This document shows positions 1-64,000 of a stretch of 64,000 nt of DNA, piece after piece; the stretch's first letter is position 1, and each line of letters starts with the position of its first letter. Origin of the DNA: Gemmatimonadota bacterium (lineage in GTDB: Bacteria > Gemmatimonadota > Gemmatimonadetes > Longimicrobiales > Gaopeijiaceae); assembly GCA_034521595.1 (NCBI GenBank), contig JAXHMG010000003.1, forward strand, positions 1,376,001-1,440,000. Reading direction: 5' to 3'. Both the position numbers and the translations under genes were made by a program. Under the pieces are notes generated by a model. It saw only the letters and a program-made list of their open reading frames with translations. It was not told where the DNA came from and made no database searches.

Positions 1-206
1 CGGTCGTTCGCCCGCCACTCGAAGATCACCTGGAGCGGCTCCTCGAGCCGGGTGCTGGCCTCCAGCGCTTCGGCCTCCGCTCCCGGGTCCGCGACCGGCG
101 CCACGACCGCGGCGCGCCGAGGACCGCAGCCCGCCGCCACGATGCATACGACGGCCGCCACCATGCCGCGCGCCGCTCGGGGTGGCACAAAACGAACAGG
201 ATTCAT
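1..206 (-). CDS. Putative lipoprotein, N-terminal part (runs off the window edge)
   Basis: Manual translation from ATG at 206: MNPVRFVPPRAARGMVAAVVCIVAAG-C-GPRRAAVVAP..., a lipobox-like AAGC after a hydrophobic stretch; no stop before position 1. Confidence 0.65.
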   Translation of the reverse strand, partial: MNPVRFVPPRAARGMVAAVVCIVAAGCGPRRAAVVAPVADPGAEAEALEASTRLEEPLQVIFEWRAND

Positions 207-213
207 GACGGCT

Positions 214-219
214 AAGCTA
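214..219 (-). promoter_or_regulatory. Candidate -10 hexamer (TAGCTT), leaderless-type
   Basis: TAGCTT lies 7 nt upstream of ATG 206; no Shine-Dalgarno between. Confidence 0.4.
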
Positions 220-274
220 GCGAATCCCCGCCCGACAGCGGACCCGGGTCTTCCAACGGCTCCCGGTTCTTGCC

Positions 275-280
275 TACCTT
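275..280 (+). promoter_or_regulatory. Candidate -10 hexamer (TACCTT), leaderless-type
   Basis: TACCTT lies 7 nt upstream of GTG 288; no Shine-Dalgarno between. Confidence 0.4.
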
Positions 281-287
281 CGCATGC

Positions 288-1037
288 GTGACTCTTTCCC
301 ATCCGGTCTACCTCGCCTCCGACGTCCACCTCGGTGCCACGTCGTCCGCCCAGGAGCGGTCCTTCATGGCCTGGCTCGAGCACGCCCGCGGTGAAGCCTC
401 GCAGATCGTGCTGAACGGCGACCTGTTCGACTTCTGGTTCGAGTACCGCACGGGTCCGACCCGGGGCTACGACGAAATCCTCGCCGCGCTGCGCGAAACG
501 GTCGACCAAGGCATCCCGATCACCCTGATGGGAGGAAACCACGACTGGTGGGGTGGACGTTACCTGACCGAGGAAATCGGCGTCGAGTTCCTCCGGCATC
601 CGGTGACGCGGAATCTCGCCGGGCACCGGACCTTTCTCGCACACGGCGACGGCCTGGGGCGCGGGGACGTGGGCTACCGATTGCTCAAGCCGCTCCTGCG
701 CGGAGCGTTGGTCCGGTGGGGCTTCTGGCTTCTCCCGCCGGCGCTGGGCGACCGACTCGCGGGCCGGGCGTCCCGAACCGAGCACCGTTGGACCGAGCCG
801 ACCGCCAGACAGAGCGACCGGGCCCGAGCCCTCGAGGCGTGGGCCGTCGACAAGCTCGAACGTGAGCCGGAGCTCGACCTCGTCGTCCTGGGGCACGCCC
901 ACGTACCGAGCGCGCGCGAGGTTTTCCCGGGGCGGTGGTACGTGAACGCGGGCGACTGGGTCTACCGCCGCACCTACCTCGTCCTCGAAGAAGGCCACGC
1001 ACCGGTGCTGCACGAGTGGAAGGGAACACCCACATGA
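288..1037 (+). CDS. lpxH: UDP-2,3-diacylglucosamine diphosphatase (calcineurin-like metallophosphoesterase)
   Basis: Motifs SDVH, GDLFDFWFEY, GNHD, HGDG, GHAH, NAGDW; GTG start at 288 chosen. Confidence 0.85.
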   Translation: MTLSHPVYLASDVHLGATSSAQERSFMAWLEHARGEASQIVLNGDLFDFWFEYRTGPTRGYDEILAALRETVDQGIPITLMGGNHDWWGGRYLTEEIGVEFLRHPVTRNLAGHRTFLAHGDGLGRGDVGYRLLKPLLRGALVRWGFWLLPPALGDRLAGRASRTEHRWTEPTARQSDRARALEAWAVDKLEREPELDLVVLGHAHVPSAREVFPGRWYVNAGDWVYRRTYLVLEEGHAPVLHEWKGTPT

Positions 1038-1678
1038 TCGACCGCACCCGCGACACCGCTTGCCGGCGACCGGCATCCGCGCTGCCCGTGGTGGTGGCGC
1101 TGGTGTTGGGAACGGCGGTCCCCGGTCGGATCGCGAGCCAGAACGTACCGGAACAGCCGCCGCGAGCCCCTACGCCGGACGTGGTCCTCGAAGAAGCGCC
1201 CCGTGCCATGCCGAGCCCCGGAGGAGCCCTGCTGCGGTCCCTCGCCGTCCCCGGATGGGGACACGCGGCCATCGGCTCCTACGGGAGGGGCGCCTTCTAC
1301 GTCGCGGCCCAGTCGGGAACGATCTACGCGCTCGTGCGCACGCGGCTCCGCCTGTCCGAGGCTCGTGAGCGGGCAGCACGGAGGGAAACGGTCCTGCGGC
1401 GGGCGCTGGACGCCGAAGGGGTGAGCGACCCCGCCGTGATCCAACAGAGGCTCGAGGAGGATCCCAGACTGGCCGATGTGCGGGGGCTGGTCTCCGCCCG
1501 CGAGTCCCAACAGGAGGACTGGTTGGCGCTCGGCATCTTCCTCGTCCTCCTGGGCGGTGCCGACGCGTACGTCTCGGCGCACCTCTCCGCCTTCCCCGAG
1601 CCGATCGAGGTGGGCGTGCTACCCGGGCCCGCAGGCGGGGTCGAGCTGGCCGCGCGGGTGCCCGTTCGCGGTCCGTGA
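1034..1678 (+). CDS. Hypothetical exported/membrane protein (DUF5683-like)
   Basis: ATGA overlap with the lpxH stop; signal-like N-terminus; ALLRSLAVPGWGH and DAYVSAHL motifs. Confidence 0.65.
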   Translation: MIDRTRDTACRRPASALPVVVALVLGTAVPGRIASQNVPEQPPRAPTPDVVLEEAPRAMPSPGGALLRSLAVPGWGHAAIGSYGRGAFYVAAQSGTIYALVRTRLRLSEARERAARRETVLRRALDAEGVSDPAVIQQRLEEDPRLADVRGLVSARESQQEDWLALGIFLVLLGGADAYVSAHLSAFPEPIEVGVLPGPAGGVELAARVPVRGP

Positions 1679-1756
1679 CCACCGAGTGAAATGGAGCGCC
1701 CCGTCCGAGACGGCGCCGCGCCAGGGCCGAGCCGTCGGAGAGCGAGCGCAGCTGGC

Positions 1757-1853
1757 TGGCGGGAACGTGTGGGAATCGAACCCACCCACCCGGGTATTAG
1801 CCGGGCCGCACGGTTTTGAAGACCGCCGAGGACACCAGTCCCCCTCCGCTCCC
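1757..1853 (-). tRNA. selC: tRNA-Sec (anticodon UCA)
   Basis: 97 nt; 6-bp D stem GGGGAC/GTCCTC with TGGT loop; anticodon loop CTTCAAA; long variable arm; T arm GTGGG-TTCGATT-CCCAC; ends in GCCA. Confidence 0.95.
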
Positions 1854-1993
1854 TCTTCGCGACCCGTGGCGGAAGCCTGCCGCCACCGGATAGCTGGTCC
1901 AGCCCGCGTCCGTTCGGGGTACGCTCCGGAGCACACGGGCTCGGACGATAGGGGAGCCCCCCGCGTCAGCCAAGACCCCGCCTGAACGGGCGG

Positions 1994-2383
1994 TCAATCG
2001 GCCAGGCGCGCCACGCACTCGATCTCGACGCCACAACCCTTGGGGAGCGCCCCGACCTCGAAGGCCGCGCGGGCCGGCTGGTGCTTGCTGAAGTGCCTCC
2101 CGTAGACCTCGTTCATCTCGGCGAAGTCGCCCATGTCGGCCAGGAACACGGTAGTCTTCACGACGGACTCGAGCGAGGCACCGGCCGCCTCCAACACGGC
2201 CCGGAGGTTCCGAAGCACGAGGTCCGTCTGGTCCGCGATGGAACCGCGCTCGATCTCTCCGGTCACCGGGTCGAGCGGAATCTGCCCGGAGCAGAATACC
2301 CAATCGTCCGTGACGATCGCTTGGGAGTAGGCGCCGATGGCCGCCGGCGCGGCGTCGGTTTGGACGGGGTCGAGGTTCGGCAT
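1994..2383 (-). CDS. ridA: RidA/YjgF family enamine/imine deaminase
   Basis: APAAIGAYSQA, SGQIPLDP, VVKTTVFL, PARAAFEV, VEIECVA; AGGAG lies 8 nt before ATG 2383. Confidence 0.9.
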   Translation of the reverse strand: MPNLDPVQTDAAPAAIGAYSQAIVTDDWVFCSGQIPLDPVTGEIERGSIADQTDLVLRNLRAVLEAAGASLESVVKTTVFLADMGDFAEMNEVYGRHFSKHQPARAAFEVGALPKGCGVEIECVARLAD

Positions 2384-2431
2384 CGCGGTCACTCCTGATT
2401 CGGGTCGTCGAGGTTCTGATGATTCTTCGAG

Positions 2432-3427
2432 TCAACGCTCGGCGTGGAACGCACGAACCTGAGCCCTGAGCTCGTCGGGGGAAACCGTGGCGACGCCTGG
2501 CTTACCGACTTCGATCGCCGCGGCGTGGTTCGCGAGCATAGCCGCCTCTTCGACGCTCGCACCCGCGGCAAGCATGACCGCGACGACGGCCGTCACGGTA
2601 TCTCCCGCGCCGGAGACGTCGTATACCCCCCGGGCGACCGTCGGCACCCGTACCAGCTCTCCGCCTTCGGTCTGGAGGGCCATTCCCTCCTCCCCGAGCG
2701 TGAGCAGGAGGTGTCGCGCTCCCAGGTTTCGCCGGGTCGCTTCCATCCACTCCGCATCCCCCGGATGGATGAACGCACCGAGCGCGTCCTCGAGCTCCTT
2801 CGCGTTCGGCTTGAAGACCGTCGCCCCGCCGTACGCGAAGAAGTTGCGACGCTTGGGGTCGACCACCGAAGGGAGTCCGCGCTCGGCGGCCACCTCGAGC
2901 GCCCGCGCGACCACCGGCGGGACGAGAACTCCCTTGTTGTAGTCTTCCAACACGAGGACGTCGCTCCGCAATGCGAGCGCCTCGACGGTGTCGGCCAGCG
3001 TCTCGGCGAGCGATCCGTTCGCGTCCACGTCGACCTCATGGTCGAAGCGGACCACCTGCTGCCGCCGTGCCAGGACACGGGTCTTGACCGTGGTGGGCCG
3101 CGCATCGGTGCGGACCAAGCCTTCCGTCCGCACGCCGAGCCTCTCCAACGCGGCACGCATCGCCTCGCCGGCTTCATCCCGCCCCGCGACGCCCACCACG
3201 TGACAAGAAGCGTCGAGCGCGGCCACGTTGGCGGCCACGTTTCCGGCCCCCCCGACGGCGGACGACTCCCGCTCGACCTTCACGACCGGAACGGGGGCCT
3301 CGGGCGAGACCCGCTCCACGGCGCCCGCGATGTACCGATCGAGCATCAGGTCCCCGACGACGAGGACCCGCGCCCTCCCAGCGGCCGCGAGGAGCTCGTC
3401 GACGCGCTCCTCGGTCAGCCGTTCCAT
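2432..3427 (-). CDS. rfaE1: D-glycero-beta-D-manno-heptose-7-phosphate kinase (stand-alone RfaE/HldE domain I, PfkB family)
   Basis: VGDLMLDRY, RVSPEAPVPVV, GGAGNVAAN, DYNKG, DVSGAGDT. Confidence 0.88.
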   Translation of the reverse strand: MERLTEERVDELLAAAGRARVLVVGDLMLDRYIAGAVERVSPEAPVPVVKVERESSAVGGAGNVAANVAALDASCHVVGVAGRDEAGEAMRAALERLGVRTEGLVRTDARPTTVKTRVLARRQQVVRFDHEVDVDANGSLAETLADTVEALALRSDVLVLEDYNKGVLVPPVVARALEVAAERGLPSVVDPKRRNFFAYGGATVFKPNAKELEDALGAFIHPGDAEWMEATRRNLGARHLLLTLGEEGMALQTEGGELVRVPTVARGVYDVSGAGDTVTAVVAVMLAAGASVEEAAMLANHAAAIEVGKPGVATVSPDELRAQVRAFHAER

Positions 3428-4515
3428 GGCCCCCGCCCCCTTGCCTCCAGGGAAACCCAACGGTGCCGTCCTTCCTCTGTTCCCAACAGCCGGTCCTGGA
3501 GATTGACCGAGACGCACACGTGGTTCGGCACGATTCGGATCCGCTCTCCGACTTCCGGCGTCCACGTGGATTCCGCCACGCCCAGGATGCCGTGCTCTTC
3601 GGACAGGCCCCGCACGGAGACCTCGGGGTGCTCGAGCACGATGCCGTACCCTTCGTCGCCACCCCGTTCTTCCTTGGCGAGCGCCTTCGAGCCCGCGTCC
3701 ACGATCGCCCGGCCCGGGACCGAGGTGCTCACGACCGTCGTCAACACGGTATAGGCCAGGTCATCGGCCGAAGCGACTCCGACCGCGAGGCCTTCGCGGT
3801 CGAAAAAGATGCACGAGCCGGAGCGGATCTCCGTGAGCCCCGCGATCTCGTGGCTGCGCCACAGCGTCGGGGTGGAGCCCCCGCTCACGATCTCCGGGGC
3901 CAGATCGGCTTCGCGCAACGTCTCCACGATCTGCGTCACCAGGGCCGAGACGCGTGCGAGCGCCTCACCCTGATCGGCGCGCGGGCCTCGAATGTGCCCC
4001 GGATAGAACGCGACACCGCGGAACGCCACTCCCGGAAGAGTCGCCGCTCGCCGCGCCAACGCCAGCACCTCCGCGGCGGTCCCGACCCCCACCCGACCCA
4101 GGCCCACGTCCACCTCGACGAGCACGCCGACCCGCGCTCCGGCGGCCGCGGCCGCGGCCGACAGGGGACGGAGCACCGCCTCGGAATCGAGCACGACCTT
4201 CAAGTCCGCTCGCAGGGCGAGGCGCACGACCCGCTCGAGCTTTTCCTCTCCGACCGGAGGGTAAGCCAAGAGCAAGTCGTCGGTGAGGCTCGCCATCACC
4301 TCCGCTTCGCGCGGCGTCGCAACGGTAAGACCGTGCGCTCCGGCGTCGAGCTCCAGGCGCGCGAGCTCCAACGACTTGTGCGTCTTGATATGGGGCCGCC
4401 ATGCGAGCCCGTGCTCCGCACCGTAGTCGGCAACGGCCCGGGCATTGCTCCGGGCCCGAACCAGGTCGACGTATCCGACCGGCGTCTCGACGCGGTCGGG
4501 GTCAGGGACGGCCAC
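3415..4515 (-). CDS. PLP-dependent fold-type III enzyme (D-threonine aldolase / D-serine dehydratase family)
   Basis: ETP, RPHIKTHK (PLP lysine), GRVG, SGGSTP, DAGSKAL, LSEEHG, PNHVC; GTG start at 4515 is uncertain. Confidence 0.85.
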   Translation of the reverse strand: MAVPDPDRVETPVGYVDLVRARSNARAVADYGAEHGLAWRPHIKTHKSLELARLELDAGAHGLTVATPREAEVMASLTDDLLLAYPPVGEEKLERVVRLALRADLKVVLDSEAVLRPLSAAAAAAGARVGVLVEVDVGLGRVGVGTAAEVLALARRAATLPGVAFRGVAFYPGHIRGPRADQGEALARVSALVTQIVETLREADLAPEIVSGGSTPTLWRSHEIAGLTEIRSGSCIFFDREGLAVGVASADDLAYTVLTTVVSTSVPGRAIVDAGSKALAKEERGGDEGYGIVLEHPEVSVRGLSEEHGILGVAESTWTPEVGERIRIVPNHVCVSVNLQDRLLGTEEGRHRWVSLEARGRGPWNG

Positions 4516-4573
4516 TACCCGGAAGCGCGGTGAACATGGCTCGAGACCGCGCGACGCCGGACGCCTCGACCGC

Positions 4574-5116
4574 TCACAGCACCGCGTCCAGGGCCGCGAG
4601 AAACTCGGGATCGCCCTCGGGGATCGGACCGAAGCGCAGCCAGCGCAGCGTCCCCTCCCGGTCGATGAGGAAAGTCGCCGGCAGCCCGAGCGCCTGGTAG
4701 ATGTCCATTGCGCGCATCGCGGGGTCGTGGAGGATCGTGTAGCCCACCTCGTACTCGTCCACGAACATCCGCACCGCATCGGTCTGGTTCCGCGTGTCCA
4801 TCGACACCCCGACGATCTCGAACCCCTCGTCGCGACGCTCCTCGTAGATCTCCTGCAGGTAAGGGGTCTCTTCGCGGCACGGCGTGCACCACGTGGCCCA
4901 TAGGTTGAGCAGGACCACGTCGCCGCGGAGTGACTCGAGCGACACCGTATCCCCGGCCAGGGTAGCAGCTTCGTATGGACGGGCGGGCTCCCCCACCCGC
5001 GGCGCGCCCCTTTCCCGTTCCTGGGACGCACAGCCTCCTGCCACCCCCAGGCACGCGGCCACCAGGACACCCCTTGCCCACTTTGCCGTTCGCCGTGTCG
5101 TCATCGGTGTGTTCAT
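4574..5116 (-). CDS. TlpA/ResA family thiol-disulfide oxidoreductase, lipoprotein
   Basis: LNLWATWCTPCREE (CxxC); cis-Pro loop GLPAT; lipobox AGGC. Confidence 0.9.
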   Translation of the reverse strand: MNTPMTTRRTAKWARGVLVAACLGVAGGCASQERERGAPRVGEPARPYEAATLAGDTVSLESLRGDVVLLNLWATWCTPCREETPYLQEIYEERRDEGFEIVGVSMDTRNQTDAVRMFVDEYEVGYTILHDPAMRAMDIYQALGLPATFLIDREGTLRWLRFGPIPEGDPEFLAALDAVL

Positions 5117-6354
5117 CGTGGGGATTCCTCCAACTCGAGCTTGGACACGCGGACCTGTGAGCGCTCGCCCTGAACGTCGGTCCAGGTGACCAGCACCGCA
5201 CCGTCCGCCGCCCGGGCCATGCGTGGAAAGCCGCTCGCCCGCGCGACCGACGACTCCGTGACGGTCTCGCTCGGTCCCGCGGTTCCGTCCGCACGCACCT
5301 CGCGGAGACGCAGGGCCCCGGCCTCTTCACCCGTCTGTTCGAGCCAGCTCACCAACGCCCGGTCCTCGTCCAGGAGGAGAACATCCACCCGGCCCACGGG
5401 GTTCCCGTCGTCCACGACCACCGGCGCGTCGAAATCGGCCCCCGAGCTCGACGAGAACGCCACCTTGACGCGAGGGATGTCGTCGGGCGCGGTGAACCAA
5501 GCCACCGCGACACGGCTGCTCCGCGCCGCCACCGCCGGACCGTTCACCGGGCAACCACCGATCTTCCATCCGTCGTCATGCACGGCGACGCCCGTCGACC
5601 AACCGTCGTCGAGGCGTCGCGTGACGTAGATGTCACGAATCTCGGCGTCGGTCCGGTCCCTATATACGATCACCGGGCCGTCGTCGGTCATGGCGGCATC
5701 GGTCTGGCAACAGTCACAGACCCGGGGATCGACGAGCGTCTCGGGACCCGCTTCGCCGTCCGTGCCCATCGTGCGGTAACGAAGGGTCATCTCCTGCGTC
5801 GCCGGAGCGCCGTCCGGGCCTTCGACGTACTTACGACCGTCGAGCCATGCCAACCCGACCCGGTCCTCGAGCGACAAGACCGACACGAACCCGTGCTCCG
5901 TCGGCGTTCCGTCCTCGTGAGGAGTCCACGCATCGGACCACGTGCCGCCGTCGTCGTCCGAATGCACGACGCGGACGGAATAATCGTACCCGCCGGTCTC
6001 ACCCCGCTCGAGCCAGTGCGCCCAGAGGGTCCCGTCCCGAGTTGGAGTGATCGACGGGAAGTCGGCCCAGTTCACGAAGAAGCGGTCGCTGCGCTGTACC
6101 GTTCGGACTTCGCCCCAACCGTCGCCCGTGAACGCCGCGAAGCGGAGCTCGTGCGCACCGTCCGCCACTTCTTCGAGCCAGCTCAAGAAGACCCGGTCGT
6201 CACCGGACGCCAGGAACGGCTCCCCGCTCCCCACACCCGCTGGAGTGTCCAGGACCTCGGTAGACACAAATGGCGAGTCCGGGGTATCAGGGGCACAGGC
6301 GACCGCGATGAGTGCCGCCAACGTCAGGGAAATCCGAACGGAAGCTGTGTTCAT
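5113..6354 (-). CDS. BNR/Asp-box (sialidase-like) beta-propeller lipoprotein
   Basis: Lipobox AVAC; Asp-box SDDDGGTW; NWADFP, TEHGFVS, VCDCCQT and GCPVNGP motifs; overlaps the tlpA start. Confidence 0.75.
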   Translation of the reverse strand: MNTASVRISLTLAALIAVACAPDTPDSPFVSTEVLDTPAGVGSGEPFLASGDDRVFLSWLEEVADGAHELRFAAFTGDGWGEVRTVQRSDRFFVNWADFPSITPTRDGTLWAHWLERGETGGYDYSVRVVHSDDDGGTWSDAWTPHEDGTPTEHGFVSVLSLEDRVGLAWLDGRKYVEGPDGAPATQEMTLRYRTMGTDGEAGPETLVDPRVCDCCQTDAAMTDDGPVIVYRDRTDAEIRDIYVTRRLDDGWSTGVAVHDDGWKIGGCPVNGPAVAARSSRVAVAWFTAPDDIPRVKVAFSSSSGADFDAPVVVDDGNPVGRVDVLLLDEDRALVSWLEQTGEEAGALRLREVRADGTAGPSETVTESSVARASGFPRMARAADGAVLVTWTDVQGERSQVRVSKLELEESPR

Positions 6355-6618
6355 GGGCCGATCCACCGAGGGTCCGAGGAAGCCCGATCGCCGGCGACGG
6401 GCTTCCGGCTTGCGCCGAGACGCGCAGGCCCGGAGAATCTCGGTACAGGTCCCCACCCCGGTCAAACGGGACGGCGGTCGGGACGCGACGCCGACGGGAA
6501 CCGCTGAGCGCGCTGAACGGCTTCGTGAATGTGCAAGTCTTTCTCGCTCACTCGTCCTACGTTCGTGTAGTGAGCATGCCGGTCGACCGGAACTCAACGA
6601 GAACATCAGGTGGTGACC

Positions 6619-9600
6619 ATGCGTTTCACCAGCAGCGGCACGACGCGACTTCTGGCGGCATTCATTCTGGCGTCGAGCGTGACGGTGGCGCTCCCCGGGG
6701 AAGCCTCCGGACAGTATTTCGGGCGGAACAAGGTCCAGTTCGAGGATTTCGATTTCCGAACCCTCGAACTCGATCACTTCGACCTCTATTTCTACGGCGA
6801 CGACCCCGAGCCCATCGAGGACGCGGCCCGCATGGCCGAGCGCTGGTACGAGCGGTACGCCCGGACGTTCCAGCACGAGTTCGAGAAATCCAAGCCGCTG
6901 ATCCTCTACCGGAATCATCCCGACTTCCAGCAGACGAACACGCTCCGCGGGAACATAGGCGGGGGAACCGGAGGCGTCACGGAATCCCTGAAGAACCGGG
7001 TGATCATGCCACTCACCGGTTCCTACTGGGACACGGACCACGTGCTGGGCCACGAGCTCGTCCACGCCTTCCAGTACAACATCGCACAGTCTCGCAGGGG
7101 CGGCGGCCTCCAGAGCCTCAGCGGCCTTCCCCTTTGGCTCGTGGAAGGCATGGCCGAGTACCTGTCGGTAGGCCGGACGGATCCCCTCACGGCGATGTGG
7201 ATGCGGGACGCGATCCGTCGTGACGAGTTCCCGACCATTCAGCAGATGACGAACGACTCGCGCTTCTTCCCGTACCGCTTCGGCCAGGCGCTGTGGGCGT
7301 ACATCGGCGGGACCTACGGTGACGACGCCGTCATCCAGATCTACCGCCGCTCCCTCCGTGGCGGCTTCCAGAGCGCCGTCCGCCAGGTAATCGGCCAGAC
7401 CGCCGATACGCTGTCCGCACGGTGGAAGAAACAGGTCGAGGAGGACTACATGCCGGTGATCGAGGGCCGTGAGGCGCCCTCCGAGCAGGGTAATCTGATC
7501 CTGGCCCCGAGCACCGGATCCGGGAGTGTGAACATCTCGCCGTCGATCAGCCCGGACGGCCGGTTCGTCGCCTTCCTCTCGGAGAAGGATCTCTTCTCTG
7601 TCGATCTCTTCCTGGCGAACGCCGAGACCGGCGAGATCGTGCGCAAGCTGTCGAGCGCGAACTCCGACCCGCACATCGAAGCGCTCCGGTACATCGACTC
7701 GTCCGGGACTTGGTCGCCCGATTCACGGTTCTTCGCGTATTCCGTGACGGCCGGCGGGGACAACCGCATCGTGATCGTGGATGCCGAAAGCGGCTCCATC
7801 GAGCGGAGGATCGACCCGGGGATGAACATCGGTTCGCTCACCAATCCGTCTTGGTCCCCGGACGGCCGGTACATCGCCTTCTCGGGGATGGTGGACGGGA
7901 TCAGCGACCTCTTCGTCTTCGACCTGGAAACCGGCACGACCGAACGCCTCACTCAGGACAAGTACGCCGACCTCCAGCCGTCCTGGTCTCCGGACGGCCA
8001 GAATATCGTCTTCACCACCGACCGTGGCCCCGAGACCGATTTCGAAGAGCTCACCTACAGCGCGTTCCAACTCGCGACCATCGACGTGGGCACCCGTGAG
8101 GTCACGGCCATCCCGGTCTTCGGAAACGTCAAGCACATCAACCCGCAGTATTCGGCGGACGGCTCCGAGCTCTATTTCATCTCGGATCGGGACGGCGTGA
8201 GCGACATCTACGCGCTCGACCTGCAGAACGGCGACGTCAGAAGAATCACCAACCTCGCCACGGGCGTCAGCGGGCACACGTACGCCTCGCCCGCCATGTC
8301 GGTGGCGCGCTCGGGACTCGCGGCCTACACCGTATTCGACGAGATGGAGTTCCATGTCTACACCCGGTCGATGGACGAGGGGACCGTCGTCGCTTCGGTC
8401 GACGAAAACGTCGATTTCCCGGGCCGCCGCCTTCCGCCGGTGAATCCCGATCGGTTCAGCCGCATCGAGACCTACCTCGCGGACGCCGACACGGGCCTGT
8501 ACCCGTCCGGCACCTTCGACGCCTCCGAGGAAGCCGAAGACTACGACTCGAGTCTGTCGCTCGATTACGTGGGACAACCCTCGATCGGCGTGGGCACGGA
8601 CAACTTCGGAAACTACGCGAGCGGCGGAGCCTCGGCCTACTTCAGTGACATGCTCGGCAATCGGGTGCTCGGGGTCCAGATTCAGGCTCAGGGCACGTTC
8701 AAAGACATTGGGGGACAAGCCTTCTATACCGACCTCTCGGACCGCTGGAACTGGGGCGTGGGCGGCGGACGCATCCCCTACAGGCTGGGCTTCTACGAGT
8801 TCAACGAGGACGAGCTCGGTCCCTACATCGGCCAAACCCAGTTCCGGATCTTCAACACCTCGATCACGGGCCAGCTCTCCTATCCCTTCTCGTCGACCCG
8901 AAGGGTCGAATTCGGCCTCGGGGCGACCCGTTACAGCTACGATGTCCAGGTCGACAAATTCTATGTCGATCAGTTCAATCGGGTGATCCATTTCGAGCGT
9001 GAGGACCGTAACGATCAGGCGCCGGACCCGCTGAACATGGCCGAAGCGTCAGCAGCGCTCGTCGGGGACAACGCCTTCTTCGGGTTCGTATCGCCGGTGC
9101 GCGGAGGCCGTTACCGTCTCGAGGCACAGCAGACGCTGGGTGATGTCGACTTCACGACCTTGATCGCCGACTGGCGACGCTACTTCGCTCCGAATCGCAA
9201 CCTGACCATCGGTGTGCGGGGGATGCACTACGGACGGTACGGGCTCGAACCCGAAGGGCCATCCCAGGACGGATTCGGAATTCTGAACCCCCTCTTCCTC
9301 GGCCACGAGACACTCGTCCGGGGATACGCGTGGGAGAGCTTCCAAAGCTCCGAATGTGAAGCCAGCTCCACTGCGGAAAACACCTGCCCGACCCTGAACC
9401 GTCTCCGAGGCCAGCGCATCGGTGTCGCGAACCTCGAGCTCCGCGTCCCGTTCATAGGGGTCGAAGAGTACGGCATCATCAACTTCCCCTTCCTGCCGAC
9501 CGAGCTCGTGGCGTTCGCGGACGCGGGCCTGGCGTGGAACTCGAACGATGAGTTCAACCTCGAGTTCTCGCGCTCGTCGACGGATCGGATCCCGGTCATG

Positions 9601-9726
9601 TCCACCGGCGTCTCGGCCCGCAGCAACATTCTCGGCTTCCTGATTCTGGAAGCGTACTATGCGTACCCGTGGCAGCGCCCCGACAAGGGTTGGCACTGGG
9701 GCTTCCAGATCGCACCGGGCTGGTAG
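6619..9726 (+). CDS. Omp85-superfamily outer membrane protein with N-terminal zinc peptidase (HExxH) and TolB/WD40-like propeller
   Basis: Signal peptide; HELVH plus downstream WLVEGMAEY; repeated PSWSPDG blades; barrel motifs VRGY, ELRVP, FADAG; C-terminal aromatic residue (..GFQIAPGW). Confidence 0.85.
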   Translation: MRFTSSGTTRLLAAFILASSVTVALPGEASGQYFGRNKVQFEDFDFRTLELDHFDLYFYGDDPEPIEDAARMAERWYERYARTFQHEFEKSKPLILYRNHPDFQQTNTLRGNIGGGTGGVTESLKNRVIMPLTGSYWDTDHVLGHELVHAFQYNIAQSRRGGGLQSLSGLPLWLVEGMAEYLSVGRTDPLTAMWMRDAIRRDEFPTIQQMTNDSRFFPYRFGQALWAYIGGTYGDDAVIQIYRRSLRGGFQSAVRQVIGQTADTLSARWKKQVEEDYMPVIEGREAPSEQGNLILAPSTGSGSVNISPSISPDGRFVAFLSEKDLFSVDLFLANAETGEIVRKLSSANSDPHIEALRYIDSSGTWSPDSRFFAYSVTAGGDNRIVIVDAESGSIERRIDPGMNIGSLTNPSWSPDGRYIAFSGMVDGISDLFVFDLETGTTERLTQDKYADLQPSWSPDGQNIVFTTDRGPETDFEELTYSAFQLATIDVGTREVTAIPVFGNVKHINPQYSADGSELYFISDRDGVSDIYALDLQNGDVRRITNLATGVSGHTYASPAMSVARSGLAAYTVFDEMEFHVYTRSMDEGTVVASVDENVDFPGRRLPPVNPDRFSRIETYLADADTGLYPSGTFDASEEAEDYDSSLSLDYVGQPSIGVGTDNFGNYASGGASAYFSDMLGNRVLGVQIQAQGTFKDIGGQAFYTDLSDRWNWGVGGGRIPYRLGFYEFNEDELGPYIGQTQFRIFNTSITGQLSYPFSSTRRVEFGLGATRYSYDVQVDKFYVDQFNRVIHFEREDRNDQAPDPLNMAEASAALVGDNAFFGFVSPVRGGRYRLEAQQTLGDVDFTTLIADWRRYFAPNRNLTIGVRGMHYGRYGLEPEGPSQDGFGILNPLFLGHETLVRGYAWESFQSSECEASSTAENTCPTLNRLRGQRIGVANLELRVPFIGVEEYGIINFPFLPTELVAFADAGLAWNSNDEFNLEFSRSSTDRIPVMSTGVSARSNILGFLILEAYYAYPWQRPDKGWHWGFQIAPGW

Positions 9727-9753
9727 GACACGTCGAGCGAGACCCTCGACGGC

Positions 9754-10713
9754 TCAGAAGATCGACAGGCTGAAGTACTTGCGCGGGTTTTCCTGGAGTT
9801 CGGTGAGAAGCGCGTTGAGGTTCTCAGCAGCCGCGTTCATGTTCACGTAGAGCTCCTCGTCGGTCGAGAGCCGTCCGAGCGTTCCCTCGCCCCGCTCTAC
9901 ACGTCCGAGCATCTCCCTCAGAGATCCCGCGGCCTCGTCGAGCGTGCGGCTCGTCGATTCGAGCGCCGCCATGGCGGAATCGGCCCTCGCTATAGCCCGT
10001 GCCACCTCGGGTCCGGCGGCGGTCGCGTCCTCCAGCCCGGCCGCCGAACGCCTCAAGCTCTGCGTGAGCTCACGGAGTCCTCCACGCTGCTCGTCCGCGA
10101 TCGCGGAAAGCTCGGCGAGGAGCCCCTCGAGCTCTCGGGCGCTCCCCTGCACCGAGCCCACCGTCTCCTGATCCAGAAGGGTCATGATCCGGTCCATGAC
10201 CGTCCCGGCCTGACCGCTGAGGTCGTCCACGGAGCCCAGCAGACCCTCGCCGCTCGCCGACTCGCCGGGAATGGTGTCCCAGGGCTGGAGCATCTGCGAA
10301 GACTCACCGGGCTCGATAACGAGGGTGCGCCCCCCGAACACTCCGGATGCCCCGAAGCTGGTACGGGAATCGGCCGGGATCTCCCACCGGCCCTCGATCT
10401 CCATGGTGATATGCACGCGCCCCGGCTCGGTGAGCTCGAAGTCGTGCACCCGCCCCAGGTTGATGCCGTACATCTGGATGGGATCACCGGCCCGAACGCC
10501 CCCGGCGTTCTCCACGGTCGTGACGACCTTGTACCGACCGCGGAAGGTGGCCGGATCGGTCATCCAGAAGAGCACGATGACGAACGAGATGAGGCCGAGG
10601 AGGACGAACACGCCCACCCTGGCATTGCTCGCGCCGGACTCTCGGGGCACCGCCTCCCTCAGCTCCTCGTCGGTCACGCTCCGCCCGTTTTCTCTCTGTC
10701 GTCTCTCAGTCAT
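9754..10713 (-). CDS. mlaD: MlaD/MCE family protein
   Basis: N-terminal TM helix; MCE motif AGGVRAGDPIQMYGINLGRV; coiled coil; GEGTLGRL..DEELY..NPRKY tail. Confidence 0.85.
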   Translation of the reverse strand: MTERRQRENGRSVTDEELREAVPRESGASNARVGVFVLLGLISFVIVLFWMTDPATFRGRYKVVTTVENAGGVRAGDPIQMYGINLGRVHDFELTEPGRVHITMEIEGRWEIPADSRTSFGASGVFGGRTLVIEPGESSQMLQPWDTIPGESASGEGLLGSVDDLSGQAGTVMDRIMTLLDQETVGSVQGSARELEGLLAELSAIADEQRGGLRELTQSLRRSAAGLEDATAAGPEVARAIARADSAMAALESTSRTLDEAAGSLREMLGRVERGEGTLGRLSTDEELYVNMNAAAENLNALLTELQENPRKYFSLSIF

Positions 10714-11480
10714 ACGGCCTCGATTCCCTTGTCGAGCTCGGCATTCGCGGCGGCCCGATCCACGAAGGCCCGGACCCGTGAGTCCGGCGAGTTCCTGAAT
10801 TCCGTCGGCGTCCCGCAGAAGCGCAGGTGCCCGCCGTCCAACATGGCCACACGATCGCACATGAGAAGCCCTCCCTCCACGTCGTGGGTGACGAGGAGCG
10901 AGGTGACGTCGAGCTCGTTGGACAGCCTCGTGATGAGCCGCTCCACCGCGGCAGTGTTGACCGGGTCGAGACCGGTCGTGGGCTCGTCCCAGAGCAGCAC
11001 TTTCGGCCGGCCGACGATCGCCCGCGCGATCCCGACGCGCTTCTTCATTCCACCGGACAGCTCCATGGGGATCTTGGACAGGACCTGGGCGGGCTCGAGG
11101 TTGACCGTCTCGATCGCCTCCCAGACCCTGCGCGCGACCTCGAGCTGGGAAGCTTCGACGAGCTCCCTCTCGGGGATCCCCATCGCGACGTTCTCGTACA
11201 CGCTGAGCGAATCGAACAGCGCCGCGTATTGGAACACGTACCCGACCCGACGGCGCACCTTGCCGAGTGCTTCACGCCCCCCCTGATATACCGAGATCCC
11301 GTCGACCATCACGTCTCCCCGATCGGGCACGATGAGCGAGAGGGTCGTCTTGAGGAGCACGCTCTTCCCGGTCCCGCTCGGTCCGAACAACGCGAACATC
11401 TCCCCCGCATCGACCGTGAGGTCGATCCCCTCGAGCACGGGCTCATCGAAGGCCTTGTGAACGTTGATATAGCGGATCAC
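10710..11480 (-). CDS. mlaF: MlaF-type ABC transporter ATP-binding protein
   Basis: Walker A GPSGTGKS; signature LSGGMKKR; Walker B LLWDEPTTGLDP; H-loop VTHD. Confidence 0.9.
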   Translation of the reverse strand: MIRYINVHKAFDEPVLEGIDLTVDAGEMFALFGPSGTGKSVLLKTTLSLIVPDRGDVMVDGISVYQGGREALGKVRRRVGYVFQYAALFDSLSVYENVAMGIPERELVEASQLEVARRVWEAIETVNLEPAQVLSKIPMELSGGMKKRVGIARAIVGRPKVLLWDEPTTGLDPVNTAAVERLITRLSNELDVTSLLVTHDVEGGLLMCDRVAMLDGGHLRFCGTPTEFRNSPDSRVRAFVDRAAANAELDKGIEAV

Positions 11481-11489
11481 GGGGAGGGC

Positions 11490-12359
11490 CTACTGGAGGA
11501 GAAGCGGGGGGAACATGGCGTCGAGAATCAACAACGCCAGGATCATGAACATCACGGCCTGGGTCGTCGTGAGCCCGACTCCGGCGGCTCCTCCTTTGGT
11601 GCGCAAGCCCATGTGGACCGAGATCAAAGGGATGAGCAGACCGAACACGACGGCCTTGCAGAACCCGTAAAAGAGGTCCCAGGAGTGCCAGAAGAGCCGG
11701 GCCCCGTAGAGGAACGCCTCGGTGCCCAGCCCGGTGCTGAGGTTGGCGGCGACCATGCCCGCCCCAATGCCGATCACGTCGGCGAATCCCACCAAAAGCG
11801 GCATCGTGACGACCCCCGCGATGACCCTTGGAGCACCGAGGATCGCAACGGGGTCGCGCCCGAGCGCCTCGAGCGCCTCGATCTGCTCCGAGACGACCAT
11901 GGTCCCGAGCTCCGCGGTGATACGGGCACCGATCCGGCCGACGAGCACGATCGCCGTGAGCAGCGGACCGAGCTCCAGCACGACGCTCTGTACCACCAGC
12001 GTGCCCAAGAGGTACGCCGGCGATGTCGACGCGAGCTGATATCCGCCCTGCTGGCTCGTCACGATACCGGACAGCGCGGCCGTCACGAACACGATGGGAA
12101 GGCTCTGGATCCCCATGATGTACATGTGGCGGATCACGTCCTTCCACCGGACTTTGCCCCGGACGATGGCCGACATGACACCCCACGACAGCACCCCGAG
12201 CCCACCCGCATGGTCGAGTGTGACCCCGGAGGCACGGCCGAAGCCGCTGAGCCAACGGCGGATGAACGTCGGAACGGGAAGCGCGAACGATGAACGCTTC
12301 AAGGCAAGAGCGGCTCCAGGAAGGGTGTCCCCGCGAGTCGGGGGGTCCACGGCGTTCAA
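11490..12359 (-). CDS. mlaE: MlaE-type ABC transporter permease
   Basis: ELGPLLTAIVLVGRIGARITAELGTM..EQIEAL; GGAAGVG..TTQAV; start uncertain. Confidence 0.9.
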   Translation of the reverse strand: MNAVDPPTRGDTLPGAALALKRSSFALPVPTFIRRWLSGFGRASGVTLDHAGGLGVLSWGVMSAIVRGKVRWKDVIRHMYIMGIQSLPIVFVTAALSGIVTSQQGGYQLASTSPAYLLGTLVVQSVVLELGPLLTAIVLVGRIGARITAELGTMVVSEQIEALEALGRDPVAILGAPRVIAGVVTMPLLVGFADVIGIGAGMVAANLSTGLGTEAFLYGARLFWHSWDLFYGFCKAVVFGLLIPLISVHMGLRTKGGAAGVGLTTTQAVMFMILALLILDAMFPPLLLQ

Positions 12360-12479
12360 CCTTCGGGAAAAGCACGGGCAAAATCAACCGCCGGGTGGTG
12401 CCGCGAGCGGCCTCTCGCTACCGTGCTGATTCCGCCCCGAGCGGAGGAACCACCACGTGAGCGTATGGAGACGACAAAC

Positions 12480-13775
12480 ATGAGCCCTCGCCCCCCGATC
12501 AACGCCCTCGCCGTGGCCCTGGCGTTCACCGTCGGTGTCGCCCCGGCCGTGGCACAGACGCCCGACTACGAAGCGGAAATCGCGGCCCTCACCGCACACG
12601 GGGCGGTGCAGCGCGCAATGGAGATCATCGAGGCCGAAGACGCGGCCACGATGCGCGACCTCCGCGAGCTGACGCAGATTCCCGCCCCGCCGTTCATGGA
12701 GACGGAGCGGGGAGCACGCTTTCGCGAGATGCTCGAGGAAGCCGGCGTCGACTCGACCTGGGTTGACGCCGAGGGGAACGTCATCGGCCTGCGTCGCGGC
12801 TCGGGAGGCGACGAGGTCATCGCGATCACCGGTCACCTCGATACGGTGTTCCCCGAGGGAACGGACGTCAGCATCGAAGAGCGTGGAGACACGCTGCACG
12901 CCCCGGGCGTCGCGGACGACACCAGAGGCCTCGCGGCGCTGCTCGCGATGCTCCGTGCCATGAACGAGGCCGAGGTCACGACCTCCGCGGACGTTCTCTT
13001 CGTGGGCACGGTCGGCGAAGAAGGCCTCGGCGACCTCCGCGGCGTGAAGCACCTGTTCCGGGAAGGCGGCCCGCGCATCGACGCCTTCATCTCCATCGAC
13101 GGCACGGGCCATGCGGGGATCACGCATCAGGCGCTCGGCTCCCACAGGTACCGGGTGACCTTTCGCGGGCCCGGCGGACACTCCTGGGGGGCGTTCGGTC
13201 TCGCCAACCCCCAGCACGCCCTCGGCCGCGCCATCCACCACTTCGACGTGGCGGCCGACGCCGTCACCCAGGAAGGGCCACGCACGAGCTACAACGTCGG
13301 CCGTATCGGGGGGGGTACGTCGGTGAACTCCATTCCGTTCGAGGGATGGATGGAGGTGGACATGCGGTCCGAGAGCCCGGCGAGCCTGGACCGCATCGAC
13401 GCGGTCTTCCAGCGCGCCATGAACCGGGCGCTCGAGGAGATGAACACGACCCGCCGCGAGGGCGAGCCGCTCACACTCGAGCTGGACATGATCGGGGACC
13501 GCCCGTCGGGCGAGATCCCCGAGGACGACCCATTCGTTCAGCGCGCGATCGCCGTCACCCGTCATATCGGCGCCGAGCCCCGCCTCGGGCGGAGCTCCAC
13601 GGACGCGAACACGCCGATCTCGATGGGCATCCCCGCCATGACCATCGGGGGTGGAGGCGTGGGTGGCGGCGCTCACTCGCTCGACGAGTGGTTCGTGAAC
13701 GAAGACGGCCCGCTCGGTATTCAGCGAGCCATGCTCATCCTCCTCGCGCAGGCCGGGATCCCCGGGACCAGCTAG
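12480..13775 (+). CDS. Secreted M20/M25/M40 family metallohydrolase
   Basis: Signal peptide; GHLDT, ADD, GEEG, GGHS, AHSLDE metal-ligand motifs; GGAG upstream of ATG 12480. Confidence 0.85.
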   Translation: MSPRPPINALAVALAFTVGVAPAVAQTPDYEAEIAALTAHGAVQRAMEIIEAEDAATMRDLRELTQIPAPPFMETERGARFREMLEEAGVDSTWVDAEGNVIGLRRGSGGDEVIAITGHLDTVFPEGTDVSIEERGDTLHAPGVADDTRGLAALLAMLRAMNEAEVTTSADVLFVGTVGEEGLGDLRGVKHLFREGGPRIDAFISIDGTGHAGITHQALGSHRYRVTFRGPGGHSWGAFGLANPQHALGRAIHHFDVAADAVTQEGPRTSYNVGRIGGGTSVNSIPFEGWMEVDMRSESPASLDRIDAVFQRAMNRALEEMNTTRREGEPLTLELDMIGDRPSGEIPEDDPFVQRAIAVTRHIGAEPRLGRSSTDANTPISMGIPAMTIGGGGVGGGAHSLDEWFVNEDGPLGIQRAMLILLAQAGIPGTS

Positions 13776-13836
13776 GGGCCACGAGCACGGCATTCCCAAG
13801 AACTTCGAACCAAAGACGAAGGATGACCACAGCCTC

Positions 13837-14631
13837 ATGACGGACACCACGGACAGCGCACGGAACAACCATCCGAACACCAACGAGAATCTGGACGGCC
13901 GGGTCGCGGTCGTGACCGGAGCCTCCGCCGGCATCGGTGAGGCTTCGGCGCTGGCACTGGCGCGTGCGGGAGCATCCGTCGTCGTCACGGCCCGCCGCAA
14001 AGAGCGGCTGGACGCCCTCGCGACCCGGATCCGCGACGAGGGCGGCACCGCGCTCCCCTACCCGGCGGACGTGGCGGTGCTCGAGGACGTGCAGAGCCTG
14101 GCCGACGCGGTGGTGGCCGAGTTCGGACGCATCGACATCCTGGTGAACAACGCCGGCCTGATGCCCCTGGCTCCGATCACCGACGTCCGGATCGAAGACT
14201 GGACCCGGATGGTCGACGTCAACATCAAAGGCGTGCTCCACTGCATCTCGACCATGCTGCCTACGATGCTCGAGCAAGGCGGTGGCCACGTGGTCAACGT
14301 CGGGTCGCTCGCCGGTCGCCGTCCCTTCCCGGGCGGCACGGTCTACTCGGCCACGAAGTTCGCGATCCGCTCGCTCTCGTGGGGCATGCACCTCGAGCTC
14401 GGTGCCAAGCACGGCATCCGGGTGACCGACATCCAGCCGGGTTTCGTCTCCACAGAGATCCTCGACGAATCCTCCGATCCGGAGATCAGGGAGAAGTGGG
14501 ACGAGATGTGGAAGGGACGTCGCACGCTACAGCCCGAGGACGTCGCCCGTACGCTCCTGTTCGCGGTGACTTCGCCCGAGCACGTCTCGGTGAGCGAGGT
14601 GCTCGTGCGGCCGCTGGATCAGGGCTCATGA
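13837..14631 (+). CDS. Short-chain dehydrogenase/reductase
   Basis: TGASAGIG, NNAG, catalytic YSATK. Confidence 0.9.
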   Translation: MTDTTDSARNNHPNTNENLDGRVAVVTGASAGIGEASALALARAGASVVVTARRKERLDALATRIRDEGGTALPYPADVAVLEDVQSLADAVVAEFGRIDILVNNAGLMPLAPITDVRIEDWTRMVDVNIKGVLHCISTMLPTMLEQGGGHVVNVGSLAGRRPFPGGTVYSATKFAIRSLSWGMHLELGAKHGIRVTDIQPGFVSTEILDESSDPEIREKWDEMWKGRRTLQPEDVARTLLFAVTSPEHVSVSEVLVRPLDQGS

Positions 14632-16652
14632 AGACCTGCGCTTCGTGCCTCCTTCTCCTGGTGGGCGTCCTCCTGGCCGGCCCGGTGGCCGGCCAGGAGC
14701 GCGAGCTCCAAATCGTCTCCGACCCCGACAGGATCGACTTGGCGGTCGGTGATTCCGCGCGACTCCTGGTCTCGGTGGTCGACGCGGAGGGACGTACGCG
14801 CGACGTCCCGGTCCGTCTCACCGCACCCCGGACGACGCTCGAGTTGCGGGACGGATACGTGCACGGACGGCGGGTCGGCTCCCATGCCGTGGTCGCCACG
14901 GTCGTGCCGCGGGCCGAGATCGACGGTTCAGCGCCCCCCCTGGAAATCCCCGTGGAGGTGGAGTGGCCGGATATCGACCGATTGGTCGTCCAGGCAGGAG
15001 CGACGGTGCTTTACGACGGCACGACCGTGAACCACCGGATCGAAGCGTACCACGCGGACGACACGCGTCGGCCGGACCCCGAGGTCGACTGGTCCAGCTC
15101 CGATCCGGCCGTGGCGACCGTGGACGCGTTCGGCGCCGTGACCGCCCACGCCGCCGGCTCGGTCACGATCTCCGCGGCCGTCGAGGGCGTCACGGAACGG
15201 GTCCGCTACGACGTAGAGCCCTTCCCCGCCACGGATCTCCGCATCGAAGGGGGAGCCGAGACGGCGCGCTCCGGTGACGTGATCCGCTTCGACGTACGCG
15301 GACGAGCGGAGAACGGTGGTCCCGTCGAGGATCTGCCGGTCACCTGGGCCTACACGTTCGAACCCGACGATTCGATCCAGGCGCCGGGCGCCTCGGCGAT
15401 CGTGGAGGACGGCACCTTCGTGGCCGAAGTGCCCGGGCGGTACACGGTATTGGCGGTCTCGGGGCCGCTCTCGGCCCGGCGCTCCGTCCGAGTGACGCCG
15501 CGGGACGTCGTCCGGGAGGTCGAGTTCCAGGGCCAGGGACGGGTCAGTGACGTCCACACGTCCGACCTGTGGGTATTCGAGGGACTCGACGGTCGCGATT
15601 ACGCGCTCACGGGCACGTGGGGCGGTGACGGGTGGGCCTACGTCTGGGACGTGACCGACCCGACGGTGCCGGTGAAGACCGATTCCCTGCAGGTCGACGC
15701 ACGCACGGTGAACGACGTGAAAGTCGCACCGAACGGGCGGTACGCCGCGCTCTCGCGGGAGGGCGCTTCAGATCGCCGCAACGGTGTCGTCATCCTCGAC
15801 ATGGCCGATCCGGCCCATCCGACCATCGCGTCGACGTTCGACGGGAACGGGGTGACCGGGGGCGTGCACAACATGTTCGCGACGGACGAGCACCTCTTCG
15901 CGCTCGCCGGGGGAGACAAGTACGTCATCATCGACGTGAGCGACCCCTACGAGCCGCGGTTCGTCAGCGAGTACAACCACCCCGACAGCCGTATCCACGA
16001 CGTCTGGGTCCACGACGGCGTCGCGTACTCCTCGGAGTGGGAGAACGGGGTGGTCGTGGTCGACGTCGGCAACGGACGCTGGGGCGGATCGATCGACAAC
16101 CCGGTGTTCGTCACGAACGTGCCCTACCCGGTCGGACGCACGCACGCGGCCTTCCCGTACCATCAGGAATCCACGGGACGCTTCTACCTCTTCCTGGGCG
16201 ACGAGATTCTCACGCGCGAAGGGGCGGCGTTCGAAGGATTCGGGGGCAATGCGCCGTATGACCCGGCGACCGGCACCGGCGGAGTGCAGTCTCCGACCAG
16301 CGGCTACGTGCACATCATCGACTTCACCGATCCCGAGAACCCGCGGGACGTGGCACGCTACGAGATCCCGGAAGCGGGCACGCACAACATGTGGATCGAA
16401 GACGACGTGCTGTATCAGGCCTACTATGAGGGGGGGCTGCGCATGGTCGACGTGTCCGGCGAGCTCAAGGGCAACCTCGCGACCCAGGGGCGAGAGATCG
16501 CGGTGTTCAAGCCCTTCGACCCGCGGGGATTCCTGGTCAATCAGCCCAACGTCTGGGGCGCGCAGCCCCACAAAGGGCACGTCTTCTTCAGCGACTTCAA
16601 CTCGGGGCTCTGGGCCGTCAAGCTCCAGCCACCCACGCGCCCGATCTCGTGA
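14628..16652 (+). CDS. Secreted protein with Ig-like (Big_2) domains and LVIVD-repeat beta-propeller
   Basis: Signal peptide; WSSSDPAVATVD; repeats WDVTDP, LDMADP, IDVSDP, IDFTDP; ATGA overlap with the SDR stop. Confidence 0.8.
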   Translation: MKTCASCLLLLVGVLLAGPVAGQERELQIVSDPDRIDLAVGDSARLLVSVVDAEGRTRDVPVRLTAPRTTLELRDGYVHGRRVGSHAVVATVVPRAEIDGSAPPLEIPVEVEWPDIDRLVVQAGATVLYDGTTVNHRIEAYHADDTRRPDPEVDWSSSDPAVATVDAFGAVTAHAAGSVTISAAVEGVTERVRYDVEPFPATDLRIEGGAETARSGDVIRFDVRGRAENGGPVEDLPVTWAYTFEPDDSIQAPGASAIVEDGTFVAEVPGRYTVLAVSGPLSARRSVRVTPRDVVREVEFQGQGRVSDVHTSDLWVFEGLDGRDYALTGTWGGDGWAYVWDVTDPTVPVKTDSLQVDARTVNDVKVAPNGRYAALSREGASDRRNGVVILDMADPAHPTIASTFDGNGVTGGVHNMFATDEHLFALAGGDKYVIIDVSDPYEPRFVSEYNHPDSRIHDVWVHDGVAYSSEWENGVVVVDVGNGRWGGSIDNPVFVTNVPYPVGRTHAAFPYHQESTGRFYLFLGDEILTREGAAFEGFGGNAPYDPATGTGGVQSPTSGYVHIIDFTDPENPRDVARYEIPEAGTHNMWIEDDVLYQAYYEGGLRMVDVSGELKGNLATQGREIAVFKPFDPRGFLVNQPNVWGAQPHKGHVFFSDFNSGLWAVKLQPPTRPIS

Positions 16653-16681
16653 GGCGCGGCCGCGCTTAGCAGCCCGTGGGC

Positions 16682-17887
16682 TCAGGAGCCGGCGGGCTCC
16701 ATCTTCCAGAACACGATCCCGCCGGCTTGCTGTCCCACCTCGACGGAGTCGATCCGCTCGAAGGATCGGAGGTCGAAGACGTCGACCTTTCCGGGTTCGG
16801 CTCCCTTGCCTTCGACGCTGACGAACGCGTAGCGCGAGTCGGGTGTCACGGCGACACCGTGCGTCACTGTGGTGGTCGAGGGCGCCACGGCCAAGCTCCG
16901 CCCCGTCTCGGCATCGAAGAACTCCACCTGCCCGGCCGTCTTGAGTGACGCCACGAGGATCCGGCCGTCCGGCGTCACGTCCAGGTTGTATGGCCCGGCT
17001 CCGGTGGGAATCCTGCGTTCGAGCACCCACTCCTCCCGGTCGATCACGAGGATCTCGTCACTCCCGTTGCACGCCACGAAAACACGGCGGCCATCCGGCG
17101 AGGGCTCGGCCCAGGTGGGCGAGCAGGTAGGCTCGCTCGCCCCATGCTCGGCATCCATGCCACTCATGGCGTCCGCTCCGGAGCGCATGCCCAACGCGCC
17201 CGTATGCACCTCCGGCTCGGGGTAGTCCTCGAGCGCGGCCTCCTCGCCCTGGCGCACGGAGAAGCGCCGGGTCACCTCGAAGCTCCGCGTGTCGATCTCC
17301 ACGAGCTGATCGTCCATCATGCACATCGAGTAGGCGTGGGCGCCGTCCGGCGACAAGCGCATACCGTGCGGCATCGTACAGGTGGGAACCTGCTCCACCT
17401 CGACGAGGTCCGGCGTGTAGACGACCGACACCGTCGACGGTACGTGCTCGCCGTGGAGGTTGAAGTTGACCACGAACGCGTAGAGCCCATCGGGCGTCAG
17501 ATCGAGCGTGGCGGGGAAGTTACCCAGGAGGATCGGGGCCGCCACGAGCGTATCCACGCCGGCTTCGAACTTCCAGAGCTTTCCGTCCGGGACGCCGTGC
17601 GCGGTCGTCATGTACAGGTGGCGTCCGTCTCCCGATACCCCCAATCCGTGCGGCCCCTCGGTCTCGACCGGGATCTCGCCCACCGGCGTGGTCTGCTCGA
17701 CGCTCATCCCGTCCGGCCCGAGCCGGATCCTGTGGATCAGGTCCGCCGACTCGGCTCCCACGTACGCGTAGTACGTCCGTGCTCCGTCGGGAGGAGCGGG
17801 CGCCGATCCGACAGGCGTGGATGTCCCCCCGCCCGAGCAAGCTACGACTGCGAGGAGAGAAGCGGTTGGAAACAGATGTTTGAGCAT
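16682..17887 (-). CDS. YncE/YVTN-like beta-propeller lipoprotein
   Basis: Lipobox VVAC; repeated TPDG/SPDG blades (GPHG, MPHG, GPYN, THG). Confidence 0.8.
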   Translation of the reverse strand: MLKHLFPTASLLAVVACSGGGTSTPVGSAPAPPDGARTYYAYVGAESADLIHRIRLGPDGMSVEQTTPVGEIPVETEGPHGLGVSGDGRHLYMTTAHGVPDGKLWKFEAGVDTLVAAPILLGNFPATLDLTPDGLYAFVVNFNLHGEHVPSTVSVVYTPDLVEVEQVPTCTMPHGMRLSPDGAHAYSMCMMDDQLVEIDTRSFEVTRRFSVRQGEEAALEDYPEPEVHTGALGMRSGADAMSGMDAEHGASEPTCSPTWAEPSPDGRRVFVACNGSDEILVIDREEWVLERRIPTGAGPYNLDVTPDGRILVASLKTAGQVEFFDAETGRSLAVAPSTTTVTHGVAVTPDSRYAFVSVEGKGAEPGKVDVFDLRSFERIDSVEVGQQAGGIVFWKMEPAGS

Positions 17888-18130
17888 CGATGATCGCTGG
17901 AGATTCGGGCCTTTTCCGGCCTCGGGATCGTGTCGGTTGCCTTCAACTGAAGGTCCGTGTGAACTTCGTGGCTCGTACGCGGCCCCGCCAGGGCGCCCAC
18001 GGCAGTGGCCGTTCGGTCGACCTCGCGCCCCGCTCCTGGTATCTTGGCGCGTTACCCAACACGTCCGGACGCGCCGACGGAGGCATGACACCGCAGGGGG
18101 GCAGCCGAGCCAGCTTCCCGCTGCGACACC

Positions 18131-19381
18131 ATGATTACACTCGCATGGATCCTCGGGGTCGCGCTGTCGACCTCCTTCATGTGCTCCGTCCTCGAGGCGG
18201 TGTTCCTCTCGGTCTCGCACTCGCACACGGCCCTCCTGCGCGAGCGCGGTCACCCCGCGGGCGAGTGGCTCGCCTGGGCCCAGAAGAACATCGACGAGCC
18301 CATCGCGGCGATCCTCACGCTCAACACCATCGCGCACTCCATGGGAGCCGCGATGGGCGGCGCGGTGGCGGCCCAGGTCTTCGGGCAGGCGTGGGTCACC
18401 GCGTTCTCGGCGGCCCTCACCCTCGCGGTGCTCCTCTTTTCGGAGATCGTGCCCAAGACCCTGGGGGCCACGTTCTGGAAGCAGTTGACCATCCCATCGG
18501 TTAACGTTCTGAAGGTCATGATTCTCGTCATGAAGCCGGTGCTCATTCCGCTGGGCTGGCTCTCCAGGTTGATGACCCCCAGGGGCGATCACCCGACGGT
18601 CAGCCGCGCGGAGCTTCAGGTCCTGGCCGAGATCGGTCGGCGTGAAGGGGCCCTCGACGAGGACGAGTGGCGGGTCGTTTCCAGCGTGATCCGGCTCGAC
18701 GAGGTGTCGATCGGCGAGGTCATGACCCCGCGCACCGACGTCGTCGCCATCCCGTCGACCTCGACGGTCCAAGAGGCCCGCGACACCATGCTCGAGACCG
18801 GGCACATGCGCCTCCCCGTCTTCGAAGACAACCTCGACCACGTGATCGGCATCGTGATCGCCCGTGACGTGTGGCGGGCGGATCGCGACGGAGTCGAGGA
18901 GCTCGACATGGTCATGCGGCCGCTCCCCTTCGCTCCGGCGTCGAAGCCGGTGGAGAACCTGATCCCGGAGATGCGCCAACAGCGGACGAAGATGGCCATC
19001 GTGCTCGACGAGTTCGGGGGCACGGCCGGCCTCGTGACCCTCGAGGACCTCATCGAGGAGATCGTGGGCGAGATCCAGGACGAGCACGAGGTGGATGAGC
19101 CGGTGAACTTCCAGCTCCTGGCGGGCGGACGCCTCAGAGTCTGGGGTGGCACCTCGTTGCGGGAAGGCGCCGACCGCCTCGGACTCACGACGGAGGAAGA
19201 CGAGGACTTCGATACCGTGGGCGGGCTCGTCTTCGGCCGGCTCAACCGGATTCCGTCGGTGGGGGACGAGATCGACGTGGGATCGGGCCGGCTGCGCGTG
19301 ACCCGCATGCGCGGACGGCGCATCGAGTACCTGCTCTTTCTACCGCACGAGAGTACGGGAGCCTCGACGGGAGTGGGCTGA
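18131..19381 (+). CDS. CNNM/CorB (hemolysin family) membrane protein with CBS pair and CorC domain
   Basis: CSVLEAVFLS, SEIVPK, EVMTPR, DEFGGTAGLVTLEDLIEEIVGEI, DTVGG. Confidence 0.9.
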   Translation: MITLAWILGVALSTSFMCSVLEAVFLSVSHSHTALLRERGHPAGEWLAWAQKNIDEPIAAILTLNTIAHSMGAAMGGAVAAQVFGQAWVTAFSAALTLAVLLFSEIVPKTLGATFWKQLTIPSVNVLKVMILVMKPVLIPLGWLSRLMTPRGDHPTVSRAELQVLAEIGRREGALDEDEWRVVSSVIRLDEVSIGEVMTPRTDVVAIPSTSTVQEARDTMLETGHMRLPVFEDNLDHVIGIVIARDVWRADRDGVEELDMVMRPLPFAPASKPVENLIPEMRQQRTKMAIVLDEFGGTAGLVTLEDLIEEIVGEIQDEHEVDEPVNFQLLAGGRLRVWGGTSLREGADRLGLTTEEDEDFDTVGGLVFGRLNRIPSVGDEIDVGSGRLRVTRMRGRRIEYLLFLPHESTGASTGVG

Positions 19382-19384
19382 GCG

Positions 19385-19951
19385 TCACCGCTCCGGAACC
19401 ACGTCCTCCACGTCCCTGACCTCGGCGGCCTCGACCGCGTGCCCACCCCGATCCGCCGCGTCCTGCTCTACCGCCGCCTCATGGCGCTCTTCGAGCCAGA
19501 ACGAGATCGCGAGCATGACGGCACCGCACGAGATCGCGATGTCCGCCACGTTGAAAATCGGAAAGTACCAGAAGCCGAGATCGATGGGGCCGATGAAGTC
19601 CACCACGCCCCGGTCCCAGCGCAGCCGGTCGTAGAGGTTGCCGAGCGCTCCGGACACGACGAGAGAGATCGCCCCGATCCGGAGGTAGTCGCGCCGGTCC
19701 GCCTGCTTGTAGAGCATCCCGAGGAGCCCCAACGCGATGAAGGTCACCGGCACGAAAAGCCACCGGGAATCGTCACCCACGCTGATGCCGAACGCCGCTC
19801 CCTTGTTGAACGCGAGCGTGAGCGGAACGAGCCCGCCGAACAGCTCTCCGCGCTCGAAGGCGAGCGTCCTCAAGGCCCAACTCTTCGTGGCCAAGTCGGC
19901 CGCGATCACGATCGGGAGGATGATTGCCAAGTAGAGGAGCTTGACGCGCAC
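19385..19951 (-). CDS. lspA: Signal peptidase II
   Basis: DLATK, NKGAAFG, GALGNLYDR, VVDFI, FNVAD; GTG start at 19951 chosen. Confidence 0.92.
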   Translation of the reverse strand: MRVKLLYLAIILPIVIAADLATKSWALRTLAFERGELFGGLVPLTLAFNKGAAFGISVGDDSRWLFVPVTFIALGLLGMLYKQADRRDYLRIGAISLVVSGALGNLYDRLRWDRGVVDFIGPIDLGFWYFPIFNVADIAISCGAVMLAISFWLEERHEAAVEQDAADRGGHAVEAAEVRDVEDVVPER

Positions 19952-20057
19952 GGGGCTCGAAGGATGCGAGACACGATCAGGAAGGTTCCGGCAGTCTACG
20001 CACGCGACGTCCGTTCGTTCCCTTCCGCGGAAAGCCGGAAAACGCCTCCGCCCCTCT

Positions 20058-21644
20058 TCAAACGGGACCCTCTTCCACCCCACCTCCCCACGCCCACCGG
20101 ATCGAGAAGAGGTCGGCGCGCCGGTCCGTCCAGGGTTGCACGGTCCCGGAATAGCGGTGACGCCTGAGGAGCTCGAGATCCAAATCCGCGATCACCAGGG
20201 TCTCGACGTTCGGCGTGGATTCGGCAGCGATGCCATCCCGTGCGAAGGAGAAATCGAGCGGCGTGAAGATGGCCGACTGCGCGTAGTGCACGTCGGCGTT
20301 GTCCACGAACGGCAGGTTGCCCGTGCAGCCCGCGATCGCGACGAACACGTTGTTCTCGACCGCCCGCGACATCGCGGCGTACCGTGTGCGCAGGTACGCG
20401 GAACGGTCGTTGGCGGCGAAGGGCACGAAGATGATCTCGGCCCCCCGCGCCGCGGCCACCCGGGCCAGCTCGGGAAAGACAACATCATACGAGATCAGGA
20501 TCCCGACCTTGCCGTGATCCGTATCGAACACGGCGAGGTCGTCCCCGCCCTCCAAGCCCCACCACCGCCGCTCGTCCGGGGTGACGTGCAGCTTCGTCTG
20601 CTGCTCGATGGTGCCGTCCCGCCGGAACAGGTACGCGATGTTGTACAGGTGGTCGCCCTGCAGCGTGAACTGCGAGCCCCCGATGATGTTCACGTTGTAC
20701 TTCACGGCCGCGCGGGTGAAGAACTCCAGGTAGTCTGGTGTTCTGCGGGCGACCCCGCGCACCGCATCGGCCGGCTGCCCATCCGGCTCGAGTCCGAGCA
20801 ACTGGGTCGTGACGAGCTCGGGGAAGAGGACGAAGTCCGACCCCTGGTCGGCCGCTGCATCCAGGAAATAGGCGCACTGCCGGCAAAACGCCTCCCAACT
20901 CTCGATCGGCCGCATCTGATACTGGACGGCGCAGAGCCGCACCGGCATCACGCGGTGCCAACTCCGCTGCCGCTCCGGCACATAGTCGAGGTTCGTCCAC
21001 TCGAGGTGCGTCGCGTACCCACGCGAGGCCTCATCCAGGGGATAGTAGTTCGGGACGAGCGCGCGCAGCACGAACCCGTTCGCCACCTGCGTGGTGAGCA
21101 CCGGGTCGTAGAGCCCGCGTTCCGTGACCTTCTCCACGTACTCGCGCGCGGTCATGTCTTCGGGTTGGTCCCCGTAGCCCGGAATCCGGCCACCAATCAC
21201 GATCCGGGCCAGGTTCAGCCTTCGGCACAGGTCCTTCCGGGCATCGTAGAGCCGCTGGGCGAGGTGCATGCCCCGGTACTCCGGATCCACCATGATCTCG
21301 ATGCCGTAGAGCGTGTCGCCGTCCGGCTCGTGCGTCCGGATGTAGCCGGAGTCCGAGATCCGCTCCCAATCGTGCCAATCTTCGTAGCGGTCGTAGTCGA
21401 CGATCAGGGAACTCGCCGACCCGACGATCCGCCCATCCAGCTCGACGCAGATCTGTCCTTCCGGGAAGACATCGAGCTGGCTCTCGATCTCGTCCCGCTC
21501 CCATAGATCATTTATGCCGGGGAAGCACCGACGCTGCAGCGCTACGAGCTCCTCGTAGTCGCCTCGCTCGATCGGACGGACCCGTATCTTCTGCTCGAAG
21601 TCCTCCAACCGTAGCTTGTCTTCCCCGGTCCCTGATCCAGACAT
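20058..21644 (-). CDS. GNAT N-acetyltransferase / carbon-nitrogen hydrolase (nitrilase-fold) fusion; nucleophile position is Ser
   Basis: GNAT part FPEGQ, LYGIEIMVDPEYRG..LYDARK; CN-hydrolase part VLFPE, QTKLH, GILISYD; GGAG upstream of ATG 21644. Confidence 0.88.
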   Translation of the reverse strand: MSGSGTGEDKLRLEDFEQKIRVRPIERGDYEELVALQRRCFPGINDLWERDEIESQLDVFPEGQICVELDGRIVGSASSLIVDYDRYEDWHDWERISDSGYIRTHEPDGDTLYGIEIMVDPEYRGMHLAQRLYDARKDLCRRLNLARIVIGGRIPGYGDQPEDMTAREYVEKVTERGLYDPVLTTQVANGFVLRALVPNYYPLDEASRGYATHLEWTNLDYVPERQRSWHRVMPVRLCAVQYQMRPIESWEAFCRQCAYFLDAAADQGSDFVLFPELVTTQLLGLEPDGQPADAVRGVARRTPDYLEFFTRAAVKYNVNIIGGSQFTLQGDHLYNIAYLFRRDGTIEQQTKLHVTPDERRWWGLEGGDDLAVFDTDHGKVGILISYDVVFPELARVAAARGAEIIFVPFAANDRSAYLRTRYAAMSRAVENNVFVAIAGCTGNLPFVDNADVHYAQSAIFTPLDFSFARDGIAAESTPNVETLVIADLDLELLRRHRYSGTVQPWTDRRADLFSIRWAWGGGVEEGPV

Positions 21645-21660
21645 CCAAGGCTCCCATGCC

Positions 21661-22494
21661 ATGTTGATCGATTGCCATGTGCATCTAAACAACTACTACA
21701 CCGAAGAGGGTAAACATCCCAGGCCCACACGTGAAAACGTCGACATGCTCTTCAGGGAGATGGAGGCGCACGACATCGATCACGCGGTGGTCTTGACGTC
21801 TTACCTCGTCAATGTTTCGAGGCCGGCGGTGGAGGATCTGCTCGAGATCCTCGCCGAGGACCGACGCACGACCATCGTCGAGGGGCTACGCTGGCGAAGC
21901 GAAAACCGGACGGACCTCTACCTCATGGAGGAGCGGATCCGGGACGGCCTCGTCAAAGGCATCAAGCTCTACCCCGGATACGACCGGTATCCCATCAACG
22001 ACCCCTCGCTCGAGGCCGTCTTCAGGATCGCAGCCAAGCACGACGTGCCGGTCATGATCCACTGTGGGGACACCTTCGCCAGGGAAGCCAAGGTCCGAAT
22101 GGCGCACCCTCTCCTCGTGGACGACGTGGCCGTGGATTTCCCCGACGTCCGGTTCGTGATCTGTCACCTCGGGAACCCCTGGTTCCTCGATGCGGCACAG
22201 GTCCTGTACAAGAACGAGAACGTCTACGCTGATGTCTCGGGCCTCACGCTCGTGGATCCCGGGGACGCCTACATGCGGTTCCTGGCCGACGGCGTACAAC
22301 GGATGGTGGCTTACATGGGCGATCCCGGTCCGAAGCTGATGTACGGCACCGACTGGCCCCTGGCCGACATGGGCATGTACCGGAGGCTGTTCGACGGGCT
22401 CGGGTTTCCGGAGCACGCGATGGAGGGAATCCTCTGGAAGACGGCGGCAAGGCTGTTCCGAATCGATCTCGCCGAGATCGGCGATGACGCCTGA
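21661..22494 (+). CDS. Amidohydrolase_2 family metal-dependent hydrolase
   Basis: IDCHVH, GIKLYP, VMIHCG, ICHLG, YGTDWP. Confidence 0.88.
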   Translation: MLIDCHVHLNNYYTEEGKHPRPTRENVDMLFREMEAHDIDHAVVLTSYLVNVSRPAVEDLLEILAEDRRTTIVEGLRWRSENRTDLYLMEERIRDGLVKGIKLYPGYDRYPINDPSLEAVFRIAAKHDVPVMIHCGDTFAREAKVRMAHPLLVDDVAVDFPDVRFVICHLGNPWFLDAAQVLYKNENVYADVSGLTLVDPGDAYMRFLADGVQRMVAYMGDPGPKLMYGTDWPLADMGMYRRLFDGLGFPEHAMEGILWKTAARLFRIDLAEIGDDA

Positions 22495-22504
22495 GCGCGA
22501 CCGT

Positions 22505-23041
22505 TTACCCCGCCGGCCGGATCCGTAGCGGGATCATCACGTCGCCCCAGTGGAACCGGATGCGCGCCGAGTCCTGATCGGCCATGGGAAAATCGAACGA
22601 CAGGCTCTCCATGTGATCCGCGGCTTCCTGCGGTTCCACTTCGAGCCGGAGCGCGTCTTGTCCCTCCGGATAGGGGATGTGGAATACGTCGTGCGCGTTG
22701 CTGAAGATCAGGGTCCAGTCATCGGGCCTCGGGATCGCCCAGATGCTGTACTCGCCGGCAGGCAAAGGCTCGCCCTCGATGAGCACGTCCTCGCTGATCT
22801 CGATACGCGTCGCGTCGTCCGCGCCCGGATTCCAGATCGAATCGTAAGGGACGAGCTCGCCGAACAGCTCCCGCCCTCGGGCCATCGGGCGGCTATAGAC
22901 CACCCGGAGCTCGGTCGAGCCCATGCGCTGTGCGACTTCCGCGGGCTGGCTGCCTCGGTCGGAGCCGTCCGCGAGGCCCCAGCACCCCGAAAGGACGACA
23001 GCGGCGAACGCCAGGACGGTGAAGCCGTTCGTGTTTCGCAT
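22505..23041 (-). CDS. DUF2911 family protein, probable lipoprotein
   Basis: YSRP..RGRELFGELVPY..W..GA..AT and LPAGEYS..IP...W motifs; LSGC lipobox. Confidence 0.8.
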   Translation of the reverse strand: MRNTNGFTVLAFAAVVLSGCWGLADGSDRGSQPAEVAQRMGSTELRVVYSRPMARGRELFGELVPYDSIWNPGADDATRIEISEDVLIEGEPLPAGEYSIWAIPRPDDWTLIFSNAHDVFHIPYPEGQDALRLEVEPQEAADHMESLSFDFPMADQDSARIRFHWGDVMIPLRIRPAG

Positions 23042-23249
23042 CGATCTGGATCTCCTCGGAGTATCGAACGTAGGAAAATTCGAAACGGGACAGGGTGGCC
23101 CGTCGAACACGCAACAGGCAAGAGGGGATCGAAGTTCCCGACCCCCCGGCCTTCCCCTACGACGGGAACCCCTAGAGCTTGAAGGTTCGTCACGGTGCTG
23201 CGCTCCCGCGTCCCGGACTCCTCCAGGCCACGGCCACTGTCACCCCACC

Positions 23250-26200
23250 ATGCACGCACCCGCAGAAGGCGATTCCGAGGTAACCGCGCGGCCCTCGTGG
23301 CTGCGGCGGGCAGTCGTGGTGGCAGCCGGACTCGCCGTCACGCTCGCCACGCTCGTGGGAGCGCTGCTCGTCGCTTTGCAGATCGACGCCGTCTCGGGTG
23401 CCGTCGCGCGAAAGGGCGCCGAGCTCGCGTCGTCGGACGCGCTCCGCATCCGCGTGACGGGGGCGACGGGAAGCTGGCTGGGTGGGCTGGACCTGACGGG
23501 GGTGGAGGTCACGGCTCGTTCGGGAGACACGGTCGCGTGGACGACCTCGGTGGACACGCTCTCGGCCCGATATCGGCTCCTGCCGCTGCTCCGGCGACAG
23601 CTGTCGCTCTCGTCCGTCCGGGTCGTCGGGTGGTCCGCCTCGGCGGACCTACCCTTGGGCGGTGACGACGAGGCTCCGGCGGAGGACGCGGCCGCTTCCC
23701 AGTGGACCGTGCGCGTGGATCGCGTGGCGGTCGACGTGACCGAGCTCGCACTCACCTCACCGGACACGGCCGAGCCCTGGAGGCTCACGGACGGGAGGCT
23801 CCGCCTTCGGGATCTCGCCCTCGGACCCGAACGGCTCGGAGGGTCCCTGGACACCCTCACTGCGTCGTTCCGTCCGCCCGAGCGTCCGGCCGGATGGGGA
23901 CACGTAGGGTTGGCCGCCGTCCTCGAGACCGATCGGGTCCGGATCGACGAGCTCTCGCTCCGTTCCCCGGAGAGCGACGTTCGCGCCGCCGGCAGCGTTC
24001 CGCTGACGCTGACCGGCACGGCCCCCGAGGGTCTCGACCTGGGGCTCGCGATCGCCCCCCTGCACCTCCAGGACGTGGCCCCCTTCCTTCCGGCGGCGAT
24101 CCCGGATTCGCTCCGTGTCCGGGGTGAAGGCACCCTGCGGACGACCGCCGACACGCTCCAGGCCCAGTTCAGCGGCGATGCGAACGTGCCGGGGCGGGTG
24201 GCGCTCGAAGGAAGGCTCTGGGGCCCACGGGCAGCTCCGGACGCCACCGTGGCGGCGCGGGTCACGTCCCTCGATCTGCAAGCGTGGGGGCTCACCTCGG
24301 CAGCGTTCGTCTTCGACGGCACGGCCGAGTCCGAGCTCCGCCGGCTGTCCAGGGAAGATATCGGGGCGATGCACGGATCGGTTGGCGTGGAGGCGCGGAT
24401 CGAGGGAGACGACGGATCGTCGTCGGGGCGAGCGTCCGTCGAGGCACGGGCGGACTCGGCCGGCGCCCCCTGGCGCGGGCGTTGGGCCGCATCCGGAGCG
24501 GGCCTGAGCACCGAAGGGGGCGTGGCGCTCACGCTCGGAGACGACCCGGAATGGACGCTGGACGGGGCGTTGGCCTACCGGGGGTCCGACCCGGCCCCGC
24601 GCGCGGACATGGACGAAGCCGACATCCCTACCGGCTTTCCCGTGGTCTCCGCGGACGGTCGCTTCGCGGCGGAGGGCCGGGGGTTCGCTCCGGACTCCCT
24701 GGACGGCGTCTTGAGGGTGGAGCTCGACTCGCTGCGGGCCCGGCTCGGGGCCTCCGACGCAAGCACACGTGTGGGCCCGGGGACGCTCACGGCCGAGCTT
24801 CAGCGTGGAGACGCGTCGGCCCGGATGGAATTGGACGCGGGCGGAGGACGCGCGGAACTGGAGGTCGAAGGCAGCCTCCCGGACCGGAGCGTCCGGTCCG
24901 TCCAGGCCCACCTGCACGACATCGACGTGGCCCGGCTCGTGGGCGACACCGTGCCCAGCCGAATCCGCGCGGAGCTTTCCGGATCCATGCCGGGGACGGC
25001 ACCGCTCCAGGCATCCGGCGACCTCCGGATTCTGCATGCCTCGTACGGTCCGTGGACGGTGGATACAGCCCGGGCGTCGGTCGAGGCCCGTGGCGAGGAC
25101 GTGTCGCTCCGCCTGAGCGCCGCCCTGCCCGACTCCGCCCTCGTCGCCGCCGGGGGGCGAATCCGGTGGAACGAGACGGGCGTGCGGGAAGCCGCGCTGG
25201 ACTCGCTCTCGTGGTCTCATCTGAACGTGCGCGCGCTCGGCGGCGTCGCGGAAGACTCACCCGTCCCGCCCACCCGTTTGGCGGGCACCGGACAGGGCCG
25301 AGTCGAGCGCGTGGGCGACGGGTGGCGCGGGGCGTTGGCCCTCCTCCTGGGACCGTCGGACATCGGCGATGCGGTGTTGGACCGGGGCACGGCAGACGTT
25401 CGGATGGACCCGTCGGCGACAGAGCTGACCCTCACGCTGGAAGCCGGAGACATGCGCGTGGACGCGCGTGGGCGGATGGACGCTCCCGCGCCGGATCTGG
25501 AAAGCGAACGAACGGTGACCTTGTCCGATCTTCGCTTCCGGGACCTGGATCTCGGAGCCTTGACGGCGGGGAGCGTGCCACCGACCCGGCTGACCGGAGC
25601 GGCGTCGGGCGAGGTCGCCGGCGCGACGCTCGCAGAGGCGGTGGGCAGCGGGCTCTTCGCCCTCTCGACCTCGAGCGTGGACAGCACCGTCATCGACACG
25701 GCGAGCATCGCGCTCTCCCTCGACTCGGGACGCATTCGCACCGAAGCGCGCGCGGAAGGGCTGGAAACCGTGCTTCTGGTTGACGGCGAAGCCGACGTCG
25801 GTGGCGCCGCGCCGACCTACTCCATGCAGGGATCCCTCGACCGCCGGGCCTCCGACACGGACACGGACCTGAGCGCCCTCGCTCGATTCGGGCTCGAGGG
25901 CAGCGGTCTCCACCCGGACACCGCCGACGCCGAGCTCTGGGTCGAGGTGGACTCTGCACGGTGGACGGGCCGCACGGTCGATCGAGGGGTGTTGCGGGCC
26001 GGCCTGCGGGAGGGCGTCGCGCGCATCGACACGCTGGCCCTGAGCCTGCCAGGTGCGTCGCTCGTAGCCGGAGGCGAGTTACCCCTGTCCGCTCGGGAAG
26101 GGCGGAGCGGAACGCTCCACATGTCCGGCGAGCTCACCCGGGCCGACCTGCTCGGAGCGGGCGCGAGTCCGGGCATCCTGGCCGTCGGCGAAGCACGTCT

Positions 26201-28406
26201 CGAAGTCACGGCTCGGGGAGCTCTGGACGACCTCACGCTCGACGGTGAAGGACACCTCTCGGCTCTCCTCGCCAACGACATCAGGGTACAGGGCGTGGAG
26301 CTCGACGGCACCGGTCGACACACCGCCGGCGAAGGGTGGGTGCAGGGTGAAGGACGTGTCGTCGTGGACCGGCTGCGCCTTCCCACCGCCCCGGTGGAAC
26401 GGATCGAGGTGTCCGCCGTCGTAGAGCCGGAAGACGAGCTGGCGCTCACGGCCTCCGCGGTCGTCGACGGCCGCCGGGACGCGGAGTTGAGCGCCCGGTT
26501 GGAGCAGCTTTCGGCACCTTCCTCGGTGCTCCTGGAGCGCATGTCGTTCCGCGCGGACGAAGACCGATGGAGCCTCACCCATCCGACCCGCGTCACCGTA
26601 CGGGACGGCTTCGCCGTGGACTCCCTCCGGTTCGCCGCGGACGGCCAGGAGCTACGCCTCCGTGGCGGCATCACCGACGCCGGCCCGCTCGACCTCCAGG
26701 CCAGCGCCCGGTCGTTCGATATCGCGACCGTGTCCGACCTCCTCGGGTATCCCGACCTGGGCGGGCGGTTCACGGGCTCGCTCGACGTCGGGGGCACGGC
26801 CGAGGACCCGGTGCTCGACGGGCACGTCGAAAGCCGCCTCGAGCCCGGCGGCGTCTCCCCTGCGGACCTCGCCCTGTCGCTCGGATACCGCGAGGGCAGG
26901 GCCGACCTGGAAGGCTCGGTAAGCCTGGACGAGGGGCCGGAGCTTCGAGCACGGGCGTCCGTCCCGTTCGACCTCACGTTCGCCGCGCCGGCCGAAGGCC
27001 TCGTCGGAGACGGCGCGATGAGCGGAACCCTCGCGGCCAATTCGTTTCCGTTGGGTTGGCTCGAGCCGTTCACGACCGCATCGGGCGCCGAGGACCTGGA
27101 AGGTCGGCTCGACGGCACCGCCGAAGTCGACGGCACCCCCGACGATCCGGTCTTCAGCGGCCGGCTCGCTCTCGAGAACGGGGCCGTCAGCATGCCCGAC
27201 CTCGGAGTGCGGTACCGGGAGGCTCGGGCGCACCTGACGTTCCGCGGCACGGAAATCGCCATCGATTCGGCCCGGGTCCGCTCGGAAGACGGTACGCTCC
27301 GAACCTCCGGGCGCATCACCGTGGAGCGGATCGACCGACCGGAGTACGCGCTCGCGCTCACGGCCGACCGATTCGTGGTCATGCGCTCGTCCGCGATCCA
27401 CGCCACGGTCTCGGGCGATGTCGACATCGAGGGCGCCGGCGACGCGCCCCGAATCTCGGGTCTCGTCGAGGTAGAGCGTGCGGACCTCTACCTGGGTGAT
27501 CTCATCAGCGAGTCGATGGTGGACCCCGTCACGTTGACGCCCGAGCAGTGGGAAGAGCTCGCGCGGGTCTTCGGCTACGAACGCCCCTCGGGCCGCACGG
27601 AACGCTCTCCCCTCATGGAATCCATCACCCTGGATCTCGACGTGCGCCTGGGACGGGCGTCGTGGGTCCGGCAACGGGCCAACCCCGAGCTGGCGCTGCA
27701 GTTCGACGGGGAGATGTCGGTCCAGAAGGAACCCGGGGATTCACTCCAGCTCGTGGGAAGCGTCGAGGCGGTCCCCGACCGGAGCTGGGTGGAGCAGTTC
27801 GGACGGCGGTTCTCGATCACCGAAGGGCGTCTCACCTTTCAGGGTCCGCCGACCGCCACGGCGGTCGAGGTGCGGGCCGAATACGGCGTCCCGTCCCGTG
27901 ACAACGCCGGTGAGCCGGAGGTCGTCCTGGCGCTCCAGGTTTCGGGCACGCCCGACGACCTGAGCCTCGAGCTGTCTTCCACACCGCCGCTCGAGCCCTC
28001 CGACATGGTCGCCTACCTCGTCACCGGACGGCCGGCCAGCCAATCGCTGAGCGGAGGGGGCGACGGATCGCTCAGGGACACGGGCGGGGCCCTGGCCCTC
28101 GGACAGCTCAGCGGCGCGGTGGAAGCGTACGCCCGGGAACAGGTGGGGCTCGACGTGGTCGAGATCACGACCGACGGTCTAGACGGCGTCACGTTACTCG
28201 CCGGACGGTACCTGTCGCCCGATCTGTACCTCGGCGTACGCCAGCCCATCTCGCTCCAGTCCTCCTCGGAAGACGCGACTCAACGCGCACCGACGACGGA
28301 GGTCGAGTTGGAGCTCCAGGCGGTCCGGTGGCTCCTGCTCAACCTCCGTGCCGGCGGACGGCGCGGCGTGGAGTTCTACGTCCGGTCGAGACTCGCCTAT
28401 GACTGA
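23250..28406 (+). CDS. tamB: TamB/AsmA-like translocation and assembly module protein
   Basis: N-terminal TM anchor; about 1700 aa of beta-taco-like sequence; C-terminal DUF490-like GRRFSITEG.., LSSTPPL, GRYLSPDLYL; start uncertain. Confidence 0.8.
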   Translation: MHAPAEGDSEVTARPSWLRRAVVVAAGLAVTLATLVGALLVALQIDAVSGAVARKGAELASSDALRIRVTGATGSWLGGLDLTGVEVTARSGDTVAWTTSVDTLSARYRLLPLLRRQLSLSSVRVVGWSASADLPLGGDDEAPAEDAAASQWTVRVDRVAVDVTELALTSPDTAEPWRLTDGRLRLRDLALGPERLGGSLDTLTASFRPPERPAGWGHVGLAAVLETDRVRIDELSLRSPESDVRAAGSVPLTLTGTAPEGLDLGLAIAPLHLQDVAPFLPAAIPDSLRVRGEGTLRTTADTLQAQFSGDANVPGRVALEGRLWGPRAAPDATVAARVTSLDLQAWGLTSAAFVFDGTAESELRRLSREDIGAMHGSVGVEARIEGDDGSSSGRASVEARADSAGAPWRGRWAASGAGLSTEGGVALTLGDDPEWTLDGALAYRGSDPAPRADMDEADIPTGFPVVSADGRFAAEGRGFAPDSLDGVLRVELDSLRARLGASDASTRVGPGTLTAELQRGDASARMELDAGGGRAELEVEGSLPDRSVRSVQAHLHDIDVARLVGDTVPSRIRAELSGSMPGTAPLQASGDLRILHASYGPWTVDTARASVEARGEDVSLRLSAALPDSALVAAGGRIRWNETGVREAALDSLSWSHLNVRALGGVAEDSPVPPTRLAGTGQGRVERVGDGWRGALALLLGPSDIGDAVLDRGTADVRMDPSATELTLTLEAGDMRVDARGRMDAPAPDLESERTVTLSDLRFRDLDLGALTAGSVPPTRLTGAASGEVAGATLAEAVGSGLFALSTSSVDSTVIDTASIALSLDSGRIRTEARAEGLETVLLVDGEADVGGAAPTYSMQGSLDRRASDTDTDLSALARFGLEGSGLHPDTADAELWVEVDSARWTGRTVDRGVLRAGLREGVARIDTLALSLPGASLVAGGELPLSAREGRSGTLHMSGELTRADLLGAGASPGILAVGEARLEVTARGALDDLTLDGEGHLSALLANDIRVQGVELDGTGRHTAGEGWVQGEGRVVVDRLRLPTAPVERIEVSAVVEPEDELALTASAVVDGRRDAELSARLEQLSAPSSVLLERMSFRADEDRWSLTHPTRVTVRDGFAVDSLRFAADGQELRLRGGITDAGPLDLQASARSFDIATVSDLLGYPDLGGRFTGSLDVGGTAEDPVLDGHVESRLEPGGVSPADLALSLGYREGRADLEGSVSLDEGPELRARASVPFDLTFAAPAEGLVGDGAMSGTLAANSFPLGWLEPFTTASGAEDLEGRLDGTAEVDGTPDDPVFSGRLALENGAVSMPDLGVRYREARAHLTFRGTEIAIDSARVRSEDGTLRTSGRITVERIDRPEYALALTADRFVVMRSSAIHATVSGDVDIEGAGDAPRISGLVEVERADLYLGDLISESMVDPVTLTPEQWEELARVFGYERPSGRTERSPLMESITLDLDVRLGRASWVRQRANPELALQFDGEMSVQKEPGDSLQLVGSVEAVPDRSWVEQFGRRFSITEGRLTFQGPPTATAVEVRAEYGVPSRDNAGEPEVVLALQVSGTPDDLSLELSSTPPLEPSDMVAYLVTGRPASQSLSGGGDGSLRDTGGALALGQLSGAVEAYAREQVGLDVVEITTDGLDGVTLLAGRYLSPDLYLGVRQPISLQSSSEDATQRAPTTEVELELQAVRWLLLNLRAGGRRGVEFYVRSRLAYD

Positions 28407-30603
28407 GCGCCGATCCGCCGTGCGCGCCGCGGTCCACGCCGCCGTCGCGACCGTATGCGGCCTCGTCGCACTCCCGGCGGCTCCGGGGAGCGTCGCCGCC
28501 CAGGCCCCGTTGTTTCTCGTCGGGCCGGAAACCGAGGTCGCGGCCGTCGACTTCCGTTTCGACGACACCCGCTCGGTCGAGCGCGCCGCGCTCCGGCGAG
28601 AGCTCGCGCTCAGGGGGCCCGGTCCGCTGTACGGAACCCGGTCTCTCCTGGGAAAGCTTCCCTTGATTCCCTCGCCGTCGAAGCTCCTTTTCGATCCGCC
28701 GTCGCTTCTCCGCGACCTCGTTCGACTCGAACGATTCTATCGGGACCAGGGCTTTCCCGACGTCTCGGTGACGTACGACGCCGTACTCGATACGACGACG
28801 AACGCGGTCGACGTCACCTACGTGATTCGGGAGGGCCGCCCCGTCGTCCTCGACACCGTGATCGTCAGCCGACCGGCGGGAGCGGGTCTGACCGAAGCGT
28901 TGCCCGCAGAGCTGCGCCAAGCCTGGGGAACGTTCGAAACGGAGTTGGCGGCCGAACGGGGACAGCGGCTGAGCTCCGGGCTCCGTGCGCGGCTGCGCGA
29001 CCGGGTGGTCAACTGGCTTCGGGATCGCGGCTACCCGTACCCCACGGCTTCGCTCGAAACGGAGCCCACCGACCGCGTGAAGAGCGGGGACGGAATGCGG
29101 CTCACCCTCACGGTCGATCCCGGAACCCGGATGCGGGTGGGAAGCGTGACCGTCAGCGGGAACCGGAGGCTCGAGCCACACGTGCTTCGGCGAGAGGTCC
29201 CCTTGGCCGAGGGAGATTGGTTCTCCCGTGCGCGCCTCGCGGAAGGCCAGAGCGAGCTCTTCGGCTTGGACATGGTGCGCGTCGCCGTTACCGGAACCGA
29301 GCCCGACAGCACACGCCCCGACCACGTCGACGTGCGGCTCCGGGTCACGGAAGGCGCACTCCACCTCCTCTCCGGCCGAACCGGTTGGAGCATGGGGTCC
29401 GGCGTCTCCGCGGACGTGTCCTGGAGCCACCGGAACTTCACCGGCGGCGCTCGCACGCTGGAGATCTCCACCCTTGCGCGAACCGGGTTGCTGGCCCCCG
29501 AAGCAACCGCCGCGCGACGCTACGGGTTTTCGGTATCTCTCCGTCAGCCCTGGCTCTTCCACCACCGGGTGGAGGGCGTCGCACGACCCTTCGTGGAGTA
29601 CCGGGACGATCTCCGCGACGAGTCGGTGCAGTTCGGGATGGAGACATCGGCCCTGTATCGTATGGGCTCGCGCCGACACGTCACCCTCCGCTACTCACTC
29701 ACGTCACGCAAGGTCATCCGCGCCGGTGCCGGCGTCGTCCTGGGTCAGGACACCGACCTGGTGAGCCTGCTAACCGCGCTGGACACCCTCGATCTGGACC
29801 GTCGTACGAGCAGCTTCAGCGCGACCGGCCGATGGGCCCGGGCGTCCGGGCCCGGCGCAGAGGCATCGGCTCGGCCCGACTGGAGCGTGTTCACGAGCAC
29901 CGAGCTCGCGGGGCCGGGCGGCCTCTCCACCGTCGAGTACGGCAAGCTCGTCGCCGAAGCCACGGCACTCCTGCCCGTCGGAGCAGGCCTCTCGCTGCGG
30001 GGCCGGGTCGGGGGCGGCACGGTACGGCCCTTCGGTGGCTCCGTGCCGGCGCCCGATGGCTCCAACCGGCTGGAGACCTACTTCAAGCTACGGGACGCGG
30101 TGCTCACGGCGGGGGGATCACAAGATGTGCGCGGATGGGGCACCGATCTCTTGGGTCCGAAGGCGCCGGACATGCTGATGAGCGACGAAGGCACGGTCTC
30201 GTCGGCGCGCTACGTTCCGCTCGGGGGTCTCGCGCGGTGGACCGGGTCGCTCCAGGTGGAAATTCCGCTCCCGTTCTTCGGGCGGCCGCACGGACTTCAC
30301 ACCTTCCTCGACGCCGGACGGGTCTGGACCCCGGACGAGCGCTTCCTTCCCACGGATCAGCCGCTCATTCCGGACCAGCTCGGAGATGAGGTGCGGTTGG
30401 GCACCGGCCTCGGCATCTCTCTCGGGACGCCCGTGGGCCTCGTGCAGCTCGATGTCGGCTACAAGCTGAACCCGTCCCTCCTCGACCTACGAGATCCCGC
30501 TGCGGTCGGACAAGCGTTGGTCGACGAGCTTCCCGTCGCCGACGTGCCCGCGCGTGAAATCCGCCGGTGGCACCTCCACCTCTCGATCGGGGGCATCTCG
30601 TGA
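28399..30603 (+). CDS. BamA/TamA family Omp85 protein with POTRA domains
   Basis: POTRA motifs RFYRDQGF, GYPY, SGN; barrel WSHRNF, GGSQDVRGW, FLDAG, TPVG.VQLDVG; overlaps the tamB stop. Confidence 0.85.
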   Translation: MTERRSAVRAAVHAAVATVCGLVALPAAPGSVAAQAPLFLVGPETEVAAVDFRFDDTRSVERAALRRELALRGPGPLYGTRSLLGKLPLIPSPSKLLFDPPSLLRDLVRLERFYRDQGFPDVSVTYDAVLDTTTNAVDVTYVIREGRPVVLDTVIVSRPAGAGLTEALPAELRQAWGTFETELAAERGQRLSSGLRARLRDRVVNWLRDRGYPYPTASLETEPTDRVKSGDGMRLTLTVDPGTRMRVGSVTVSGNRRLEPHVLRREVPLAEGDWFSRARLAEGQSELFGLDMVRVAVTGTEPDSTRPDHVDVRLRVTEGALHLLSGRTGWSMGSGVSADVSWSHRNFTGGARTLEISTLARTGLLAPEATAARRYGFSVSLRQPWLFHHRVEGVARPFVEYRDDLRDESVQFGMETSALYRMGSRRHVTLRYSLTSRKVIRAGAGVVLGQDTDLVSLLTALDTLDLDRRTSSFSATGRWARASGPGAEASARPDWSVFTSTELAGPGGLSTVEYGKLVAEATALLPVGAGLSLRGRVGGGTVRPFGGSVPAPDGSNRLETYFKLRDAVLTAGGSQDVRGWGTDLLGPKAPDMLMSDEGTVSSARYVPLGGLARWTGSLQVEIPLPFFGRPHGLHTFLDAGRVWTPDERFLPTDQPLIPDQLGDEVRLGTGLGISLGTPVGLVQLDVGYKLNPSLLDLRDPAAVGQALVDELPVADVPAREIRRWHLHLSIGGIS

Positions 30604-30640
30604 GGTCGGCTCGATCCTTGCGATGATATGAAGCGCGCCC

Positions 30641-30748
30641 GATGAGGTCACCGCCCCGCTTCAGGGCTCCGGCGAGCGCGTCCTGTACGTGGACGACGAA
30701 CCCGGCCTGGACACCGTGGGCAAGCGGCGGCTCGAGCTGTCAAGGTAG
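30641..30748 (+). pseudogene. Remnant of a response-regulator receiver domain (hybrid kinase type)
   Basis: Frame reads ..LQGSGERVLYVDDEPGLDTVGKRRLELSR*; no start codon (in-frame TGA at 30629); truncated after helix 1. Confidence 0.6.
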
Positions 30749-30855
30749 GACGGTCCCGTGCGTCCCATCCGAAAAGGGTGGGAGGAACTCATCCGCCGTC
30801 CGGTCGGTTGGCTCGTAGGAACCCTCCCCGTCTGTCCCAGCCCTGCGTCGAATCG

Positions 30856-31512
30856 ATGAACCTAGTCCAGCACCGAAGGCACATCGAAAGGCACGGTATA
30901 CGCCCATGGGCGTTCGAGCTGTGGTGTACTTCCATGGACCGGCTCATCGGGTTCAAGGTCCTGCGATGCATGACGTTGGTCATGGAGGATATCGATCCCG
31001 AGTACCTTCAAGATCACCCGAGATATGAAAGCCACCGCGCGACGGCAGCGGAGTTCGCCACACGTCCAGGGGCTACGGATCTCGTCGACGAGGCGTTCCT
31101 GGACGACGCGGTTCGGCGAGGCGACTGGTGCCACTACATGACGGACGAAGACACTGTCGTGACATACGGATGGTACTCTTCAGCCGCAGTACCGGTAGGG
31201 CCGGACGCGACCATCGAGCACTCCGGGGCTTACGCGTACATGTACAATGGCTTCACACCCCCGGAATTCCGTGGGCAGCACCTCCACGGATACTGTATGG
31301 GCCAGGGCTTGAAGGAGGCTATCCAGCGTGGCTACTCCGGCCTGATCAGTTACGTCGAGGCTCAGAACGCGCCGTCCATCAAGTCCGTTCGCCGGCTCGG
31401 CTACAGGCCCTTCGGAACAGCGGTGCGGCTGAACCCCTTCGGTCGCGCCTTCACGCTGAACTCACGCGGGTGTAGGAACTACGATTTCCGCCTGACGATC
31501 GTACAGAGCTGA
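30856..31512 (+). CDS. GNAT family N-acetyltransferase
   Basis: YMYNGFTPPEFRGQHL (acetyl-CoA motif A) and N.PSIKSVRRLGY; visibly lower GC than the flanks. Confidence 0.75.
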   Translation: MNLVQHRRHIERHGIRPWAFELWCTSMDRLIGFKVLRCMTLVMEDIDPEYLQDHPRYESHRATAAEFATRPGATDLVDEAFLDDAVRRGDWCHYMTDEDTVVTYGWYSSAAVPVGPDATIEHSGAYAYMYNGFTPPEFRGQHLHGYCMGQGLKEAIQRGYSGLISYVEAQNAPSIKSVRRLGYRPFGTAVRLNPFGRAFTLNSRGCRNYDFRLTIVQS

Positions 31513-31611
31513 CGGCGACATCCGCGGTTCGGGAGGACGGAGCACTGCCAACAGCTCGGAGATCATCCTCGAGCCCGCCATGTTCGAAGGGCGAGGAGAT
31601 CCTCCCCGACG

Positions 31612-32478
31612 TCAGCGCCCCGACCCGCCGTCCACCGTCCGCCGCCACTCGTCGTACTGACGGCGCAGCTCCAGTAGTGGATTCTCCGCGAGACGCTCCG
31701 TCTGCACCGAAAGCGCGAGCCAGGGTGCGTCGGCGGTGCCCGCGTCCGTCATTCCGATGTTTTCGGCCGCGTAGGGCTCGTCTCCTCCACGGGCGACGAG
31801 GATCGCCGCCATCGAGGTGGTCTGCCGCACGTTCCCCTGGTTGCAGCGCACGTCCCCACCCGCGTCGGAGCCCGCTTCGAGGGCGCGCATGAGCCGATCC
31901 GGGAGGGTGTTGAAGCCCGCCGGGTCCTCCCATCGGTAGGCATCCAGCGGCGCCTGAACGACCTCGGCGCTCGCGAGCGTGTTCCCCTGAGCGCTCACGC
32001 CCCGGCTCTCGTCCGCCATCACCCCCGCGAACCGGGGAGTTCCATCGTCCCCGAGCGTGATCCCCTGCCGCGTCGGCGTCGTGTAACCCGCGACACGCAC
32101 GAAGCCATCGTGCATGGTAACGACTCCGTACTGCCGGCGATCGAGCTCGTCGTCCCACTCGGGATCCGTCACTCGGCGAATCACCTCTTCGGCCGTCAGC
32201 CCCTCCTGAATCGCCTCGAACACCCGGTTCCTGTTGTCGATGTCGAAGCCGGCCTGGGTCGCGGCCGCCCCCATTCCCGGGACGAGCGCCGCTACACCGT
32301 CGCCGAAGGTTTCCACGCACGACGCCACGGCGACTCCGACATCGCCCGACTCCGGATCGACCCCGACGACCGACCATGTGGTCATGTCGAGCTCGGTGGG
32401 ATATTCGGGCTCGGGCGTCGCGCACCCGGTCATGGCCACCATGGGTAGCGCAAGAAGGATCGATCGGGTCAGGCGCAT
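31612..32478 (-). CDS. DUF1028 family (Ntn-hydrolase-like) lipoprotein
   Basis: Lipobox MTGC; TWSVVGVDP..GVAVAS, AATQA, RQYGVV, QGNTL, ALEAG..AGGD.R. Confidence 0.82.
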   Translation of the reverse strand: MRLTRSILLALPMVAMTGCATPEPEYPTELDMTTWSVVGVDPESGDVGVAVASCVETFGDGVAALVPGMGAAATQAGFDIDNRNRVFEAIQEGLTAEEVIRRVTDPEWDDELDRRQYGVVTMHDGFVRVAGYTTPTRQGITLGDDGTPRFAGVMADESRGVSAQGNTLASAEVVQAPLDAYRWEDPAGFNTLPDRLMRALEAGSDAGGDVRCNQGNVRQTTSMAAILVARGGDEPYAAENIGMTDAGTADAPWLALSVQTERLAENPLLELRRQYDEWRRTVDGGSGR

Positions 32479-32699
32479 CTTCGCTCACTCCGTTGAATCG
32501 GGTGCGTGCGCGCCGACGAGGACCGGCGCGGGCGCAAAGTACCGGTGCCATCCCCGCGCCGCCACCTTCCAGGCGAGCGGCGCCTTCAGCCCTGCCAGCG
32601 TCCCGATCAGCGAGCTCGACGACGCCGCAGCCGAGAGGCCCTCGGCTGGATTTCGCGCCGGAGGTGGGCCACCATGAAGCAGAAAGGAGGTCAAACGAG

Positions 32700-32915
32700 A
32701 TGAGTGAGCACTTCATCGCCCTGGCCGGGCTCGGAATCTTCTTCCTTGCATTCGGTGTCTACAACTGGTTTCACCCGTTTATCGCGGCGACGGGCTTGAA
32801 GCTACGTGTCGATCCTCAGCGTCTCGACGTCGTGCGTCGGACCATGGGGCGAATGGTCGCGGTCGCCATGTCCGTGATCGGTCTGGGCCTGCTCGTGATC
32901 GCCTTCGGGGGTTAG
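32700..32915 (+). CDS. Small two-TM membrane protein (71 aa)
   Basis: Strong AGGAGG 9 nt before ATG 32700; two hydrophobic segments. Confidence 0.65.
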   Translation: MSEHFIALAGLGIFFLAFGVYNWFHPFIAATGLKLRVDPQRLDVVRRTMGRMVAVAMSVIGLGLLVIAFGG

Positions 32916-32975
32916 CCCCGCTCCCCCCTCGATCTTCATCGGGAGCGCAACGACGTAACCACCGTCTTCGGGCAG
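32916..32975 (-). pseudogene. Remnant of a cyclase / kynurenine formamidase family C-terminus
   Basis: Reads LPEDGGYVVALPMKIEGGAG, matching the LP..G..(V/I)ALP(M/L)KI.GG.G C-terminal motif; no start and no rest of gene. Confidence 0.6.
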
Positions 32976-32982
32976 GGGCCCC

Positions 32983-33216
32983 TCAGGCGTTGTCCACGAT
33001 GGTGCCGACGCCCTCCGCCTTCGCGCAGTGCGCACAGCAGAAGAACCGCCCGTCCGATTCTACCCCATGGCCCACGATCTTGCATCCACAGTGCTCGCAC
33101 ACGGGCGCGAGCTTGTGGATGGCGCACTCGAAGCTGTCGAAAACGTGGGTTTGACCGGCCGTCCGGACTTCGAACGCTCCGTAATAGTCGTTTCCGCACA
33201 CTTCACACACTGGCAT
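32983..33216 (-). CDS. Small Cys/His-rich metal-binding protein (metallothionein-like, 77 aa)
   Basis: CEVC..FDSFECAIH.LAP.CEHCGC...GHG..CCAHC; 9 Cys, 5 His; AGGAGG upstream of ATG 33216. Confidence 0.8.
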   Translation of the reverse strand: MPVCEVCGNDYYGAFEVRTAGQTHVFDSFECAIHKLAPVCEHCGCKIVGHGVESDGRFFCCAHCAKAEGVGTIVDNA

Positions 33217-33562
33217 GGGATCCTCCTGTCGCCGTTGCCCGGATCCGGCGGACCAGAGCAGGAACGCTGCACGCGGACCTTCACCAATGTGGCGCGACGG
33301 CGACGAGGGCAAGCCCTCGATCGTGGGTGCACGTTCCCGCGACTTGCAGCTCGGTGGGGTCGACGTGGAGCGGAAGCCCGACACGGGCGGAGGCGCTCCC
33401 TCACCCTGGGAGGGCGCCTGCTCCCGTCGTGGTTGCCCGGGTCACGAGGCCCGCCCTACCTTCGTCCCCGGAACACGAGAGCGCTCGCGGCCGGACAACG
33501 TTCGGATTTCAGATTCTCTTACCCGCTGTGCGCATTGCACCCGCGCGGAAGGTGAAGACGCC

Positions 33563-35698
33563 ATCGCCGACCCGGAAACACTGCGTCCTCTCTTCTTCCC
33601 GCGGTCAGTGGCCGTGATGGGCGCGTCCAGGGATCCCGAGGCCGTGGGCCACCGTGTCGTCACGGCACTCCTCCGCGCGGGATTCCAGGGGCCCATCTAT
33701 CCCGTGAACCCCAGTGCGGACGCCATCGGCGGCGTCCCGGCGCATCCCTCCCTCTCATCCGTCGGCCGTCCGGTGGACCTTGCCGTCGTCACGGTTCCCG
33801 CGACTCGGGTGTCCGACGTCGTGGAGGACTGTGCCGAGGCCGGGGTCCGAGCTCTCGTGGTCGTCACCGCCGGATACGCCGAGGTGGGAGCCGAGGGGAA
33901 GGAACGCCAGGCATCCCTCGTGGCCCAGGCCAGGTCGCACGGGATGCGCCTCGTCGGTCCCAACTGCCTGGGCGTCATGCGAACGGATGCGGAGGTGCGC
34001 CTGAACGCCTCCTTTGCCCCCGACTTACCCCCGCCGGGACGAGTGGCGTTCTGCTCTCAGAGCGGCGCGCTCGGCGTGGCCGTCATCGCCCTGGCCCGGG
34101 AGATCGGTCTGGGCATGTCCACGTTCGTGAGCATCGGAAACCGCGCGGACGTCTCCGGAAACGACCTGCTGGAGTACTGGGAGACGGACGACGGCACGGA
34201 CGTCATCCTCTACTACCTGGAGTCCTTCGGCGATCCACGACGCTTCGCCCGCCTCGCCCGGCGGCTCGGGCGACGGAAGCCCATCGTCGTGGTCAAGTCC
34301 GGACGATCGGAAGCGGGCAGGCGCGCCGCTTCGTCTCACACCGCGGCCCTCACGTCCCCGGACACGGCCGTCGAGGCCCTGGTGCGCCAGGCGGGCATTA
34401 TCCGCGCCGACACCCTGCAGGAGATGTTCCACGTCGCGAGGACGCTGGTCCACCAACCGCTTCCTCGGGGGCGGCGCGTCGCGGTGCTCACGAACGCGGG
34501 AGGTCCGGCCATCCTTTGCGTCGACGCGCTTCAAGCCGCCGGCCTGGAGGTCCCCGAGCTGAGCGACGAGGTGAAGGAGGCGCTGCGTCGCTTCCTGCCC
34601 CCCGAGGCCAGCGTCCGGAATCCCGTCGATATGATCGCGGCGGCCGGGCCGGAGGAGTATCGCAGGGCCATATCGGTGCTTTTGGCGGACAACGGGATCG
34701 ACGCTCTCGTCATCCTCCACACGCCGGTGGGTGTCCACTCGGCCGAGGCGATGGCCGGAGCCGTCTGCGAAGGGCTGGATGAGGGCCGTCGCCGGGGCGG
34801 AGACGGCAAACCGGTGCTGGCGTCCATCGTGGGAACCGGTCCGAGGTCGCACGCGCTGACGTCGTCGGAGGGCGAAGTGGTCCCCGCATTCCTCTTTCCC
34901 GAGGAGATCGGGGCGACGTTGGGGAAGGTCACGCGCTACGCGGAGTGGCGAGCCACGCCCGACGGCCAGTATGTAGCTTTCGGGGATCAGGCGCTGGAGG
35001 ACGCACGGGACATCTGCCGGCAGGCGATGGAAGAGCGCGGGTCGGGGTGGCTCGGAGCCGGGGAGGCCCGGGCCGTGTTGGAAGCCGCCGGCGTCACCAC
35101 GACACCCGGTGGGGTCGCCGGCACCGCGGGCGAGGCCGTCGCCCTCGCCGACGCGGTAGGGTACCCCGTGGCTCTCAAGCTGGCATCCACCCGCCTGGTC
35201 CATAAGACGGAAGTGGGTGGTGTGCGGTTGAGGCTGGAGGATGCCGAAGCCGTACGCAGCGCGTTCCAGGAGATGCAGGAGAGGTTGAAGGCGGAGGGAC
35301 AGGGGACACACATGGAGGGCGCCCTCGTTCAGCCCATGCTGGCGGGCACCGCCGAGATCATGATCGGCGCGCGGGCCGACCGCCTCTTCGGACATATCCT
35401 GGCGTTTGGACTGGGAGGGATCCACGTGGAGATTCTGCGGGACGTATCGTTCCGGGTCGCCCCCCTCACCGACCTCGATACCGCCGAAATGGTGCGGGAC
35501 ATCCGTGGCTTCCGCCTGCTCGAAGGCTACCGTGGCCACCCGTCCGCGGACGTGCCGGCTCTCGAGGACGCTCTTCAGCGGATATCGCGGCTGGTGGAGG
35601 CGGTTCCGGAGATCGAGGAGATGGACCTGAATCCGGTGTTCGCACTCGAGCCGGGACGGGGTTATCGGGTGGCGGACGTCCGAATCCGGGTCGCATGA
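33563..35698 (+). CDS. ADP-forming acetate/acyl-CoA ligase family protein (CoA-binding, ligase and ATP-grasp domains)
   Basis: PRSVAVMGAS, GPNCLG, SQSGAL, AASSHT (phospho-His), HKTEVGGV, EMDLNP; start non-canonical or truncated (see findings). Confidence 0.85.
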   Translation: MADPETLRPLFFPRSVAVMGASRDPEAVGHRVVTALLRAGFQGPIYPVNPSADAIGGVPAHPSLSSVGRPVDLAVVTVPATRVSDVVEDCAEAGVRALVVVTAGYAEVGAEGKERQASLVAQARSHGMRLVGPNCLGVMRTDAEVRLNASFAPDLPPPGRVAFCSQSGALGVAVIALAREIGLGMSTFVSIGNRADVSGNDLLEYWETDDGTDVILYYLESFGDPRRFARLARRLGRRKPIVVVKSGRSEAGRRAASSHTAALTSPDTAVEALVRQAGIIRADTLQEMFHVARTLVHQPLPRGRRVAVLTNAGGPAILCVDALQAAGLEVPELSDEVKEALRRFLPPEASVRNPVDMIAAAGPEEYRRAISVLLADNGIDALVILHTPVGVHSAEAMAGAVCEGLDEGRRRGGDGKPVLASIVGTGPRSHALTSSEGEVVPAFLFPEEIGATLGKVTRYAEWRATPDGQYVAFGDQALEDARDICRQAMEERGSGWLGAGEARAVLEAAGVTTTPGGVAGTAGEAVALADAVGYPVALKLASTRLVHKTEVGGVRLRLEDAEAVRSAFQEMQERLKAEGQGTHMEGALVQPMLAGTAEIMIGARADRLFGHILAFGLGGIHVEILRDVSFRVAPLTDLDTAEMVRDIRGFRLLEGYRGHPSADVPALEDALQRISRLVEAVPEIEEMDLNPVFALEPGRGYRVADVRIRVA

Positions 35699-36870
35699 GC
35701 GAAGTCTCCGTCATGACCCTCACCATAGGAGCTGTGCTCCTTCTGGGACTCGTGGCGGATGCTCTGGCGAGCCGGACCCCCCTACCCCGCGTGACCGTCC
35801 TCATGCTGCTGGGCGTCCTCGCCGGCCCCACCGGCTTCGACCTCCTCCCGCCAGGTCAGGAGACCTGGTTCACGGTGACGGCGGACATTGCCCTCGTGAT
35901 GATCGGCTTCCTCCTGGGCAGCGAGTTCACGAGGAAGCATGTGCAGGAGCTGGAAGCGGTGGTCTTCCGCATCGCCATCATGCAGTCGGTAATCACGGCA
36001 GCGATGGTGGGAGGAGGTCTCCTCGTCGTCGGCGTCCCGCCCGAGATCGCGCTTCCCCTGGGGGGGATCGCCACCGCCACCGCTCCCGCCGCCACCCTGG
36101 CGGTGGTGAAAGAGTCGGGAGCTCGCGGCCGTTTTGTGGATGTCCTCAAGGGGGTCGTTGCCGTGGACGACATCATGGGCATCGTTCTCTTCACCGTGCT
36201 GGTCGCCGGTTCGGGAATCTTGACGGGGGACGGTACCCATGCCGATGCCCTCGTCGAGGGCATACGCGAGATCGCGGGCTCCATCCTCCTGGGTCTCGCC
36301 ATCGGTCTCCCCGCTTCCCGTCTCACGGGCCGGATACGGCCGGGCGAGGCGACGCTGGAGGAGGCGCTCGGGCTGGTTCTTCTATGCGCAGGCCTCGCCG
36401 GTTGGCTCGATGTGCCGCCCATCCTCACGGCCATCGTCATGGGCGCGAGCCTGGCCAACCTCGCCCACCACCACGAGCGAGCCTTCCACGAGATCGAGAG
36501 GATCGAGTGGCCGTTTCTCGTGGTCTTCTTCGTATTGGCGGGGGCCTCACTGGAGGTCCGAGTCCTGGAGTCCGTGGGTTGGCTGGCCGCGGGCTATGTG
36601 ATCCTCCGCATCGCCGGGAAGCTTCTGGGGGCCGCGCTGGGCGCACGCTGGGCATCGATCGACGGTGTCATCGCTCGGTGGCTCGGCCTGGCTCTGCTGC
36701 CCCAGGCCGGAGTGGCACTGGGGCTCGCGCTGGCCGCGAGCCTACGGTTCCCGGAAGCCGGGACGACGGTCTTGAACGTCGTCGTGGCCGCGACCGTGCT
36801 GTTCGAGCTCGCGGGTCCCCTCCTTACCCGACTCGCCCTACAGCGGACGGGCACCATAAAACAGCCGTGA
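35695..36870 (+). CDS. Cation:proton antiporter (CPA superfamily)
   Basis: Many TM helices; ATAPAAT, AVDD, FFVLAG, LLPQAGVALG. Confidence 0.85.
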   Translation: MSEVSVMTLTIGAVLLLGLVADALASRTPLPRVTVLMLLGVLAGPTGFDLLPPGQETWFTVTADIALVMIGFLLGSEFTRKHVQELEAVVFRIAIMQSVITAAMVGGGLLVVGVPPEIALPLGGIATATAPAATLAVVKESGARGRFVDVLKGVVAVDDIMGIVLFTVLVAGSGILTGDGTHADALVEGIREIAGSILLGLAIGLPASRLTGRIRPGEATLEEALGLVLLCAGLAGWLDVPPILTAIVMGASLANLAHHHERAFHEIERIEWPFLVVFFVLAGASLEVRVLESVGWLAAGYVILRIAGKLLGAALGARWASIDGVIARWLGLALLPQAGVALGLALAASLRFPEAGTTVLNVVVAATVLFELAGPLLTRLALQRTGTIKQP

Positions 36871-36897
36871 CGGGCCCTTGCGGCCGTTTCCGAAGAC

Positions 36898-37650
36898 GGC
36901 CCGCTGGCGCGGGTCACCCGCTCGGGCCGCTCGGCTCAAACCCACTTTGCGCTCTCCTCCGGAGATCGCCGTGGGTTCGACGCCACGATGACTCGACCCG
37001 GCAGCTCGTAGGATCCTGCCGGTACTTTCAACGGAGGGGGTGGGATGGAGCTCCGGGCGCGCCTGCGGCGCGTCCTCGCTCGGCTCGCGGACCCCCTTGG
37101 CCGGCCCGCTCCGCGGGACACCCGCTCGGGCCGCTCGGCTCGAACCCACTTCGCGCTCTCCTGCGGAGATCGCCGTGGGTTCGACGCCACGATGACTCGA
37201 CCCGGCAGCTCGTAGGACCCTGTCGGTACTTCCAACGGAGGGGGTGGGATGAGCTCCGGGCGCGCCTGCGGCGCGTCCTCGCTCGGCTCGCGGACCCCCT
37301 CGCCGGGCCCGCTGCGCGGGACACCCCGCTGGGCCGCTCGGCTCGAACCCACTCGGCGCTCGCCTGCCGGAGATCGCCGTGCGGTTCGACGCCACGATGC
37401 ACCGACCCGGCGAGCTCGTAGACTCCTGTCGGTTACTTCCAAGCGGAGGGGTGGGATCGGAGCTCCGGGCGCGCCTGCGGCGCGTCCTCGCTCGGCTCGC
37501 GGACCCCCTTGGCGGGCCCGCTCCGCGGGACAGCCCGCTCGGGCCGCTCGGCTCGAACCCACTTCGCGCTCTCCTCTGGAGATCGCCGTGGGTTCGACAG
37601 TCAGGCGAGGAAGCAAATAAGCCTCTACCGACCAAAAAGGTCGGTCGAAA
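36898..37650 (-). repeat. tRNA-Ser-linked tandem array, about 3.4 copies of a 204-208 bp unit
   Basis: Copies of the tRNA 3' end (CGGAGGGGGTGGGAT on +) at 37032, 37236 and 37444 versus the real gene end at 37651; CCCGCTCGGGCCGCTCGGCTCGAACCCAC recurs near 36917, 37121, 37325 and 37534. Confidence 0.92.
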
Positions 37651-37734
37651 CGGAGGGGGTGGGATTCGAACCCACGTGGGCTTGCGCCCGCCGGTTTTCA
37701 AGACCGGTGCAATGAACCGCTCTGCCACCCCTCC
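37651..37734 (-). tRNA. tRNA-Ser (anticodon UGA), CCA not encoded
   Basis: Acceptor GGAGGGG/CCCCTCC with G73; anticodon arm CCGGT-CTTGAAA-ACCGG; variable arm GGGC-GCAA-GCCC; T arm GTGGG-TTCGAAT-CCCAC. Confidence 0.97.
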
Positions 37735-37797
37735 AAGGTATTCGAACGATACGAAATTCTGCGGTCGAGCTGCAGGGCCGCGGCCGGGATACCACAC

Positions 37798-37829
37798 AAA
37801 AGCCTCCACGACCGGGAGGTCGTGAGGGC
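37798..37829 (-). terminator. Intrinsic terminator-like hairpin after the duplicated tmRNA 3' end
   Basis: GCCCTCACGACC-TCCC-GGTCGTGGAGGC (one mismatch) followed by TTTTG. Confidence 0.6.
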
Positions 37830-37997
37830 ATGGAGGCGGCGGGCGTCCGCTGCGGTCGGCGCTTTGCGCCGATCCTTGCAGGTCTCGCGGGGAAACCGTA
37901 CCGGGCCATGCGGCGAACACCCGCTTGGCCGCTCGGTTCAAACGCCGCGTTCGGGGCGCTACGCGCCCCCGTGGGTTCGCCTCCCGCTGCCTCCATG
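37829..37997 (-). repeat. tmRNA-linked element with direct and inverted copies of the tmRNA 3' end
   Basis: CATGGAGGCGGCGGG (37829-37843) duplicates 38040-38054; GTGGGTTCGCCTCCCGCTGCCTCCATG (37971-37997) is an inverted copy; interior is homologous to the tRNA-Ser array unit. Confidence 0.85.
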
Positions 37998-38001
37998 GGA
38001 C

Positions 38002-38040
38002 AAACGAAAAGGGCCCTACCGGATCTGACCGATAGGGCCC
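38002..38040 (-). terminator. Intrinsic terminator of tmRNA
   Basis: 12-bp stem GGGCCCTATCGG/CCGGTAGGGCCC followed by TTTTCGTTT, directly after the tmRNA 3' end. Confidence 0.85.
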
Positions 38041-38041
38041 A

Positions 38042-38394
38042 TGGAGGCGGCGGGAGTCGAACCCGCGTCCGCGAATGAATTCAGTAGAGCCTCTACGTGC
38101 GTAGAACGCTGAAAAATCTCGTCACGGCGAGCCAGCGATCAACTCGATCCGCGACCAGCCACCTTGAATCTCGTCTACCGGCTCGGCGGCACAACCGGAA
38201 GACCAGCCCGACTTATCGTCGCCTCAAGGAACGCCTCGGGCGGGCGATCCAGGAGACGGGCTACGTAAGGGTTACTTACGCGGCCAGCGCCATGTTGTTG
38301 TTGGCAGCTATTGAATTTCCCGAGTATTTACGAGGATCAGGACCTCGGCACGCAACTCCACCTTCACCAAACACGTCGAAGCCGTGTCGCCCCC
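38042..38394 (-). ncRNA. ssrA: tmRNA (transfer-messenger RNA); tag (A)ANNNMALAA* at 38276-38305
   Basis: 5' GGGGGCGACACGGCTTCGAC; 3' GGACGCGGGTTCGACTCCCGCCGCCTCCA; G3.U70 Ala identity pair; tag ORF ends ALAA-TAA; 353 nt. Confidence 0.96.
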
Positions 38395-38467
38395 GTGTCG
38401 CGCGGACGAGCGAGCTCGCCGCGCTGTGAAGGCTCTTTCAAACAGCACCTTCGTTACCTTCGACTAC

Positions 38468-38497
38468 ATACTACACGGAGGCACCCTCAATGGTCCA
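38468..38497 (-). promoter_or_regulatory. Candidate sigma70-type promoter for tmRNA
   Basis: TGGACC-N18-TAGTAT about 75 nt upstream of the mature 5' end. Confidence 0.35.
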
Positions 38498-38546
38498 TAG
38501 TCGGGAGGAGATCCGAGCCCGATGAACGGTCGGCGGGATCCGTCGG

Positions 38547-39545
38547 CTATGCCGGAACGGCCGTCCGGTGCCGGTCGAGATATGCCTCGAGGATCCTCTC
38601 GACCTCCTCGAGCGACTCCGTCTGGAAGAGCTCGCTCCGGAGCTTCCGCCCGTCGGGAAGCCCCTTCGTGTACCACCCGAGATGCTTCCGGAAGTCGATG
38701 ATGGCCCGGTCCGGATCGTGCTCGAACGCGATGGCGTTGCGCGCGTGCTCCAGGCAGATCTCGAAGCGTTCCTCGACGTCCGGGTCGGGAGGCACGGGTC
38801 GCCCGTCGAGGGCGGCCCGGGCTTGAGCAAACGTCCATGGATCCCCGTGTGAGCCGCGGGCGATCATGATGCCCGCGCACCCCGTCTCCTCCCGCATGCG
38901 GAGGGCATCGGCACCCTCGACGATGTCCCCGTTGCCGATGACGGGAATATCGAGCGCCTCCACGACGTCGCGAATCTCGGACCACCGTGCCTCACCGGAG
39001 TACATCTCCGACCGCGTGCGCGGATGGAGGCAAAGCGCCCGGGCGCCCGCGTCCTGGCAGCGGAGCGCGATCCCGACCGGATCCCGGGTCGGCTCGTCGA
39101 AGCCCGAGCGGATCTTCACGGTGGTGGGAAGGTCGGTCGCGTCGTCCACGGCGCGCACGATGCGGTCCACGAGGTCCAGGTCGCGCAGGCACCCCGAGCC
39201 GCCGTTGCGCTTCACGACCTTCTTGACCGGGCATCCGAAGTTGATGTCGACGTAGTCGGGGCGGTACGCGTCGGCGACCAGCGCGGCCGCATCCGCCATC
39301 ATGGCCGGATCCGCGCCGAAGATCTGGACACCGATCGGCCGCTCGTCGTCGTCGAAGCGCAGGTACTCCCGCGACCGCCGGGAGCCCATCACGAGGCCGG
39401 CGGCGCTCACGAATTCGGTCACGACGACGTCCGCGCCGAACCGCCGGCAAAGCCGGCGGAACGGTGACTCGCTCACCCCGGCCTGGGGCGCGAGATACAA
39501 CGGCGTACGCTCGCTCCGGAGCAACTCGAACATGTCGAAGGGCAT
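38547..39545 (-). CDS. dusB: tRNA-dihydrouridine synthase B
   Basis: LAPQAGV, VQIFG, DINFGCPVKKV, TVKIRSG, HPRT, GNGDI, MIARG. Confidence 0.92.
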   Translation of the reverse strand: MPFDMFELLRSERTPLYLAPQAGVSESPFRRLCRRFGADVVVTEFVSAAGLVMGSRRSREYLRFDDDERPIGVQIFGADPAMMADAAALVADAYRPDYVDINFGCPVKKVVKRNGGSGCLRDLDLVDRIVRAVDDATDLPTTVKIRSGFDEPTRDPVGIALRCQDAGARALCLHPRTRSEMYSGEARWSEIRDVVEALDIPVIGNGDIVEGADALRMREETGCAGIMIARGSHGDPWTFAQARAALDGRPVPPDPDVEERFEICLEHARNAIAFEHDPDRAIIDFRKHLGWYTKGLPDGRKLRSELFQTESLEEVERILEAYLDRHRTAVPA

Positions 39546-39665
39546 GCTCGAAGCTACCCGCGCTCGCGGCACTGGTGAAGCCCGGGGATCGACGCGCTGC
39601 GCGCGATCCCCTATTCTCGTAACGATCATCCAACGAACATCCGACCTGTAGTTCGGAGGACATAT

Positions 39666-40118
39666 ATGCAGCTCACAGAGCTGTTCACGGCCGACGCCGT
39701 GAAGCTCCAACTCGAAGCGGAGACCAAAGACGATCTCCTGAAAGAGTTGATCTCCCTCCTCGACCTCGACGAAAAATCCGAGGCCATCCTTTTCAAGACG
39801 GTGAAGCGCCGCGAGAACCTGGGCTCGACGGGCATCGGCAAGGGCATCGCGATCCCGCACTGCCGCTCCCTGGTCGCGAACCGCCTGCGCCTCGCCTACG
39901 GTCGCAAGCCCGGCGGTATCGACTTCAACGCGATCGACGGCTCGCCGGTATACAACTTCTTCCTGATCGTCGCGCCCCCGCTCGAAGTGTCCAACCAATA
40001 CCTTCCCGTGTTGGGTAAGATCGCACAGTTCGCGAAGGATCCCGAGGTGCCCGACCTCCTGCTCGGGCTGGAGAGCCCGGAAGAGTTTCTCCAGCTACTC
40101 GAAGAGAGGTCCCGATGA
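39666..40118 (+). CDS. PTS EIIA component (Ntr/fructose type)
   Basis: RENLGSTGIGKGIAIPHCR (phospho-His); GGAGG upstream. Confidence 0.9.
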   Translation: MQLTELFTADAVKLQLEAETKDDLLKELISLLDLDEKSEAILFKTVKRRENLGSTGIGKGIAIPHCRSLVANRLRLAYGRKPGGIDFNAIDGSPVYNFFLIVAPPLEVSNQYLPVLGKIAQFAKDPEVPDLLLGLESPEEFLQLLEERSR

Positions 40119-40471
40119 ACGCACAACTCGTGGCCATGCTGGAGATCCAGGACCTGACCTCCAAGGCTCGCGAACTCGAAGGGGATGAGTTGGGCGACCT
40201 GGAACGGGCCCACTTCGGGGTGAATCCGGAGGAGGCCGCGTCGACGTTACGCCAGAAGGCCGATGAGCTCCTCGAAGAGCTCGAGCCCAGGATCCGGCAA
40301 CGGTTCAGGACGATTTCGGGACGGGTGGATCGAGCGGTGGTGCCGGTGATCGGCGGCACGTGCTTCGGTTGCTTCGTGTCGATCCCCACGGCCACCGCGG
40401 GCGAGCAGGACCCGAATGCGACGCTTCAGAGCTGCGAGACCTGTGGACGCTTCATCTACATTCTGGGGTGA
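40115..40471 (+). CDS. C4-type zinc-ribbon protein with short coiled coil
   Basis: CFGC...CETCGRFIY; ATGA overlap with EIIA. Confidence 0.8.
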   Translation: MNAQLVAMLEIQDLTSKARELEGDELGDLERAHFGVNPEEAASTLRQKADELLEELEPRIRQRFRTISGRVDRAVVPVIGGTCFGCFVSIPTATAGEQDPNATLQSCETCGRFIYILG

Positions 40472-40504
40472 GCGAGAGGCGTCCGCCCCGGCCCGGTAGG
40501 GTAT

Positions 40505-40951
40505 CTACTTCAAGACGTACATCTTCCGCGTCGCGCTGCGGCCGTTGACCGTGAGCTGCATGAAGTAGATACCCGAAGCGACCTGCCGGCCGGAGAGGTC
40601 GTAGCCGTCCCAATATGCTTCGTAGTCGCCGGGCATCGTGTATTCGAGCTGACGGACTTCCTGTCCTTCTCCCGACGGATGCCCGAGCGCCACGGGGTGG
40701 GCGACGAGCTGTTGGAGCACGTTGAAGATCCTGATGGACACGACGACAGGACGCCCGTCGACGAACAACTCTTCCCCCAACGTGAAGGGAATGGTCGTCT
40801 CCGGGTTGAACGGGTTCGGATAGTTTTGTTCCAGTTGGAATCCGTTCGCCCGCTCGGGCGCCGCTTCCCTGGCTCTGTCCTGCGCCGCGAGAGCCTGGGG
40901 GCCGACGATCGAGAGAAGGAGGACGGACAAGACGCCGATGGTGCGTCTCAT
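40505..40951 (-). CDS. Small secreted FlgD-Ig / T9SS C-terminal-domain-like protein
   Basis: Signal peptide; LEQNYPNPFNPET; WDG...G.QVASGIYF; RKMYVLK end. Confidence 0.78.
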   Translation of the reverse strand: MRRTIGVLSVLLLSIVGPQALAAQDRAREAAPERANGFQLEQNYPNPFNPETTIPFTLGEELFVDGRPVVVSIRIFNVLQQLVAHPVALGHPSGEGQEVRQLEYTMPGDYEAYWDGYDLSGRQVASGIYFMQLTVNGRSATRKMYVLK

Positions 40952-41157
40952 CAGGACCTCGGCACAACTGCTGTGCGGTAGCTAAGCGTCAATCGCGCTC
41001 CATTCGGTGAACCCTCGACGGCGTTACACGCCACCTCTCATCCATAGTACGCTCCGGCAGGAGCGCGGGTCAAGCAACCTGCTTCCTCTTGAGACACCGA
41101 CGGGCCCTCGGAGGTTGCCCGGGTCCGTGCAAGGCCCGAGCGGCCCGCCCGAGGAGG

Positions 41158-43074
41158 TCAGTCCGAAGGCACGGACCGACCGTCCTCGCGCCGTAGCGTG
41201 ACCCCTCGCGTGTCGAGGTAGTTCAGAAGGGGGATGAGGTGTTTGCGCGTGACGTCGAGGGCATCCCTGAAGTCGGCGGGCCCCAACCCGACACGCCCCC
41301 CCAGCGACGCACGCACACGTTCCTCGGCCGCCCGAAGGTGATCCCGTCCCACATAGAGGTCGTCGGCGACCTGCTCGACCACCCCGCGCTCCTCGAGCCA
41401 GTAGAGGAGCGACCAGAGGTCCGGCCGGCCGGCGAGCGGCTCGGGTAGCTCGTCCACGAACGGGGGGGCCAATCCGCCGGCCAGGAGGACTTCCGTCAAC
41501 CGCTTCGACGCCTCCTCCTGATCCGTCGTGAGACGGGGCTCGTGCGCGGGATCGCGCACACCGCCGTCCTCCGAAACCAGCGCCTGATCCTGCACGAGCT
41601 CTCGTATGACGGCGTCCGCCAGGCCGGAGGGCGCCCACGAAGGGAGCGCCGAACGGACATGCGCCAGAGGAATGGCACGCCGCACGGGATCCCGGGCATG
41701 TTCGTTCGTCACCGCGTCGACCAGCAGGCCGCGCGCCCGCCCCCAGATCTCCGGGGCGAAGACCCGCTCTCCACTCCGCCTCACCTCGATGTCGGCGGCC
41801 ACCGGCTCGGCCAGGAGCCGCTCGGCGCCGGCCGCCGAAATCCCCGTGCGCACCGGCAGCGCAGCGATCTCGAGCCCCATCCACCCGCTCAGCTCGAGCA
41901 GCGCGACCAAGGTCTCGCCGTCACCCCCGTCCAGCACGCGGGCGAGTCGGGCACGGACGCTCTCGTCCAAACGGTTGCGCTTCGGTGGGTGCGTCTCGGC
42001 GACGATCCCCCCGGCGATGGTCGTCACGGGCGAATAGGACCGCAACACGAGCCGGTCTCTGCCGCGCACCACGAGCGGCTCCTCGAGTCGGAGCTGCACC
42101 CAACCCACGTCGCCGGACGCCAACATCTCGACTTCGTCGAGCAGCACGCACCGAGCCTGGACCTGGGCCGTGCCGTGGTGGACATGCACCCGCTGATTGT
42201 GCTGGATGCTCCAGTCCGAGTCCGAGAGCACCTGAATCCGTACGGTAAGCATGTGGCTGGTCGACCACGCCGGGGACGCGACCAACGTGGCCCCCCTGTC
42301 GACCACGTCACGGTCGGCGCCGCTCCCGGCGAGCGCCACGGCCGTTCGCTCCCCGGCCCGGGCCACGTCGGCGCCGCGCCCGTGGACCTGCAAGCTCCGC
42401 ACCCGGGCCTCGAGGTCCCGAGGCAGGATACGAACGCGGTCGCCGGTCCGCAGGGATCCGCTCCAGAGAGTGCCGGTGACCACGGTCCCCGTGCCCTGGA
42501 TCGTGAATACCCGATCGAGCGGCAGGCGCGCCAGGTCGACCTCGTCCCGCGCGGGAACCTTCGAGGCGGCTTCGGCCAACGCGTGCACGAGCTCTTCCAC
42601 TCCGGTTCCGTCCACCGCCGAGGTGGGCACCCGAGGCGCGTCCCCGTACGGTGTACCCGCGAGCAGATCGTCGACGTCGGCTTCGACCAGCTCCATCCAC
42701 TCCGCGTCGACCAGGTCCCGCTTGGTGTACGCCACGACCACTTCGGGCACGCCCAAGAGCCGCACGATCCCGAGGTGCTCTCGCGTCTGCGGCATCACGC
42801 CCTCGTCCGCGGCGACCACGAGCAGCACCACGTCCATCCCGGCCGCTCCCGCGAGCATCGAACGCACGAAAGCCTCGTGCCCCGGCACGTCGACCACCCC
42901 GAAGCGCGGGAGATCGTCGCGACTCAACTCCGCGAACCCCAGCTCGATCGTGATCCCGCGGGCTTGCTCCTCCTTCAGGCGATCGGTGTCGACACCGGTC
43001 AGCGCGCGCACGAGCGCGGTCTTCCCGTGATCGATGTGCCCGGCGGTTCCGAGGATGAACGGATGCGTGCTCAC
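41158..43074 (-). CDS. selB: Selenocysteine-specific translation elongation factor
   Basis: [36 protein letters not shown]-terminal winged helix [16 protein letters not shown] overlap with recO. Confidence 0.93.
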
Positions 43075-43832
43075 GAAGGCTCGTCCGCGTCCGGAGGAAG
43101 TCGGTCCGCGAGGAACCGGAGGGCCTTCAGCGGCTTCTGTGCCACGTGGTGCGCTACGAAGTCCGAGATCAGCGCGAGATGGCGTCGCGGGTGCGTGAGC
43201 GCGCCCGGCGGGCTTCCCTCGAGAAGCGCCCGGACCTGGCCACGGGCGATAGGCCCGAGGCGCGGACCCGTGGGCCCATGCCCGCATGCCTCACAGCGCA
43301 GCCCCCCGGCTTCGAAGTCGAACCGACCGACCTCATCGTCGCCCAGGGACCGCCCGCAGTGCACGCACGCCGTCAGCTCCGGCTCGAAGCCGAACACGCT
43401 CGTCACCCGCCACAGCGCCGACAGAATCGCCGGCGGCAACTCGGAAGCCACCGCGGCGTCGAGGCGGTCGAGCTCCTCGTTCAACCGCTCGAAAAGCATC
43501 GGTTGCGGTTCCTGCTCGGCGTGCGAGAGCACCAACTCGACCAAGCAGGCCGCCCCGGCGAACCGCAGCACGTGGAGAGGAATCCGCGGTCTGGCTCGCT
43601 CGCTCGAGAAGTCCTTCATGGTGTGGAGGTCGCCGTACGGCTTCACATAGGCCACCAAGTCGCCCGAGGAGAAGCTGCTCACCGCGGACCCTCCCTTGCC
43701 ACTCCGGCCGCGCACGCCCCGGGCCACGACGCTCAAGAGCCCGTGGTCCAGCGTGTAGAACCGCAAGATGCGGCTGGTGTCCCCGTAGTCATAGCCCCGC
43801 AGGAGCACGGCTCGAGTGCTGACGGGCGCCAC
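43071..43832 (-). CDS. recO: DNA repair protein RecO
   Basis: AVLLRGYDYGDTSRIL..GLLSVVARG; zinc motif CVHC...CEAC. Confidence 0.88.
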   Translation of the reverse strand: MAPVSTRAVLLRGYDYGDTSRILRFYTLDHGLLSVVARGVRGRSGKGGSAVSSFSSGDLVAYVKPYGDLHTMKDFSSERARPRIPLHVLRFAGAACLVELVLSHAEQEPQPMLFERLNEELDRLDAAVASELPPAILSALWRVTSVFGFEPELTACVHCGRSLGDDEVGRFDFEAGGLRCEACGHGPTGPRLGPIARGQVRALLEGSPPGALTHPRRHLALISDFVAHHVAQKPLKALRFLADRLPPDADEPS

Positions 43833-43833
43833 G

Positions 43834-45072
43834 TCAGGAAACCGCCTCCAGCTGTCGGAGTAGCTCGGCCCTTCGGGCCTCGTACGCGGCACGCTCCTCG
43901 TCGGTCGGCGAGGCGTTCGACTCGAAGGCTTCGTCGAGCCGGGCGATCTCCACGAGGACGGCCTGACGGTTGGCCCCGGCCGCCCCCACCGACCCGGCAG
44001 AGGGGCTCCCGCCCACGCCCGCGGCAGCGGGCGCCTGACGGCCCTTCAGCACGAAGAGCGCCGCGACCGCCAAAGCGAGTCCCACCAGGACCGTGACCCA
44101 CTCCATCGGAATCTCCCCTTCCTGCTCCGTCTCGATGACGGAGACCCGGCCCGGACCGACGTCGATCCCCGAGTACCGCCGGTACGTGGATCCCTGCTCC
44201 AGCTCGACCCGGCCCTGCAGCTCGAGCCCTTCCACGCCGACCCGGGGCGAAGGCTCCCGAACGAGGAGGTCGAACGCTTCGGTATTGCCCGGTGTGGGCA
44301 CGGGACCGAACGGGTCGTCGACGGCGTAGCGGAACACGAAAACACGCTCGCCCGGGGAGATCGCGGCCCGAACCGAGACGACGCCGTCCCGGAACAGCGT
44401 GCCGTCGATGGCGAACTCGCCCTGCCCCGAGCTGAAGTCCCGTGCGCCCTCGGGAAGCGGATAGCGCCACACCGCTCCCCCCTCCGGTGCGATGAGGGTC
44501 CGGTCCCCGTCGTTGCGGAGCTGGAAGATGTCGGTCACCCGCCACTCCTCACCGTTCGGCTCGAAGAAGATGTTGCGCGCCTGGAGGGGGATGTCGGCGC
44601 CTCCTTCCGCGACCATGGCGGTATCGTACGCCTGAATGCGGTAGATGGAGTCGAGCTGGGTGGTCGTCGCGAGCGCCGACCCGAAATAAAGGATCCCGGC
44701 GTGCCGTACCGAAGCGAAATAGAAGCGCTCCGCCGCGCGGTCCGGTGGCGAAGGAAGCCGGAACGAGAAGCTTCCCTCTTCTGAGACCCCGACGGAATCG
44801 ATCTCCCCTTGCTCGATGTCGGTGACCTGGTGCAGGACGACGGTCCCCGTGTCGAGAGGCGCGTCGCCGACCAACACTTCGCCGCGCAACAGAGGCTGCT
44901 CGGGTTCTTGCGCATGACCGTCGGACGCGCTTGCGAGGAAGGCGAGCGCCGCGGTCGCGACGAGGGCGTGGAGAGACCGGATCGAGCGCACGGCGGTGCT
45001 CCGATGGCGCCCCGAAAGGGCGGAAGTCGTGAGGGATGAAGAAGATCGGACGGGGCGTTCGGCCTGGGCCAT
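43834..45072 (-). CDS. Hypothetical membrane-anchored periplasmic protein
   Basis: Signal-like hydrophobic segment; beta-rich body; C-terminal TM and a short helical tail (EIARLDEAFE..YEARRAELL); true start may be GTG at 44991. Confidence 0.65.
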   Translation of the reverse strand: MAQAERPVRSSSSLTTSALSGRHRSTAVRSIRSLHALVATAALAFLASASDGHAQEPEQPLLRGEVLVGDAPLDTGTVVLHQVTDIEQGEIDSVGVSEEGSFSFRLPSPPDRAAERFYFASVRHAGILYFGSALATTTQLDSIYRIQAYDTAMVAEGGADIPLQARNIFFEPNGEEWRVTDIFQLRNDGDRTLIAPEGGAVWRYPLPEGARDFSSGQGEFAIDGTLFRDGVVSVRAAISPGERVFVFRYAVDDPFGPVPTPGNTEAFDLLVREPSPRVGVEGLELQGRVELEQGSTYRRYSGIDVGPGRVSVIETEQEGEIPMEWVTVLVGLALAVAALFVLKGRQAPAAAGVGGSPSAGSVGAAGANRQAVLVEIARLDEAFESNASPTDEERAAYEARRAELLRQLEAVS

Positions 45073-45612
45073 CTAAGGAGTGAAGCGGCCGAAATCCTCC
45101 GGATTCAGCTTCCGTAGATGTTCCTTGAGCTCGTCCGGCCCCATGGATTCGGGCTCCTCGACCACCGGCTCCTGGACCTCGAACGGAAGGTCCACGACCG
45201 ACTCCTCGTCGGCGACCTCGATGGACGCGTTCTCGAGCAGGTCGCCCTCGGCGAAGATCCGGGCATCGACCCGAAGCGCCACCGCGATCGAATCCGACGG
45301 ACGCGCATCCAGCGAGAAGACCTCGCCGTCGCGATGTACGATCAACTCGGCGTAGTAGGTGCTCTTCTCGACCCGCGTGATGATCACCTTCTCGAGTGTG
45401 CCCCCGAGGCCTCGCAACACCGAGCAGAGCAGGTCATGCGTCAGCGGCCGGGCAAACTCCATGTCCGCGAGCTGCATCGCGATCGCGCTCGCCTCACCCG
45501 GGCCGATCCAGATGGGGAGCACGCGCTCGCCCTCCGACTCCTCCAAGATCACTACGGGAGTGTTCGAGGAGCGGTCGAGCGCCAAACTCTGAACCTTGAC
45601 CTCTACCAACAC
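45073..45612 (-). CDS. Bifunctional nuclease family protein (DUF151)
   Basis: LPIWIGPGEA, RPLTHDL, DARPSDSIAVALR. Confidence 0.88.
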   Translation of the reverse strand: MLVEVKVQSLALDRSSNTPVVILEESEGERVLPIWIGPGEASAIAMQLADMEFARPLTHDLLCSVLRGLGGTLEKVIITRVEKSTYYAELIVHRDGEVFSLDARPSDSIAVALRVDARIFAEGDLLENASIEVADEESVVDLPFEVQEPVVEEPESMGPDELKEHLRKLNPEDFGRFTP

Positions 45613-45744
45613 GACGCGGGAACCTCCGCACCGGAGTCATGGAATTCGGGGCCGTACGGCCCCACTCACCCCCCAATACTCCGAAGCACCGCCCGGGTTC
45701 TGTGACCCGGACGGTGCTTCGGATTCCCGCTCGCGCTCGACGGA

Positions 45745-46926
45745 TCAGCCGCCGACCGCGGTCTTCAGGTCGTCGACCCGGTTCGTCAGCTCCCAGGGGA
45801 AGAACTGAACCGGCTTGTCGCCACCGGCCGACGGAATCCTCTTTTCCGGCTTGCGCCCGAAGTGACCATACGCGGCCGAGGGCGTGAAGATCGCGTTCGT
45901 GAGACCGAGCGTCTCGATGATCTTGTTCGGCCGGAAGTCGAACACCTCGTCGACGGCTTCCGCGATCTTCTCCTCGGGAATCTCGCTGGTGCCGAAGGTC
46001 AGCACCCGAACCGAGACCGGCTCCGCCACGCCGATGGCATAGGCGAGCTGGATCTCGCAGCGCTGCGCCAGTCCGGCCGCGACCACGTTCTTCGCGGCCC
46101 ACCGCGCAGCGTACGCCGCCGAACGGTCGACCTTCGTCGCGTCCTTGCCGGAGAAGGCGCCACCACCGTGACGACCGACGCCACCATAGGTGTCGACGAT
46201 GATCTTGCGGCCCGTGAGCCCGGCGTCACCGTGAGGCCCACCGATCACGAAGCGGCCGGTGGGGTTGATGTGGAGGACACAGTCTTCGGGATCGAAGAGC
46301 TTCTTCGGCAGCACCGGCTTGATGACCTTCTCGAGGATCCCGTCCCGGATCGTGCGGTCACGCACGTCGGGGTCGTGCTGCGTGCTGACGACCACGGTGT
46401 GCACGCGCACCGGCTCGTCGCCGTCGAACTCCATCGTGACCTGCGACTTCCCGTCCGGGCGCACCCAGGGAAGCTCGCCTTCATGGCGCACCTCGGCGAG
46501 CCGCTGGGTGATGCGATGCGCGTAGTGGATGCTGGCCGGCATCAACTCGTCGGTCTCATCGCTCGCGTACCCGAACATCATCCCCTGGTCGCCCGCGCCG
46601 CCCGGATCCACGCCCTGAGCGATGTCGGGAGACTGCTGGTCGATGTTCGTCAGCACCGCACACGTCATCGCGTCGATGCCGTGCTCAGAGTTGGTGTAGC
46701 CGATGCGCTGCAGCGTGCCACGAATGACGTCGGGCAGGTGCACGTAGCAGTCGGTCGAGATCTCGCCCGCTACGAGGGCCATGCCGGTCGTGACCATCGT
46801 CTCGCACGCGACCCGCGAATTCGGGTCCTTGGCGAGGAGGTGGTCGAGGATTGCATCGGAGATTTGGTCGGAGATCTTGTCGGGGTGACCTTCGGTCACC
46901 GACTCGGACGTAAAGAGATTTTTCAC
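45745..46926 (-). CDS. metK: S-adenosylmethionine synthetase
   Basis: [48 protein letters not shown]. Confidence 0.98.
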
Positions 46927-46988
46927 AGGGATATCTTCCTGGGAATCGGCTGAGGTTCTACGAATGACGAGTCTTGTACCCTATGCAA

Positions 46989-48767
46989 TCAGTCGGGTAC
47001 CGACAAGCTCCACCGTCCGGCGAAGACCTTCAGATCGACCGAATCGCCGATTCCGTCGACCAGGCAATCGGTCACGTCCTTACTGGTCGGAGCGGCCACA
47101 GCCTTACGTGCCGCGGTGCGCGCATCCTCGATCCGGATGTCGCGGACGAACTTCTTGATCTCCGGCAACGACGGCCACGCGATCGACAGAGTGGTGATGT
47201 CGAGACCGAGCAGGAGGAACGCTCCGAGCGGATTCGACGCCATCTCGCCACAGACGCTCACCTCGATCCCGGCGGCCCGGCTCACGCGGGCCACCTGATG
47301 GAGGAGACGCACCACCGAAGGGTGGAACGGGTTGTAGAGGTTGCCGACCCGCGTGTTGGTGCGATCCACGGCCAGCGTATACTGGACCAGATCGTTCGTG
47401 CCGATCGAAAAGAAGTCGCAGTGCCGGGCGAGCTCCACGGCGTCGAGCGCGGCCGCCGGCGTCTCGATCATCACGCCGAGCTTGTACCCCGAGTTGTACG
47501 GGATGCCCCGGTCGTCGAGCGCTTCTTCCTCCTCCTCGAGCAGGGCCCGTACCCTACTGACCTCTTCGACGGAGTTCACCAGGGGAAGCATCATGCGCAC
47601 GTCGCCGTGCGCCGTGGCCCGAAGCAGCGCGCGCAGTTGGGTGCGGAAGAGCTCCGGTTCGTCCAAGCTGACGCGGATCGCCCTCCACCCGAGGAACGGA
47701 TTCTCCTCCGCCGGCATGCTGAGAAACATCGGAAACTTGTCGCCGCCGACGTCGAAGGTGCGGATGTAGACGGCTCCCTTCGGGAAGGCTTCCGCCACTG
47801 CACGATACGCCTCGTACTGCTCCTCTTCCCCCGGCATGGCCCGTCGCCCGACGACCAGAAACTCCGTGCGGAAAAGGCCCACACCGACCGCGCCGTGTGC
47901 CGCGGCCTGGGCGGCTTCCGACGGCAGGTCGAGATTCGCCCGGAGCTCCACGTACTGCCCATCCTTCGTCACCGCCTCGAGAGACGCGATGACGGCCATT
48001 TCCTCTTCCCAGTCGGAGAGCTTTCGCTGACGGTCGCGGAACCGCGCGTGCTCCTCCGGCGTGGGATCGAGCACGACGCGCCCGATCCGGCCGTCGAGCA
48101 CCGCCGGCTGGCCGTCGCAGGCGTCCCTGGAGATCGTGCCCAGCCCCACCACGGAAGGGATGCCGAGCGACCGTGCCAGAATCACCCAGTGGGCGGTTCG
48201 CGTGCCGTGATCCGTGGCGATGCCCCGCACGTGCTCCGGATCGAGGTGCACCGCGACGCTCGGGGTGAGGTTGGACGCGACGACGATCACGCCGTCGCCT
48301 TCGGTGGGGATGTCCGACGGATCGTGGTGGCCGAGCAGCCGTCGCAGGACCCGAATCATGAGGTCCTCGAGGTCGTTCATCCGGTCGAGCACCATCGGGT
48401 TTCGGGTCCGGCTCCACATCGCCTGGAGCTCGAGCATTCGCCACTCGAACGCTCGCTGGGCCGTCAGGCGGTTCTCCCGGATGTAGCGGATGGTCCCGTC
48501 GACGACCTCGACATCCTCCAGCATGAGGATCTGCGGCTCGAAGATGCGGGCTTCGATCGGGCCCAGCCGCTCTTCCGTGGCCCGCTGCATCTCCTTGAGC
48601 CGCTCCATGGCCCACGTGCGCGCCTCGTGAAACCGCTCGATCTCGGCGGCGACACCCTCCTCGGGCACGGTTGCGTGCGGGACGACCGGAACACCCCAAT
48701 CGAGGAGGAAGACCGTTCCTTCCGCGATTCCCTCCGAGCCCGGAGAGCCGTCGAGCGTCTTCGACAT
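46989..48767 (-). CDS. ptsI: PTS enzyme I (PEP-protein phosphotransferase)
   Basis: GTRTAHWVILARS (phospho-His), GVGLFRTEF, EENPFLGWRAIR, FSIGTNDL, CGEMA. Confidence 0.95.
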   Translation of the reverse strand: MSKTLDGSPGSEGIAEGTVFLLDWGVPVVPHATVPEEGVAAEIERFHEARTWAMERLKEMQRATEERLGPIEARIFEPQILMLEDVEVVDGTIRYIRENRLTAQRAFEWRMLELQAMWSRTRNPMVLDRMNDLEDLMIRVLRRLLGHHDPSDIPTEGDGVIVVASNLTPSVAVHLDPEHVRGIATDHGTRTAHWVILARSLGIPSVVGLGTISRDACDGQPAVLDGRIGRVVLDPTPEEHARFRDRQRKLSDWEEEMAVIASLEAVTKDGQYVELRANLDLPSEAAQAAAHGAVGVGLFRTEFLVVGRRAMPGEEEQYEAYRAVAEAFPKGAVYIRTFDVGGDKFPMFLSMPAEENPFLGWRAIRVSLDEPELFRTQLRALLRATAHGDVRMMLPLVNSVEEVSRVRALLEEEEEALDDRGIPYNSGYKLGVMIETPAAALDAVELARHCDFFSIGTNDLVQYTLAVDRTNTRVGNLYNPFHPSVVRLLHQVARVSRAAGIEVSVCGEMASNPLGAFLLLGLDITTLSIAWPSLPEIKKFVRDIRIEDARTAARKAVAAPTSKDVTDCLVDGIGDSVDLKVFAGRWSLSVPD

Positions 48768-48771
48768 GCGT

Positions 48772-49059
48772 CTACGCCTCGACCTCGTCGAAGCCGCTGT
48801 TCACGAGCTCCTTCAGCGCTCGCACGGCATCCTCGGCATCCTCGCCCTGGGCCGACACCTTGAGCCGGCTCCCCTGCCCGGCAGCCAACATGAGCACGCC
48901 CATGATGCTCTTCCCGTTCACGGACAAATCCTCCTTCATCAACGTAATCTCGGAGCGGAAGCGACCGGCGACCTTCACGAACTCCGCGGCGGGACGCGCG
49001 TGCATCCCGGCCCGGTTCACGATCTCGACCTCGCACTCGACGCGATCAGGCTCGCTCAT
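48772..49059 (-). CDS. ptsH: Phosphocarrier protein HPr
   Basis: GMHARPAA (His15) and NGKSIMG (Ser46). Confidence 0.93.
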   Translation of the reverse strand: MSEPDRVECEVEIVNRAGMHARPAAEFVKVAGRFRSEITLMKEDLSVNGKSIMGVLMLAAGQGSRLKVSAQGEDAEDAVRALKELVNSGFDEVEA

Positions 49060-49808
49060 CCCACGGTCCCCCATATTGCCAAGACGCCGATCACCACCAC
49101 GACCACGGTGGCCGCGGGCCGCCACACCTGGTGTCCCACCAGAAGACCCACGACGAATCCTAACGCCGCCAGGGCGGTCCAGAGTACGCCGGCGTCGCCC
49201 AGTCCCCCGCTCCCCCCGAGGAGCGCCCCACCGAGAACGCCCAACACCACCACCCCCCACGACCTCAGTCGCGCCGTCCATTCCGTCAGACGCATGCCGG
49301 CCAGTCGTACGGCCACGTTCCGGCCCGCGTCGAGCCCGATGTGGAATCCCCAGAGGCGGAGGCCCACGTGCCCCGTATTGTACATCACGACGAAGCAGAG
49401 TGCCGCCCAGGGGCCGGGCAGCCCCAGCCAGTAGAGGGCCACGGACGACATCGAGACCAGTGGAAGCCAGGTCGCCCACACCAACGCGTCGCCGAGGCTG
49501 CCGAGCGGGCCCCGGACGGCCGTCTTGAACCGGCGCACCGTCTCCGGCGTGTCTCCTTCGGCCTCGAGGCGAAGAGACGCGCCGAGCGCCACGCTGGCCA
49601 GGTACGGATGGGCGTTGAAGTGCTCGAGATGCCGCTCGACGGCTGCCTCCATCTCTTCCGGACGGTCCCGGAAGAGGCGACGCAACCCGGGGAGCATGGA
49701 GAACCCGAAGCCCGTGCCGATCATGGTCTGGTAGTTCCAGGATCCCTGGATCAGCAAAGACCGCAGGAAGGTGGCCACGAGGGCCCGAAGCCAGAGAAAC
49801 CCCTTCAC
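49056..49808 (-). CDS. PTS mannose/fructose/sorbose family IID component
   Basis: IQGSWNYQTM, HFNAHPY, GPLGSLGDAL; GTGA overlap with IIC. Confidence 0.88.
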   Translation of the reverse strand: MKGFLWLRALVATFLRSLLIQGSWNYQTMIGTGFGFSMLPGLRRLFRDRPEEMEAAVERHLEHFNAHPYLASVALGASLRLEAEGDTPETVRRFKTAVRGPLGSLGDALVWATWLPLVSMSSVALYWLGLPGPWAALCFVVMYNTGHVGLRLWGFHIGLDAGRNVAVRLAGMRLTEWTARLRSWGVVVLGVLGGALLGGSGGLGDAGVLWTALAALGFVVGLLVGHQVWRPAATVVVVVIGVLAIWGTVG

Positions 49809-50473
49809 AGGAACCTCGCTCCGACCAGGCCCAGCGCGATGCCGATCACGAAGCCGATGCGGTTCTTCCGGAAGCCGCCGAAGTCCCGGAGCAAGATCCC
49901 CAGCGAGACGGAAGCTCCCACCAGCACCAACCCGACCGAGCCGCGCATGTCGAGCGGCCAGGCCGGAGCGAACGCCGTCAACGCGGCGCGGCCGACCACC
50001 AGGCCCGTGCCCACGACCAATGCCGCTCGTGCGAAGTCGAGGGCGATGGCGCCCACCTGCAGCGCCGTCACGCGTGACGGTGACCGGCCACCGTGCCGAC
50101 CCTGCCGAGACACGATGTGGCCGTTCACCTGCCGGAGCCACGAAATGGAGAGGCCTCCGACGTGCCCCCAGGCGAGGCCCACGGCGATCGCGAGCGCGAG
50201 CGCACCGCCCCCCTCGGCGCCGAGCCCCGCGCTCGAGCCCACTGCCACCACCGTCGCGGTGGCGCCCTCCGGGAAGCGCGAGCCCCCCGTGGGAAACGAC
50301 ACCAGCAAGTACACCTCGAAAACCGCGCCGATCAGGCCGCCGAGCAGAGGGTCCCCGACCAAGGCCCCGGCAAGCACGCCGGCCACGAGCGGGCGTGAGA
50401 TCATGAACTGTCCGACGGACGTGCCGTCGAGACCCAACAGGCCCCCCAACGCGGTCAATCCGAGCATGCTCAT
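49805..50473 (-). CDS. PTS mannose/fructose/sorbose family IIC component
   Basis: GQFMISRPLVAG..GALVGD..G; multiple TM helices. Confidence 0.85.
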   Translation of the reverse strand: MSMLGLTALGGLLGLDGTSVGQFMISRPLVAGVLAGALVGDPLLGGLIGAVFEVYLLVSFPTGGSRFPEGATATVVAVGSSAGLGAEGGGALALAIAVGLAWGHVGGLSISWLRQVNGHIVSRQGRHGGRSPSRVTALQVGAIALDFARAALVVGTGLVVGRAALTAFAPAWPLDMRGSVGLVLVGASVSLGILLRDFGGFRKNRIGFVIGIALGLVGARFL

Positions 50474-50482
50474 GCTCCCCCC

Positions 50483-50965
50483 TTACTTGAATCCCAGCTC
50501 CGCCGCCAAGTCGACCTTGGGCGCGTCGGGCAGGTCGCGCGCTTGCACGCGCACCCCCTCATCGACCAGACGCCGCACGTCTTCGGCTTCGGACGGTGTG
50601 AGGTGGATGTAGGTGAGGACCTTCTTTCTCCCCGGTCCGTGGTGGAGGCCACCGACGTTGACGGTCCGCCCCTTCAGGGCCGCCCCTTCGGCGAGCCGCC
50701 GCATGGTGGCCACGTCGCGGGTCAGAATGACCGTGCGGGACGCGTCGTCGCCGTACTCCGCGAGCGCGGCCGCCGCCTCCGACGCGGTGAGGAAGACCAC
50801 GTCCGTGCCGCCCGCGCCCAGCCGGTACAGACCCTGCTCCCACTCGCTCTCGGCAAGCGTGTCATCCACCACCACGTACCGATCCGGACGCAGCTCGTGG
50901 CCCCATCCGATGACCACCTGCCCATGGATGAGACGCTCGTCGACCCGCAAGAGGACGATGGACAC
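50483..50965 (-). CDS. PTS mannose family IIB component
   Basis: RVDERLIHGQV (phospho-His), VNVGG. Confidence 0.9.
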   Translation of the reverse strand: MSIVLLRVDERLIHGQVVIGWGHELRPDRYVVVDDTLAESEWEQGLYRLGAGGTDVVFLTASEAAAALAEYGDDASRTVILTRDVATMRRLAEGAALKGRTVNVGGLHHGPGRKKVLTYIHLTPSEAEDVRRLVDEGVRVQARDLPDAPKVDLAAELGFK

Positions 50966-50968
50966 CGC

Positions 50969-51376
50969 TCACCCCGCGGGCGTGCGGTCGGCCGACACCG
51001 GCCGAATCGCGCTCCGGCCTCTATCGACGAGCCGCTGCTCGAGCTCCTCGAACGGAAGCCCTCGATTGAACACGAAATCGAGAAGCATGGGCAGGTTCAC
51101 CCCGGTCACCACGATGCGATCGGCGCATGCGCGGCACGACGCGAGCGCCGCCGTGCAGCAACTCCCGGCTTGCAAGTCCACGAACACGATCGCGGCACCC
51201 TCACCGGCAGCCTCCTCGATCCGGGCCTGAACGTCTTCGGGTGACAGGCCCTCATTGGAAAGGGGCACGAGCGCATCCGCCGCCGAGCCGGCGATATGCC
51301 GAACCGCGTCGACCAGTCCGACGGCCATGGTGCCGTGCGCGAGCACGACCCCGGTGCGCGCCACCGGGTCACTCAT
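50969..51376 (-). CDS. PTS mannose family IIA component
   Basis: VLAHG, VDL.AGS, TGVNLPML. Confidence 0.88.
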   Translation of the reverse strand: MSDPVARTGVVLAHGTMAVGLVDAVRHIAGSAADALVPLSNEGLSPEDVQARIEEAAGEGAAIVFVDLQAGSCCTAALASCRACADRIVVTGVNLPMLLDFVFNRGLPFEELEQRLVDRGRSAIRPVSADRTPAG

Positions 51377-52334
51377 AGTCCTGCTCCAGGTACTGCCGCA
51401 GCCGCTTGTCGAACGAGTCCGCGGAGTGGATGCCCGAATAGGTCAGCAGATGGTTCATGGCCACGACCTCCGAGATCACCGTGATGTTCTTTCCGGGGTT
51501 CAGAGGCACGGTCACCTTCGGAATCTCCACCCCGAGGATCTCGTGGGTTTCCACGTCCAGACCGGTACGCGTATAGCGGCCGTCTTGGTCCCACGTCTCG
51601 AGCTGGACGACGACTTCGATCCGCTTCTGCTGACGGATCGCGGTCACGCCGAAGAGCGCCGAGACGTCGATGATCCCCACCCCCCGGATCTCCATGTGGT
51701 GGCGTTGCAGCTCGTGGCCGCGCCCCATCAGGACGTCGTTGCCGGTCCGCCGCACGAGGATGAGATCGTCGGCGACGAGCCTGTGTCCCCGTTCCACGAG
51801 ATCCAGCACGCATTCGCTCTTCCCGATCCCGCTCTCGCCGATGAAGAGCAAACCCACCCCGTACACGTCCGCCATCGATCCGTGGAGCGCCGTGGTCGGC
51901 GCGAGAACCATCTCGAGGAACGGCTTGATGCGGTGGTAGAACTCGCGCGTCGTCGCCGAAGAGCGAAGAACCGGAATCTCGCGAGCGCTGGCACACTCGA
52001 GGAAATACGTGGGAATGTCCTGGCCCTTGGTCACGAAGACCGCGGGCATCCCGAACGAGAAGAACGCCTCGAGCCGCTCCCTCGCTTCCGTCCGGTCGAG
52101 GGTCGCCATGTAGGTCATCTCGGTCTCGCCGAACACCCAAAGCCGTCCCGACGGCACCCGTGCCATGTGGCCGGCCAGCGCGAGGCCGGGCGAGGTGATG
52201 TCCGCGTCGTCGGTGGTGCCGTCGAGGGGCACCCCGTCGTTCATGACCTCGAGTCCCAGCGTGTCGCGCTTGACGTCCAGGACTTCCCGAACGGAGATAC
52301 GCTTGGATTCGGCGCCTTCAGACTCCTCCATCAC
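51369..52334 (-). CDS. hprK: HPr(Ser) kinase/phosphorylase
   Basis: HGS..DVYGVG, GESGIGKSECVLDL, LVADD, MEIRGVGII. Confidence 0.95.
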   Translation of the reverse strand: MMEESEGAESKRISVREVLDVKRDTLGLEVMNDGVPLDGTTDDADITSPGLALAGHMARVPSGRLWVFGETEMTYMATLDRTEARERLEAFFSFGMPAVFVTKGQDIPTYFLECASAREIPVLRSSATTREFYHRIKPFLEMVLAPTTALHGSMADVYGVGLLFIGESGIGKSECVLDLVERGHRLVADDLILVRRTGNDVLMGRGHELQRHHMEIRGVGIIDVSALFGVTAIRQQKRIEVVVQLETWDQDGRYTRTGLDVETHEILGVEIPKVTVPLNPGKNITVISEVVAMNHLLTYSGIHSADSFDKRLRQYLEQDYE

Positions 52335-52340
52335 GTTCCG

Positions 52341-52667
52341 TCAGTCCCCGGTGACCCGGTCCTGAAGCGGCGGAGCCTGGTGCTCCCGCTCCTTCTTGCG
52401 CTGCTCACGCAGCATCCGGCCCACGCGACTGACCACCTGGTCCACGGCCGCCCTGAACTCGTCGGCCTCTCCGTGGCCGACCACAGGGGGCGCGCCGTCG
52501 GCATGCACGATCACCTCGACCTTGCGACTGACTCTCTCCTCCTCGAACACGACATCGGCCGAGGTGGCTCGAGGATGGAACTTGGAGAGCGAAGCCACCT
52601 GCTCGCGGGCCCGCTCGAGGACGTCGTCCGGCACGTCGCAGTGACGTGTGGCCATCTGGATTCTCAA
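52341..52667 (-). CDS. hpf: Ribosome hibernation promoting factor (short HPF/RaiA)
   Basis: IQMATRH start and AAVDQV..RV.RML; GAGGAG before TTG; position next to hprK. Confidence 0.8.
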   Translation of the reverse strand: MRIQMATRHCDVPDDVLERAREQVASLSKFHPRATSADVVFEEERVSRKVEVIVHADGAPPVVGHGEADEFRAAVDQVVSRVGRMLREQRKKEREHQAPPLQDRVTGD

Positions 52668-52691
52668 GGCATCTCCTCATCTCGAATGATG

Positions 52692-52700
52692 AAGCTACCA
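52692..52700 (-). promoter_or_regulatory. Candidate extended -10 (TG-G-TAGCTT) internal promoter for hpf-hprK-PTS
   Basis: TGGTAGCTT in an AT-richer intergenic gap about 25 nt upstream of the hpf start. Confidence 0.45.
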
Positions 52701-52713
52701 TACCCTTCGGAAG

Positions 52714-53838
52714 TTAGCCGGCCACGGTCGGAGCGACCACCCGCTCGAGCACCCGCTCCACGCCGTCCGCGGTCGCCTCCCAGGAAAAGCCGTTTGCGAA
52801 CGCCCGGGCCTCTTCCGACATGCGGGACCAGCGGTCGTCCTCTGTCGTGAGGCTGATCAACGCCGAGGTGAGCGCGTCCACGTCGCCATGGGGCACGAGA
52901 ACGCCGGTTCGCCCCGCAACCACCGACTCGCGGAGCCCGGGAGCGTCACTCGCGACGGTGGGCGTTCCGCACGCCGCCGCCTCGATGTTCGTGATCCCCC
53001 ATCCTTCCTTGGCGGACGTCAGCACGTGGACCCGAGACTTCCGGAGGATGTCGACCTTGCGCTCTTCCGACACGAATCCGAGAAACGTGACCCGCTCGGA
53101 TATTCCGAGCCGTTCGGCGAGGCGTTCGAGGACATTCCGCTCGTCTCCGGCGCCCGCCACCAGCAGCCGAGCCCGCAGGCCACGGTCGGCCATGGCCCGC
53201 ACGGCCCGGAGGACGAGGTCCAGGCGCTTGTAGCGGTTGAGGCGCCCGACGAAAACCAACGTGGGCTCTTCGAAGCGCTCCTCCGGGGAGGCCGGCTCGA
53301 ACCGCTCGAGGTCGATCCCGTTGTGCACGACCGTGATCCGGGATTCATCGAGTCCCCGACCCACCAGGTCGTCGCGAGTCCCGTCCGAGACGGCGATCAC
53401 CGGAACGTCGCGATAGGCCCGTGGCACCGCGGACTCCAGAAGGACGGTCGCCAGCGCCACCGGCGCGGACGCGGCCTCGAACGCCGTGGCGCCGAACAGA
53501 TGGTGGACGAGCAAAGCCGTCGGGACGCCCGCGCCCCACCAGGGCGTGAAGACAGGCACCTTGTTCAGGTCCTCGACGACCACGTCGAACGCCCGCTGAC
53601 GAAGCTCGCGACGGAAGTAGCGCGGAGCGGCCACGGAGAAACTCAGACGCGTTCCGGTCCGGTGCACGTCGAGGCCGTCCAGCTCGGTCCTGGTGGCACA
53701 CCCGGGCCATCCGGACACGAGAGCGGTCACCGCATGCCCCCGGGACGCGAGACGTCCGAACGTCTCGTGCAAGTGGATCTCCGCTCCACCCGCCCGCGGA
53801 TTCTCGCGGTCCAGCCAGTTCACGACGAGAATGCGCAA
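52714..53838 (-). CDS. Glycosyltransferase family 4
   Basis: AGGAE, NGID, FVGRL..YK, EGWGITNIEAAACG. Confidence 0.9.
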   Translation of the reverse strand: MRILVVNWLDRENPRAGGAEIHLHETFGRLASRGHAVTALVSGWPGCATRTELDGLDVHRTGTRLSFSVAAPRYFRRELRQRAFDVVVEDLNKVPVFTPWWGAGVPTALLVHHLFGATAFEAASAPVALATVLLESAVPRAYRDVPVIAVSDGTRDDLVGRGLDESRITVVHNGIDLERFEPASPEERFEEPTLVFVGRLNRYKRLDLVLRAVRAMADRGLRARLLVAGAGDERNVLERLAERLGISERVTFLGFVSEERKVDILRKSRVHVLTSAKEGWGITNIEAAACGTPTVASDAPGLRESVVAGRTGVLVPHGDVDALTSALISLTTEDDRWSRMSEEARAFANGFSWEATADGVERVLERVVAPTVAG

Positions 53839-53854
53839 CGGGCGCGTGCCCCCC

Positions 53855-54334
53855 TCACGCTTCGTCCGGCTTTCGATCTCCCTCGTCTCGCTCCGGAAGC
53901 TGCTTGTAGAGGGCGTCGAGGACGCCGTTGACGAACCGCGGCGACTCGTCCCCCCCGTACGCCTCCGCGAGGCGGATCGCCTCCTGGATGCTGACCTTGG
54001 GGGGAATCTCGTCGTCGTAGAGGAGCTCCGCGGCGCCGATCCGGAGAATCGCCCGGTCCATCGCGGCCAACCGGTCCAATCGCCAGTTCTGGAGCGCCCG
54101 CTGGAGCGCTTCGTCGATCTCCTGCCCGTGCTCGTCCAGCGTGGACATGAGGTTGCGCACCTGCGGCACCCGGCGGGGTGAGACGCGCCGGGTCGCCATC
54201 GTGTCCATCAGGGCGTCACGCAGCGTGCCCTCACGACCGCCGCTCTCCCAGCGGTAGTGCACCTGCAACGCCCACATGCGGGCACGGATCCGGTCCAAGC
54301 GCTGACTCCGGTCGAGCCCCACCACGCCGCTCAT
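53855..54334 (-). CDS. nusB: Transcription antitermination factor NusB
   Basis: NWRLDRLAAMDRAILR, EAIRLA..YG, FVNGVLD. Confidence 0.92.
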   Translation of the reverse strand: MSGVVGLDRSQRLDRIRARMWALQVHYRWESGGREGTLRDALMDTMATRRVSPRRVPQVRNLMSTLDEHGQEIDEALQRALQNWRLDRLAAMDRAILRIGAAELLYDDEIPPKVSIQEAIRLAEAYGGDESPRFVNGVLDALYKQLPERDEGDRKPDEA

Positions 54335-54822
54335 CGTGCGGCCATCCGCGTGAAGACACGGACCATCTCGACCGCGGTCGTGGCGGCTTCGAATCCCTTG
54401 TTGTCCGCCCCGTCGCCCGCGCGCGCCAACGCCTGATCGAGGTCGTCGGTCGTCAACACTCCGAACACCACCGGGACCTCCGACTGGACGGCCACCGACC
54501 CGAGGCCGTGGGACGCGTGACTGCACACGTAGTGGAAGTGTGGCGTCTCGCCGCGGATGACGCACCCGAGGGTGATGACGGCGTCGTGCCCGCCCGCCGC
54601 GACGACGCGGGCGGCCGCCTGGGGCAACTCCCACGCGCCCGGCACGGCGAAGACATCGACGAGGTCGGGATCGGCCCCGAACTCCTCGAGCGCCGCTCTG
54701 GCTCCGGCCAACAAGCGGTCCGTCACCTCGGCGTTGAAGCGAGACACGACGACGGCGATACGCAGGCCCGTCGCGTCGAGCGTGCCACGGTACGCGTCCA
54801 CCGCGGATCCTCCGGAGCTCAT
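54331..54822 (-). CDS. ribH: 6,7-dimethyl-8-ribityllumazine synthase
   Basis: [34 protein letters not shown]. Confidence 0.95.
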
Positions 54823-56030
54823 ATCAGGTGCCCGAGCTTGGAACGTTTGGTTTCGAGATACCGCTCGTTGTGCACCCCGGGCTCGACGCGGAGCGACTCC
54901 CGACCGGTGATCTCCAGGTCGTAGCCGTCCAGACCCACGATCTTGCGCGGATTGTTGGTGAGGAGCCGGAGGGAGTGAACGCCCAGGTCCAGGAGGATCT
55001 GCGCTCCGATTCCGTAGTCGCGAAGATCGGGCTTGAACCCCAGCCGCTCGTTCGCCTCGACCGTGTCGAGCCCGCCGTCCTGAAGGTGGTAGGCCTTGAG
55101 CTTGTTCCCGAGCCCGATGCCCCGTCCCTCCTGCCGCAAGTACACGACCGCTCCCTCCTCTTCCTGCGCGATGCGCTCGAGCGCCGCGTGGAGCTGTTCG
55201 CCGCAGTCGCAACGCAAGGAGCCGAACACGTCGCCCGTCATGCACTCGGAGTGCATGCGGACCATGACGTCCTCCTTGCCCTCCAGCTCTCCCTTCACCA
55301 GGGCGAGGTGCTCCCCTCCGTCGAGCTCGCTCCGGTACGCGATCACCCGGAAGTCTCCGTAACGGGTCGGAAGCTCCGCCTCGGCCACGCGAGTCACCAA
55401 CCGGGTCTTGGTGAGCCGGTAGGCGACGAGCTGCGCCACGGTGACGAATTTCAGCCCGTGCTCGGCGGCGAACTCGTGCAGCTCCGGGCGTCGGGCCATC
55501 GTCCCGTCGGTGTTGAGGATCTCGCAGATCACACCGGCGGGCGCGAACCCGGCGAGCTCGGCGAGATCCACCGAGGCTTCCGTTTGCCCGACCCTCCGCA
55601 ACACACCGCCCGACTTCGCCCGAAGCGGAAAGATGTGTCCCGGCCTCCGCAGATCCTCCGGCCGGCTCTCGGGATCCGTGAGAACCTCGATGGTCTTGGC
55701 CCGATCATGGGCGCTGATTCCGGTCGTGACGCCGAACTTCACGTGCGCGTCGACCGAGACGGTGAACGCCGTGCCCTGAGGGTCGGTGTTCCGATCCGTC
55801 ATGAGCGGCAGGTCGAGCTCGTCGGCGCGCTCGGACGTGAGCGCCACGCAGATGAGCCCGCGCGCGTGCTTGGCCATGAAGTTCACGTGGTCGGGGGTGA
55901 CCGCGGCTGCCGCCATCACGAGGTCCCCCTCGTTCTCACGATCTTCGTCGTCGGCCACGATCACCATGCCACCGCGGCGAAGCTCGTCGAGCGCTTCCTC
56001 GACGGTGTCGAATCTTTCTTCGGAGCTCAT
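54819..56030 (-). CDS. ribBA: Bifunctional DHBP synthase / GTP cyclohydrolase II
   Basis: [48 protein letters not shown]. Confidence 0.97.
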
Positions 56031-56638
56031 TCGGTCGGGCCCTCCCCTCGTGCGGCCAAAATCTTACCCACGTATTTTCCGATCAGGTCCCCCTCGACGT
56101 TCACCGGATCACCGGACTCGAGGGTGTGCAGGTTGGTGTGCTCGTAAGTGTACGGGATCAGCCCGACCGTGCAGGTGGACGCGCCGGGCATCTCGGCCAC
56201 GGTAAGGCTTACCCCGCTCAGCGCGATCGAGCCCCGTTCGACCGTGAGGACGGCGACGTCGTCGGGCAGCTCGAAGCGCATGCGCCAGAACGCGCCTTCT
56301 TTTACAACGTCCCTGAGGTAACCCAGGCCATCCACGTGACCCTGAACGAGATGGCCGTCGATGCGTCCAGTCATCTGCAGGGCCTGCTCGAGGTTCACAT
56401 GAACCCCTTCCCGGTACCCGGCCGCCACGGTCCGCTCCAGACTCGTTCCGATGACGTCGACGTCGAAGCTGTCCTCGCCCAGAGCCGAGACGGTGAAGCA
56501 GGCGCCGTCGACCGCGACCGAATCTCCCGGGGAGAGATCCGCGGCGAGATCCCCGCACGCGATCGTGAAGCGCCGGGTGCCGTCCCGGTCCTCCACCGCG
56601 CGAATCTCCCCGACGCGCTCGACGATACCGGTGAACAT
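56027..56638 (-). CDS. ribE: Riboflavin synthase (alpha chain)
   Basis: [28 protein letters not shown]. Confidence 0.95.
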
Positions 56639-57753
56639 CAGGGCTCTGTCCGGTCGAAGGTGAGCAAGGTGTCACGACCGAAGATCGCGGGATCGGGGCC
56701 CGGCTCGAAACCGCTCCAATCCAGCCGGTCCGCGTCGTCCGTGAACGCCGGCAGGCCACCGCCCCCCAGAGTGAGGGGCGCGACGAAGAGATAGAGACGC
56801 TGCACCCGCCCCTCCGCGAGCAGGCGACCGGCGAGCTTCCTCCCTCCCTCACACAGCACCGAGCGGACGCCGAGGTCCCAGAGCACCCCGGTCACCCGCC
56901 CGAGGTCGAGCCCGTGGGCATCTTCCTCGACCGGATGCACTTCGATGCCCCGGTCTTCGAGCCGCTCGATCCGACGCGCATCGACCCCTTCCCCGGTGAA
57001 CAGGTGGACCGGCGCCTCCGGGTCGTCGGAATCGAGCACCGCGGCGTCGTCCGGAACCGAAGCACCCGGGTCGAGAATCACCCGACGGGTCGGCCGCGCG
57101 CCCCTCGGAGCCAGTCGGACCGTGAGCCGGGGATCGTCGGCCCGGAGGGTGCCGGCGCCGACCATCACCGCGTCGAACCCCGACCGGAGCCGGTGCACCT
57201 CACGCTCCGCCTCCGGACCCGTGATCCGCGTGCGGGTGCCGGGCGCGGCGGCGATGCGGGCGTCGAGCGACATCGCGAGCTTCAACGCCACGAACGGGGT
57301 TTCGTGCCGTGCCGTGTGGAAGAACGCCGGGTTCTCCCTCCGCCCCTCCCGCTCCGACCACAGCGGCCCGACGACCTCCACCCCCGCCGCTCGGAGCGTG
57401 GCCGCCCCCCCACGGGAGACGTGGCCCGGGTCGGAAGCGCCATAGACGAGCCGGGCGATGCCGGCCCGGATCAGCGCCCGCGAGCACGGCGGCGTCTTCC
57501 CCTGGTGGTTGCAGGGCTCGAGCGTGACGTAGGCGGTGGCTCCCTCCGCCGCGCTCCCCGCGGCCTCGAGCGCCACGATCTCGGCGTGGGGCCCTCCGAA
57601 GCGGGCGTGGAAGCCTTCGCCCACGACCCGGCCGTCCCGCACCAGCACGCAGCCGACCAGGGGGTTCGGTTGTACCCGACCCCAACCCTCGTGGGCGAGG
57701 TGGCGGGCACGCTCCAGGTAATCGAGGTCTTCCGGTGAGGTGGTCGCGCTCAC
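56638..57753 (-). CDS. ribD: Riboflavin biosynthesis deaminase/reductase
   Basis: PNPLVG, HAE, TLEPCNHQGKTPPC, AMSLD, EGG. Confidence 0.95.
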   Translation of the reverse strand: MSATTSPEDLDYLERARHLAHEGWGRVQPNPLVGCVLVRDGRVVGEGFHARFGGPHAEIVALEAAGSAAEGATAYVTLEPCNHQGKTPPCSRALIRAGIARLVYGASDPGHVSRGGAATLRAAGVEVVGPLWSEREGRRENPAFFHTARHETPFVALKLAMSLDARIAAAPGTRTRITGPEAEREVHRLRSGFDAVMVGAGTLRADDPRLTVRLAPRGARPTRRVILDPGASVPDDAAVLDSDDPEAPVHLFTGEGVDARRIERLEDRGIEVHPVEEDAHGLDLGRVTGVLWDLGVRSVLCEGGRKLAGRLLAEGRVQRLYLFVAPLTLGGGGLPAFTDDADRLDWSGFEPGPDPAIFGRDTLLTFDRTEP

Positions 57754-57769
57754 GGCATCGAGGGCCGGC

Positions 57770-58750
57770 TCATGGCGTGAACCGGAGCGAGAGCGAGCCG
57801 AACGGGGTCCCTTCCTCCGGGTCGAACGTCGACCCAGCCCCCCCGGGCACCGGCGCGTATCCGTCCGCCCATCCCCCTTCGACCGAGAGCTGGAGGAGCA
57901 GAAAGTTCAGCGCCGCTCCCACGAAGTACAGCTTCCTTTCGGCGTCGACCGACGACGAGACGCGCACGGATTCACCCCCCGCGCCGGGCACTTCCAGCAC
58001 GGCGTCCGCGGCGGCGTCCTCCCACCCGACGCCCGCGAGCACGCCGAGCCCGAAGAGGTCCTTGCCCACGGTCGCCCGGAGCGAGGTCACGGCCGGATCC
58101 ACCTCGAGCCTGGCGGGATCACCGAGCGAGGGGTCCCCCATCTCGAAAGAGCCGACGAACCGCCGCGCGACCGACACGCTCACACCGGGCAGCGTGAACG
58201 ACTCGCGAAGCAGGCCCACCCGGACTCCGACCGATGCGCCCGTCACGTTCCCCTGAAAGCCCTGGGAGGACGGAGGCATGACGAGCCCGGCCGAGCCGAA
58301 CACGTCCAGGGAGAACACCCCGCCGACGGTCGCGAGCGGCGAGAAGCCGTCCAGGATCCCCGCCGCGACCGCGAGATTCAGCGACGGCACCATGAACGAG
58401 ACTTCCGGAGCCCGTCCCGGACCCTGATCGAAGATGTCGGGCATTCCCACCGACATCCCCCCGGCGCGGAACGCGGCGGTGAACCGCGGCTGATTCCCGA
58501 TCCTGCGCCCGAGCGTGGACGAGGATCCCGCGATCTCCGAGCCCCATCCCACGAGCAGGCTCCCCTCGCCCGTGAGCGTCCGGGCGCCGACGGCGACGTC
58601 GGTGCACCGGTTCAGATTCCCCCCGAGCTCCACGCATCGGCCGCGGAGCTGTCCGGGCGTTTGGGCGCTCACGGCTTCGGCCATGAGAAGGGCGAGACAG
58701 ACCGCACAGGCCGACATCAACCGGCTCGCGCCGCACCGGCCCAAGGTCAT
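57770..58750 (-). CDS. Hypothetical outer-membrane beta-barrel-like protein
   Basis: Signal peptide (..AVSA-Q); alternating amphipathic strands; C-terminal FGSLSLRF. Confidence 0.6.
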   Translation of the reverse strand: MTLGRCGASRLMSACAVCLALLMAEAVSAQTPGQLRGRCVELGGNLNRCTDVAVGARTLTGEGSLLVGWGSEIAGSSSTLGRRIGNQPRFTAAFRAGGMSVGMPDIFDQGPGRAPEVSFMVPSLNLAVAAGILDGFSPLATVGGVFSLDVFGSAGLVMPPSSQGFQGNVTGASVGVRVGLLRESFTLPGVSVSVARRFVGSFEMGDPSLGDPARLEVDPAVTSLRATVGKDLFGLGVLAGVGWEDAAADAVLEVPGAGGESVRVSSSVDAERKLYFVGAALNFLLLQLSVEGGWADGYAPVPGGAGSTFDPEEGTPFGSLSLRFTP

Positions 58751-59775
58751 TGGTAGCGCACTCCCGATCCGGGCACGACCGAGCCGATCTCGGCCGCGCC
58801 GACGTCCGCCGCCTCCGCGGCTGCGATCACGGCCCCCGCGTCGTTCGGGCGGGTCACGACGACCATGCCCACGCCCATGTTGAACACCCGGTCCATCTCC
58901 TCGCGCGCGACGTTTCCCGCCTCCTGGAGCGTGCGGAAGACGGTGGGCACCGTCCATGAGCCCGTGCGCACCTCCGCGCCCAAGCCGTCGGGGAGCACGC
59001 GCGGAAGGTTGCCCGGGATGCCGCCGCCCGTCACGTGCGCGAGCCCCCGGATCCGGCCCGCCTCGAGGAGCGGCCGGAGGAGCGGGAGGTAGCTCCGGTG
59101 CACCCGGAGCAGCTCTTCGGCGACCGACCGCCCGGTGCCCGGGAAGTCGTCACTCACCCCGAGGCCCATCACCTCGAAGACGATGCGGCGGGCGAGCGTG
59201 AACCCGTTCGTATGGAGTCCGTTGGACTCGAGCCCCACCAGGACGTCTCCTTCCCGGATCTCCGAGCCGTCGAGAATGCGCCCGTGCGGCACGATGCCGA
59301 CGATGAAGCCCGCCAGGTCGTACTCCTGCTCGGCGTAGAAATCCGGCATCTGGGCCGTCTCCCCGCCGAGCAGAGCGCAGCCGTTCTCCTTGCACGCCAG
59401 GGCGACGCCGTGGACGACGTCGTGCACGACCGCCTCGTCCATCTCTCCCGTGGCGAGGTAATCGAGGAAGAAGAGCGGCTTGGCGCCCTGGACCAGGATG
59501 TCGTTGACGCAGTGGTTCACGAGACACTGCCCCACCGTGTCGTGACGCCCCGCGCGGAACGCGATCTTCAGCTTCGTCCCCACCCCGTCGGCGCTCGACA
59601 CCAGCACGGGCTCGGCGACGTCGTCCGGCACGCGGTAGAGCCCGCCGAAGGCGCCCATCTCGGAGAGGGTGAACCGGTCGCGCGTCGAGGCGACGAGCTC
59701 CTTCAGGCGGTCCTTGGTGCGCTCCGCCGCGTCGAGGTCGACTCCCGCGTCACGGTAGCTCAGGCGGTCGGTCAT
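58747..59775 (-). CDS. purM: Phosphoribosylformylglycinamidine cyclo-ligase
   Basis: YRDAGVD, DGVGTK, GGETA, SNGLHTNG, HVTGGG, FNMG. Confidence 0.97.
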   Translation of the reverse strand: MTDRLSYRDAGVDLDAAERTKDRLKELVASTRDRFTLSEMGAFGGLYRVPDDVAEPVLVSSADGVGTKLKIAFRAGRHDTVGQCLVNHCVNDILVQGAKPLFFLDYLATGEMDEAVVHDVVHGVALACKENGCALLGGETAQMPDFYAEQEYDLAGFIVGIVPHGRILDGSEIREGDVLVGLESNGLHTNGFTLARRIVFEVMGLGVSDDFPGTGRSVAEELLRVHRSYLPLLRPLLEAGRIRGLAHVTGGGIPGNLPRVLPDGLGAEVRTGSWTVPTVFRTLQEAGNVAREEMDRVFNMGVGMVVVTRPNDAGAVIAAAEAADVGAAEIGSVVPGSGVRYQ

Positions 59776-61469
59776 CGGTCTCGCTCCTCCGGGGCGTCAC
59801 GGATCATACGGGTCGGGGCCTCGATGCCCAGCACGGTCAGGCCGTTCCGGAGCACGATTTGCACGGCTCGTGCCAGCGCCAACCGGGCGCCGCGCAAGGC
59901 CGGATCGTCGACGAGCACGGCCAGCTCCGGATTTCTCGTGGGATTGCCCGCATGGTACCAGGAGTTGGCCGTCCCGGCCGTCTCTTCGAGGTAGTCGCAG
60001 AGCACGTGCGGCTGGGCGTGCTCGGCCGCGCGCGCCACGGCCTCGGGGAACTCCCCGAGCCGCTTGAGGAGCTCCCGCTCCGTGTCGGCCCGGAGCACGT
60101 CGAGGTCGAGGTCCGCCGCCGTCACGGTCTCCGGTTCGAGGTCGGCGCGCGCGAAGATCGAGCACATGCGGGCGTGCGCGTACTGGATCTTGTAGACCGG
60201 GTTCTTGTCGGACTGATCGAGCGCCACGTCCAGGTCGAACAGGAGGTGCGCGTCCGGCTTGCGCATCTGGAAGAAGTAGCGGGTCACGTCCACGCCGACC
60301 TCCTCGAAGAGCTCCCTGAGCGTCGTATACGAGCCCGCCCGCTTCGAGAACTTGACCTCCCTGCCCTCACGCTCGACCCGCACCATCTGGTGGAGCACGT
60401 ACTCGGGATAGCCCTCGGGCAGCCCCAGGGCCTGGAGGCCGCTCCGGACCCGCGCGACGGTCCCGTGATGGTCCGCCCCCTGCACGTTGACGACCTTGTG
60501 AAAGGCGCGCTCCCACTTGTTCAGGTGATACGCCACGTCCGGCAGGAAGTAGGTCGGCATGCCGTTGCCGCGGATCATGACGCGGTCCTTCTGGTCGCCG
60601 AACTCGGTCGTGCGCAGCCACGTCGCGCCCTCGTGCTCGTACACCAGCCCGGTCTCGCGCAGCTGGGAGACGGTCTGGTCGACCAGGCCCCGGTCGTAGA
60701 GGGAGGATTCCAGAAAGTACTCGTCGAAGTGGACGCGGAAATCGTGCAGATCCCGGTCCTGCTCGTCCCGCAGCATCGCGACCGCGAAGTGACGAACCAC
60801 GTCCAGGGCTTCGTCCGAGTCGTCGTCGAGGTAGCGCTCGCCCACTTCGTCGACGAACGCCTGCGCGATGTCGCGAACGTAGGCGCCCTGGTATCCGCCC
60901 TCGGGCACGGGCTCCGCCCGGCCCAGCAGCTCCCTGTAACGGGCCCGGACGCTGCTCGCGAGGAGCTCCATCTGGCGGCCGCTGTCGTTGTAGTAGAACT
61001 CCCGGTGCACCGCGTGTCCGGTCCACTCCAGGAGCGATGCGATCGCGTCGCCGAGCGCCGCCTGCCGGCCGTGGCCCAGGTGGAGCGGACCGGTCGGGTT
61101 GGCGGAGACGAACTCCACCATGGCCGCCTCCCCGCCCCCGCTGTCCGACCGCCCGTAGGCGTCGTCCGCCTCGAGAATGGTCTCGATCACCGAGGCGACC
61201 GTGCCCGACGACAACCGGAAGTTCAGGAACCCCGGCCCCGCCACCTCGACGGCCTCGACCCCGGCCGCGCCGAGATCCAGACGGTCCGCGATGTCCTGAG
61301 CGATCTCCCTGGGCGCCTTGCGCAAGCGCCCGGCCAGGGTCATCGCCACGTTGCTCGCCAAGTCGCCGTGCGACGGGTCACGGGGCCGCTCGAGTTGGAT
61401 CTCCTCCGGCTCGGCGCCGAGGTCGGAGATGACGGAGCGGAGTGCGCTGCGGATCGCGTCCTCGGCCAC
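59772..61469 (-). CDS. argS: Arginine--tRNA ligase
   Basis: GPGFLN, EFVSANPTGPLHLGH (HIGH), GADHHG, KFSKRAG, QYAHAR. Confidence 0.97.
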   Translation of the reverse strand: MAEDAIRSALRSVISDLGAEPEEIQLERPRDPSHGDLASNVAMTLAGRLRKAPREIAQDIADRLDLGAAGVEAVEVAGPGFLNFRLSSGTVASVIETILEADDAYGRSDSGGGEAAMVEFVSANPTGPLHLGHGRQAALGDAIASLLEWTGHAVHREFYYNDSGRQMELLASSVRARYRELLGRAEPVPEGGYQGAYVRDIAQAFVDEVGERYLDDDSDEALDVVRHFAVAMLRDEQDRDLHDFRVHFDEYFLESSLYDRGLVDQTVSQLRETGLVYEHEGATWLRTTEFGDQKDRVMIRGNGMPTYFLPDVAYHLNKWERAFHKVVNVQGADHHGTVARVRSGLQALGLPEGYPEYVLHQMVRVEREGREVKFSKRAGSYTTLRELFEEVGVDVTRYFFQMRKPDAHLLFDLDVALDQSDKNPVYKIQYAHARMCSIFARADLEPETVTAADLDLDVLRADTERELLKRLGEFPEAVARAAEHAQPHVLCDYLEETAGTANSWYHAGNPTRNPELAVLVDDPALRGARLALARAVQIVLRNGLTVLGIEAPTRMIRDAPEERDR

Positions 61470-61471
61470 GA

Positions 61472-61855
61472 TCAGGAGTCCGGCTTCGTCGACGACGCGC
61501 TCGATTCGCCCTTCTTCTCGCCGCCGCCCCCATCTCCTCCACCCGAGTCACCCCCACCGGTGTCCCCCCCGGACGAGGCTCCGTCTCCCTTGCCGCCGCC
61601 TTCACCCTTGCCCCCGCTTTCGGTGCCACCACCTTCCGCGGCCGGCGCCTCCTTGGACGCCTTCTCGCGGTACTCGTCCGAGCGGTAGTCCGTGATATAG
61701 AAGCCCTCCCCCCGGAAGAGGAAGCCGGCCCCGCCGGAGATCAGACGCTCCGCCGCCGCACCGCACTCTGGGCACGCCGCGGTGGGGTCGTCGGACATCT
61801 TCTGGAAAACCTCGAAGCGGTGCCCGTCCGGGCACCGATACTCGTATGTGGGCAT
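61472..61855 (-). CDS. FmdB family zinc-ribbon protein with Gly/Ser-rich tail
   Basis: MPTYEYRC..GH.FE..CPEC..F.G.GFY.TDY. Confidence 0.88.
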   Translation of the reverse strand: MPTYEYRCPDGHRFEVFQKMSDDPTAACPECGAAAERLISGGAGFLFRGEGFYITDYRSDEYREKASKEAPAAEGGGTESGGKGEGGGKGDGASSGGDTGGGDSGGGDGGGGEKKGESSASSTKPDS

Positions 61856-61910
61856 CGTCGTCGCGACAGGCGTTTCGAGCGAAAAGGGACGGTGGAAATA
61901 GCCGCGAAAG

Positions 61911-63422
61911 TTAATGGTTACGCCGTGAGGCGCCTAGGGTTCGGACGGCTTCGCCGGCGACGAGCTGAACGGACTTGCCCGGCAGCCCGTGCTGGTTCAC
62001 CGCGGCCTGGATGGGAGCGGCCTTGGGCGAAACGGATTCAACCAACTCCTCCACCACGTCCCGGCCCATCCGGAACATGTCGTGGATGTGCGTATAGCCG
62101 AAGCGCGCGCTCCGCCCGGCGAGGCGAAGGTTCTCGAAGCCGTGGAGGTAGTCCAGGATCTGCTCGGCGCGCTCTTCGAAACCCACCTCGAGGATCGGGT
62201 AGGCGAATGGTGCCCGGTAGCTCCGGAACCGGAGCACGTCCTTCTCCCGAAAGAGGCCCGTTTCCTCGAGATCTTCGACCAGCATCCGCTCCAGCTTCCC
62301 CTCCTCCATGCTCCAGGCGGCATCCTCCGGCCCGCAGGGGAGTTCGACCACGATGGCGGTCCGGTCCTCCGGAGCCATGTCCGCGCTCCGGTTCTTCGAC
62401 TCGTAGATGCGTGTGTAGGGGCGATCCGCCTCCGGAAAATACAGGGAGGCATTCCGGGTCAGGTGCGGTCGGTCGAGGCAGAAGACGCCGAGGCGGAGGT
62501 GCCGGTAGCGCATGGACCCGGCCACGTGGAGGAGCTCAGGCGGCGGGGCCGGGTCGAGCAGCCGCAGCACGAGGGTGAGCGGCAGCGTGCTCACCACGAG
62601 GTCCGCCTCCACCTCGCCCGCCCCGTCCACCGTGAAGCTCCGGATGCGCCGGCCGTCGTGCCGGATGCGTGTGATGCGGCTGTCGAGACGGATGTGGTGG
62701 TGGCCGATCTCCTCCGCGAGCCGGTCGAAGATCATTCCGATCCCGTGCCTGGGGTAGTAGAACGAGCCGTCCAGATGGCGGCTGTCGCCGCCGCGCCCGA
62801 GCACGGCTTCGCGGAGGAAGGACCGTAGGTCCAGCCCTTCGAGCCGTCCGCCGGCGATCCCGGGGGAAAGCCGCTCCGTCCGCTCGCCCCACAGCTTCTC
62901 CGAGTACCCCAGGAGGAACGTCTCGGCCAGGGTTCGTCCGTAGCTCCGCACCGCGAGATCCCGGAAGCTTTCGGGCCGCGGGGTCCCGTGCAGCCCACCG
63001 GTGGCGAGGCGTCGGCCCGCGTTCTCCGCGGCGATCCGGGCGAGCATGCGCCACGGGAGCTTGGACGCGAGATCCACCGGAGCGAGGGGAAAGTCGAGGA
63101 ACCGTCCCTTCCAGAAGATCTGACTCGGCGCGTCCACGCCCAGGAGGTCGTCCCCGAGCAGGCGCCGGACCAGGGCGGTCACCGCCGGATCCTTGTCGTG
63201 CAACCGGTGGGCGCCCGTGTCGAAGAGGAACTCCCCGAGCCGCAGCGTGCGGCAGTTGCCGCCGACCCGGCCGTTCGCCTCGTAGAGGGTGAACGGAAGG
63301 CCGACTCGGCCGGCGTGGTGGGCCGTGGCGAGCCCCGCGGGCCCTCCACCCAACACGCTGAGCCGAGGACGACGCAGTGGCGCCGGTCTCGCCCCGGCCG
63401 GGGCATCACGGCTCGACGACAT
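61911..63422 (-). CDS. FAD-dependent oxidoreductase (protoporphyrinogen oxidase / UDP-galactopyranose mutase-like)
   Basis: GGGPAG, E...VGGNCRT, FDTGAH, YSEKLWG, F.YP..G, AYP, GR...F.Y. Confidence 0.8.
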   Translation of the reverse strand: MSSSRDAPAGARPAPLRRPRLSVLGGGPAGLATAHHAGRVGLPFTLYEANGRVGGNCRTLRLGEFLFDTGAHRLHDKDPAVTALVRRLLGDDLLGVDAPSQIFWKGRFLDFPLAPVDLASKLPWRMLARIAAENAGRRLATGGLHGTPRPESFRDLAVRSYGRTLAETFLLGYSEKLWGERTERLSPGIAGGRLEGLDLRSFLREAVLGRGGDSRHLDGSFYYPRHGIGMIFDRLAEEIGHHHIRLDSRITRIRHDGRRIRSFTVDGAGEVEADLVVSTLPLTLVLRLLDPAPPPELLHVAGSMRYRHLRLGVFCLDRPHLTRNASLYFPEADRPYTRIYESKNRSADMAPEDRTAIVVELPCGPEDAAWSMEEGKLERMLVEDLEETGLFREKDVLRFRSYRAPFAYPILEVGFEERAEQILDYLHGFENLRLAGRSARFGYTHIHDMFRMGRDVVEELVESVSPKAAPIQAAVNQHGLPGKSVQLVAGEAVRTLGASRRNH

Positions 63423-63999
63423 ACTCGTAGACCTCCACCTCCGGCCACATCCGGTTCACGTAGGGGTTGTGGTAGAAGGTCGTGTGGTCCGAAGGCTCGA
63501 GCCCCCCGAACGGCACCGCACCTCCCACGCTGACGAGGCGCGCGGGCCCACCCCCGTCCACGAGCTCCTCGAGCGCCTCCACGTCCGTCGGGTCCTCCGC
63601 CGAAAGAAAGGTCCCGGAGACGCCTTGGGCGGAAAAGTAGAAATTCGCCAGCGGGATCGAGAAGACGTGGACCTCCGCTCCTCCGGCCTGCTCCTGCTCC
63701 CGCAGGTACTCCACGACCTGGGCGATGGCGGTGGGCTCGCGGTGCTGGATCACCAGCACGCCGGTGACCGTCACGTAGGCCAGCCCCACCGCCACCAAAG
63801 CCGCGCGCGCGCTCCGGCCCCATCCCTCCACGACCCGAGCCGCGCCCAGAGCCAACGGCAGCAGCACGAAGGGCAGGAGCGGTAGGACGTGGCGGCTCTT
63901 GTGGATGACGTTCTGGTACAGGGCGATCCAGATCAGGTACGTCCCCCAGCTCGCCGCCATCACCCCCATCATTCTTCCCGAAACGACCCTTCGGCCGGC
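63406..63999 (-). CDS. Integral membrane protein, C-terminal part (GT-C-like); frame open to the window edge
   Basis: Hydrophobic helices with a K.RHVLPLLP motif; no stop upstream of 63972, so the gene begins outside the window. Confidence 0.6.
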   Translation of the reverse strand, partial: AGRRVVSGRMMGVMAASWGTYLIWIALYQNVIHKSRHVLPLLPFVLLPLALGAARVVEGWGRSARAALVAVGLAYVTVTGVLVIQHREPTAIAQVVEYLREQEQAGGAEVHVFSIPLANFYFSAQGVSGTFLSAEDPTDVEALEELVDGGGPARLVSVGGAVPFGGLEPSDHTTFYHNPYVNRMWPEVEVYEYVVEP

Positions 64000-64000
64000 C

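Follow-up and report, generated by a model that had tools for sequence, protein, structure and literature searches.

Behind two stable RNA genes of a Gemmatimonadota genome (assembly GCA_034521595.1) lie short repeats, each of which contains a piece of the gene directly upstream. They occupy positions 36898-38040 of the window, by which the whole stretch of 64,000 nucleotides analysed (C3:1376001-1440000) is meant, and comprise a tandem array of 3.4 units that follows tRNA-Ser(UGA) and a single unit that follows the tmRNA gene. Such an arrangement raises the questions of whether the units behind two different genes form one family, what the structured DNA inserted into each of them is, and how every unit comes to carry flanks that match its own host. 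An initial annotation had proposed one family of elements customised to the neighbouring RNA gene, and had considered a mini integrative element, a decoy att site or a tRNA-mimic RNA.

Host Genes and Repeat Units in the Window

The tRNA-Ser(UGA) gene (37650..37735; tRNA call, anticodon tga) lies on the minus strand, as do all the features of the locus given below, and is the host of a tandem array at 36898..37598, which TRF reports as one array with a period of 204 and 91% matches. Three cores in it are matched by the covariance model: that of unit 1 at 37454..37561 (76 bits), with an antisense T-arm piece at 37588-37597 and a 3' copy at 37443-37458; that of unit 2 at 37245..37351 (79.9 bits), with an antisense piece at 37381-37389 and a 3' copy at 37236-37250; and that of unit 3 at 37042..37148 (79.7 bits, fold z = -3.15), with an antisense piece at 37175-37184 and a 3' copy at 37032-37046. 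The array ends in a fourth core, truncated to its first half (36888..36942; nhmmer match C3:1412942-1412888, E = 6e-4). The 93-nt insert reported initially at 37047-37139 is confirmed from the sequence, and it is flanked by CGGAGGGGGTGGGAT (37032-37046) and TCGAACCCAC (37140-37149).

The tmRNA gene (38042..38394; ARAGORN; Rfam RF00023, 173 bits), with the tag ANNNMALAA, hosts a single unit. Its 3' side adjoins an intrinsic terminator, T1 (38011..38040, a 12-bp stem and a T run), after which come an antisense copy of the tmRNA T-arm, the acceptor 3' strand and three trailer nucleotides (37971..37998; 25/28 by reading; inverted repeats I1 and I8), a small hairpin, GGGGCGC-gua-GCGCCCC, which separates the antisense from the sense parts (37953..37969, from sequence and fold), a degenerate T-stem 5' strand with the first five T-loop nucleotides (CGCGGCGTTTGAA; 37937..37949, from sequence and alignment), the structured core (37847..37936; match of covariance model R1 at 37841-37946, 71.6 bits), a repeat of the tmRNA 3' end that starts at T-loop nt 59 (ACGCCCGCCGCCTCCATG; 37829..37846; direct repeat D8, 95%) and a second intrinsic terminator, T2, 3' of the unit (37803..37825, terminator search). 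The unit is thus flanked by two terminators in a dual-terminator layout, and its antisense piece pairs with the 3'-end copy as the closing stem of the MFE fold. The spacing of the tmRNA 3'-end copy is 211, and repeat spacings in the Ser array are 203-210. The split of the tmRNA T-arm had been recognised correctly, but the insert is 90 nt long at 37847-37936 and not 37846-37937, one nucleotide off at each end, since it is bounded by the 3'-end copy (37829-37846) and the degenerate T-arm half (37937-37949).

The shared motifs and both 9-bp hairpins described for the Ser and tmRNA inserts are present. Taken as a pair, the two are only modestly similar (Smith-Waterman score 30 versus 19.3 +/- 3.3 for dinucleotide shuffles, with 12/1000 shuffles as high). 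When the tmRNA unit is left out of the profile, a search of the 3.49-Mb genome still recovers it with E = 4e-6. The tRNA-Ser and tmRNA units are members of one family.

Anatomy and Folding of the Units

A unit consists of a core of about 90-105 nt and an additional, partial copy of the T-arm and 3' end of the upstream gene, which the core interrupts between T-loop nt 58 and 59. The core is composed of a helix, P1, around a variable hairpin, followed by a GC hairpin, P3. The copy of the host 3' end usually has an antisense copy upstream in the unit, so that a long stem, made of the tRNA 3' strand and its complement, can close the unit; units of tmRNA, Cys, Pro(ggg), Pro(cgg) and Arg have this closing stem, and in the Ser units the antisense copy is limited to the T-stem 5' strand and the loop. 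What stays constant is the junction at nt 58/59, along with the antisense T-arm and its GATGAGAA loop and the GC hairpin at the end of the core. At least 12 tRNA host species and tmRNA have the junction in the form TTCGA / core / AT or CT. The conserved structured core, the host-matched flanks and the identical T-loop insertion point claimed at the outset are all supported. The core ends resemble imperfect inverted repeats, GAGC..GCGG / CCGC..GCTC, when read by eye. The motif ATGAGARC occurs in 25 of 141 units, and hairpin sequences vary between arrays within one genome.

Two helices covary. Among 36 sequences from relatives, 93.7% of the base-paired cells can pair, compared with 31-49% when the partners are slid, and 10 of the 17 pairs have changes on both sides; helix P1b (GTTCG:CGAGC) never covaries, and its two TTCAA cases are uncompensated. 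Such compensatory changes point to a folded strand and not to duplex protein-binding repeats. As for which strand folds, counts of G.T versus A.C were uninformative, save for one invariant T.G pair. Unit folds are more stable than all of 200 shuffles (200/200), with z = -4.5 and about -3.2.

Distribution in the Genome and in Relatives

A profile search of the genome gave 16 matches, every one of them (16/16) co-oriented with a tRNA or tmRNA gene and 53-783 nt downstream of it. The covariance model recovers 15 full copies, the next match having E = 0.38, and all 15 are located downstream of and co-oriented with their hosts, namely Ser, Pro (three), Cys, Arg and tmRNA. Neither the profile nor the covariance-model search found a core copy outside the tRNA/tmRNA context in the genome.

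Of 60 genomes from the same family, 33 carry the core, as against 0 of 40 from two sister families, and the named public matches are nearly all from Gemmatimonadota. In relatives, 91 of 139 matches have a same-strand tRNA or tmRNA gene upstream within the locus; among the remaining 48, 21 have less than 300 nt of upstream DNA, and those inspected lie within tRNA gene copies or fragments. Consequently, the covariance-model check suggested in the initial annotation turned out in its favour, with matches almost only behind tRNA/tmRNA genes or their fragments and with covariation present. The tmRNA loci elsewhere carry a unit in only 5 of 29 cases. Because the distribution is patchy, a core function is disfavoured. 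In addition, cores group by host type across genomes (nearest neighbours in 65 of 113 cases, versus a shuffled mean of 16.3), which fits long residence better than frequent jumping.

Outside the phylum, the covariance model does not recognise the pattern matches in Microbacterium, Accumulibacter, Mesorhizobium, Aenigmatarchaeota, Acidobacteriota and Bryobacterales, which were treated as chance, and those in Bradymonadaceae (L087) and Actinomycetota (L048) are doubtful, scoring weakly at 21.5 and 20.3 bits (E about 0.003-0.005). Real covariance-model matches do occur at four loci assigned to other phyla: L055, L056 and L070, located on two short contigs (1.5 and 2.8 kb), may be mis-binned, and L094 lies on a 945-kb contig. 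Two patterns were used on viral contigs and no contig carrying the core was found; the first matched L152 alone, which the covariance model does not recognise, and the second gave 0 matches.

Host-Matched Flanks and Duplication of the 3' End

From nt 59 to the gene end, 50 of 91 units differ from their cognate gene by at most 1 nt, and in 22 of the 91 the identity extends at least 10 nt into the trailer, over lengths that vary. An antisense copy matching at 12 or more of 16 nt is found in 42 of 141 units, compared with 199 of 10602 non-cognate comparisons. At the three loci of tRNA-Pro genes with the variant T-loop TTCAAAT, units with GGTTCAAGCC occur at L013 and L026, the units of L015 retain GGTTCGAG, and the antisense TTTGAA is present at 3/3. 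At L014 and L063, the antisense piece fits the altered 3' copy of the unit itself and not the tRNA.

An architecture scan for downstream 3'-end copies covered two genomes. In the present genome, a downstream copy of the last 14 nt was found for 10 of 50 tRNA/tmRNA genes, 9 of the 10 being hosts of the family; in a sister-family genome without the core, such a copy was found for 1 of 46 genes and is simply a second tRNA-Ala gene. The 3'-end duplication is tied to the core.

These results bear on the explanation that tRNA 3' flanks have merely been duplicated in tandem, neutrally and without selected structure, or that the arrays encode a small arginine-rich peptide like tpr of E. coli. Copy number is indeed variable and truncated units exist; moreover, long GC-rich ORFs span the array on both strands, and the E. 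coli annotation places a protamine-like ORF, tpr, inside a TLR. However, different genera and host genes share a conserved core with covariation, 3'-end duplications are missing where the core is absent, and unit lengths of 203-211 together with 1-2-nt indels break the reading frame, so that this explanation is highly improbable.

Enzymes, Islands and Cores Inside tRNA Bodies

No mobilising enzyme of PF00589 or PF01797, the two families searched, is encoded in the window, and to this extent the initial annotation holds. The genome has four tyrosine recombinases (PF00589), all outside the window and none at an array, and no Y1 transposase (PF01797). Since 2 of 60 genomes in the core-bearing family contain PF01797, versus 13 of 20 and 5 of 20 in the sister families without the core, a Y1 transposase was rejected as mobiliser, being both absent from the genome and anticorrelated with the core. 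An IS200/IS605-derived palindrome-associated element was likewise rejected, on the absence of PF01797 from the genome and on the differing hairpin sequences of the arrays. No fixed-length target-site duplication was seen at the junctions; by eye, none of integron attC boxes, the IS91 GTTC target, the archaeal bulge-helix-bulge and group I/II intron-like pairing fits them, and Rfam has no ribozyme or intron match to the units.

Of 128 scored matches, 10 have no antisense copy, the core being located either in a tRNA body that is normal apart from it or in a 3' fragment displaced by an island. Cores are located within full-length decayed tRNA copies beside an intact gene (L109/L007, L090, L117, L061, L049) and within displaced 3' fragments of islands, beginning at the anticodon loop (L041, L070, L095, L046, L085, L092, L119, L111), L095 having two cores head to tail. 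Displaced fragments without the core also occur (L008, L028).

Such copies suggest that the core is, or formerly was, a non-autonomous insertion into the T-loop (nt 58/59) of tRNA/tmRNA DNA, mobilised in trans and surviving only in redundant copies or fragments, and that the units are later elaborations of it. Besides the cores in decayed copies and displaced fragments, for which L008 and L028 provide comparable fragments without a core, the junction identical in at least 12 tRNA host species and tmRNA, the head-to-tail arrangement in L095, the patchy distribution and core ends which look by eye like imperfect inverted repeats all agree with insertion. Nevertheless, we consider it rather unlikely, though a serious rival of the reading preferred below. 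The two enzyme families searched, Y1 transposases and tyrosine recombinases, offer no candidate, target-site duplications of a constant length are not seen, and every copy in the genome lies in a tRNA/tmRNA context; hairpins that differ between arrays are ill-suited to sequence-specific recognition of ends, and the grouping of cores by host type also speaks against it. Furthermore, the tRNA-body copies are derivable from ordinary units by duplication and deletion between GGTTCGA repeats, so insertion is not proven by them.

Genomic islands lie directly at tRNA/tmRNA loci of relatives (L008, L025, L028, L031). A HicB-like ORF was seen at one island end. Beside the island-associated copies, no recombinase was found in the stretches scanned, which held only DUF4389, PP-binding, UPF0150/HicB-like, hydrolase and aminotransferase domains. 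Williams is said to have reported in 2002 that the identity blocks of T-loop-class integrases usually start in the T-loop, and direct repeats of the tRNA 3' end that start there do bracket each unit. The units could accordingly be relics or miniatures of integrative elements (attL, a tiny element, attR) or decoy att sites for T-loop tyrosine integrases, the core being an attP arm; the tandem arrays resemble the accretion of elements at one att site, and the islands, with the HicB-like ORF at one end, would suit this as well. On the other side, the test for att remnants found the T-loop halves split by the core, unlike the contiguous attR, and 0 of 4 PF00589 matches at arrays. The repeats extend for variable lengths into the trailer, and the core is absent from the viral contigs searched with two patterns. 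TLRs of E. coli are found also behind 5S rRNA genes, according to excerpts of PMC8144298. Genes for 5S rRNA are not known to serve as att sites. An integrative origin is therefore improbable.

Origin and Possible Role of the Units

From the observed anatomy, distribution, covariation and flank matching, we infer, with a probability of about 45%, that the units are the Gemmatimonadota version of the tRNA-linked repeats (TLRs), that is, a non-coding passenger module of stable-RNA operons, co-transcribed with its host, having tRNA-like ends and spread by local recombination. Transcription, processing, mode of spread and any cellular role would, on this TLR reading, be as follows. The copied 3' end and trailer would recruit the end-processing of the host RNA itself, and the closing stem would protect the ends to give a discrete stable small RNA. 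Discrete stable small RNAs of this kind are reported for E. coli rtT and RrB. Lacking an enzyme of its own, the module would multiply locally through unequal recombination or template switching, with the near-universal T-loop sequence GGTTCGA as the point of exchange. Gene conversion, together with selection to preserve the closing stem, would keep its flanks matched to the host. In four metatranscriptome runs, the contigs cover only tRNA-Ser and tmRNA and no unit, a result uninformative either way because the runs were of low share, and these contigs probably derive from relatives.

A bolder and quite speculative extension, which we hold to be distinctly unlikely, is that TLRs are an old class of T-loop-anchored modules common to Enterobacteria and Gemmatimonadota and acting in cis on the host RNA. 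The antisense piece might pair with the real 3' half or with the decoy copy, the core might set a switch on maturation or turnover of the host RNA, and anchoring in the T-loop might let the module colonise new stable-RNA genes enzyme-free.

TLRs have so far been viewed as an enterobacterial curiosity, and the units would be the second such set, an independent one from a distant phylum. Comparative analysis becomes possible with hundreds of copies that have diverged, with clear covariation, with tmRNA as a host and with copies located in whole tRNA genes, and the data frame tests of the units as RNAs, as recombination sites or as both. In addition, since the units mimic tRNA/tmRNA ends and att sites, predictions of genomic-island boundaries can err at such loci.

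Comparison with Known Systems

Islands of tyrosine integrases leave displaced tRNA 3' fragments (attR) behind. The units resemble these in having direct repeats of the tRNA 3' end downstream of the gene, and such fragments occur at the same loci in relatives; the units differ in that the T-loop is split by a conserved structured core, that an antisense copy is often added and that the repeats enclose neither an element nor an integrase. Integron attC and REP/REPIN are also short non-coding arrayed repeats which keep structure more than sequence. In contrast to them, the units have no R''/R' boxes (by eye), no integron integrase or RAYT, and a strict association with tRNA/tmRNA 3' ends.

The nearest likeness is to the TLRs of E. 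coli, also called RtT, which were described by Egan and Landy in 1978 and by Rudd in 1999 as cited in PMC8144298. According to excerpts of that paper, they end in a repeat of about 18-19 nt derived from the 3' terminus of the gene upstream, and their function was still unknown in 2021. In the literature covered by our search, with most subscription journals outside it, the TLR family is treated only in PMC8144298, and no member outside the enterobacteria was found. The initial annotation had rightly stated that the general class is not new, and this was an understatement, because the detailed layout is common to both groups, including the GATGAGAA loop and, in those units that have it, the closing stem. 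Like the units described here, the E. coli repeats follow tRNA genes in the same orientation, often as tandem units, and copy the host tRNA from T-loop nt 59 on. Those at tyrT and proK run from an antisense T-arm with the GATGAGAA loop through GGTTCGA and the core to the tRNA 3' end. The cores of both groups have a CGAGCG / AGCGAGRGA motif and a GC hairpin, and the Rfam RtT consensus shows a closing stem of antisense piece and 3' copy together with a GAUGAGAA loop. Furthermore, both E. coli proK and the tRNA-Arg(ccg) locus here have the order tRNA, terminator, unit, terminator, partial unit.

The same excerpts of PMC8144298 describe RrA, RrB and RrF of E. coli as small RNAs from units of the TLR family between the terminators T1 and T2 of rrn operons (RrB in rrnB), made by read-through and then processing, ending in an 18-bp copy of the upstream stable RNA 3' end and reported to bind Hfq and CsrA. 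The tmRNA-linked unit, too, lies between two terminators; the host of those RNAs is 5S rRNA, however, and the likeness to them is one of layout.

The likeness does not extend to the level of existing models. Searching Rfam 15 against the window gave only tRNA, tRNA-Sec and tmRNA as matches, all other rows being far below threshold. The RtT model itself (RF00391, gathering threshold 45 bits) gave no RtT row at E<=10 on 36800-38100 of the window together with L001-L005, and the E. coli tyrT and proK units scored 101-137 bits as the positive control; conversely, covariance model R1, built here, gives the E. coli units only 3.6-7.4 bits. As RF00391 does not score them, the units are counted as a variant and not as members of RtT. 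Compared with RtT, the Gemmatimonadota units have a longer core, to which a covarying helix, P1a, and a variable hairpin are added; their hosts do not encode CCA, the copies extend into the trailer, tmRNA is among the hosts, and the phylum is another one. With both sets at hand, essential and incidental features of TLRs become separable.

The window locus and the anatomy of the units

In the source genome (G000; 3.49 Mb, 67-69% GC, three contigs), two RNA genes of the window (C3:1376001-1440000) on the minus strand are followed by related units, that is, the tRNA-Ser(UGA) gene (37650-37735) by a tandem array at 36898-37598 (given by TRF as a single array with a period of 204, 3.4 copies and 91% matches) and the tmRNA gene (38042-38394) by one unit. 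The tmRNA locus has two terminators, T1 (38011-38040) and T2 (37803-37825). The initial annotation had the coordinates and motifs right and, by our reading of the sequence, misplaced the tmRNA insert by at most 1 nt per end. All units have the same five parts in the sense of the RNA gene: a segment antisense to the host T-arm and often also to the acceptor 3' strand; a short spacer or hairpin; the T-stem 5' strand and the five T-loop nucleotides that follow it (GGTTCGA); a core about 90-105 nt long; and the remaining T-loop, T-stem 3' strand, acceptor 3' strand and discriminator, often with an extension into the trailer of that gene. A reading frame kept across units is incompatible with their lengths and small indels. 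The window also contains a tRNA-Sec gene (1757-1853, minus strand, anticodon tca; Rfam RF01852, 68.9 bits).

The family within the genome

An iterated sequence profile of the core found 16 sites in the whole genome, all 16 on the strand of a tRNA or tmRNA gene and 53-783 nt downstream of it; the genes concerned are those of tRNA-Ser(tga), tmRNA, tRNA-Cys, tRNA-Pro(cgg, ggg and tgg) and tRNA-Arg(ccg). The covariance model of the core (R1) found 15 full copies, the next match having E=0.38. The proposal that the tRNA-Ser and tmRNA units are one family was borne out, as a profile trained without the tmRNA unit recovers it with E=4e-6 genome-wide; the bare pairwise score has modest significance (12 of 1000 shuffles equal or exceed it). 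The units matched nothing in Rfam. What had been noticed at two genes is confirmed and widened to a lineage-wide family.

A shorter core variant of about 82 nt, which begins with GCCGAGCGGGCC and finishes with GGAGCCC, was detected neither by the core profile nor by R1. It lies outside the window (C1:50550-52650, locus L001), behind tRNA-Ser(gct) in 2-3 decaying units and behind tRNA-Ser(gga) in 1.5 units, with a T-loop junction identical to that of the main family and an antisense TCGAACCCACGC piece. On the same contig C1, 117 kb long, 17 tRNA genes of one orientation form a cluster with repeat arrays interspersed among the last four, and a few kb from it lies a tRNA-Pro(ggg) with an array of 325-nt period (C1:50619-54209 and 57741-57814 for the whole region). 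Behind tRNA-Pro(tgg) (C3:1309700-1310200), the first unit is without any core, as its ACCGGAT-CTCTC-ATCCGGG runs on into the tRNA 3' end and trailer, and the second is complete; the coreless unit may represent either a footprint or a precursor state.

Structure of the core

Helix P1a, which is GCGG/CCGC with variants such as GGCG/CGCC, GGGG/CCCC and GGGA/TCCC, changes on both strands, and the terminal GC hairpin P3 also does. In the 14 copies of the source genome 89.5% of cells pair, against 31-42% with slid partners. The figures for 36 copies from relatives are 93.7% against 31-49%, with double changes at 10 of 17 pairs, in an alignment fitted to the model, which favours structure. Helix P1b (T-loop GTTCG with internal CGAGC) is unproven because covariation was never seen and two TTCAA cases are uncompensated. 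Whole units fold better than 200 of 200 shuffles (z = -4.5 and -3.2).

Distribution among relatives

Of 60 other genomes in the same family, 33 have R1 matches; the figure is 6 of 6 within the genus and 0 of 20 in each of two sister families. A motif pattern searched in one genome per species gave 111 stretches, and those with a name come overwhelmingly from Gemmatimonadota MAGs (Longimicrobiales, Gemmatimonadales). Twelve loci are labelled as other phyla; four of them are strong covariance-model matches, three of these on two very short contigs, and two are weak (L087, 21.5 bits; L048, 20.3 bits). Among the fetched loci, a same-strand tRNA or tmRNA gene lies upstream of 91 of 139 matches (Pro(cgg) 24, four Ser species 18, Arg(ccg) 15, Cys 13, Pro(ggg) 11, Pro(tgg) 3, tmRNA 3, Gly(ccc) 3 and Tyr 1), and 21 of the remaining 48 have less than 300 nt of upstream DNA. 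Cores cluster by type of host: across genomes, the nearest neighbour of a core shares its host type in 65 of 113 cases (shuffled mean 16.3, maximum 32), a figure slightly helped by a few host-derived bases within the aligned core ends. This grouping and the patchy spread, with a unit at only 5 of 29 other tmRNA loci, argue against both an autonomous or enzyme-driven element and an essential function.

Flank matching and 3'-end duplication

In 50 of 91 units of the relatives, the stretch from nt 59 to the gene end differs from the cognate gene by at most one base, and in 22 of 91 the identity extends at least 10 nt into the genomic trailer; therefore DNA or the primary transcript, and not mature tRNA, was the source of the copies. 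Three loci have a tRNA-Pro(cgg) whose T-loop reads TTCAAAT; the unit carries GGTTCAAGCC at two of them and antisense TTTGAA at all three. In 42 of 141 units an antisense copy matches 12 or more of 16 nt of the 3' end of the unit itself, compared with 199 of 10602 non-cognate control comparisons, and at two loci (L014 and L063) the antisense piece complements the unit's own altered 3' copy rather than the tRNA. Since the acceptor 5' and T-stem 5' strands equal the complement of the T-stem 3' and acceptor 3' strands, units with such a copy form a stem of 12-16 bp on which the core sits as a cap.

The 3'-end duplication is tied to the core. A downstream copy of the last 14 nt occurs at 10 of 50 tRNA/tmRNA genes of the source genome, nine being hosts of the family and the tenth a case where the next gene is also tRNA-Ala; in a complete sister-family genome the same tRNA-Ala case is the only one among 46 genes examined, a check that drew on 30 of 54 tRNA matches fetched as loci. 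This tie speaks for more than a passive RNA module, as do displaced tRNA fragments without a core, followed by an ordinary unit (L008, L028).

Copies inside tRNA bodies, islands and recombinases

The most economical reading, to which we give a probability of about 45%, is that the units are a non-coding passenger module of stable-RNA operons that recombines locally. The module would be co-transcribed past the first terminator (T1 before T2 at the tmRNA locus), its copied flanks would give it tRNA-like ends, and it would have spread and been homogenised through local recombination at the T-loop. The main rival, an insertion element targeting the T-loop, is less likely; copies inside tRNA bodies and fragments resemble such insertions. 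In 10 of 128 scored matches the 32 nt 5' of the core are identical to a real tRNA body at 26 or more positions; full-length decayed copies of tRNA-Ser(tga) (L109/L007) and tRNA-Pro (L090, L117, L061, L049) hold the core beside the intact gene. However, ordinary units could also have given rise to copies in tRNA bodies, through duplications and deletions between GGTTCGA repeats.

Other core-bearing copies are 3' fragments that start at the anticodon loop and adjoin DNA with direct repeats; these are displaced att fragments of genomic islands. On a Longimicrobiales MAG contig (L095, about 400-565), a displaced tRNA-Pro(ggg) fragment contains two head-to-tail cores with no tRNA-derived sequence between them. 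In relatives (L008, L025, L028, L031, L041, L070), tRNA-Ser(tga), tRNA-Cys, tRNA-Pro(ggg) and tmRNA are integration sites of genomic islands, whose ends have short direct repeats (e.g., ATGGCACACA, TGTGCCA) beside displaced 3' fragments, and one island end has a HicB-like (UPF0150) ORF (L037:39-431). That the units themselves are att relics or decoys is improbable, more so than insertion.

An enzyme-driven element is further disfavoured by the enzymes themselves. Of the tyrosine recombinase matches in the source genome, four in all, none lies in the window or beside an array, and there is no Y1 transposase, so the statement that the window lacks a mobilising enzyme holds for these two classes. 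Y1 transposases are rare in the core-bearing family (2 of 60 genomes) and common in the core-less sister families (13 of 20 and 5 of 20). The core is absent from viral contigs, the one pattern match among them going unrecognised by the covariance model. Outside the window, a short tyrosine recombinase match (C3:1489787-1490239, minus strand; 188-aa open frame, 38 bits) directly adjoins tRNA-Leu(taa) (1489552-1489635) and is probably what is left of an integrase at an att site in that tRNA gene.

Comparison with E. coli tRNA-linked repeats

According to parts of PMC8144298, which treats small RNAs linked to E. coli rrn operons, the tRNA-linked repeats (TLR) of E. coli comprise 22 units at ten loci, each closing with 18-19 bp that match the upstream tRNA or rRNA gene exactly at its 3' end; the earliest observation dates from 1978, and those parts describe them as without known function. 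RrA, RrB and RrF are three TLRs between dual terminators; they are processed RNAs and bind both Hfq and CsrA in vitro (same parts of PMC8144298). The part order at the K-12 tyrT-tyrV and proK loci, as fetched, is that of the Gemmatimonadota units: antisense T-arms (GGGGAAGG-ATGAGAA-GCTTC; GAGG-ATGAGAA-CCTCC), a spacer of a few nucleotides, the host's T-stem 5' strand with TTCGA, a core that begins CTCGAGCG..AGCGAGAGA and contains a short-loop GC hairpin, and then AATCC with the remaining tRNA. Furthermore, at tRNA-Arg(ccg) of the source genome, as at proK, the tRNA is followed by a terminator, a unit, a second terminator and a partial unit. The consensus structure of RtT (RF00391) has the closing stem that part of the Gemmatimonadota units form, and the GAUGAGAA loop; the loop motif ATGAGARC is present in 25 of 141 Gemmatimonadota units. 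The RtT model gives 101-137 bits on E. coli units but no match at E<=10 on the Gemmatimonadota units, and R1 gives only 3.6-7.4 bits on the four E. coli tyrT units, yet on the correct strand and in register.

The arg-linked TLRs of K-12 argQZYV-serV (L160) have only the 3' half of the core (hairpin and GGCCCGAAGGGCGAGCC..GAGTA) and antisense GGGAGGAT, without the GGTTCGA / CGAGCG part; therefore no feature of the E. coli family is more constant than the right junction to the tRNA 3' end. In addition, a mobilome sequencing preprint (bioRxiv 10.1101/2024.07.17.603846) reports that under several stresses the coverage of the tyrT-rttR-tpr region is raised in DNA treated with exonuclease, for which its authors, in the part drawn on here, give no explanation; this may be relevant to the question of whether circles or protected duplexes are formed by TLR units. 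Since the part order is the same and the model scores are absent or low, the Gemmatimonadota units are called a new variant of the TLR kind, and common descent with the E. coli TLR is likely.
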